36,729 bases of DNA from a virus (lineage: Duplodnaviria; Caudoviricetes), in IMG/VR virus record IMGVR_UViG_3300026187_001225, positions 1 to 36,729 of that record, one strand, 5' to 3'. Numbering within the stretch: position 1 is the stretch's first letter; every line of letters begins with the position of its first letter. Shown here one piece after another: positions 1 to 36,729 of the stretch. Made by a program: the position numbers and the translations under genes. A model generated the notes under the pieces. The model was not told where the DNA came from. It made no database searches and worked only from the letters and a program-made list of their open reading frames with translations.

Positions 1-2
1 AT

Positions 3-851
3 TCCGAGCAAGAACTAGCTGTCTGTAGTAATGACTACGATTCTAACAAAGAAGATTCTATTCAGAATGATGAAAAGCACATAAGAGCAATTGAAGAAAC
101 AGATGACTCTTATATCATTGAGTTTGGAAAAAGCAAAATGGATTCTGAAGAAGAAGAAGTAGAAGAAACTTCTTCAAAAGAACAAAATGAGAAAGAATCA
201 ATAGAAATCAAATCAAGCATAAAAGCATATCACGATGACGATGAAGAAGATAAGAACTATGGCACCTTTGAAGGTTATGGTTCTGTTTTTGGAAATAAAG
301 ACTTAGGTAATGATGTCATAGAACGTGGTGCTTTTTTAAAGTCTCTTAAAAAAAGAAAACCACAAAATGTAAAACTCTTGTATCAGCATAAATCTGATAT
401 GCCAATTGGTGTCTTTGACGAAATTAGAGAAGACAATCATGGTCTTGTTGTTAAAGGCAGATTAGCACTTAAAACACAAGCAGGAGCAGAAGCATACGAA
501 TTATTAAAAATGGGTGCTTTAGATGGTCTATCAATAGGCTTTAGAGTAAACCCAAAAGAAGTTTCTTATGATAAGCGTGGTAACAGACGCATCATAAAAG
601 AAGTAGATTTAATGGAAGTGTCGTTAGTAACTTTTCCTATGAACCCTCAGGCAACTGTTCGTTCAGTGAAAGGTGAAGAAATTTCCATAAGAGAATGGGA
701 AAATGGTCTGCGTGATGCTTTCAATCTTTCTCGTTCAGAAGCTAAAGTGGGTGCAAAAGCAGTCACTGATGCATTCAGTCAACGAGAGGTTGGCTCTAAT
801 GCTGAATTGGTAGATGCCATAAAGAACTTAACATTAACCTTAAAATCTTAA
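3..851 (+). CDS. HK97-family prohead protease (5'-truncated by the window edge)
   Basis: Motifs FEGYGSVFGNKD, LLYQH, GLSIGF, EVSLVTFPMNPQA. The frame of the listed ORF (138..851) stays open back to position 3 (SEQELAVCSNDYD...), so the real start may lie upstream. Directly precedes the capsid gene. Confidence 0.93.
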   Translation, partial: SEQELAVCSNDYDSNKEDSIQNDEKHIRAIEETDDSYIIEFGKSKMDSEEEEVEETSSKEQNEKESIEIKSSIKAYHDDDEEDKNYGTFEGYGSVFGNKDLGNDVIERGAFLKSLKKRKPQNVKLLYQHKSDMPIGVFDEIREDNHGLVVKGRLALKTQAGAEAYELLKMGALDGLSIGFRVNPKEVSYDKRGNRRIIKEVDLMEVSLVTFPMNPQATVRSVKGEEISIREWENGLRDAFNLSRSEAKVGAKAVTDAFSQREVGSNAELVDAIKNLTLTLKS

Positions 852-863
852 TAGGAGCAAAAA

Positions 864-2081
864 ATGTCGGAAGATGCGATAAAAACAGCTTTACAAGATT
901 TCGGAAAAACTTTTGAAGAATTTAAAAAAGTTAATGACGAGAGACTTGAAAAGATTGAAAAAGGCGAAGGAACAGCATATGTGGACGAAAAGATTTCTAA
1001 CTTAGAAGCTAAACTAGATTCTTACGAAGATATCAATCAGAAACTATCAACTGCTGAAGCCAACGCTGAAGACATCAAAAGCCAAATTGAAAAACTTGAA
1101 ACAGTCGTAAAAAGACCAAACGCAGGTTTTGAAACTAAGCAAGTAGATGACTATATGAATGCTTTTGATAAATACTGTAGAAAAGGTGTTGAATCCTTAG
1201 ACCCAGTAGAAAAGAAAGCATTAACAGTAAGTAATGATTCAACTGGTGGTTATTTAGCACCACCTGAGTATGTGAGAGAGATTATCAAAGATATCACTGA
1301 AATCTCACCTATCAGAAGCATTGCTAGAGTGCGAAGCACTGGGCAAAGAAGTATCCAAGTTCCAAAAAGAACTGGACAATTCTCTGCTGAGTGGGTTGCT
1401 GAAAGTGGAACAAGAAGTGAAACTACTGGTTACACTGTAGGTCTAGAGGAATTACCTGCACATGAGCATTACGCTTTAGTGGATATTTCTGAGCAAGACT
1501 TAGAGGATTCAGTATTTGACTTAGAAGCAGAAATGCAATCAGAGTTTGCAGAGCAATTTGCAAAAGCTGAAGGAACTGCTTTTGTTTCAGGTAATGCAGT
1601 AGGTAAGCCTGAAGGATTTATGACTAACTCATCAGTTAGTGAAATTGACTCAGGTTCAAATACAGCTATTACTGCTGATAACTTAATCACTTTAATGCAT
1701 AACATTAAAAGTGAATATGGTAGAAATGGAACTTTTGTATTTAACAGAAGCACCCTTTCTGCAATTAGAAAGCTAAAAGATACAGCAGGTCAGTATGTAT
1801 TCCAAGCAGGTATGACTTTACAAGGTGGTATGGTAAATACTATTCTTGGTCAACCATATGTGGAAGCTACAGACATGGCATCTATAGCACAAAACGCATA
1901 TCCAGTTGCTTTTGGTGACTTCAGCAAAGGATATATGATTGTGGATAGAGTTGCTTTAGCAGTATTAAGAGACCCATTTACACAAGCTACTACTGGTAAT
2001 GTAAGATACATTGCTAGAAGAAGGGTTGGTGGACAAGTGGTTCTTCCTGAAGCTATAACTAAACTAAAAGTAACAGCGTAA
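864..2081 (+). CDS. HK97-fold major capsid protein with N-terminal coiled-coil delta domain
   Basis: 405 aa. Coiled-coil N-terminus, GGYLAPPE, WVAESG, GKPEGF, LKDTAGQY, FGDFSKGYMIVDR, RVGGQV. AGGAG RBS upstream. Confidence 0.97.
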   Translation: MSEDAIKTALQDFGKTFEEFKKVNDERLEKIEKGEGTAYVDEKISNLEAKLDSYEDINQKLSTAEANAEDIKSQIEKLETVVKRPNAGFETKQVDDYMNAFDKYCRKGVESLDPVEKKALTVSNDSTGGYLAPPEYVREIIKDITEISPIRSIARVRSTGQRSIQVPKRTGQFSAEWVAESGTRSETTGYTVGLEELPAHEHYALVDISEQDLEDSVFDLEAEMQSEFAEQFAKAEGTAFVSGNAVGKPEGFMTNSSVSEIDSGSNTAITADNLITLMHNIKSEYGRNGTFVFNRSTLSAIRKLKDTAGQYVFQAGMTLQGGMVNTILGQPYVEATDMASIAQNAYPVAFGDFSKGYMIVDRVALAVLRDPFTQATTGNVRYIARRRVGGQVVLPEAITKLKVTA

Positions 2082-2095
2082 GCGAGGAGTAAATT

Positions 2096-2521
2096 ATGCA
2101 AGATTTAGCAAATAATATTAAATTAGTGCAATCGTTGGCTCCTGCCGTTAGAACAGCAGATGCAGATGGTGATGGTGTTGACAGACAATTCTACGAAGGT
2201 GTAACAATCGTTGTAGATACAGGTGCAGAAGGTATTACACTTTCAAGCACAAATAAGATTGAATTTGAATTAGAGCATTCTGATGATGATTCAACTTATA
2301 CAGATATGTCTTCATCAGATGTTAATGGAACACTAGGAAGTAGTGGTCTATTTTTAACACTAGATGCCGATGCTGAGACTCCACAAATTTCCGAGATTGA
2401 ATATGTCGGAAGTAAAAGATATGTGAGAGTCGTTGCTAACTTTGGTGGCACACATAGTACTGGAACTCCTATCGGAGCAAGTGTAATTCTACATAAACCT
2501 AGACACGCACCTGCATCGTAA
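2096..2521 (+). CDS. Putative capsid decoration/cement protein
   Basis: 141 aa, beta-rich (LEHSDD...Y, KRYVRVV), immediately after the capsid gene, GAGGAG RBS. Function inferred from position and composition. Confidence 0.55.
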   Translation: MQDLANNIKLVQSLAPAVRTADADGDGVDRQFYEGVTIVVDTGAEGITLSSTNKIEFELEHSDDDSTYTDMSSSDVNGTLGSSGLFLTLDADAETPQISEIEYVGSKRYVRVVANFGGTHSTGTPIGASVILHKPRHAPAS

Positions 2522-2533
2522 GGATATAGTTGT

Positions 2534-2561
2534 AAGTGGGGTGGAAACACCCCACACTTTT
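2534..2561 (+). terminator. Rho-independent terminator after the capsid/decoration genes
   Basis: GTGGGGTG-GAAA-CACCCCAC, a perfect 8-bp stem (2536-2555) with a GNRA loop, followed by ACTTTT. Confidence 0.75.
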
Positions 2562-2574
2562 AAGGGAAATTAAA

Positions 2575-2946
2575 ATGGCAAGAAAATTTAAAATATTAGT
2601 TCCAAAACCTGCAATAGCTGACGAAGGTTCAGCAGATATGGTTTTACACAAAGTAGATGATATTGTTGAGTCAAAAGGTCAATGGCAAGATGAAATCATG
2701 GATACATTTTGTGCAAATGGTTGGGCAATGGAAATTAAAGTTGACTCACCAAATGAAACATTTGCAGTAGAAGCAGATGTTAAAGAAGTAAAAAGAGCAA
2801 GAGATGAGAAAGGTCAATTAGTTGGTGATGACCCAAGCACTCCTGATGTTAATGAAGCATGGGAAGGTGGAAAAGCACCAAAGAAAAAAGCTACTGCTAA
2901 AAAAACTACAAAAAAAACAACAAAGAAAACAACTAAGAAATCATAA
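2575..2946 (+). CDS. Phage protein with RARDEKG-DDPSTPDVNEAW motif and Lys/Thr-rich tail
   Basis: ATG 2575 follows an AAGGGA RBS; the listed GTG start at 2536 lies inside the terminator hairpin. C-terminal KKTT repeats. Confidence 0.7.
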   Translation: MARKFKILVPKPAIADEGSADMVLHKVDDIVESKGQWQDEIMDTFCANGWAMEIKVDSPNETFAVEADVKEVKRARDEKGQLVGDDPSTPDVNEAWEGGKAPKKKATAKKTTKKTTKKTTKKS

Positions 2947-2954
2947 GGTGAGTT

Positions 2955-3515
2955 ATGAACTCACTATGGTATCTGTACGATAATGGTTTTTCTGAGGAGA
3001 TATGTGCCAACATACTTTCTCATTGGAACGATTTAGAAGCACAAAAAGGTAAAGTTGGTGCTAATACTGTTAGCACTGACGAATCAATAAGAAAATCTAA
3101 GGTCAATATGTTTCCTTACGGAAGCAAAGAGCAAAAAAACTTTGCTCATTTATTAGAAGATTACATCACAATAGCAAACAGAGAATGCTTTGGTTTTCAT
3201 CTAAACGGATTTAGTGAATTTCAAATCACAGAATATACTGCAAACAATTTCTACAACGAACATATGGACGTTGCAATCAATGAATGCGAGTCACAAAGAA
3301 AAATATCAGTAACAGTTCAATTAAGTGATACAAATGATTATGTTGGTGGTGATTTTATGTTTGGCACATCAATACTGAATCCTGATAGTGTCAGTTTAAG
3401 AACAAAAGGTGCGATACTTACCTTTCCATCCTTTGTGCCACACAGAGTTGCAAATGTTACTAGTGGTAAAAGATATTCTTTAGTTGGTTGGTATGAAGGT
3501 AATAAATGGTGTTAA
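2955..3515 (+). CDS. 2OG-Fe(II) oxygenase (prolyl-4-hydroxylase/PKHD-like)
   Basis: HxD (EHMD), RKISVTVQLS, YVGGDF, FPSFVPHRV (distal His), KRYSLVGW (2OG-binding Arg). Confidence 0.9.
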   Translation: MNSLWYLYDNGFSEEICANILSHWNDLEAQKGKVGANTVSTDESIRKSKVNMFPYGSKEQKNFAHLLEDYITIANRECFGFHLNGFSEFQITEYTANNFYNEHMDVAINECESQRKISVTVQLSDTNDYVGGDFMFGTSILNPDSVSLRTKGAILTFPSFVPHRVANVTSGKRYSLVGWYEGNKWC

Positions 3516-3592
3516 ATTATTATGTATAGTGATATTATTTATAAAGCAGATGCAAAAATTGGTAAATACCAAACTAATAATAGGATATATTT

Positions 3593-3946
3593 ATGAGTGC
3601 AGGTTTTTATCATTTCATAATTGAGCAGGGTGCTACCTTTAATAAAGTCTTAACTCTCAAAGACTCCAGTGATGCTGTTGTAAATCTTACTGGTTATACA
3701 AGTGCAGAAATGGATTTAAGAAGAAATCCTGATTCTTCTTCAGAAATAGCAACATTGACAACAGAAAATAGCAGAATTACATTAGGTGGTTCAGCAGGAA
3801 CTATTACTTTGACTATTTCAGCAACAGATACTGCAAATTTAACAGCAGGTGATGGTGTTTATGATTTAGACTTAACAACTAGCGATGGCTCTATATTAAG
3901 AATATTAGAAGGCACTTATACAATTAGAAGGAATGTGAGTAGATAA
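3593..3946 (+). CDS. Putative virion structural adaptor (Ig-like fibre-attachment protein)
   Basis: 117 aa, IEQGATF...VNLTGY...YDLDL...RILEG pattern of small beta-sandwich proteins that precede phage fibre genes. Stop overlaps the fibre start (TAATG). Confidence 0.55.
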   Translation: MSAGFYHFIIEQGATFNKVLTLKDSSDAVVNLTGYTSAEMDLRRNPDSSSEIATLTTENSRITLGGSAGTITLTISATDTANLTAGDGVYDLDLTTSDGSILRILEGTYTIRRNVSR

Positions 3947-6900
3947 TGAGTGAGAAGTTTACAGTTGAAGTATCTGACGCAGGAACTATTAGCGTTGTCT
4001 CAGTTGGGACACAGGGTGTAGCCGGTCCTAATCAAGTTTTAAGTAAAAGTGTTAATGATGTCACTATTGATAGTAATGATGATGGTGGTGTTTTACTTTA
4101 TGTTCTTTCAGATGACAGATGGGATATTTCTTCTAATACTGGTTCACCAAATATTGTTGCACAAGGTCTAAAACTTGGTAGTGTGACAGTCACAGCAATT
4201 TTAGACGAAGATAGTTTTACAAGTAATTCTGCAACAGCACTTGCTACACAACAATCCATCAAAGCATATGTAGATTCTAAGATTAATGTAATTGATTTAG
4301 ACGTTGCAGGTGATTCAGGTGGAACTTTATCAATATTAGACGATAACACATTAACAATATCAGGTGGCACAGGTATTGATACCTCAGGTTCGTCACAAAC
4401 ATTAACAGTTGCTATAGATTCAACTGTTGCAACTTTGACAGATACACAAACATTAACAAACAAAACTTTAACTGCACCAGTATTAAATACAGTTGATATA
4501 AATGGTGGTGATATATCCTCAACTACAACAATAAATAAATCTCCAACAATAACTTTAGCAGGAGACTTATCAGGAACTGCCACATTTACAAATTTAGGTG
4601 ATGCAACACTTTCTGCGACAGTTACAGCTAATTCTATTGAATTAGGCACAGATACTATTGGTAACTATGTTCAAAGTATAGTTGCAGGTGAAGGAATTGA
4701 TGTTACAACAGCAGGTGAGGGTGTTGATGTAACAATTACAGCAGAAGAAGCAAGTTCAAGCAATAAAGGTGTAGCTTCCTTTGATTCTACTGATTTTACT
4801 GTATCTTCAGGAGCAGTCACACTCAACGCAGAAAGAATCCAAGACCTAGTTGGTGGAATGCTAAGTGGCAACACAGAAAATGGCATCAGCGTCTCCTACG
4901 AAGACACAGACGGCACTATAGACTTTGATGTTAGTGACTTTGATATATCACTTTCAGGTGATGTGACTGGTTCAGCTACTGTTACAAATTTATCTAATGT
5001 GACAATCACAACAACAATCGGAGCAAATTCTGTAGCACTTGGAACAGACACAACTGGAAACTATGTTGCAAGTTTAGTAGCAGGAACTGGTGTAACTTTA
5101 GCTAACAACTCAGGAGAAAGTGCAACACCAACAATTAATATAGGACAAGATGTTGGGACAACAGATGATGTAGTTTTTAATAGTGTTGATTCTAATTTAA
5201 CTGGAAACGTCATTGGTGCTATAGAATTTGATGCAACAGCAAGTGAAGCACTTGTGAAAGGTGATGCAGTATATATATCAGGTGTATCAGGCAACAAACC
5301 AACAGTGAATAAAGCAGACGCTGATGTAACGTCTAAAATGCCTAGTTTTGGTTTAGTAAAAGCTGATGCAAATCAAAGTGCTGATGTAAAAATTATAACT
5401 TTTGGAACTTTAAGTGGTATTGACACTTCAGCTTTCAGTGTTGGTGATACTTTGTTTATATCAACAACAGCAGGTGCATTAACAAATACTCCACCAACAG
5501 GAGAATCTTCATTAATACAAAATATTGGTAAAGTTCAAAGAAGTCATGCTTCAGCAGGTTCAATCAAAGTTGGTGGTGCAGGTAGAAGCAATGCGACACC
5601 AAACCTTGATAATGGAAATATATTTATTGGCAATGGCTCAAATCAATCATCAACTACAACACTTGATACTTCTATAGTTCCTGAGAATACTAATCTTTAC
5701 TATACATCTACAAGAGCAAATACAGATTTTGATACAAGATTAGCTACCAAAGATACAGGTGATTTAGCTGAAGGTTCAAATTTATATTTTACTGATTCAA
5801 GAGCAGATTCAAGGGTTAATTTACAAACTGGTTCTAACTTAGATTTATCTTCAAAATCAACAAGTGACCTTAGTGAAGGCACAAACAAATATTTTACAGA
5901 TGCTAGAGTTCAAGCTGTTTCTATTAATGATATTGTAGAAGATACAACGCCACAGCTAGGTGGTAACTTAGATGTCAATGGTAACGCCATAACAGGAAGC
6001 ACAGTATCAATAAATGGTTCAGGTGGTGAACTAATGTTTACTGCTACTGAAAATGGTTCGGTAGATTTACGATATGACAATAATTTAAAACTTAACACAA
6101 AGTCTGATGGTGTAGATATCACAGGAGAATTAGAATGTGATACTTTAGATGTAGATGGTAATGCAGATATAACAGGAAACATCACCATTTCAGGCACAGT
6201 TGATGGTAGAGATTTAGCATCAGACGGAACAAAACTAGACACAATAGAAACAAATGCAGATGTGACTGATGCAACAAATGTTGGTTCTGCTCTTACTAAT
6301 TTTGCTACAGGCACAGATGCTGTAAGCACGGACTTAATTCCATATTATGATGAAAGCACTAGTTCTTGGGAAAAAGGAACAATTGCAGATGTTGCTTTGC
6401 AAGGTAACAAAGGTCAAAAAGGAGAAATTGGTGTAACAGGCTCTAAGGGAGAAAAAGGACAAAAAGGAGAAGCAGGAGACAAAGGTCAAAAAGGTGAAAA
6501 AGGTCAGAAAGGAGAAATCGGTGCCACAGGAAGTAAAGGTCAAAAAGGAGAAGTTGGAGACAAAGGACAGAAGGGAGAGGTAGGAGTTACAGGTAATGAT
6601 GGCTCAGATGGTAGTGACGGAGCAAAAGGTCAAAAGGGAGAGATAGGAGCAACAGGAAGTAAAGGTCAGAAAGGAGAAATCGGAGTCACTGGTAGTAAGG
6701 GACAAAAAGGTGAAGTCGGTGTTACTGGTAGCACAGGAAGTGCAGGTGCAGACGGAAGTGACGGAGACAAAGGTCAGAAAGGTGAAGTAGGTGCAAGTGG
6801 CTCAAATGGTTCTGATGGTGCAGATGGAAGTAAAGGACAAAAAGGTGAGATAGGTGTAACTGGTAGCAAAGGACAGAAAGGAGAAACTGGTTCACAAGGC

Positions 6901-9036
6901 ACAGCAGGTAACGATGGTTCTAAGGGACAGAAAGGTGAAGTTGGAGCAACAGGTAGCACTGGTAATGCAGGTAATGATGGAAGTGATGGTGCCAAAGGAC
7001 AGAAAGGAGAAACTGGTTCAGCAGGTAGCAATGGTTCAGACGGAAGCGATGGTGCAAAAGGTCAAAAGGGTGAAGTTGGACAAAAAGGACAAGAGGGAAG
7101 TTTTGGTGGTGCAACATTTGATTACACCTTTAATACAAACACAGCAGATACAGACCCAACAGCAGGTAATTTAAAACTTAACAATGCAAACGCCACACTT
7201 GCAACTATTCTTTATATTGATGATGTAGATGATGATTCTACAGACATACAAAGTTATCTAAGAACTATTGACGATAGTGATTCAACAATTAAAGGTCACG
7301 CAAGAATATCTAACAAGTCAGATGCTAGTGATTTTGCTTTATATACAATCTCAGGAACTATTACAGAAGCTACTGGTTACTTTAAAGTGCCAATATCTTA
7401 TGTATCAGGTTCAGCTTCTTCATTCAGTGCAAATGAAGATGTATTAATTACCTTTGCAAGAACTGGTGATAGTGGAGATAAAGGACAAAAAGGTGAAACA
7501 GGAAGTGCAGGAAGCAATGGTAGTGATGGCTCTAAAGGACAAAAGGGTGAAGTCGGTGCAAGTGGCAGTAACGGAACAAATGGTTCAAAAGGTCAAAAAG
7601 GTGAAGCAGGAACCAACGGAAGTAATGGTAGTGATGGAGCCAAAGGTCAAAAAGGTGAGGTAGGAAATACAGGTGGTGACGGCTCCAAAGGACAAAAGGG
7701 AGAAGTCGGTGCGACTGGTAATGATGGTTCAAACGGAAGTAAAGGTCAGAAGGGTGAAGTAGGTGCGACAGGAAGTGCAGGAAGTAATGGCTCTGATGGT
7801 GATAAAGGACAAAAGGGAGAGGTTGGTGCTTCAGGTAGCAACGGAACTAATGGAAGTGATGGTGCTAAGGGACAAAAAGGAGAAGTAGGCTCTACTGGTG
7901 GAACTGGTGATAAAGGTCAGAAAGGTGAAGTTGGTGCTTCAGGTAGCAACGGAACAAATGGTTCAAAAGGTCAGAAGGGAGAAACTGGTAGTGCAGGTTC
8001 TAATGGCTCTGATGGTGCTGATGGCTCTAAAGGACAAAAAGGAGAAGCAGGAACCAACGGAACAAATGGTTCAAAAGGTCAAAAAGGTGAAGCAGGAACT
8101 AATGGAACTAATGGAACTAATGGTGCTAAAGGTCAGAAGGGAGAAGCAGGAACCAACGGAACCAACGGAACTGATGGTGCCAAAGGACAGAAGGGTCAAG
8201 CAGGGACTAATGGAACTAATGGCTCTAATGGTACTGATGGTGATAAGGGACAGAAAGGTGAGGTAGGACAAAAAGGACAAAAAGGTCAAGCAGGAACCAA
8301 CGGAACTAACGGAACTAACGGCACAGACGGAGATAAGGGACAAAAAGGTGAGGTCGGTGCAACAGGAACTGGTCAAAAAGGACAAAAGGGTGAGGTAGGA
8401 GCAACTGGAACTGGACAGAAGGGACAGAAGGGAGAAGTTGGTGCTACTGGAACAGGTCAGAAGGGACAGAAAGGTGAAGTGGGAGCCACAGGCACAGGTC
8501 AGAAAGGACAAAAAGGAGAGGTAGGTGCTACTGGAACAGGTGAAAAAGGTCAGAAAGGGCAAAAAGGAGAAACAGGGCAGAAAGGACAGAAAGGTGAAAC
8601 TGGACAAAAAGGTCAAAAAGGTGAAACTGGTGCCGCAGGTGGATTTACTACTAACTCTAATGCCCAAGTCAATAGTTTAGGTGTTGGCACAGCAGGAAGT
8701 GGAACAGCAGGTGAAATTAGAGCAACTAACAACATAACAGCTTACTACTCAGACGCAAGATTAAAAGACTTTGAAGGACAAATACCTGATGCTCTTGACA
8801 AAGTTATTAAGCTAAATGGTTATTACTACACAGAAAATAAAATAGCTAAACAGCTTGGCTATGACAACGATTCAAGACAAGTTGGTGTATCTGCCCAAGA
8901 AGTGAGAGATATACTTCCTGAGGTCGTTACACAGGCTCCTATAGACGATAGATATTACACAGTCTATTACGATAAATTAGTTCCATTACTAATTGAAGCG
9001 ATTAAGGAGTTGAACAAGAAGTTAGAGGATAAATAA
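3946..9036 (+). CDS. Large collagen-like fibre protein with C-terminal peptidase S74 intramolecular chaperone
   Basis: 1696 aa. Fibre repeats (LAEGSNLYFT, LSEGTNKYFTDAR), two Gly-X-Y blocks, C-terminal YYSDARLK...GVSAQEV...PEVV...YDKLVPLLIEAIKEL. Confidence 0.9.
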   Translation: MSEKFTVEVSDAGTISVVSVGTQGVAGPNQVLSKSVNDVTIDSNDDGGVLLYVLSDDRWDISSNTGSPNIVAQGLKLGSVTVTAILDEDSFTSNSATALATQQSIKAYVDSKINVIDLDVAGDSGGTLSILDDNTLTISGGTGIDTSGSSQTLTVAIDSTVATLTDTQTLTNKTLTAPVLNTVDINGGDISSTTTINKSPTITLAGDLSGTATFTNLGDATLSATVTANSIELGTDTIGNYVQSIVAGEGIDVTTAGEGVDVTITAEEASSSNKGVASFDSTDFTVSSGAVTLNAERIQDLVGGMLSGNTENGISVSYEDTDGTIDFDVSDFDISLSGDVTGSATVTNLSNVTITTTIGANSVALGTDTTGNYVASLVAGTGVTLANNSGESATPTINIGQDVGTTDDVVFNSVDSNLTGNVIGAIEFDATASEALVKGDAVYISGVSGNKPTVNKADADVTSKMPSFGLVKADANQSADVKIITFGTLSGIDTSAFSVGDTLFISTTAGALTNTPPTGESSLIQNIGKVQRSHASAGSIKVGGAGRSNATPNLDNGNIFIGNGSNQSSTTTLDTSIVPENTNLYYTSTRANTDFDTRLATKDTGDLAEGSNLYFTDSRADSRVNLQTGSNLDLSSKSTSDLSEGTNKYFTDARVQAVSINDIVEDTTPQLGGNLDVNGNAITGSTVSINGSGGELMFTATENGSVDLRYDNNLKLNTKSDGVDITGELECDTLDVDGNADITGNITISGTVDGRDLASDGTKLDTIETNADVTDATNVGSALTNFATGTDAVSTDLIPYYDESTSSWEKGTIADVALQGNKGQKGEIGVTGSKGEKGQKGEAGDKGQKGEKGQKGEIGATGSKGQKGEVGDKGQKGEVGVTGNDGSDGSDGAKGQKGEIGATGSKGQKGEIGVTGSKGQKGEVGVTGSTGSAGADGSDGDKGQKGEVGASGSNGSDGADGSKGQKGEIGVTGSKGQKGETGSQGTAGNDGSKGQKGEVGATGSTGNAGNDGSDGAKGQKGETGSAGSNGSDGSDGAKGQKGEVGQKGQEGSFGGATFDYTFNTNTADTDPTAGNLKLNNANATLATILYIDDVDDDSTDIQSYLRTIDDSDSTIKGHARISNKSDASDFALYTISGTITEATGYFKVPISYVSGSASSFSANEDVLITFARTGDSGDKGQKGETGSAGSNGSDGSKGQKGEVGASGSNGTNGSKGQKGEAGTNGSNGSDGAKGQKGEVGNTGGDGSKGQKGEVGATGNDGSNGSKGQKGEVGATGSAGSNGSDGDKGQKGEVGASGSNGTNGSDGAKGQKGEVGSTGGTGDKGQKGEVGASGSNGTNGSKGQKGETGSAGSNGSDGADGSKGQKGEAGTNGTNGSKGQKGEAGTNGTNGTNGAKGQKGEAGTNGTNGTDGAKGQKGQAGTNGTNGSNGTDGDKGQKGEVGQKGQKGQAGTNGTNGTNGTDGDKGQKGEVGATGTGQKGQKGEVGATGTGQKGQKGEVGATGTGQKGQKGEVGATGTGQKGQKGEVGATGTGEKGQKGQKGETGQKGQKGETGQKGQKGETGAAGGFTTNSNAQVNSLGVGTAGSGTAGEIRATNNITAYYSDARLKDFEGQIPDALDKVIKLNGYYYTENKIAKQLGYDNDSRQVGVSAQEVRDILPEVVTQAPIDDRYYTVYYDKLVPLLIEAIKELNKKLEDK
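6403..7111 (+). repeat. Collagen Gly-X-Y block 1 (about 78 triplets)
   Basis: Uninterrupted GQK/GEK/GSK/GEV/GSD triplets in the translation; no Pro. Confidence 0.95.
7465..8646 (+). repeat. Collagen Gly-X-Y block 2 (about 130 triplets, five Gly-Thr-Gly interruptions near the end)
   Basis: GQKGE, GTN, GSN, GSD triplets; five 14-aa GQKGEVGATGTG(Q/E)K units at about 8338-8550; no Pro. Confidence 0.95.
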
Positions 9037-9707
9037 TGGCACTACAAACTTCAGGTGCAATATCTCTAAATGAAATTCATATTGAAGCAGGTGGTAGTTC
9101 AGGCACACAAGTTTCTATGAATGATACTGATGTAAGAGGTTTAATCGGTAAATCTTCAGCTACACAGATGTCTTTTGATGAATGGTATGGTGCTAGTTCT
9201 TCACAAGCATTTTCAACTATTAAAGCAGGATATTCTTTTTTCACTTTTACTGGTGGTAGAGGTTCAACTCAGTATGGTTTTAATGCTGGACTTGATGCTG
9301 ATGGCTCTGCTCCTACTGGTTCACAATCTTATACAGACTCACTAGTAGTAGGAAGCACTACTCTTGGGACTTTAGCAAGAGCATCAGTTGATAGTGTAGC
9401 TTCAGGCAGACATGATTTATCCATACATATTACAGGGACAAATTCTAATTCAGGTTGGACTAATGTGACTTGCTCTAGAATTAGTAACAGTGCATCTACA
9501 ACATTTTCAAGGACAGGAGATTTTAGTTACTCTTATGCTAGTGGTAAAAGACAATATTTGAGTGGTTATATATTTGATAGTAGTGGTGATTTAACAGCAG
9601 GTGGTACCTCATCAGGTAAACATTGTAAATTTTGGGGAGATGACACACCAAGTTACTCTAGCACAGGAACAGATAGCACTTTTACTGGTAAGATAGAGTT
9701 CTCATAA
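9036..9707 (+). CDS. Putative fibre-tip adhesin / receptor-binding protein
   Basis: N-terminus MALQTSGAISLNEI...VRGL...MSFDEWYG typical of small proteins encoded after S74-bearing fibres; Ser/Gly/Thr-rich C-terminal part; TAATG coupling to the fibre gene. Confidence 0.65.
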   Translation: MALQTSGAISLNEIHIEAGGSSGTQVSMNDTDVRGLIGKSSATQMSFDEWYGASSSQAFSTIKAGYSFFTFTGGRGSTQYGFNAGLDADGSAPTGSQSYTDSLVVGSTTLGTLARASVDSVASGRHDLSIHITGTNSNSGWTNVTCSRISNSASTTFSRTGDFSYSYASGKRQYLSGYIFDSSGDLTAGGTSSGKHCKFWGDDTPSYSSTGTDSTFTGKIEFS

Positions 9708-9708
9708 T

Positions 9709-9903
9709 ATGTACGATTCATTGACATTTACTACAAGAAACGATGATATGGAGCCTAACCATATTTGGGCGTGTTTCACATGGGAAGGTGTTTATTATGA
9801 AACAGGAGCAATACTAGATTCTGAAGGTGCTGTGAATAATGAATCTACTTTAAACAAGTGTAAAAATGTTTTACATATGTTTTTAACTAGACCAAACCCT
9901 TAA
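9709..9903 (+). CDS. Hypothetical protein
   Basis: 64-aa ORF packed with 1-bp gaps between its neighbours. Confidence 0.6.
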   Translation: MYDSLTFTTRNDDMEPNHIWACFTWEGVYYETGAILDSEGAVNNESTLNKCKNVLHMFLTRPNP

Positions 9904-9904
9904 A

Positions 9905-10687
9905 ATGGATATGCTTTACTACAAAGGTGGACATACTTGCAGAGTATTTGACTACGCCTTAGATGTTCATAGAACTATGGCATATCACGATTGGATAGAG
10001 TTAAATGTCAATGGCAAAGTTGTCTGTGAGTTAGGTGCAGGTTCAGGAATCATGGCATGGCTCTGTTTGAAGTATGGAGCAACAAAAGTCTACTGCTATG
10101 AAAACAATCCTGACACTTTATATCATTTAGAAGAATTATTTGCAGGTGATGATAGAGTAATAATTAAAAATGAAGATATAAGCACAGCAACATTTCCTAC
10201 TGCTGATATCTATTTACATGAAAATATTGCATCAAATGTCTTTATGGAAAATATTTTAGGAATCTATGCAAACTTAAAAGCACAAGGATTGGATGATAAA
10301 ACATATCCAAACAAAATAAAAATACAACATGGAACATATACAGGAACTTCTACAAACTATCCCTTTAGAGTTGAAAACTTTACTAATGCAAATGTATTAG
10401 AATTTTTTAATAAATTTAATATGAATGAAATAATTAGTGATGTATTTACTTATCTACAACATGACCTTAGTGCTATCAATATAAGTGCAACTGTTTTTGA
10501 AGGTAATCTAAAAGATTTAACAAGAATTACAGAAGAAGATACAAACAACGAATATATATTTTGGGAAGCGTCTTTTAATGGTAAATATAAATTTTCAAAC
10601 TGGAAATACAAAACACATTGGAACATTATTAAAGCAGGTGATAATCACATGGCAATTCCTGAAGATGTAACCTACGATATTAGTTAG
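9905..10687 (+). CDS. Class I SAM-dependent methyltransferase with protein-arginine-methyltransferase-like motifs
   Basis: DVHRTMAY, VCELGAGSG (motif I), KVYCYE, DIYLHENIASNVFME (E-x8-E), C-terminal THW. Confidence 0.8.
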   Translation: MDMLYYKGGHTCRVFDYALDVHRTMAYHDWIELNVNGKVVCELGAGSGIMAWLCLKYGATKVYCYENNPDTLYHLEELFAGDDRVIIKNEDISTATFPTADIYLHENIASNVFMENILGIYANLKAQGLDDKTYPNKIKIQHGTYTGTSTNYPFRVENFTNANVLEFFNKFNMNEIISDVFTYLQHDLSAINISATVFEGNLKDLTRITEEDTNNEYIFWEASFNGKYKFSNWKYKTHWNIIKAGDNHMAIPEDVTYDIS

Positions 10688-11136
10688 AATTCAACACCTC
10701 TTTCTTGTAAGATGTTTTTACAAATTTGTAAATGTTTTTGTATAACCTCAGGCTTCATCATGTCACCTTCGTAGTTTTCAAGAACTTCTATATATTTTTG
10801 TAAAAATTCTGAACTGTCTTCAGCAAGTTTTTGTTCAATAGGTTTTTCCATTTCTTTTTCAAACAAATCATGCATATAGTCTGAAACATCACTGTAAAGT
10901 TTTTTAAAGTATTTAGTTCTTGCAAACCAATGTTTTATATTTCTTTCTTCTAATTCAAGTTCTAAGAAATATAGTTCTGTTTCGTTTTCATCTATTCTTT
11001 CCATAGTTGTTCCATAAAGTTCTGATATGGAATCGTTATCTAAAGAAAAGATTTCTTCTTTTAGATTTTTATATTGCTCATATGACATATAGTCATAGTT
11101 AGATATTTTGTTTTTGATTTCTTGTAAGTTTCTCAT
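10684..11136 (-). CDS. Hypothetical acidic helical protein, antisense to the structural operon
   Basis: 150 aa with AGGA RBS and its own upstream promoter; no + strand ORF covers the interval. Confidence 0.75.
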   Translation of the reverse strand: MRNLQEIKNKISNYDYMSYEQYKNLKEEIFSLDNDSISELYGTTMERIDENETELYFLELELEERNIKHWFARTKYFKKLYSDVSDYMHDLFEKEMEKPIEQKLAEDSSEFLQKYIEVLENYEGDMMKPEVIQKHLQICKNILQERGVEF

Positions 11137-11179
11137 TTTATATTTCCTGCTTTTTAGCGTTTATCAATTTATACAATCT

Positions 11180-11207
11180 ATTATAAGCATTTTTAAATAA
11201 ATGTAAA
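11180..11207 (-). promoter_or_regulatory. Sigma70-like promoter for the 10684-11136 gene
   Basis: On the - strand TTTACA-N16-TATAAT, with TATTCCA just upstream (11214-11220). Confidence 0.55.
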
Positions 11208-11287
11208 CCTTTTTGGAATATTTATTTTAAAGACTATGTATTTGTATTTTTATTTGCTAGACTGTGTAAAGTTAATTCAGGAGAATT

Positions 11288-11857
11288 ATGAAAACATTTA
11301 TAGAAATTGGCAGTTGCGACTTTGATACAAATATCCCACTAATTGAGACAGGTAATTGGAAAGGCATAATGATTGAGCCTAGTCCACATTATTTTGAATC
11401 ACTTTCAAAAATAGTTGAAACAATAAAACACAAAGAAAATCTTACATTAGATAATCATGTGATTAGCGATTATGAAGGCGATATTAAGTTTTTAACAAGT
11501 GTAACCAATAAAGCACTTTGGGTAAGAGGTTTATCAAGCGTGTCTGAAGATAACCACAAAGGCGAGAGACTATTTGATTTAAAAGACAATAAACAGTTTA
11601 TTGACAAAGAGTTAAAACTTAAATGCACAACCTTAGATAAAATAATTGATAAATATGAAATAGATAAAATTGATTATCTAAAGATGGACGTAGAAGGACA
11701 TGAGCTTAATATTATAGATTCATATTCTTGGTCAATCATGCCTGATGTCATAAAACTTGAACACACACATATTGATGACATATCAGTTAGAAGAATGTTA
11801 GAGCAAAAAGGTTATATAGTTTATACAGAGCATAGAGACATATACGCTATAAGATGA
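11288..11857 (+). CDS. FkbM-family methyltransferase
   Basis: FIEIGSCD, GIMIEP, TTLDKIIDKYEIDKIDYLKMDVEGHE; AGGAG RBS. Confidence 0.88.
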   Translation: MKTFIEIGSCDFDTNIPLIETGNWKGIMIEPSPHYFESLSKIVETIKHKENLTLDNHVISDYEGDIKFLTSVTNKALWVRGLSSVSEDNHKGERLFDLKDNKQFIDKELKLKCTTLDKIIDKYEIDKIDYLKMDVEGHELNIIDSYSWSIMPDVIKLEHTHIDDISVRRMLEQKGYIVYTEHRDIYAIR

Positions 11858-13695
11858 AAAAACTTGTAATAAGTTTGCTATCAAGACCTGATAGAAAGGT
11901 ATCTTTCAATACAAATCAACTGCAAGATTTTAAATATCTTAGAGCATATGCACCAAGACACATACCAAAAAAAGAAATAGCAACGCAACCTGATTGGATT
12001 GACCCATTTAGAAAGAGAAAAATACTAGATAGCGAAGTTGCTTGTTTTTTATCACACAGAAAAGCATGGTTGAAATGTATTGAACTCAATGAGCCTGTAA
12101 TCATTATGGAAGATGATGCAGTTATAAACGATAAATGGAATGAAGATTATTATGAAGAACTTATTAAAGAATACGATTTTGTTTACTTGCAAAGAAATGA
12201 AAACGAACCAAGTAAAGTAACAAATGTAAACGATAAAATAGAAATACCATACTATCCTTATAATTTGACTGCTTATGTTATAAAACCTAGCACTGCAAAA
12301 ATATTAGCAGACAAAGCAATGTTGAAGAAAATAATTCCAGTTGATGAATATTTACCACAACTAATACAAAACCAAGCAATAAAATCTGTTGCATTAAAGC
12401 AAGACTCTTGCAATCAAATATCTAGAAACATATCTAAGAGTGATATCACAGAAGGTAAGATATATGTAGATTACAAAGTTCATCCTATAACAATAGGAAC
12501 AGATAGAAAGAAGTGTGTAAAACTAAATACCAGTGCAACACTAAAAGGCATATCTGTGAAAAATTTAGGCACAAATGTAGAATGGGAAGGAACTGACATG
12601 ACTGCTTATGGTGGTGGTCATAAAGTTAATCTTCTAAGAAAATATATAGACTCTCTGCCTGACAACGACATTATTTTATTTACTGATGCATATGATGTTT
12701 TTTATGCTGATGACTTAGACACAATAGTAGAAAGATATTTAGACTTTGATTGTAAAGTATTGTTTAGTGCAGAAGCAGTTTGTTGGCCGGATTCTAGTAT
12801 AGCTTCAGATTTTCCTGAGTCTTATACTAAATATAGATACCTTAACAGTGGCACCTTTATTGGCAGAGTTGATGAACTCAAATTAATTATTGATAGTGGA
12901 ATTGTTGATAACGATGGTGATGACCAACTCTTTTATCAAAAAGCATTTTTGACAAATAGATATAATATAAAACTTGATTATGAAGCCTATATATTCAATA
13001 CGCATGATGTAGATGTAGTCAAAGATGGTTCTCAACTTTACAATCGTCATACAGAAACTTTTGGTTGTATTTATCATGGTAATGGTGGTGATGATGCAAA
13101 AGAAAAGTTTGATGAACTATATAACACTTTCTATCCACCACAAAAAGGTCTCTTTATACCTCATTACAATAAAATAGACTTTTTAACAGACGATATGCTT
13201 GTAGTTGATTTTATGACACAAGAGCAGTGCGAAAGAATGATAGAGATAGCTGATAAGCATGGTGGATGGGGTTCACTTACTTATGACAAGTTTCCTGCAC
13301 AAGAAATTAGATTGACAGAATTAGGATTATACGAAGAACTAGAAAAACACTGGACAGAACACATTGTTCCAACAATAGAACAATACTGGAAACCTTTGCT
13401 TTCTTATGGACTTCGTGATGCTTTTGTTATGAGATATGCATTAGATACACAAGTCAATCTTAATTTACACCATGACGCTTCTCTTGTTACTGGTTCTGTA
13501 AAACTAAATGATGATTATGAAGGAGCAAGTCTAATTTTTCCAAGACAAGGTATTAATAATGATGATGTCCCAGTTGGCAAGTGCATATTATTTCCTGCAA
13601 CTGTGACACATGGACATGAATGTTTACAGCTTAAAAAAGGTGAAAAGTATAGTTTTACTATATGGTCTAAAAGATTTCCACAAGACCAAATATAA
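11854..13695 (+). CDS. Three-domain GT25 glycosyltransferase + PLOD-type glycosyltransferase + lysyl-hydroxylase-like 2OG-Fe(II) oxygenase
   Basis: GT25: VISL..R.DR, EVACFLSH, IMEDD, PVDEYL. PLOD GT: ILFTDAYDV, FSAE..CWPD, RYLNSGTFIG, DDQLFY, HGNG. Oxygenase: FVMRY, LHHDAS, THGHE. Confidence 0.88.
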   Translation: MKKLVISLLSRPDRKVSFNTNQLQDFKYLRAYAPRHIPKKEIATQPDWIDPFRKRKILDSEVACFLSHRKAWLKCIELNEPVIIMEDDAVINDKWNEDYYEELIKEYDFVYLQRNENEPSKVTNVNDKIEIPYYPYNLTAYVIKPSTAKILADKAMLKKIIPVDEYLPQLIQNQAIKSVALKQDSCNQISRNISKSDITEGKIYVDYKVHPITIGTDRKKCVKLNTSATLKGISVKNLGTNVEWEGTDMTAYGGGHKVNLLRKYIDSLPDNDIILFTDAYDVFYADDLDTIVERYLDFDCKVLFSAEAVCWPDSSIASDFPESYTKYRYLNSGTFIGRVDELKLIIDSGIVDNDGDDQLFYQKAFLTNRYNIKLDYEAYIFNTHDVDVVKDGSQLYNRHTETFGCIYHGNGGDDAKEKFDELYNTFYPPQKGLFIPHYNKIDFLTDDMLVVDFMTQEQCERMIEIADKHGGWGSLTYDKFPAQEIRLTELGLYEELEKHWTEHIVPTIEQYWKPLLSYGLRDAFVMRYALDTQVNLNLHHDASLVTGSVKLNDDYEGASLIFPRQGINNDDVPVGKCILFPATVTHGHECLQLKKGEKYSFTIWSKRFPQDQI

Positions 13696-13723
13696 TGTAT
13701 TATAAATACAAACAGGAGTTGCT

Positions 13724-13960
13724 ATGAGTGAAGAAAAGGTATTAGCCTTCAATTATATTGACGACAAAGGAGATAAACAATCATTTCCTGTGTCTGATAT
13801 GTCTGATTTACAAAAATCATTCTTTATTCGCTTATCAGAAAAGATAAAAGAAAAAAATAAACTAAAGCTAAAATTAGATGATACTTTAATTTTAGAGCAA
13901 ATCTTTACAGAAAGATTGAAACAATCACTTGGAATTGATAATGGCGAGGACAAAACTTGA
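13724..13960 (+). CDS. Hypothetical protein
   Basis: 78-aa ORF with AGGAG RBS. Confidence 0.65.
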   Translation: MSEEKVLAFNYIDDKGDKQSFPVSDMSDLQKSFFIRLSEKIKEKNKLKLKLDDTLILEQIFTERLKQSLGIDNGEDKT

Positions 13961-14108
13961 ACAGCATGAAGAAATTTGTGCAATAAGATATGAAAATATA
14001 GAAAAACGCATGGAATCAGGTTCTAAGCGTTTCATTCGCATGGAACACATGATATGGGGATTGTATGCTCTAATAATTACATCTAGTATAGCAGGAGCAT
14101 TTATCTAA
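13941..14108 (+). CDS. Small coiled-coil protein with C-terminal transmembrane helix (not in the ORF track)
   Basis: Hand translation MARTKLEQHEEICAIRYENIEKRMESGSKRFIRMEHMIWGLYALIITSSIAGAFI (55 aa); stop overlaps the next ATG (TAATG). Confidence 0.75.
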   Translation: MARTKLEQHEEICAIRYENIEKRMESGSKRFIRMEHMIWGLYALIITSSIAGAFI

Positions 14109-14761
14109 TGGCAGGATTCACAATAACCACAGAGCCAGTTCAAGAACCACTTTCATTACAAGAAGTTAAAGATTATTTAAGACTTGATGACAATATAGAC
14201 GAAAGAATGCTTAGAGCATTAATTCAGACAGCAAGAGTATTTTGCGAAGAACATATTGGAAGAAAGTTAATGACACAGACCATAACACAATTTATAGATG
14301 GTTATGATGAAACAACTTCTCCATTATGGGAAGGAACTAGAACTGCACCTGATTTACCAATTTACAAAAACTTTATTGAGTTATCTTTTGCACCTTTGCA
14401 AAGTGTGACATCAGTAAAAACATTTGATGATAGTGATACAGCAACAACAATGGCTAGTTCTAAGTATTACGTTGATAGTGTTAGAGAATTACCAAGAATT
14501 GTATTAAGAAAAGGTGAAACATTCCCTACTGCATTAAGGGTTGCTAATGCTATTGAGATTATCTATGACGTAGGTTATTCAACAGCTTTTTCAATTCCTG
14601 AAGCAATAAAAGTTGGAATGTTGCAACATATAGCACATATGTATGAACACAGAGGTGATATGTATGAAGCAAAAAATCCTTATCCACCTATGTTGAAGTC
14701 ACTTTATGCACCTTATGTAATACACAAAGGTTTAGGTGGTTCAACTTTAATGGCAATATAA
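14108..14761 (+). CDS. Head-tail connector (HK97 gp6 / phiE125 gp8-like)
   Basis: EPLSLQEVKDYLRLD, LIQTARVFCE, IPEAIKVGMLQHIAHMYEHR. Confidence 0.9.
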   Translation: MAGFTITTEPVQEPLSLQEVKDYLRLDDNIDERMLRALIQTARVFCEEHIGRKLMTQTITQFIDGYDETTSPLWEGTRTAPDLPIYKNFIELSFAPLQSVTSVKTFDDSDTATTMASSKYYVDSVRELPRIVLRKGETFPTALRVANAIEIIYDVGYSTAFSIPEAIKVGMLQHIAHMYEHRGDMYEAKNPYPPMLKSLYAPYVIHKGLGGSTLMAI

Positions 14762-14762
14762 A

Positions 14763-15089
14763 ATGACTAGCATTGGTAGAATGCGTTACAGAGTAGCCTT
14801 GCAGTCGCCTACAAACACAAGAGACGCAGGTGGTGGCGTTTCACAATCATATAAGACTATCAATACTATTTGGGCAGATATCGTCCCACAGAACGGCTCA
14901 GAGACTTACAGACAGGGTAAAACCACAGAAAAGATTACTCATAAGATAACAATTAGAAAATTACCTAATGTAAATACTAGAAACAGGATTTCTTATGATA
15001 GTAGATTGTTTGCTATTAAGAATGTCATTAATTTAGATGAAAGAGGTAGATTTTTACAATTACTCTGTGAAGAAGGCGTTGCAATATGA
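14763..15089 (+). CDS. Head closure protein (SPP1 gp16-like)
   Basis: GRMRYRVALQ...DAGGG...WA...THKITIR...RI; expected position. Confidence 0.88.
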   Translation: MTSIGRMRYRVALQSPTNTRDAGGGVSQSYKTINTIWADIVPQNGSETYRQGKTTEKITHKITIRKLPNVNTRNRISYDSRLFAIKNVINLDERGRFLQLLCEEGVAI

Positions 15090-15520
15090 GTAATATTAGC
15101 CTAAAAATAAAAAACTTAGATGCTTTCAATAAAAGATTAAATAAGAAACTAAAAGACAATAAAGTAAAGGCTATTGTAACAAGAGCATCATTACTAGTAG
15201 AAAAAGAAGCAAAAGAAAGTATATTAAAAGGTGGAACTGGTAGAACTTACGAAAAATACGAGCCAAGAAGAACTCATACAGCTTCAAGACCAAAACAACC
15301 ACCTGCAAGTGACACTGGATTCTTAGTAAATAATATAGGTATCAAAGTTAAAAGCAGTCCTGACGGAACAGTTATTGGTCAAATAATATCTTCTGCACCA
15401 TATTCTAAGCATTTAGAGTTTGGCACAACACAAATGACAGAAAGACCATTTATGCAACCTGCGTTACAAAAAAATAAAAGAAAAATCAAACAATTATTTG
15501 AAAAAGGCATAATCAAATGA
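15086..15520 (+). CDS. HK97 gp10-like tail completion protein
   Basis: PASDTGFL, YSKHLEFGT, RPFMQPAL. Confidence 0.88.
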   Translation: MSNISLKIKNLDAFNKRLNKKLKDNKVKAIVTRASLLVEKEAKESILKGGTGRTYEKYEPRRTHTASRPKQPPASDTGFLVNNIGIKVKSSPDGTVIGQIISSAPYSKHLEFGTTQMTERPFMQPALQKNKRKIKQLFEKGIIK

Positions 15521-15924
15521 GCATAGGTCAATTCGCACTACAGAGCATCATATATAGCACATTAAATGGAGATAGCACTATAACAGATACTTATAGTGCA
15601 GGTGTATATGATGAGCCTTTAGAAGGTGCTACATACCCTTTTGTAAGAATAGGTGAAGAAACAGCAGTTGATTACAGCACAAAAGATGTTGTAGGTGGTG
15701 AATACATCATAAACATTCATGTTTGGTCACAATACAAAGGTTCAAAAGAAACTAAACAAATAATGGACAGAATACATGATTTATTGCATGATAGTAGTTT
15801 AAGTGTTACTGGATTTAATTTAATAAATCTTAGATTTGATTTCAGTGATATAATGATAGACCCAGATGGGATAACAAGACATGGTGTTATGCGATTCCGT
15901 GCAATAATATTAGGAACTAACTAA
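15517..15924 (+). CDS. Tail terminator (DUF3168-like)
   Basis: VYD, YPFVRIG, IHVWS...G, HGVMRFRA; precedes the tail tube gene. Confidence 0.85.
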   Translation: MSIGQFALQSIIYSTLNGDSTITDTYSAGVYDEPLEGATYPFVRIGEETAVDYSTKDVVGGEYIINIHVWSQYKGSKETKQIMDRIHDLLHDSSLSVTGFNLINLRFDFSDIMIDPDGITRHGVMRFRAIILGTN

Positions 15925-15941
15925 TTTTATAGGAGAAAAAA

Positions 15942-16355
15942 ATGGCGGCACAAAAAGGAGCAAGTCTATTACTCAAAGTCGGTGATGGTGCATCACCTGA
16001 GTCTTTTACAACCATCGGTGGTCTAAGGTCTACTTCAATTACTTTAAATGACGAAGCAGTTGATGTAACAAATAAAGATTCAGCAGGTCAAAGAGAACTT
16101 TTAGCTGATGGTGGTATTCACACAATATCAATATCAGGTTCAGGTGTCTTTACAGATTCAGCATCAGAAACAACTTTGCGTGGTAAAATGGATGCATCAA
16201 CTTTTACCAATTTTCAAGTAATCGTACCTGATTTTGGCACATACACAGGTGCTTTTATGGTTTCGTCTCTTGAATATGCAGGTGAGTTTAATGGCGAAGT
16301 AACTTATTCAGTAAGTTTAGAGTCTTCAGGCTCAATTACATTCGCAACTGTATAA
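15942..16355 (+). CDS. Major tail tube protein (TP901-1/GTA type)
   Basis: MAAQKG..LLLK, GGLRS, VDVTNKDS, SGSGVF, PDFGTYTGAF, LEYAGE.NGE. Confidence 0.93.
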   Translation: MAAQKGASLLLKVGDGASPESFTTIGGLRSTSITLNDEAVDVTNKDSAGQRELLADGGIHTISISGSGVFTDSASETTLRGKMDASTFTNFQVIVPDFGTYTGAFMVSSLEYAGEFNGEVTYSVSLESSGSITFATV

Positions 16356-16359
16356 TCAG

Positions 16360-16590
16360 ATGTCTTGGAAACAAGTAAAAGTTGAAGATGGTGTCATTGG
16401 AATGATGAAGGATAATATCCTGAATATTCCAATGATAGAACTTGATAAAACTATATCAATAAACAACAAGTCTTATAAAATAGCTTCATCAGAGATTGAT
16501 GAAAGAGATAATAGACTAATTGTTAATCTTGCAATTGCAAGTCCAAAGAAAAAAGGAGAATCAGAAGATGACAAACAAGCTAAAGGGTGA
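16360..16590 (+). CDS. Hypothetical protein
   Basis: 76-aa ORF between the tail tube and chaperone genes. Confidence 0.6.
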
Positions 16591-16912
16591 AGTTGAGATA
16601 AATTTATCAGGTAAAGACTACAAATGTAGACTTACCATTGATGCAATCATGGGTATAGAACAAGCCTGTGGTTGTGGTATTTTAAAACTTGCACAAAAAA
16701 TGGCTAACGCTGATATATTAATATCAGACATAATTAATATTTTGCTCCCTGCATTAAGAGGTGGTGGGAACGACTTTCAGCGTAAAGATGTAATGAAGAT
16801 TGTGCAAAACGCAGGAATAGTAGCGTCAACAACTGCTGTAGCTACTCTACTAACAGAAACTTTAAGTGATTCAGAGGAAGCACAAGAGGGAAAGCAAGTA
16901 GAGGGAGCATAG
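16568..16912 (+). CDS. Tail assembly chaperone (GTA gp10-like, lambda G analogue)
   Basis: ATG 16568 after AGGAG; NKLKGEV...CRLT..A...IE, LRGGG; lies between tube and tape measure. Confidence 0.8.
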
Positions 16913-17115
16913 ATTGTGATAACCTGCCTGTCGCAAGATTCTTCTCAATCTGTGTGGGCATGATGGGAATGTCTCCTAACAATTTTTGGCAATGTTCTCC
17001 ACAAGAAATCTACTTATCTATAAGTGGTTTTAAAGAATTTCATGGTGTAGATAAAAACCAACCAATGACAAGAAATGAACTCAACGAGTTAATGGAGTTA
17101 TATCCTGATGGCTAG
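16888..17115 (+). CDS. -1 frameshift extension of the tail chaperone (lambda GT analogue)
   Basis: Slippery G GGA AAG at 16888-16894, in frame. The -1 frame is open to TAG 17113-17115 and encodes ...[14 protein letters not shown]...ELMELYPDG. Confidence 0.85.
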
Positions 17116-19108
17116 ACCTATTGATGAATTAATTGTTGAGATTAAAGCTGACACAAGAGACTTACAAAAACAGTTAAATCAAATAAATGGAAAATTAAAA
17201 GCTACTGGTGCCGCAGGTGGTGCGGCTTTTGGTGCTTTAGGTGGAGCAACAGCAGGTCTTAAAGGTAGCATGGGCAAACTTGCAGGTGCGGCAGGTATAG
17301 GTGCTGTTCTTCTTGCAATTGGAAAACTAGGAACATTCTCTGCAAGAGCAGGTATGGAATTTGAAGATTTAAAAGATTCTTTAGATACTGTTTTTGGTTC
17401 TATTGAAGCAGGTGACAAACAATTTAAAAGAATATTAAACTTTGCACAAACCACGCCATTTCAAATTGATACAGTAACAAAAGCATTCATATCATTAGGC
17501 TCTGTTGGTATTGAGCCAACTGCACGAATGATGCAAGTTTTTGCAGATACAGCTTCAGTTGCTGTAGACCAAAGAGGTGCTTTTGAAGCTCTTATAAGAG
17601 TTGTTCAAAGAGCAGAAGCAGGTGCATTAGGACTACAAGAATTAAATATGTTAGCCGATAGAGGTATAGATGTATTTAAAGGTTTAAAAGACGAATTAGG
17701 TTTATCTAGATTAGAACTGACTGATTTTGGTCAAACAGCAGGTGGTGCAAAAATCATCGTTGAATCACTTGTTAATGTCTTAGAAAGACAATTTGGTGGT
17801 GCAATGGTAAATAAAATGGATAATTTATCTGTTGCAATATCTAACATGGAAATTGCTTTCAAATCATTAGGAAATGAAATATTTGAAGCAGGAGTTGCTG
17901 ATTTCTTTAAATTTTTTGTAGACAAAGCCGCAACTGCCGCTAATGCTGTAGCTGTAAGTTTAGCCGCAATTAGAGGTGAAGGTTTAGGTATTACATTAGA
18001 AGCTCCAACTCTTACTGGTGGTATGAGCTTTGACCAAATGCAAACCACAAGAGCAAATTCTGCAAAAAATAATATAAATGCTATTGATAATGAATTAGCA
18101 AAATACAGAATTACACAAGATGGTGTAAATGATATACAAGAAAAATTCTCATTAGCATTAGCAAAAACTGGAAGCGATGTTGTTACCTTTAGTGGTAAGT
18201 TTCAGTTAGCAAAAAATTTATTAGCTGAATTTGGAGTTACAGAAAGTGAAGCACAGCAAATAGTAGCAAACTTAATTGAAGAAAGAAAAAATCAAGTTGA
18301 AGCTCTTAAACAAGCTACACAGTCGCAAACTCAATTAAATGATGCACAAAAAGAAGAAATGCTGACAGCAGGTAAATTAGTTAGAGCTTTTGGTCTATTA
18401 GAAAAACATTTAGAAGATGTTAGAGGTGATACAGATTTACTAAATTTTGCACAAACAAATTTAGGAAAAATATTTCAAGATAATAAGCAAAGGTTATCAG
18501 AATTGGGTATTACGAGTGAAGAACAGCTTTTACCAGTTTTAGATGCATTAAGAGAAAAATCTGAGGGTTTAGGTAATACTTTTGCAGAAATATTTGAACC
18601 TGCGATACAACAAATTTCAATGTCTATGACCTCTGATTTTGTAAATGCTTTAATGGAAGGTGAAGATGCTTTAGATAGTTTTGATAAATTCGCTAAAAGT
18701 ATGGTTGCACAAATTATTACTACATTCTTACAGTTAGCTGTTGTTAATCAAATATTAAATAATATTTTTGGTCTTAATCTACCTACAAAAACTTTAGGTG
18801 AAATTTTCGGTAGAGCAGGTGGTGGTAAAATACAAAAAGGCACACCCACAATTGTTGGAGAAAGAGGTGCAGAAATATTTGTTCCTGATTCAGGTGGAAC
18901 TATAATGAATAATATGAATAGTAAAAATGCTATGGGTGGAACCCCAATAATTGTAAATCAATCAGTAAACTTTGCTACTGGGGTTGTGCCAACAGTAAGA
19001 GCAGAGATTTCAAAAATGATGCCACAGATTGCACAAGTAACAAAAGGTGCAGTAGCTGAAGCTAGTGTAAGAGGTGGTTCATATAGGAGATTACTACAAG
19101 GTGGCTAA
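17108..19108 (+). CDS. Tape measure protein
   Basis: 666 aa, Ala/Gly-rich and helical; FAQTTPF tape-measure domain; C-terminal RAGGG...VGERGAEIFVP. Confidence 0.93.
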   Translation: MARPIDELIVEIKADTRDLQKQLNQINGKLKATGAAGGAAFGALGGATAGLKGSMGKLAGAAGIGAVLLAIGKLGTFSARAGMEFEDLKDSLDTVFGSIEAGDKQFKRILNFAQTTPFQIDTVTKAFISLGSVGIEPTARMMQVFADTASVAVDQRGAFEALIRVVQRAEAGALGLQELNMLADRGIDVFKGLKDELGLSRLELTDFGQTAGGAKIIVESLVNVLERQFGGAMVNKMDNLSVAISNMEIAFKSLGNEIFEAGVADFFKFFVDKAATAANAVAVSLAAIRGEGLGITLEAPTLTGGMSFDQMQTTRANSAKNNINAIDNELAKYRITQDGVNDIQEKFSLALAKTGSDVVTFSGKFQLAKNLLAEFGVTESEAQQIVANLIEERKNQVEALKQATQSQTQLNDAQKEEMLTAGKLVRAFGLLEKHLEDVRGDTDLLNFAQTNLGKIFQDNKQRLSELGITSEEQLLPVLDALREKSEGLGNTFAEIFEPAIQQISMSMTSDFVNALMEGEDALDSFDKFAKSMVAQIITTFLQLAVVNQILNNIFGLNLPTKTLGEIFGRAGGGKIQKGTPTIVGERGAEIFVPDSGGTIMNNMNSKNAMGGTPIIVNQSVNFATGVVPTVRAEISKMMPQIAQVTKGAVAEASVRGGSYRRLLQGG

Positions 19109-20009
19109 AACAATCACAATGCCTACTTCGCCAAACTTTGTTCAAAGCAGATTTAGTTTGATAAGAACAGTAGGTCAAACTATATCTCCATATACAGGCA
19201 AACAGAAAACACAAGAATTTGATGGTGTTTATTGGACAGCAGAAGTGACTCTGCCACCAATGAAAAGAACACAAGCTGTAGAATGGCAATCGTTTTTAAC
19301 TGAATTAAATGGGACTGTAAACAATTTTAAATTTAGTGACCCTGATGCACTTACTCATAGAGGGACTTTTTCAGAATATGGTTTTAAATTAGAAAACAGA
19401 GCTAATGAATCAAATGCAACTTTATCGTTTACAGCTTCAACAAACACTATAGCAGGAGCAAGTAATACGACATATTTTAATAATGTTTTGGTTGGTGATT
19501 TTATAGTGGTCACAGGTGCAACAAATGAAGAAAACAATGGAACGCATAAGGTAGTCACTAAAAGTAATGCATACACGATTACAGTTGACCCTATGGCACA
19601 TAATTCTTTAGTTGATGAAAGTAATGTATCTAGTTGCACGATAAAATGTAATGTTAAAGGTGCTACTGGTCTAACAATGATTGCTAATGCAAATTCACAC
19701 AGTGGCACAGTATTAAAAGGTTCATATTTAGCAGTAAGTGATTCATCAACTGTAGACGCAACTGGATACACACCAGTTCAATATATATTTGCAACCCAAG
19801 ATATCACAGAAACTGATAATGGTGGTTCAGCAAAAAATCAATATGCTATAAAAATAGAGCCAAAACTAAGAGCAACAGCATCAGCAACCACAAATGTTTA
19901 TGTAAATCCTGCAAAAGGTAAATTTAGACTTTTATCTAATGAGGTTGATTGGTCAGCAGATAATATTTCTAATTTTGGTATAACTTTTGCCTGTATTGAG
20001 GTTGTTTAA
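19101..20009 (+). CDS. Distal tail protein-like with internal inserted domain
   Basis: Probable GTG start at 19101 after AGGAG; SPYTGKQ...W.A.VTLPPM...FL..L.G..N.F at the N-terminus; FACIEV C-terminus. Confidence 0.7.
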   Translation: MAKTITMPTSPNFVQSRFSLIRTVGQTISPYTGKQKTQEFDGVYWTAEVTLPPMKRTQAVEWQSFLTELNGTVNNFKFSDPDALTHRGTFSEYGFKLENRANESNATLSFTASTNTIAGASNTTYFNNVLVGDFIVVTGATNEENNGTHKVVTKSNAYTITVDPMAHNSLVDESNVSSCTIKCNVKGATGLTMIANANSHSGTVLKGSYLAVSDSSTVDATGYTPVQYIFATQDITETDNGGSAKNQYAIKIEPKLRATASATTNVYVNPAKGKFRLLSNEVDWSADNISNFGITFACIEVV

Positions 20010-20653
20010 TGGCAACACGACAGGGTATAGACTCTAATTTAACTAACAGACTCGGTGCAGACCACCAAATTCTTTTTATTGCTGTAAAAGCAGAGTTTGA
20101 TAGTGGCACACTTAGATTTTGGACAGGAGATAGTGATATAACTTTGGATTCTGAAAACTATGTTGGTGCAGGAACATTATTAAATGTTAGTAATATTACT
20201 GAAGACACAGAATTAAAATCAGATGGCACAGTTGTAACCTTATCAGGCATGAACTCTGATGTAATCAATATGGCTCTTACAGAAAATTATCAAAACAGAC
20301 CTATCACAATATTTTTAGGATATATGATGGGTGGCACAGATGTTTCAGCAGGTGAACTTACTTTGTTCAAAGGTAGAATGGTAAATTTATCAATTGAAGA
20401 TGACCCAAACGGAGCTACTGTTTTTGTGTCTTGTGAAAATAGATTGGTAGATTTAGAAAGACCTTCAAATTTAAGATATACCAAAGAGACTCAAAACTTT
20501 TTATATCCTAGCGATGTGGGATTAGATAGAGTCCAATCTTTACAAGACAAAGAAATTAGATGGGGTGCTGTGACTTCAGGCACAAGTTCAGGTGGTAGTG
20601 GTGGTGGCTCTACTGGTGGCACAACGCGATATGTTAGAGGAACAGAAGCATGA
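20009..20653 (+). CDS. Tail tip hub / minor tail protein
   Basis: RFWTG, YVGAG.L, LSG, FKGRM, ENRLVDLER, RYT...Q...YP.D.G; follows the distal tail gene. Confidence 0.75.
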   Translation: MATRQGIDSNLTNRLGADHQILFIAVKAEFDSGTLRFWTGDSDITLDSENYVGAGTLLNVSNITEDTELKSDGTVVTLSGMNSDVINMALTENYQNRPITIFLGYMMGGTDVSAGELTLFKGRMVNLSIEDDPNGATVFVSCENRLVDLERPSNLRYTKETQNFLYPSDVGLDRVQSLQDKEIRWGAVTSGTSSGGSGGGSTGGTTRYVRGTEA

Positions 20654-21066
20654 AGAAGTTGCCACATTGGGAAATCAAATACAATGAATTTGTATATGAC
20701 AATAGGCATAAACCTTTTGAATGGGGTGTATGGGATTGTTGTAAATTCTCAAATGCTCTTATTAAAGCAATGACTAATAAAGATTTAATACCCAAAACTT
20801 TGAAATGGAAGGATGAACAAACAGCTAAAAAATCAATAAAAGATTATGGTGGAACTCTTTTAAAAAGCATTATTAAAGTATGCAAAGCTAATAAAATTAA
20901 AGAAATTGATAAAAATTTTATGACTAAAGGAGATTTGGTTGTTTATATGCAAGAATCAGAACTTGTAGGAATCTGTGATGGTAGTGGTATTTTAGGTGTC
21001 AAAGAAAATGGTATTGAATTAGTCCAAAATCAAAAAGTATTGAAAGTATGGAGAATAGAGCAATAA
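20650..21066 (+). CDS. NlpC/P60-like tail tip protein
   Basis: PFEWGVWDCC and GDLV motifs; immediately before the central fibre gene. Confidence 0.7.
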   Translation: MKKLPHWEIKYNEFVYDNRHKPFEWGVWDCCKFSNALIKAMTNKDLIPKTLKWKDEQTAKKSIKDYGGTLLKSIIKVCKANKIKEIDKNFMTKGDLVVYMQESELVGICDGSGILGVKENGIELVQNQKVLKVWRIEQ

Positions 21067-24000
21067 ATGTCTAAGGTAGAAGATGCGGCAAAAGCCTTTG
21101 TAGGCACTTTATTGGTTGTAACTGGTTTAGCACTTGGTTTAACTGCATTAGGTGTTGGGTCAGGCATTGCAACAGCTTCTGTTATGGGAACGACACTATT
21201 TGGCGTATCTGCAATGACATTAGCTACTGCATCAGGATTGACGACTTTGTTAGCAGGATTATATACACAAAGTTTTGATAATATTTCCAATAATTTTGGC
21301 ACAAGAACAACCACAAGGTCTCCTACAGCACCAAGACAGATTATCTATGGTGTCACAAGAGTAGGTGGCACAATCCTACATATGCAGACAACAGGCACTG
21401 ATAATTATTTATTACACATGGTTGTAGCAATAGCAGGACACGAAATAACAGGTATAAATTCTGTAAGAATTGGTGAAACAAATGTAACTACAACCACAAG
21501 CACTATTAATGGTGAAACTGTTTATACAGTCACTAATAGTAAATACACAAATACTGAAAACGAAAATAATTTTGGTAGTGGTAGATTGATTCGTTATACG
21601 ATTGAAGATGGTAGTCAAACCACTGCTAATGGATTTTTAGATGCTCAATTATCAAGCATGACATCAAATCATAAGTTTCAAGGTATTGCATATGTTTATA
21701 TTCAAATGGTTGCTGACTCAGAAAAGTTTTCAAGTATTCCTGCAATATCTTTTGTTGTTGAAGGTAAAAATGTTTATGACCCAAGAACTTCAGCAATGGC
21801 TACAACTACTGCACAAAGACAAAATCCTGCTTTAATTATTAGAGATTATTTAACAGATACAACTTATGGTTTAAAAGCTACTTCTGACGAAATAAACGAT
21901 ACAACAAATGCAGGTGGGTTTTCTGCTTGTGCAAATTTATGTGACCAAACAATTTCTGATGAAGCAAATGGTGCAAGATACACAGTTAATGGTTTTATAG
22001 ATGCTTCTACAAATGGCTCTGATGCTATTACAGGTTTTCTCTCTGCTATGGCAGGTAAAATGACTTATGTAAATGGTAAATTTAATGTTTTTGGTGGTGC
22101 TTCACAAACACCTAGCTTAACCATTACTGATGATGATTTATTAGCAAAAGTAAGAGTGACAACAGGAAGTCCATCAGGCAATCTAGCAAATACCATAAAA
22201 GCCGTGTATGTTGATTCAAATAATAATTACACAGCAATTGATAGTCCAGTTTATCAAGATTCAACATTTTTAGGCGAAGATACTCCTTCAGGAGAATCTA
22301 ATGCTAACTATGTAAAAGAAACAGAAGTGCAGTTGCCATTCACTACAACATCAAAAATGGCACAAAGACTTGCAAGAATAAATCTTAAATCACAAAGACA
22401 AGCACAAACTTTAGAAGTTATGACAAGTTTGCAGTTTATGCGATTACAACCTAGTGATTGGGTATATTTAACAAATGAAAGACTTAGCTATTCATCAAAA
22501 GTCTTTGAAGTCGTAGCAACAAATTTAGAAGTTATTAATACAGAAGGTGGACAACCAATATTAGCTACAAAACTTGCATTGAAAGAAACTGATTCAGGAG
22601 TATTTGATTTTGTTACTAATGATTATACTGATGACCAAAGCGAAGGTAGCGTAATAGATAGTGGTGATGGTTCTATTACAACACCTACAAGCCTATCTTT
22701 AGCACAAAGTATTGAAAAAGATGGACAAGAATTAAGAGTAAATGTGATTGCTTCATGGACTAATAATACAAATGCAATTATCGTAGGCACTGAAGTAGCA
22801 TATAAATTATCAACAGATACTAATTTTAGTGGCGTTACTGTTGGTAGAGGAACAGCTAATGCAACAATTCCTAATTTAGCTATTGGTAAAACTTATAATG
22901 TAAAAGTTAGACATATATCTTCAACAGGTGCAGTCAGTAGTTATACAAGTGTTGTCAATATTACAATTTCATCATTAACTGATGCACCAAGTGACCCAAG
23001 CAATTTTGCAGTTAGTAGTGAGACTGCTTTAGGTTTTACTCTAAGTTGGACAAACCCAAACAATGCAGATTTAAGTTATATTGAAGTTCATAGAAGAACA
23101 GTCAATACAACACCAACTGACACATCAACTATAGTAACAATAAGAGGTGCAGTTGCTAATACTAATTTGTACGTATCACAAACAGTCAGAAATGGTCTTA
23201 CAATTGGCACAACTTATTATTATTGGATAAGAGCAGTAAATACTTCAGGTGTTAAAAGTAATTTTGTAGGTAGTGTTAATGGAACTATTACTAGATTAGA
23301 AGATGACAAGATTGGTGATGTGGGTGCAACTAAAATTACTGGAACTTTAATAGATAGTCAAATAGACGGAATAGGTGCAAATAAAATTACTGGAACTCTT
23401 GCAGACAGTCAATTAGATGCAATAAGTGCCACTAAAATAACAGGAACTATCGTAGATAGTCAATTAGATGCAATAAGTGCTACAAAAGTTTCAGGAACTC
23501 TTGCAGACAGTCAATTAGATGCAATAAGTGCTTCTAAGGTCACAGGGACTTTAGCTGATAACCAACTTGCAGGTATTAGTGCAACAAAAATAACAGGTAC
23601 TTTAGTTGACAGTCAATTAGATGAAATTAGTGCTTCTAAAGTTACAGGTACTTTAGCTGATAGCCAACTTGCAGGTATTAGTGCAACTAAAGTGACTGGA
23701 ACTCTTGCAGACAGTCAGTTGGCAGGAATAAGTGCAACTAAAGTAACTGGAACACTTGCAGACAGTCAGTTGGCAGGAATAAGTGCAAGTAAAGTTACAG
23801 GACAATTAGCTGATACACAGTTAGCTGAAATTAGTGCTGACAAGGTTACAGGTAGCGTTGGTGACTTAGATGCTACATTAATTAAATTAGATGGCACACA
23901 ATTAAGTGCTTCATCTAGTGGTATAAGAGTTTCTAATAATTCACTAGATATTGCACAGGTTGCAACAACAAACTCTATTGGTGTAATCCTTGCTGATGAA

Positions 24001-24447
24001 GGTAGTCATACTATGTCAAATACAGCTACTTCAGGTGGTAGTACTTCATTTCATATACCTGAAAGAGTATCAACACCCTTAACATTAACAATTCCACAAA
24101 CAGCAACAGCAGAATCAAAAGATTTTTTAATTAGAATGTTTGTAAATCCAATAGGTAGTGCTGTTTCAAACACAGCAATAAATGTTCAAGTAGGATATGC
24201 AACAGCAAGTAATATTACATCATTTAATGCTAGTCCTTTTTACAGTGGTGGTTCAATAGATACAACTTTTGCTAGTTCATATGCTAATGGTGCTTTTGCA
24301 GAAGCACTTGGTATTGCACATAAATTTAGTATCACCACTAGCACAAGTGGTTCAACTACAGTTTATATATATGGTTTTGCAGGATTATTCGGTATATCTA
24401 GTCCGGGAGTTTCATATGTGTTGTCGTGTGAGGGTTTATTCAGATGA
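21067..24447 (+). CDS. Central tail fibre / tip attachment protein (J-like) with FN3 domains
   Basis: PRQIIYG..RVGG, G.AY, GKNVYDPR, NPAL.IRDYL; FN3-like YNVKVR and YYYWIRAVN; 17-aa repeat stalk. Confidence 0.88.
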   Translation: MSKVEDAAKAFVGTLLVVTGLALGLTALGVGSGIATASVMGTTLFGVSAMTLATASGLTTLLAGLYTQSFDNISNNFGTRTTTRSPTAPRQIIYGVTRVGGTILHMQTTGTDNYLLHMVVAIAGHEITGINSVRIGETNVTTTTSTINGETVYTVTNSKYTNTENENNFGSGRLIRYTIEDGSQTTANGFLDAQLSSMTSNHKFQGIAYVYIQMVADSEKFSSIPAISFVVEGKNVYDPRTSAMATTTAQRQNPALIIRDYLTDTTYGLKATSDEINDTTNAGGFSACANLCDQTISDEANGARYTVNGFIDASTNGSDAITGFLSAMAGKMTYVNGKFNVFGGASQTPSLTITDDDLLAKVRVTTGSPSGNLANTIKAVYVDSNNNYTAIDSPVYQDSTFLGEDTPSGESNANYVKETEVQLPFTTTSKMAQRLARINLKSQRQAQTLEVMTSLQFMRLQPSDWVYLTNERLSYSSKVFEVVATNLEVINTEGGQPILATKLALKETDSGVFDFVTNDYTDDQSEGSVIDSGDGSITTPTSLSLAQSIEKDGQELRVNVIASWTNNTNAIIVGTEVAYKLSTDTNFSGVTVGRGTANATIPNLAIGKTYNVKVRHISSTGAVSSYTSVVNITISSLTDAPSDPSNFAVSSETALGFTLSWTNPNNADLSYIEVHRRTVNTTPTDTSTIVTIRGAVANTNLYVSQTVRNGLTIGTTYYYWIRAVNTSGVKSNFVGSVNGTITRLEDDKIGDVGATKITGTLIDSQIDGIGANKITGTLADSQLDAISATKITGTIVDSQLDAISATKVSGTLADSQLDAISASKVTGTLADNQLAGISATKITGTLVDSQLDEISASKVTGTLADSQLAGISATKVTGTLADSQLAGISATKVTGTLADSQLAGISASKVTGQLADTQLAEISADKVTGSVGDLDATLIKLDGTQLSASSSGIRVSNNSLDIAQVATTNSIGVILADEGSHTMSNTATSGGSTSFHIPERVSTPLTLTIPQTATAESKDFLIRMFVNPIGSAVSNTAINVQVGYATASNITSFNASPFYSGGSIDTTFASSYANGAFAEALGIAHKFSITTSTSGSTTVYIYGFAGLFGISSPGVSYVLSCEGLFR
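23311..23860 (+). repeat. 51-bp (17-aa) tandem repeat, 10 full copies plus 1 partial
   Basis: Consensus LAGISATKVTGTLADSQ in the translation. Confidence 0.92.
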
Positions 24448-24833
24448 TTGATGTTAGTATTTATTTAGTTTCAACTGGACAGATTATTTCTAATAGAAAT
24501 GTGCAAAGTCTTGATGATTTATCAATACTTGATTCTTCATTAGGATATGTTGAAGGTAAATACTCAAGATTAACAAAAAAATGGAATGGAAGTGCAGTCG
24601 TTGATTATTCTCCACCATATGTTTCAGGCACAAATACTATTAAAGTAAGAGCAGAGAGAAACAGGCTTTTGGAACAATCTGATTGGACACAAGTGCCTGA
24701 TAGTCCTTTGACAGATTCTAAAAAAACAGAATGGGCAACATACAGACAGTCATTAAGAGACATGATGGCTACATATACAGATAGTGAAGCAAACACAGTA
24801 GAGAACACAACATTCCCTACTAAACCTAGTTAG
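24444..24833 (+). CDS. Tail fibre assembly chaperone-like protein
   Basis: RAERNRLLEQSDWTQVPDSPL...WATYRQSLRD...FPTKP. Confidence 0.82.
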   Translation: MIDVSIYLVSTGQIISNRNVQSLDDLSILDSSLGYVEGKYSRLTKKWNGSAVVDYSPPYVSGTNTIKVRAERNRLLEQSDWTQVPDSPLTDSKKTEWATYRQSLRDMMATYTDSEANTVENTTFPTKPS

Positions 24834-24841
24834 GAGATTGT

Positions 24842-25192
24842 ATGGACGATTTTGTAAAGTTAGTTACTGAGTTGGGATTTCCAATAGCCGCAACTATTGG
24901 ACTTGGATATTTTTTGTGGAAACTTATCAATAGAATTATTGATGGCATGGAAACAAAGGTAGATACACTTGATGAAAAATTAGGTGCTTCTATAGATAAT
25001 CTTGAACAAAGACTTGGTGGTAAACTTGACGCACAACATGGTATTTTGGTAGCCTTGATAGACAGAATAAGAAGTCTTGATAATGAAATCATTAGACAAG
25101 ACACTATGATTAAAACAATTTTGGGTGTTCCACAATTGATAAATCAAGACAAAATAGCGAAAGCAGATAGAGATGACCAAAGAAAAGATTAA
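24842..25192 (+). CDS. Membrane-anchored coiled-coil protein leading the curli cassette
   Basis: N-terminal TM segment (LGFPIAATIGLGYFLW) then coiled coil; AGGAG RBS; overlaps csgF. Confidence 0.7.
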   Translation: MDDFVKLVTELGFPIAATIGLGYFLWKLINRIIDGMETKVDTLDEKLGASIDNLEQRLGGKLDAQHGILVALIDRIRSLDNEIIRQDTMIKTILGVPQLINQDKIAKADRDDQRKD

Positions 25193-25718
25193 GAAAAAAA
25201 GAGGTAGACCTAGTAAAGCTGAAATAGAAGCAAAGACTCAACGCGAAAAAGAAAAAGATATAATCATCAAAACTTTAGCATGGTTAGGCATCCTAATGTT
25301 TACTGGTGTTTTTATACAAAATGCTTTTGCAGACCAAATTGTTCATAAATTTAAAAATCCTTCATTTAGTGGTGTAAATACGTCTTCACATTGGTTGACG
25401 ATAGAAAATCAAGAGTTTAATCGTAAATTAAGCATCAAAGAAGAACTTAAAATGATACAAGACCAAATAGAAAGAGACAAAGAAAATACAACACTTGCAA
25501 GATTTATTAGAAACTTAGAATCAAGAATTTATGCACAATTATCAAGACAATTGGTAGAAAACTTATTTGGTGAAAATGCAAATACAAGTGGGACAATAGA
25601 ATTAGAAGGCAATACAATAACATATACAACAGACGGAACTACAATAACTTTAACAATTACTGACCCTGATGGAAATATTACCGAGATATCTTTGCCTATC
25701 GGCTCTTTTACTTTCTAG
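25173..25718 (+). CDS. csgF: Curli assembly protein CsgF-like
   Basis: Signal peptide ending AFA, then DQIVHKFKNPSFSG (cf. CsgF F.F.NP.FGG); F...LESRIYAQLS; ITDPDGNITEISLP. Confidence 0.82.
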   Translation: MTKEKIKKKRGRPSKAEIEAKTQREKEKDIIIKTLAWLGILMFTGVFIQNAFADQIVHKFKNPSFSGVNTSSHWLTIENQEFNRKLSIKEELKMIQDQIERDKENTTLARFIRNLESRIYAQLSRQLVENLFGENANTSGTIELEGNTITYTTDGTTITLTITDPDGNITEISLPIGSFTF

Positions 25719-26535
25719 TTGTGCAATCAATACTGTATTAGAAGATACATACAACGAAAGATTCCCAAGCAAAGGTCTAACTAAAACATCTATTTTTGAT
25801 TTACAAAATCAAGAGTTATTAAACATACCTGCTCCAAGTAGAAAGCCAGTTGTTGCAGTATATCCAACTGCATTTACAGACCAAACAGGACAAAGAAAAA
25901 GCAACAGCGAATTTGCATTATTCTCTAGTGCATTAACACAACAACCAAGTGCTTTTTTGATAAGAGCATTAAAACACGCAAGTAATGGTAATTTTTTTAT
26001 AGTAGTAGAAAGAGTTGGATTAGATAATCTTACAAAAGAAAGACAAATAATACGTTCTACAAGGCAAGAACATAAAGAAGACAAGAAAGTAAAACCCCTG
26101 CTCTTTGCAGGTCTATTGCTTGAAGGTGCTGTTGTGTCGTATGATAGTAATACTGCAACAGGTGGTGCAGGTGCTAGATGGCTTGGAATAGGTAACAGTA
26201 TGCAATATAGAGAAGATGCAATTACTGTTTCTTTAAGGCTAGTATCAGTATCAACTGGAGAAATTTTGGTTGAAGTTTTATCACAGAAAACCATATTTTC
26301 TTATGCACAGTCGCAAGATGTGTTTAAGTTCATAGAAATGGATACTGAATTAGTTGAAGTGGAGATTGGTGCTTCACGCAACGAAAGTCCAAGCATTGCA
26401 TTGATGAAAGCCATTGAAGGTGCTGTGCTTGAACTCATAAACATTGGATATGAACGAGGTTATTGGAAACATGAAACATTTGAAATTACAAATCCTACTT
26501 GTATTGATGATGACTGTAGTAGTCTTAGAGGTTAA
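25669..26535 (+). CDS. csgG: Curli secretion channel CsgG-like lipoprotein
   Basis: Lipobox LLSSC; VAVY...F.DQTGQRK, VERVGLDNLTKERQIIRS, PLLFAG...EG...YDSN..TGG.GARWLGIG, VSLRLVSVSTGEIL. Confidence 0.93.
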   Translation: MEILPRYLCLSALLLSSCAINTVLEDTYNERFPSKGLTKTSIFDLQNQELLNIPAPSRKPVVAVYPTAFTDQTGQRKSNSEFALFSSALTQQPSAFLIRALKHASNGNFFIVVERVGLDNLTKERQIIRSTRQEHKEDKKVKPLLFAGLLLEGAVVSYDSNTATGGAGARWLGIGNSMQYREDAITVSLRLVSVSTGEILVEVLSQKTIFSYAQSQDVFKFIEMDTELVEVEIGASRNESPSIALMKAIEGAVLELINIGYERGYWKHETFEITNPTCIDDDCSSLRG

Positions 26536-27196
26536 TACTGCTGATAATGAAATCTACGTTGACCAAAGTGGTAATAATGCAAACATTGATTTAGAACAAC
26601 TTGGTAATTCTAATATTATTGGTGGTCTAAACAGCATTGCAGGTACTCTCACAGCACTTGACCTTGATGGTATAAATCTTACTTTAGACATAAATCAAAT
26701 AGGTAATTCTAATAAATTTCTAGGAGATATTCTTGGAGATTCTATTACTGGATTTTTTGAATTTGATGGAGATAGTAATACATTTACCATACAAGGAGAC
26801 CCAACTGATACATATGGTATTGATTCATCAGACTTTAATGTAGATGTTACTGGTGACAGTAATACATTCACATTAGATGTTGGAACTTCTGCATTAGCAG
26901 GAACTTTAGACTTAGATTGGATTATCACAGGTAGTAGCAATACATTTGATTTTGATATCAATTATGATGGTGCAACTAATGATGTTGATGTTGATGGAGA
27001 TAGCAATACAGTAAACTTTACAGGAAGTGGATATGCAGACGGATATTTCAAACTTGACCAAACAGGTGATAGTAGAACATTTAACATCAATCAATTATCA
27101 ACTTTGGTTTCTGACTGGTTGGAAGTTAATAGCACTGGTTCTAATGGCACTGTGTGTATCACACAGAACGATGGCGGAACAAGCACAAGTTGCTGA
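26471..27196 (+). CDS. Secreted curlin-like beta-repeat protein
   Basis: ATG 26471 with signal peptide; recurring x-Q/T-x-G-x-S-N units (DQSGNN, EQLGNSN, NQIGNSN, VTGDSN, ITGSSN, DQTGDS); two C-terminal Cys; directly after csgG. Confidence 0.7.
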   Translation: MKHLKLQILLVLMMTVVVLEVNTADNEIYVDQSGNNANIDLEQLGNSNIIGGLNSIAGTLTALDLDGINLTLDINQIGNSNKFLGDILGDSITGFFEFDGDSNTFTIQGDPTDTYGIDSSDFNVDVTGDSNTFTLDVGTSALAGTLDLDWIITGSSNTFDFDINYDGATNDVDVDGDSNTVNFTGSGYADGYFKLDQTGDSRTFNINQLSTLVSDWLEVNSTGSNGTVCITQNDGGTSTSC

Positions 27197-28229
27197 TATT
27201 GGAGATATATCTGAATTAACAGGCTACGCTACAGTATTAAGAGATAAGCCATTTGATGCTAAATTAGATTTTGGTATTCAAACAAATGATGAAGCCGTTA
27301 CCACAAATGGCAGGATGGCTATAACTTTTCTTGATGATTCAACAGTAAAACTTACTGAACATTCACAATTGTTGATTGATGAATATATATATGACCCTGA
27401 CCCAAGTAAATCTAAAATGGCTCTTACTTTTGGATTGGGAACTGCACGATTTATTACAGGCAATCTTAATAGAATAGATAAACAAAACATAAAGCTAAAA
27501 ACACCAACTGCAAACATAGCAATTCGTGGAACAGATTTTACTGCTACTGTTGATGAATTAGGCAGGTCTTTAATTATATTGCTACCTGATAAATATGGTG
27601 TATCAAGTGGTGAGATTGAAGTCATAACTGCTACTGGTAGCGTTTTATTAAATAAACCTTATGAAGCAACTACTGTTTCTGTCTTTGAGAATGCACCAAG
27701 CAAACCAGTCATATTAGATTTAGATTTAGACATAATTGATAATATTTTAATAGTCACTCCACCTGAAAGAATAGAACAAGAAGAAGAAGCTGTTTACTCT
27801 AGCAGTGGTGATAGTATTCTAGATTTTAATGATTTAGATATAGATTATCTTGCTGAAGACTTTTTAGATTCTTCAGAAACTTTAGAATTTACAGAATTAG
27901 ATATAAATTATTTAGATGTAAACTTTCTAGAAGATTTACTAGATGTTATTGATGCACTTGAAATAGACAAAGAAGAAGACCAACTTAAACAGGATGGTGT
28001 AGCACTTAATATTGCAGGAACAACCTTTGGACAAGATATAGAAACACAGATAACTACTTTTTTAACTGGTCAAACTCTTAGCATGATAAGGTCAGTTAAT
28101 GACTATGCAAGAATAGATATTGATTCAGGCAACTCTTATACAATCATTTTTATACAAGATGGTGTTTCAAGAGTTGTAACTGTCAATGGTGGTAGCAGTA
28201 ATACAATCAAAATTACACAAAGTAATTAA
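27144..28229 (+). CDS. FecR-domain protein with acidic linker (start uncertain between 27027 and 27171)
   Basis: IG.I....G, D...T..GR..I.F.D.S...L.E.S.L.ID, TPTANIAIRGTDF, GEIEV; Asp/Glu/Leu-rich linker; beta-rich C-terminus. Confidence 0.85.
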   Translation: MALCVSHRTMAEQAQVADIGDISELTGYATVLRDKPFDAKLDFGIQTNDEAVTTNGRMAITFLDDSTVKLTEHSQLLIDEYIYDPDPSKSKMALTFGLGTARFITGNLNRIDKQNIKLKTPTANIAIRGTDFTATVDELGRSLIILLPDKYGVSSGEIEVITATGSVLLNKPYEATTVSVFENAPSKPVILDLDLDIIDNILIVTPPERIEQEEEAVYSSSGDSILDFNDLDIDYLAEDFLDSSETLEFTELDINYLDVNFLEDLLDVIDALEIDKEEDQLKQDGVALNIAGTTFGQDIETQITTFLTGQTLSMIRSVNDYARIDIDSGNSYTIIFIQDGVSRVVTVNGGSSNTIKITQSN

Positions 28230-28247
28230 TGTGCTATCATTTTTTTG

Positions 28248-30065
28248 ATGAAAAGACTTTTATTACCGATAATTATATTATTATCACTCCCACTTATATT
28301 TCAAAGCACACCAACAGAAATATTAAAACTTAAAACTTTTGATACCTTTGTAAAAAAATATGAGCCATCAGGTAACTTTGTAATTTTAAATATTACAGAA
28401 GAAGATGTAGAAAACGAAGGTGGTTATCCTTTCCCAAGAAGAAGATTAGCAGAAATACAAGTAGATTTAATTAATGAAGGTGCTATTGGCGTTGGTTGGG
28501 TTATGTCTTTTCCACAAGCAGACAGAATGGGTGGTGATGAAGTTTTTGCTACGACATTAGGCTACATACCTTCAGTAATAGCCATGTTTGAAGATGGCAA
28601 TAATAATTACCCAAAACCTACAGGAACTGTTGTCAAAGGAGACCATGTTGATGGTATAGTATCTAAGGGAGTCAAGGAAAACCTGAACACCTTATCAAAT
28701 AAAACATTGCAGGGTTTAGCCATTGCTCCCACTGAAGTTGACCAACTTGTTAGAAGAATCCCATTACTTGTAAGCACTCCTGATAAAAACTGGATTCCTT
28801 CTTTTGGCACACAAATATACAAAGCACTTTTTGATGTTAGAACTTATATTATAAAAACTAATGATAATGGTATAGAAGAAATATCAATCAGAGGAATACC
28901 ACCAGTAAAAACAGACAGTCTTGGTCGCAAATGGATAAGTTGGATTGATACACCACAAACCACCTTACAAGAAATGGATGTTGCAGGTAAATTTGTATTT
29001 ATTGGTGTCACAGCTAATGGTGTAATGCCACAATTAGCCACACCAGTTGGATTAATAGAACCACATAAAATACAAACTGCATTAGCAGAATCAATTTTGA
29101 TACAAGACAGTCCTTACATCCCTGACTGGGCATTAGCTGTAGAAATGTTAATTTTTATCTTAACAGTGACTGTAATATGGCTTCTATTAAACGTTTTGGG
29201 TATCACATGGGGTTTGGTATTAGCTCTAACAATAATGTTGTCAACAGCTTATACAGGATTTGCACTTATAAATAAGGGTATTTTAATTGATGTGACATGG
29301 ACACTAATATCTCAGTTTGTTACTGGGTCAATAGCGTTTTATCTTAGATTTAGAGAACAATGGAAACTAAGAGTTCAAATTAAAGGACAATTTGGCACAT
29401 ATATTTCGCCTGATATGGTAGATATGATTGTAAAAGACCCAACTTTGATGAAATTAGGTGGCGATAGAAAAGAAATGACTTTTATGTTTGCAGATATTGT
29501 AGGTTTTACACCAATATCAGAAGCATATATGAAAAAAGATGACCCTGAAGGTTTAGTAGAGCTTATAAATTTATTTTTAGACAAAATGACCAAAACAATT
29601 TTAAAAAATGGTGGAACGATTGATAAATATATGGGTGATTGCATCATGGCTTTTTGGAACGCACCTTTACCTTGCGAAAATCATGCAGAAATGGGTGTAA
29701 AAACAGCAATTGAAATAGAATTGTTGACAGAAGAACTTAACGCAAAACTTAAAGAAGAAGGATATGACTTACCACCAGTTGTGATTGGCACTGGTATCAA
29801 TACTGGAACTTGTATAGTTGGTAATATGGGTTCTGAGCTTAGATTTGATTATTCAGTAGTAGGCGATGCAGTTAATCTTGGTGCAAGACTAGAAGTTCAG
29901 ACAAGAACTTATGATACGCCTATATTAATATCTCAATATACCTTTGAACAAGCAGATATGCCTTGCAAACGTATAGATGAAATAAAAGTCAAAGGTAAAG
30001 AAGAACCAGTAGTAATTTATGCACCATATGTAAAACAAGAAGTAAGAAGTTTGTATAAAAAGTAA
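28248..30065 (+). CDS. CHASE2-domain membrane adenylate cyclase (class III)
   Basis: N-terminal TM; CHASE2-like (I.E......GGYPFPR, D..VRRIPL, TPVG...PH); three TM helices; catalytic FADIVGFT, DKYMGDCIMAFWNAP, GINTG...VGNMGS..RFDYSVVGDAVNLGARLE. Lys/Asp specificity pair indicates ATP. Confidence 0.95.
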   Translation: MKRLLLPIIILLSLPLIFQSTPTEILKLKTFDTFVKKYEPSGNFVILNITEEDVENEGGYPFPRRRLAEIQVDLINEGAIGVGWVMSFPQADRMGGDEVFATTLGYIPSVIAMFEDGNNNYPKPTGTVVKGDHVDGIVSKGVKENLNTLSNKTLQGLAIAPTEVDQLVRRIPLLVSTPDKNWIPSFGTQIYKALFDVRTYIIKTNDNGIEEISIRGIPPVKTDSLGRKWISWIDTPQTTLQEMDVAGKFVFIGVTANGVMPQLATPVGLIEPHKIQTALAESILIQDSPYIPDWALAVEMLIFILTVTVIWLLLNVLGITWGLVLALTIMLSTAYTGFALINKGILIDVTWTLISQFVTGSIAFYLRFREQWKLRVQIKGQFGTYISPDMVDMIVKDPTLMKLGGDRKEMTFMFADIVGFTPISEAYMKKDDPEGLVELINLFLDKMTKTILKNGGTIDKYMGDCIMAFWNAPLPCENHAEMGVKTAIEIELLTEELNAKLKEEGYDLPPVVIGTGINTGTCIVGNMGSELRFDYSVVGDAVNLGARLEVQTRTYDTPILISQYTFEQADMPCKRIDEIKVKGKEEPVVIYAPYVKQEVRSLYKK

Positions 30066-30079
30066 TTCCAATATAGAAT
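30051..30079 (+). promoter_or_regulatory. Possible sigma70-like promoter for the lysis genes
   Basis: TTGTAT-N17-TAGAAT, ending 6 nt before ATG 30086, which has no Shine-Dalgarno. Confidence 0.4.
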
Positions 30080-30085
30080 TATTTT

Positions 30086-30493
30086 ATGGGTTTTAAATTA
30101 TCAATTATATTAGGTGGTATTTTGCTTGTAACAGTATCAGGTTCTGCATGGTATATAGATAGACTACAAGACAATATATCTACCTTGAAAGCAAATCAGA
30201 TGACATTAGAAAAATCTATTGCTGAACAAAACGAATCAATAAAAAAACATTTAGCAAAACAACAACAAACACAAGAGCAACTACAAGTTCTTACACAAAA
30301 AAATCAAGAAGCACAGAGAGAAGTGCAAAATTTAAGAAATACTTTTGCAAAGCACGATTTAGATGCTTTAGCAATTGCTAAACCAAAACTAATAGAAAAT
30401 ATAATTAATAAAGCATCCAAAAAAGTTAATAAAGAATTAGTTGAATTAACTAATCCAAACCAATTTGACGAAACACTGGGTGATGTAAATTGA
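30086..30493 (+). CDS. Putative inner-membrane spanin (Rz-like)
   Basis: Single N-terminal TM helix, long coiled coil, C-terminal AKPKLIE; adjacent to a lipoprotein gene. Confidence 0.7.
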   Translation: MGFKLSIILGGILLVTVSGSAWYIDRLQDNISTLKANQMTLEKSIAEQNESIKKHLAKQQQTQEQLQVLTQKNQEAQREVQNLRNTFAKHDLDALAIAKPKLIENIINKASKKVNKELVELTNPNQFDETLGDVN

Positions 30494-30864
30494 AAATTAT
30501 TAATACAATGTTTGCAGTGCTGATTATCAGCAGTTGTTCAATAATTCCTACATCACCTAGACCTGTTGAAGTCGTAACAGTCGCAGAGTCTATTCCTATG
30601 TATCATCCACCTTTACCCCTAGAGGTGCAACTAAATGATGTAAGTTGGGAAGTCTTAACCCCTCTACTAATGCAAGAATACCTAGCTGAATTGGAAAAAG
30701 GCTCTGCACCTCAATCAGCATATTATTCTTTGACCTCTAAGGAATATGAAAAGCTATCTATGAATTTAGCAGAAATCAAAAGATATTTAAGAGATACGTT
30801 ATCTATTGTTGAGTATTATAGAGAATATGACAAAGAAGAAGAAAAGTCGCAAGATGATAAATAA
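30490..30864 (+). CDS. Putative outer-membrane spanin lipoprotein (Rz1-like)
   Basis: Lipobox IISSC, Pro-rich segment, helical C-terminus; overlaps the i-spanin stop. Confidence 0.7.
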   Translation: MKIINTMFAVLIISSCSIIPTSPRPVEVVTVAESIPMYHPPLPLEVQLNDVSWEVLTPLLMQEYLAELEKGSAPQSAYYSLTSKEYEKLSMNLAEIKRYLRDTLSIVEYYREYDKEEEKSQDDK

Positions 30865-30906
30865 TTTGTTAGTATTTAAACTTCATTCATAACAAAGGAG
30901 AAAATT

Positions 30907-31074
30907 ATGTTTGGATTTATCGGAGAATGGATTGGTATTATTACAGGTATTGTATGTGGAGCATCAATCATCTGTGCTTTAACACCAACTCCAAAAGATG
31001 ACGCTATGATAGGCAAACTATACAAAGCTATAGAATTATTAGCTTTAAATATAGGAAAAGCTAAACAGAAATAG
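30907..31074 (+). CDS. Small membrane protein, putative holin (not in the ORF track)
   Basis: Hand translation MFGFIGEWIGIITGIVCGASIICALTPTPKDDAMIGKLYKAIELLALNIGKAKQK (55 aa); AAGGAG RBS; inside the lysis cluster. Confidence 0.65.
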   Translation: MFGFIGEWIGIITGIVCGASIICALTPTPKDDAMIGKLYKAIELLALNIGKAKQK

Positions 31075-31076
31075 CA

Positions 31077-31472
31077 ATGTCTGAATCAGTCACGCCATTT
31101 GTATACAACGCTATACTAGAGAGGGTAATAGATGGAGACACCATAGACGTGACTCTAGATTTAGGCTTTGATGTCAAATTACATAAGCAAAGAGTTAGAT
31201 TAGCAGGTATTGATACACCTGAATCACGCACAAGAAATTTACAAGAAAAAGCACTTGGCTTAAAAGCAAAAGATAGATTAATAGAACTTTGTAATGGTTC
31301 ATTTAAGGTGCAATCATTAGGCAAAGGTAAATATGGAAGGATATTAGGAATACCTTATGATGAAAATAATAAAAGCATTTGTCAGATTCTTATTAAAGAA
31401 GGACACGCAGTTGAATACTGGGGTGGCACAAAAAAAGCAAAAGTCCGAGAGGACGGAACTTGGGGAGAATAA
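31077..31472 (+). CDS. SNase/thermonuclease-family nuclease
   Basis: RVIDGDTI, RVRLAGIDTPE, GKYGRILG, LIKEGHA. Confidence 0.92.
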   Translation: MSESVTPFVYNAILERVIDGDTIDVTLDLGFDVKLHKQRVRLAGIDTPESRTRNLQEKALGLKAKDRLIELCNGSFKVQSLGKGKYGRILGIPYDENNKSICQILIKEGHAVEYWGGTKKAKVREDGTWGE

Positions 31473-31473
31473 T

Positions 31474-31917
31474 ATGAAAATATCACAAGAAGGATTAGCA
31501 CTAATAAAGAAATTTGAAGGTTGCAAATTAGACTCATATAAATGTTCAGCAGGTGTTTGGACTATTGGTTATGGTTCTACTAAAGGCATTGAAGAAGGAA
31601 TGTCTATTACACAAGAGGAAGCAGAAGAATTATTAATAAAAGATATTGCAGTATTTGAAGAAGAAATAGAAAAAGCTGTAATTGTTCCATTAACGCAACA
31701 TCAATTTGATGCACTTGTTTCTTGGACTTTTAATTTAGGTGGTGCAAATCTTAATGCATCAACTATGCTTAAAGTTTTAAATAAATGTGAATACGAAGAA
31801 GTCCCTTCACAAATGAAAAGATGGAACAAAGCAGGTGGCAAAGTTCTACAAGGATTAATTAGAAGAAGAAATGCAGAAGCACTGTTGTTTGCAGGACAAG
31901 ATTGGAGTGATGTATAA
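31474..31917 (+). CDS. Endolysin, GH24 lysozyme
   Basis: ATG 31474 after GGAG; IKKFEG...Y.CSAGVWTIGYGST, QFDALVSWTFNLG, RW.KAGG..L.GL.RRR.AE. Confidence 0.95.
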   Translation: MKISQEGLALIKKFEGCKLDSYKCSAGVWTIGYGSTKGIEEGMSITQEEAEELLIKDIAVFEEEIEKAVIVPLTQHQFDALVSWTFNLGGANLNASTMLKVLNKCEYEEVPSQMKRWNKAGGKVLQGLIRRRNAEALLFAGQDWSDV

Positions 31918-32049
31918 ATGGCAAATATTATAGAAGAAACTAAAGAAACACCTTTAATTGTAAAATTATTAAAACAAGCAATTGATGAAGATAATCTTAC
32001 AGACGAAGAAACTTTTGTAGCACACGAACTATACGAAGACTTAAAATAA
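31918..32049 (+). CDS. Small acidic hypothetical protein (not in the ORF track)
   Basis: MANIIEETKETPLIVKLLKQAIDEDNLTDEETFVAHELYEDLK (43 aa); GGAG upstream; fills the gap. Confidence 0.6.
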   Translation: MANIIEETKETPLIVKLLKQAIDEDNLTDEETFVAHELYEDLK

Positions 32050-32052
32050 AAA

Positions 32053-32280
32053 ATGGCTCTAAGCAAAATACAAACAAAAAGACTAGGCAGTATATTATCA
32101 ATTATGTTTAATGAAGAACTGCCTAATGATTTGTATGATAAATTAATCAATGAAGGTTTTGTAAAATTATCTGACAAAGGCTACATATTGACTGAAAAAG
32201 GTATTTCAGAAAAAAATAGATTATGCACTTTAGCAGGTCTTAAAATTCAATATTCTAGTGAGAAACGAGCAACAGGCTAG
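32053..32280 (+). CDS. Hypothetical protein, possible winged helix
   Basis: L..EGFV......Y.LTEKG pattern; last gene of the + strand block. Confidence 0.6.
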   Translation: MALSKIQTKRLGSILSIMFNEELPNDLYDKLINEGFVKLSDKGYILTEKGISEKNRLCTLAGLKIQYSSEKRATG

Positions 32281-32684
32281 ATATCGTTTAAAAATTTTCT
32301 TAATTTTGTAGAACTAAAATTATGTTTTCTGCTGTTGTAATGAATATCAATATTACGTTCTTCACAAATATATTTACCAGTAAAATATTTGTCACGATAT
32401 TCTTCACCTATAATTCTTATATCAATTGCTAAAGTTTTAAATATTGTTTCTAAGTCTTTTTCTGTTTCATACAAAATAATTTCATCAACATATTTGACAG
32501 CAGATAGCTGTATTTGTCTTTCTACTATTGATTGTATGGGTGCTTCTTTATTATCAAACTCTGTGCTTGGATTTATTTGTAAAGCACAGATTAAATAATC
32601 ACAGACAGACTTTGCTTCTTGTAACATGACAACATGACCTGCATGAAGAAGGTCAAATGCACTACAAGTGATTCCTACTTTCAA
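32277..32684 (-). CDS. Cytidylyltransferase (glycerol-3-phosphate cytidylyltransferase/TagD-like)
   Basis: AFDLLHAGH (HxGH), CDYLI, ERQIQL.AVKYVDEI, R.H.FSST.LR. Confidence 0.9.
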   Translation of the reverse strand: MKVGITCSAFDLLHAGHVVMLQEAKSVCDYLICALQINPSTEFDNKEAPIQSIVERQIQLSAVKYVDEIILYETEKDLETIFKTLAIDIRIIGEEYRDKYFTGKYICEERNIDIHYNSRKHNFSSTKLRKFLNDI

Positions 32685-32863
32685 TTGATGTAAATTTTAT
32701 CTTCTAACTTTTTGTATCCATATTGCTTGTGAAATACTAATTCTGCTTCATCTTCTTCAAGTAAAGGTTCTTGATACATTTCCCTTTCTATGCAGTTAGC
32801 AACCCACCATCTAGTAAAATTAACTTCATATGGTGCTTTATCATCATATACAAAATCATTCAT
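32681..32863 (-). CDS. Hypothetical protein
   Basis: 60-aa ORF, ATGA-coupled to both neighbours. Confidence 0.65.
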   Translation of the reverse strand: MNDFVYDDKAPYEVNFTRWWVANCIEREMYQEPLLEEDEAELVFHKQYGYKKLEDKIYIN

Positions 32864-33054
32864 TTGTTTCTCCCCTTTTCATTTAAAATTTCACTTAATC
32901 TAAGTAATAATTCTTTATGTTGTTCATAATTTAGCACTGAATCCTCATGCATTTCAACTATACTTTTGTGAACTTCAATTGCCATCTTATGTATTTCTTT
33001 ATCATTGCTTGATTCTTTTTTTCTATAATCGTCTAAATTAACTACTTTGCTCAT
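32860..33054 (-). CDS. Hypothetical protein
   Basis: 64 aa, begins with the common phage motif VVNLDDYR. Confidence 0.65.
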   Translation of the reverse strand: MSKVVNLDDYRKKESSNDKEIHKMAIEVHKSIVEMHEDSVLNYEQHKELLLRLSEILNEKGRNK

Positions 33055-33211
33055 CTTTATCCCTCATCATATCGTTGTGCATATTCAACCAGTCAATATC
33101 AACTTCATCTTTTCTGTTATCAAAGTAATATAAAATTAATGCAACAGTGTTTCTCCACATAGTGTCAATAAAGTTATCTATTTTTTTTAAAATCTGTTTT
33201 ATAACTTCCAT
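33038..33211 (-). CDS. Hypothetical protein (not in the ORF track)
   Basis: MEVIKQILKKIDNFIDTMWRNTVALILYYFDNRKDEVDIDWLNMHNDMMRDKDEQSS (57 aa); AGGAG RBS; TAATG coupling. Confidence 0.65.
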   Translation of the reverse strand: MEVIKQILKKIDNFIDTMWRNTVALILYYFDNRKDEVDIDWLNMHNDMMRDKDEQSS

Positions 33212-33423
33212 TATAAACTCCTATAATCATTAACTTGTTCTTCTTCTTTCAGCTTTATATATGCGTGTAGGACACTCTCAGGTGTCTCACCTAGCGTTTT
33301 ATTAAAAAGTCTACGCCTTTCTATAATGTTGATTAACTCGTTCTTAGAACGCATATATTCCCATACTTCCATTTCGCCTAGTTCCTCATTAAGTTCTTGT
33401 ATTTGTTCTTTACAATAAAACAT
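33211..33423 (-). CDS. Hypothetical protein
   Basis: 70-aa ORF in a tightly packed - strand block. Confidence 0.65.
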   Translation of the reverse strand: MFYCKEQIQELNEELGEMEVWEYMRSKNELINIIERRRLFNKTLGETPESVLHAYIKLKEEEQVNDYRSL

Positions 33424-33426
33424 TAT

Positions 33427-33636
33427 TTACCCCTGTAATTGTTTCTTAGCTACTCTATGTGAGTCAGCACTGATTATTTTTGTTTGAAAACCTTGTTTTC
33501 TAAATTTAATTGATTGGTCGTCAATAAGACCATATTCATTTGAACGCATCCTTTCAAACCAGTCATTGACTCCTACAGATGGATTCTTTACATATAAGTA
33601 AAAAGTTTTAAGATTTTTATTGCCAACTATTTTCAT
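33427..33636 (-). CDS. Hypothetical protein
   Basis: 69-aa ORF, TAATG-coupled. Confidence 0.65.
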   Translation of the reverse strand: MKIVGNKNLKTFYLYVKNPSVGVNDWFERMRSNEYGLIDDQSIKFRKQGFQTKIISADSHRVAKKQLQG

Positions 33637-33833
33637 TATGATACCTGTAATCCTTGTAATTGATTTTGTAATGTTTCAATTTCTTGTGTGTTTCTTTGAA
33701 TTACCATTCTTGCTTGAAACCTTGTAGCTTCTACTGCATGGTTTAAAGAATTAGACCAATTGTTAGAATTATTTTCTAACCATTCAATTCTTTCATTGAT
33801 ATTTTGGATTCTTGTTGTGTGCCAGTTTGTCAT
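33636..33833 (-). CDS. Hypothetical coiled-coil protein
   Basis: Start ATG at 33833 preferred (AGGAAAATAAAATG); directly downstream of a promoter. Confidence 0.65.
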   Translation of the reverse strand: MTNWHTTRIQNINERIEWLENNSNNWSNSLNHAVEATRFQARMVIQRNTQEIETLQNQLQGLQVS

Positions 33834-33862
33834 TTTATTTTCCTTTTTCATTGTATATACAT

Positions 33863-33892
33863 ATTATAACCCCATATTGGAATAATATGCAA
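33863..33892 (-). promoter_or_regulatory. Sigma70-like early promoter
   Basis: TTGCAT-N18-TATAAT with TATTCCA in the spacer and an AT-rich upstream region. Confidence 0.7.
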
Positions 33893-33919
33893 GTGTTTTT
33901 AACTAAAAAATTAACATAT

Positions 33920-34096
33920 TTACTTAGCTCCTTTAAATAATCTTTTTGCATCACTAATATCTTGGTTAAGTTCATTAACAAGCATTGGTACATGACCAGT
34001 GTTTAAGGTATTGTGTGATAATTCTTGAATTAGTTTTTTTACATCTTTTTCAATATGTAAAAGAGCTTCTAATCTGAAATCTTTTTTATTTATCAT
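33920..34096 (-). CDS. Hypothetical protein (not in the ORF track)
   Basis: MINKKDFRLEALLHIEKDVKKLIQELSHNTLNTGHVPMLVNELNQDISDAKRLFKGAK (58 aa); AAGGA RBS; own promoter. Confidence 0.7.
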   Translation of the reverse strand: MINKKDFRLEALLHIEKDVKKLIQELSHNTLNTGHVPMLVNELNQDISDAKRLFKGAK

Positions 34097-34140
34097 TTTA
34101 TTTTGTCCTTACTCTGTGAGTATCAATTTATTATATCCCT

Positions 34141-34169
34141 AGTATAACCCCATAATGGAATATATACAA
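34141..34169 (-). promoter_or_regulatory. Sigma70-like early promoter
   Basis: TTGTAT-N17-TATACT with TATTCCA in the spacer. Confidence 0.72.
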
Positions 34170-34190
34170 GTGTTTTAAACTAAAAAAATT

Positions 34191-34859
34191 AACATACTTA
34201 CAGACAACAATTAAGCGAAAAATAAGAACAGTAGCGAACTGGATATTTTTCTAGATTTTTATTTACGTGGAAGCTATCCAATCATGTCAAAATTTAGGAT
34301 GAATTAACTCTCTTATTCTACAGGAGTCCTAAATCACACAGTGTACATCTTACTTGCATACAGGTTTTTCACCTTCTACTCAAATTCTTATAATGGTCTT
34401 TCGTGCCTAGTTGCGATATTTTGCTAATTGACAAACTCTTTTGGAGTTCTCAAAAGGATGTTTAATATCCATCAAAATGCTTACTTACCCACAGTATTAC
34501 TACTATTTTTTTCAGAGGACATACTACATAACAGCATCACCTACTTTAATTTGGTTCGTCTCTATGTATACGTTGTGGAACTCATTTAATCCACCCACAA
34601 GTTTTACCTCATGTTCATACCGAATTGCTCATTTTAAAAACTCCTGCTTAAAGCCGAAGATGGGTTTCATGTATCTTTTCGTATTAGTCCATATTACACC
34701 AAGCCTAATTAGTCTCTTTGTCACATCTAAGATATGCTCAAGCCTTCACTTGGTAGGAATCTTTTTTCCTCTATCCATTCAAATTTGATTTTTACTTTCT
34801 TATGTAATTAACATAATTAATAAATAAAAATTTATTTAATTGTTGTTTGTAAATATGTT
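34191..34859 (-). ncRNA. Candidate large structured RNA, domain B (~670 nt)
   Basis: 24-bp terminal inverted repeat 34191-34214/34836-34859 (one G-U and one mismatch on the - strand); many internal hairpins; no - strand ORF of 60 aa or more. Confidence 0.6.
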
Positions 34860-35172
34860 CAATATGCTTTACAGAGCAGGTAGCCACATAGTTTGCCTTT
34901 ACACTGGGAGACCCCTAGCTAGTCAATACATTACATTAGCTTTCTCTGAACCTTACTAAGCTGTTTTTATATAAAAACAGATGCAACAGTTACTAGAGGG
35001 GTTTTTTGCAGTTTAGTCAACATTGACAAAGTTGTACACCCTTGCACTAATCAGGCATAAAGTTCAGGAACTGGTCATCTACTTTATGCACCCTTTCAGA
35101 CTACTCTTAATACTAACAGCGTTTTGCAAATTGCTGTGTTTTTAGAATTTCTGCTCTGTAAAGCACATTGAA
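34858..35172 (-). ncRNA. Candidate structured RNA, domain A (~315 nt)
   Basis: 22-bp terminal inverted repeat 34858-34879/35151-35172 whose single difference is a G-U pair on the - strand; internal helices 35055-35063/35081-35089, 34911-34916/34997-35002 and 34961-34980. Confidence 0.6.
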
Positions 35173-35290
35173 TTTTTTAGTTTAATCTACTCTGAAACAA
35201 TTAAGCGAACATATGGTTCTTAACTTTGTAGAAGTGAGGTTAAGGTCTGTTTTGTGTCGTTTTAACTCTCCAAGCTCCCGACATACATAT

Positions 35291-35320
35291 ATTATAATAC
35301 GAAATGGAATATAAATGCAA
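35291..35320 (-). promoter_or_regulatory. Sigma70-like promoter firing into the non-coding region
   Basis: TTGCAT-N18-TATAAT with TATTCCA in the spacer and an A-rich upstream element. Confidence 0.7.
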
Positions 35321-35349
35321 CACTTTTTGCAACTTTTTTTTAATTATTT

Positions 35350-35691
35350 TTAGAAAGGTAAATCGTCATCTTTTTCATCAATCCATAATGAATTTTTTTC
35401 CCATAATTGTTTTGCATATTCTTGTCCTGCATCTTCTTTAAAACCATAGTGCTTAAAAAATTTAAACTCGTTGCCAAACTTAGTATGTAGTTGTGCATGA
35501 TGAAATGTACATAAAGGAATCACTTGGTCATCACCTGCTTTTAAAGACCATCCTCTTTTTCCATCAGAAGGTTTTAGTAAATGATGTGCTTGTATATTTC
35601 CATTACAAGACATGAACCCTGACCTGCTGATGAAGCATGGCAGAGTTCTGACCCACATTAAATGTTTCTTGTCTTGTAATCTTTTTGTCAT
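35350..35691 (-). CDS. HNH-like His/Cys nuclease-fold protein (DUF968/Ref-like)
   Basis: HL.WVR.LPC, C...QAHHL, IPLC..HH..LH; acidic DDDLPF tail. Confidence 0.7.
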   Translation of the reverse strand: MTKRLQDKKHLMWVRTLPCFISRSGFMSCNGNIQAHHLLKPSDGKRGWSLKAGDDQVIPLCTFHHAQLHTKFGNEFKFFKHYGFKEDAGQEYAKQLWEKNSLWIDEKDDDLPF

Positions 35692-36134
35692 TAAAAAGGT
35701 AAACCATCGTCCTCGTTGTCAGCAGGAAAATAAGATTCTGATTCTTCTTTTTTTACTGCGTCTATTAATCCACATGATAATGTTGAAGTTTTGGTTTCTT
35801 CGTTTTTATTTACCCATCCACCAAATTTTTGACTTACAGTTTGACCATTGCCTAAGTCCACTGTGACCGGACCACCTATGTCAGGTGCGTTTTCTCCTGC
35901 ATTACCATCTTTACGATATAATAGACCAACTGATTGCACTAATTCAAACTTGTCATTAGGATTACCATATTTATCTTTCATTGTCGTCTTAAGAATTGCA
36001 TAGTATTTATCTACACCTCTGTCGTTTTCATTTTCAGGGTCTCTTTTGTGATGTATTGAACCCTTCCAAATTACTTTGGAATTATTCTCTTTCCACATAG
36101 TTCCTTTTCTATCTTTTTTTACATATTCTGTCAT
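35691..36134 (-). CDS. Putative single-stranded DNA-binding protein
   Basis: Beta-rich body, APD..G motif and acidic C-terminus ending DDGLPF, like SSB tails. Confidence 0.5.
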   Translation of the reverse strand: MTEYVKKDRKGTMWKENNSKVIWKGSIHHKRDPENENDRGVDKYYAILKTTMKDKYGNPNDKFELVQSVGLLYRKDGNAGENAPDIGGPVTVDLGNGQTVSQKFGGWVNKNEETKTSTLSCGLIDAVKKEESESYFPADNEDDGLPF

Positions 36135-36138
36135 TTTA

Positions 36139-36477
36139 TTATCCTTTTAAATTAAATTTATATTCATAACCTTTTGAGTTAAGCCTTCTTCTTTTTTCTA
36201 CAATCTCACCATATCTTGGCAAGTCATATAATTCTCTACACCTATCTTTACGCATATTTCTTATACAAGCAGATATAGTGTTTTCCCCATAAAATCTTTT
36301 TCTACGAGCATATTCTTCTCCATACCATCCTACATATGCGTTGACAATCTTTTGTTGTATCTCGTGAAACATAAGCCAGTTGTTATTTATGTAACCCATT
36401 CTAAGTGTCATAAATACACAATCATCAACTGTGTATTTGTTTCTTGGTTTCTTTTCAATGCTTTTTGGAACTTCCAT
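36139..36477 (-). CDS. Hypothetical basic protein, possible DNA-binding
   Basis: 112 aa; F.EIQ..I...Y.E.TISA.IR..RK helix-turn-helix-like pattern. Confidence 0.6.
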   Translation of the reverse strand: MEVPKSIEKKPRNKYTVDDCVFMTLRMGYINNNWLMFHEIQQKIVNAYVGWYGEEYARRKRFYGENTISACIRNMRKDRCRELYDLPRYGEIVEKRRRLNSKGYEYKFNLKG

Positions 36478-36728
36478 TATGCATCCTCGTATAGACTTAA
36501 CATCTTATCTAATCTAGAACGATTCTTGTCACCAATCTCAGTTGATTCATATGCAACTAAGATATTGTCTTTGTTATTTGTAAATGCTTTCTTGTGTAAG
36601 ACGTTGCTAGGGTCAGAAAGATTAGAAGCAAGTATCAATAGATAATCTTCTACACTATTTGCAATTACAGACTCACCACCTGTTTTTTCAAACAAAAACT
36701 TAGGTTCTTCTTTGGTTGCAACTTTTGC
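36477..36728 (-). CDS. C-terminal part of a protein truncated by the window edge
   Basis: The frame of the listed ORF stays open to the window end (AKVATKEEPKFLFEKTGG...). Confidence 0.6.
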   Translation of the reverse strand, partial: AKVATKEEPKFLFEKTGGESVIANSVEDYLLILASNLSDPSNVLHKKAFTNNKDNILVAYESTEIGDKNRSRLDKMLSLYEDA

Positions 36729-36729
36729 T

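What the first reader, a model, noticed from the sequence alone, without database searches (positions are those of the whole stretch)
34191..35290. Promoter-driven ~1.1 kb non-coding locus: two large structured RNAs in tandem, each closed by a long processing-type stem
Seen: the only large gap in a densely coding window, directly downstream of a strong - strand promoter (35291-35320). Two long-range inverted repeats abut at 34858-34859: 35151-35172 with 34858-34879 (22 bp) and 34836-34859 with 34191-34214 (24 bp). Two of their three imperfections are G-U pairs on the transcribed strand, which points to selection at RNA level. Established: long stems flanking RNAs are RNase III processing sites in rRNA operons, and phages encode large ncRNAs of unknown function such as GOLLD and ROOL. 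Inference: a polycistronic ncRNA precursor processed into ~270-nt and ~600-nt RNAs that may act together.
Basis: partly seen in the sequence, partly recalled or inferred. Interest (0 to 1): 0.88.

Follow-up and report, generated by a model that had tools for sequence, protein, structure and literature searches.

The report
Swappable giant-RNA cassette in marine phages
An uncultured marine phage carries an optional, protein-free cassette in which one promoter and a shared leader drive interchangeable, uncatalogued folded RNAs (about 300, 600 and, in relatives, 850 bases) that are likely cut apart by a host enzyme the way ribosomal RNAs are, and whose job in infection is still untested.

Summary
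Both long stems are real (21 of 22 Watson-Crick pairs; best of 200 shuffles 19), and a third stem closes both. Homologues from marine viromes show a modular cassette: promoter, conserved ~100-nt leader, then RNA A alone, A+B (window), C alone or C+B, where C is a third, unrelated ~850-nt RNA. It occurs in a siphovirus and in phages sharing almost no proteins with it; a complete close relative lacks it. RNA B has an 18-helix fold with 32 of 88 pairs showing compensatory change, including a long-range pseudoknot. In one sample the DNA contig runs through the whole locus, while RNA contigs cover only B (depth 39-54) and A (depth 5), separately. No Rfam family matches; ROOL was tested with a positive control, GOLLD without. 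Best reading: a portable RNA operon, likely processed at ~22-bp leader-trailer stems by host RNase III, releasing independent stable RNAs that work like ROOL/GOLLD. Strand, cut sites and function are untested. 'Act together' is not supported, and B's long stem is in 2 of 4 lineages. The scan had not noted this DNA before.

The parts
35291..35320 (-). Sigma-70-type promoter (weak -35 match, 18-nt spacer, perfect -10, A-tract upstream)
   Evidence: Sequence; same position 8-10 nt before the leader in 4 lineages, perfect -35 in L075 and L137; not listed by the scanner
35186..35284 (-). Conserved leader shared by all module combinations; 5-bp hairpin 35283-35279 with 35259-35255 right at the inferred start; possible loop pseudoknot (tentative)
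   Evidence: Alignment A4; nhmmer; hairpin kept in 6 of 6 leaders with one compensatory change
35173..35185 (-). 5' arm of outer 13-bp stem (pairs with 34175-34187)
34858..35172 (-). RNA module A including its 22-bp closing stem; conserved 5' core and 3' end, middle varies by about 0-200 nt between homologues
   Evidence: 6 of 40 pairs change on both sides; 99% of cells paired; RNA contigs 34883-35165 and 34997-35136
35121..35132 (-). Invariant 12-nt hairpin loop of A holding an 8-nt palindrome (35130-35123): candidate self-kissing loop
   Evidence: Identical in 8 of 8 A rows while the stem below covaries; role inferred
34191..34859 (-). RNA module B including its 24-bp closing stem (long stem only in the window and L079 lineages)
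   Evidence: RNA contigs in 6 of 6 RNA runs laid lie within 34212-34847
34281..34817 (-). Conserved folded core of B (~537 nt) closed by a 10-bp helix 34817-34808 with 34290-34281 (6 of 10 pairs compensatory)
34303..34466 (-). Long-range pseudoknot or kissing helix 34466-34462 with 34307-34303; three different sequence versions keep the pairing
   Evidence: helix 15: 2 of 5 pairs change on both sides, 100% paired
34313..34323 (-). Invariant 11-nt loop in the 3' domain of B; partner unknown
   Evidence: Alignment A2
34175..34187 (-). 3' arm of outer stem; also the A/T tract upstream of the next promoter
34141..34169 (-). Downstream promoter copy that bounds the cassette (further copy 33892-33863, flanking a 58-aa ORF 33920-34096)
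   Evidence: Direct repeats D2, D5, D8
35350..35691 (-). Upstream DUF968/HNH-like gene: marks the insertion site, not part of the cassette
   Evidence: 33 of 34 relatives with enough downstream DNA lack the cassette

Best explanation
This is an optional, non-coding phage cassette in which a promoter and a conserved leader precede interchangeable structured RNA modules, each likely released from one precursor by host RNase III cutting a ~22-bp stem, after which the RNAs likely act separately as stable, probably self-assembling particles that would serve as decoys or scaffolds for host RNA-binding proteins during infection. Shown here: the stems, the non-coding nature, covarying folds of A and B, the mix-and-match architectures, the patchy spread across unlike phages, and RNA contigs confined to B and A where DNA is continuous. 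Inferred: transcription from the - strand by host sigma-70 polymerase (about 0.9); separate mature A and B (about 0.7); RNase III as the cutter (about 0.55); movement by recombination between promoter repeats (about 0.6); homo-oligomer or cage formation (about 0.3); decoy or scaffold role (about 0.25, the leading single guess).
For: Stems far above chance and 18-30 bp long in 9 compared cases; an ideal RNase III substrate is 22 bp (PMC3867540, passages); rRNAs sit in such leader-trailer helices (PMC10250234, abstract). B: 88 pairs in 18 helices, 99.8% of cells paired, 32 pairs changed on both sides against 0-3 when partners are slid; 0 of 500 shuffles reach it. A: 6 of 40 against 0-1. Architectures: leader+A (L039), leader+A+B (window, L046, L053, L075, G001), leader+C+B (L079), leader+C (L137), always the same orientation. 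C has its own closing stem (25-26 bp). Same-sample control: DNA contig X13 spans 33530-35430 in one record at depth 24.8, while RNA runs X22 and X23 of that sample give one contig on B (34215/34229-34834, depth 54/39) and a separate one on A (34883-35165, depth 5), with no contig on the leader or bridging A and B. No RNA contig on B from four studies passes 34212 or 34847. DNA joints show natural versions without the cassette (34162 to 35403) and without B (34180 to 34850). Carriers G001 (DNA polymerase A, thymidylate synthase, different portal and capsid) and G004 share 3 and 1 proteins with the window; complete relative G006 shares 41 and lacks all modules. No neighbouring protein is common to all carriers. 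Kissing loops and palindromic loops of the kind seen here are the bridges of ROOL and GOLLD cages (PMC12286853, main-text parts 1-3).
Against: All runs were assembled contigs: no strand, no ends, no level. The six RNA runs were picked because they hold the stretch, so cover of B is partly by choice; X22 and X23 are one sample. A DNA contig in X6 also stops at 34859, so graph branching between variants can break contigs at module edges. X19, X20 and X24 stop near 34273-34289, inside the closing stem's 3' arm, so ends vary. A was seen in only 3 of 6 RNA runs. B's long stem is missing in 2 of 4 lineages. The structure was chosen on the same alignment on which it was counted, which holds only about 4 independent lineages (7 rows); the opposite strand also yields 9 helices with two or more double changes against 12 on the sense strand, as expected for mirror helices, so strand rests on G-U pairs and the promoter. 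No RNase III site determinants were tested and the host is unknown (best capsid match 50%). Nothing here tests oligomers or function.
Confidence: 0.6

Rival explanations
1. One uncut ~1-kb RNA (or a precursor trimmed only by exonucleases): the long stems are folding clamps that insulate domains, and contig breaks come from reverse-transcription stops or assembly.
For: The outer stem makes one closed three-way junction. Leader-trailer helices have a folding role in rRNA (PMC10250234, abstract). The invariant loop of A could pair over 6 nt with an invariant stretch of B at 34553-34548. Contigs cannot show ends.
Against: Ten-fold depth difference between A and B contigs in one sample with even DNA depth; A and B each occur without the other; no covarying A-B helix.
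Confidence: 0.15
2. The modules are very divergent members of GOLLD or ROOL that the Rfam models miss.
For: B core (537 nt) is ROOL-sized; C (845-875 nt) is GOLLD-sized; by eye C shares several 8-11-nt words with the marine GOLLD env-38 sequence printed in PMC12286853 Supplementary Table 4 (visual only, no statistic).
Against: RF03087: no match at E up to 10 in the window and 4 carrier records while the control plasmid scored 130.4 bits; local alignment of that ROOL to A, B, C is within the shuffle range and profiles of A, B, C do not find it. RF02032: no match in the window or 5 carrier records, but no positive control was obtained. No tRNA near any carrier checked.
Confidence: 0.1
3. One or more modules (or the leader) is a new ribozyme that processes the precursor itself or acts on host RNA.
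For: Invariant unpaired stretches inside covarying scaffolds; large bacterial RNAs are enriched for catalysts (PMC5737381, passages); the leader may form a compact pseudoknot.
Against: No Rfam ribozyme, intron, RNase P or tmRNA match at E up to 10 and none by ARAGORN; the cassette interrupts no gene; RNA-contig joints that skip parts also stand in DNA runs, so they are alleles, not splicing.
Confidence: 0.08
4. The inverted repeats work at DNA level, as ends of small mobile elements or recombination sites, and transcription is incidental.
For: Modules swap at or near the stems; the 5' arms of A, B and C stems resemble one another; presence is patchy.
Against: Dense internal covariation and G-U use; no inverted module in any carrier and no strand-change joint in 8 runs; no transposase or shared protein; flanking direct promoter repeats already explain gain and loss.
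Confidence: 0.05
5. Replication origin or decayed protein gene.
For: Largest non-coding gap; one 115-aa antisense ORF.
Against: ORF broken in 4 of 6 homologues and has no family; 33 of 34 relatives and a complete genome lack the region; no iteron array; GC skew turns near 32000, not here.
Confidence: 0.02

Closest known systems
ROOL RNA (Rfam RF03087; PMC5737381 passages; PMC12286853 parts 1-3)
   Same: Phage-borne, about 550-600 nt, multi-junction fold with long-range loop pairing, accumulates as RNA, dispensable, no partner protein next door.
   Different: No model or sequence match; no tRNAs nearby; sits behind a shared leader inside long closing stems with swappable neighbours; cage formation untested.
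GOLLD RNA (Rfam RF02032; PMC12286853)
   Same: Large phage RNA class with marine members; module C of relatives has GOLLD's size and a few shared short words by eye.
   Different: No model match for A, B or C (no positive control); A and B are much shorter; no tRNA array.
Bacterial rRNA operon with leader-trailer helices cut by RNase III (PMC10250234 abstract; PMC3867540 passages)
   Same: Promoter, structured leader, then large RNAs each enclosed by a ~20-30-bp helix in one transcript.
   Different: Cargo is not rRNA or tRNA; cutting not shown; boxA not identified; cargo is interchangeable and optional.
PeSL cassettes of T4-type phages (PMC2839356, abstract only)
   Same: Repeated sigma-70-like promoters flank optional modules in a variable early region; gain and loss fits recombination between repeats.
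   Different: Cargo is RNA, not small ORFs; phages are not T4-like; no terminator found within the window's repeats.
manA RNA (RF01745; bioRxiv 10.64898/2026.07.01.735769, first part read)
   Same: Natural structured RNA of roughly module A's minimal size (~200 nt) that forms closed oligomers.
   Different: No match.

Membership tests
ROOL | Match to RF03087 at or above 99.1 bits | tested here: not met
   No match at E up to 10 in window and 4 carriers; positive control 130.4 bits
ROOL | About 580 nt, several multistem junctions, pseudoknots | tested here: inconclusive
   B core 537 nt, 18 helices, one covarying pseudoknot; ROOL has six junctions and three pseudoknots; no helix-by-helix comparison made
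ROOL | Often beside tRNA genes | tested here: not met
   0 tRNA genes in the window and 12 loci scanned, 9 of them from carriers
ROOL | Octameric RNA-only nanocage | not testable with these tools
   Needs mass photometry or cryo-EM
GOLLD | Match to RF02032 (conserved 3' domain) at or above 150 bits | tested here: inconclusive
   No match at E up to 10 in window and 5 carriers, but no genome with a known GOLLD was found as positive control (0 of 151 and 0 of 3)
GOLLD | Length around or above 800 nt | tested here: not met
   A 315 and B 669 nt with stems; only module C of relatives (845-875 nt) fits
manA | Match to RF01745 | tested here: not met
   (no positive control over the cut-off)
Group I/II intron, RNase P, tmRNA, known ribozymes | Match to their Rfam models or ARAGORN | tested here: not met
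Group I/II intron | Interrupts a gene and is spliced out | tested here: not met
   Lies between genes; skip joints in RNA also stand in DNA
RNase III-processed operon (rRNA type) | Helix of about 20-22 bp formed by sequences flanking each RNA | tested here: met
   A in 4 of 4 lineages (G001 across a 10-N gap), C in 2 of 2 full copies, B in 2 of 4
RNase III-processed operon (rRNA type) | Staggered double cut inside the helix, dependent on RNase III | not testable with these tools
   Only contigs available; their ends stay at or inside the stems, a weak hint
RNase III-processed operon (rRNA type) | boxB-boxA antitermination signal in the leader | not tested
   Leader has a conserved hairpin at its start; no boxA search was run
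PeSL-type cassette | Optional module bounded by direct promoter repeats | tested here: met
   Three related promoters; empty-site and part-loss variants
PeSL-type cassette | Terminator stem-loop within the repeat | tested here: not met
   No - strand terminator-like site in 32000-36729
Protein-guided RNA systems (retron, HEARO/omega RNA, IS bridge RNA) | Cognate reverse transcriptase, nuclease or recombinase gene linked to the RNA | tested here: not met
   No protein shared by all carriers' flanks; the upstream HNH-like gene is uncoupled from the cassette; several carriers are fragments
MITE or invertible segment | Terminal inverted repeats with transposition or inversion | tested here: not met
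   Repeats present, but one orientation in all carriers and no strand-change joints

The most novel reading that the evidence does not exclude
Marine phages of unlike types trade a general-purpose RNA expression platform: a host-style promoter and leader plus standard ~22-bp boundary stems, into which at least three unrelated large RNA families plug like genes in an integron. The platform mimics an rRNA operon so that the host matures the RNAs, which then build RNA-only particles that counter host defence. That would be a new kind of accessory genetic system and three new large RNA classes at once.
Probability: 0.3. Interest if true: 0.92.

Novelty: new variant of a known kind. Interest (0 to 1): 0.76.

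Why it matters
Large structured RNAs of bacteria and phages are few, and the function of ROOL and GOLLD is a long-open question. This locus adds three uncatalogued families (A, B, C) and a natural experiment: close relatives with no cassette, with A, with A+B, with C and with C+B. B shows up as an RNA contig in small ocean RNA libraries while its neighbours do not. The RNAs can be made in vitro at once, so RNase III cleavage, folding and cage formation are directly testable without a cultured host, and the ~200-nt minimal A is a convenient structural target.

Tried and rejected
Rfam: gathering scan of the window (0 hits); E-value scans of the locus and 10 homologous loci gave only sub-threshold hits, none on modules A, B core or C with a sensible family. 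blastn of the locus and of C against 50,697 annotated phages: only short chance matches. Pattern scans: of 58 metagenome matches 11 are true B homologues (one, L112, is identical to the window and left out as probably its own record), 47 are chance; the single bacterial-genome match (L134) has no similarity; L127, L128, L130 are coding chance matches. The apparent tandem duplication of A in G001 spans a 10-N scaffold gap and was treated as two alleles, not two copies. A degenerate pattern meant to catch both C and GOLLD-like RNAs returned only L137's contig. No GOLLD positive control was found. No covariance model of B was built, so no structure-aware search for remote B relatives was made. 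MAFFT misaligned the leader hairpin, so its consensus fold was set aside and the hairpin was read by anchoring. A-B pairing: no support. Absence of RNA cover on leader and flanks is not used as proof of silence. Literature: nine searches showed no paper on these RNAs. Motif searches found nothing in the readable supplements of PMC12286853 (GOLLD alignment not among them, zip cut) and PMC10690425 (3 files not searched); the supplement of PMC5737381 could not be read; an unpublished or supplement-only listing cannot be excluded. Host: not determined.

Full report
Setting. The window is a 36.7-kb virus record, 71% complete: capsid, tail and lysis genes on the + strand and small early-type genes on the - strand from about 32300. 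No cultured close relative exists (best capsid match 50%); Rz-like spanins point to a Gram-negative host. Relatives come from marine and estuarine samples.

Observation. A third 13-bp stem (35173-35185 with 34175-34187) closes both into a three-way junction. The promoter has a weak -35 match here, but its place is kept in four lineages. The gap is non-coding: its one ORF is broken in 4 of 6 homologues.

The unit is optional. Of 38 viral loci with the upstream DUF968/HNH-like gene, 34 had at least 1200 nt downstream and 1 (L039) carried part of the cassette; the others have a promoter and varied small ORFs there. A complete relative sharing 41 proteins lacks every module. The window has three related promoters (35320-35291, 34169-34141, 33892-33863), and DNA contigs show variants without the cassette or without B. 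This fits shuffling between promoter repeats as described for PeSLs (PMC2839356, abstract); the mechanism is inferred.

The unit is modular. Motif scans of viral and metagenome contigs and profile searches over 153 loci gave: leader+A+B (window type L046, L053, L070 and kin; L075/L117; G001), leader+A (L039), leader+C+B (L079) and leader+C (L137; L146 holds the 3' part of C). C is 845-875 nt, 79% identical between L079 and L137, has its own 25-26-bp closing stem and no real similarity to A or B. All modules face the same way as the leader. B was never seen directly behind the leader. G001 is a different phage type (DNA polymerase A, thymidylate synthase, other portal and capsid) and G004/G005 another, sharing 3, 1 and 0 proteins with the window. 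No flanking protein is common to carriers, which argues against a protein-partnered system, though several carriers are fragments.

Structure. For B (7 rows, about 4 lineages, 72-99% identical to the window) a curated 18-helix structure has 99.8% of 616 cells paired and 32 of 88 pairs changed on both sides, against 0-3 when partners are slid. The conserved core is closed by 34817-34808 with 34290-34281 (6 of 10 compensatory). A long-range helix 34466-34462 with 34307-34303 crosses the nested fold and is kept in three sequence versions. For A (8 rows) 6 of 40 pairs change on both sides; its middle is freely variable, and an invariant 12-nt loop holds an 8-nt palindrome. Caveats: few lineages, and the structure was picked on the alignment it was counted on; the opposite strand gives mirror helices (9 against 12 with two or more double changes). 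The long stem around B is only in the window and L079 lineages; L075 and G001 end B in a GC-rich hairpin plus U run, which the terminator scanner did not list because of its large loop. My inference is that B needs a long stem only where no terminator sets its end.

Expression. 24 runs from 15 studies hold part of the stretch, 6 of them RNA from 4 studies. All 6 RNA runs have contigs on B within 34212-34847; 3 of 6 (two are one sample) have contigs on A; none bridges A and B. In one sample the DNA contig spans 33530-35430 at depth 24.8, while the RNA libraries give B at 54 and 39, A at 5, and only scattered short or unlike pieces on the flanks. This argues against DNA carry-over and hints at two separate RNAs. 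It does not give strand, ends or level; runs were chosen for holding the stretch; and a DNA contig in X6 also breaks at 34859.

Mechanism. Shown: anatomy, covariation, modularity, spread, presence in RNA libraries. Inferred: early transcription by host polymerase, folding of ~22-bp stems that match the ideal RNase III substrate length (PMC3867540, passages) in the manner of rRNA leader-trailer helices (PMC10250234, abstract), release of A and B, and accumulation of B. By analogy with ROOL and GOLLD, whose kissing and palindromic loops are inter-chain bridges (PMC12286853, parts 1-3 and two supplement look-ups), the RNAs may self-assemble. The leading guess for purpose is a decoy or scaffold for host RNA-binding or RNA-cutting defence proteins; nothing here tests it. 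A and B acting together is not supported, though one invariant 6-nt complementarity between them remains a lead.

Comparison. No Rfam family matches A, B, C or the leader. ROOL fails with a working positive control. GOLLD gives no match but lacked a control, and C's by-eye likeness to GOLLD env-38 is open. manA fails. So these work like ornate phage RNAs but are not shown members of a named family. Nine paper searches found no description (listed under Tried and rejected). The scan's index had no look-alike stretch for B, C or the locus; a word search showed other phage RNA islands on other DNA.

Verdict. Real, expressed, structured and uncatalogued; new variant of a known kind (large phage RNAs), with an operon-like, swappable organisation that I did not find described. 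Interest 0.76; 0.92 if the platform reading holds (probability 0.3).

Noticed in passing
L079:675-1519 and L137:1877-2752 (part in L146): Module C, a third large RNA (845-875 nt) with its own closing stem and no Rfam match; several short words resemble marine GOLLD env-38 by eye. Deserves its own study.
   Followed up: partly
window 35048-35099, run X24 contig 14: An RNA contig matches only the core of A (6 differences in 52 nt) and runs on unlike on both sides: possibly a more distant, expressed relative of A.
   Followed up: no
window 35339-35407, run X6 contig 23: A DNA contig carries 1095 other letters between the upstream gene and the cassette promoter; content not seen.
   Followed up: no
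window 28245-30065 (+): Phage-encoded CHASE2 plus adenylate/guanylate cyclase protein next to the lysis genes.
   Followed up: no
window 32277-32684 (-); G001 upstream of its cassette: Cytidylyltransferase-like gene and a 2OG-Fe(II) oxygenase are the only proteins shared with the otherwise unlike phage G001 (48% and 34-38% identity), where they lie just upstream of the RNA cassette; hints at a common host or gene pool.
   Followed up: partly
window 33920-34096 (-): 58-aa orphan ORF between two near-identical promoter copies; replaced by other small ORFs in relatives.
   Followed up: partly
5' arms of the A, B and C closing stems: The arms resemble one another (for example 10 identical letters between B of L079 and A of G001), suggesting a common boundary sequence; A/T richness makes chance possible.
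   Followed up: partly
L135:469-478 region of G001 leader and L135:1690-1770: G001 has about 90 extra nt between leader and A and about 150 nt of further non-coding, possibly folded sequence after B.
   Followed up: no
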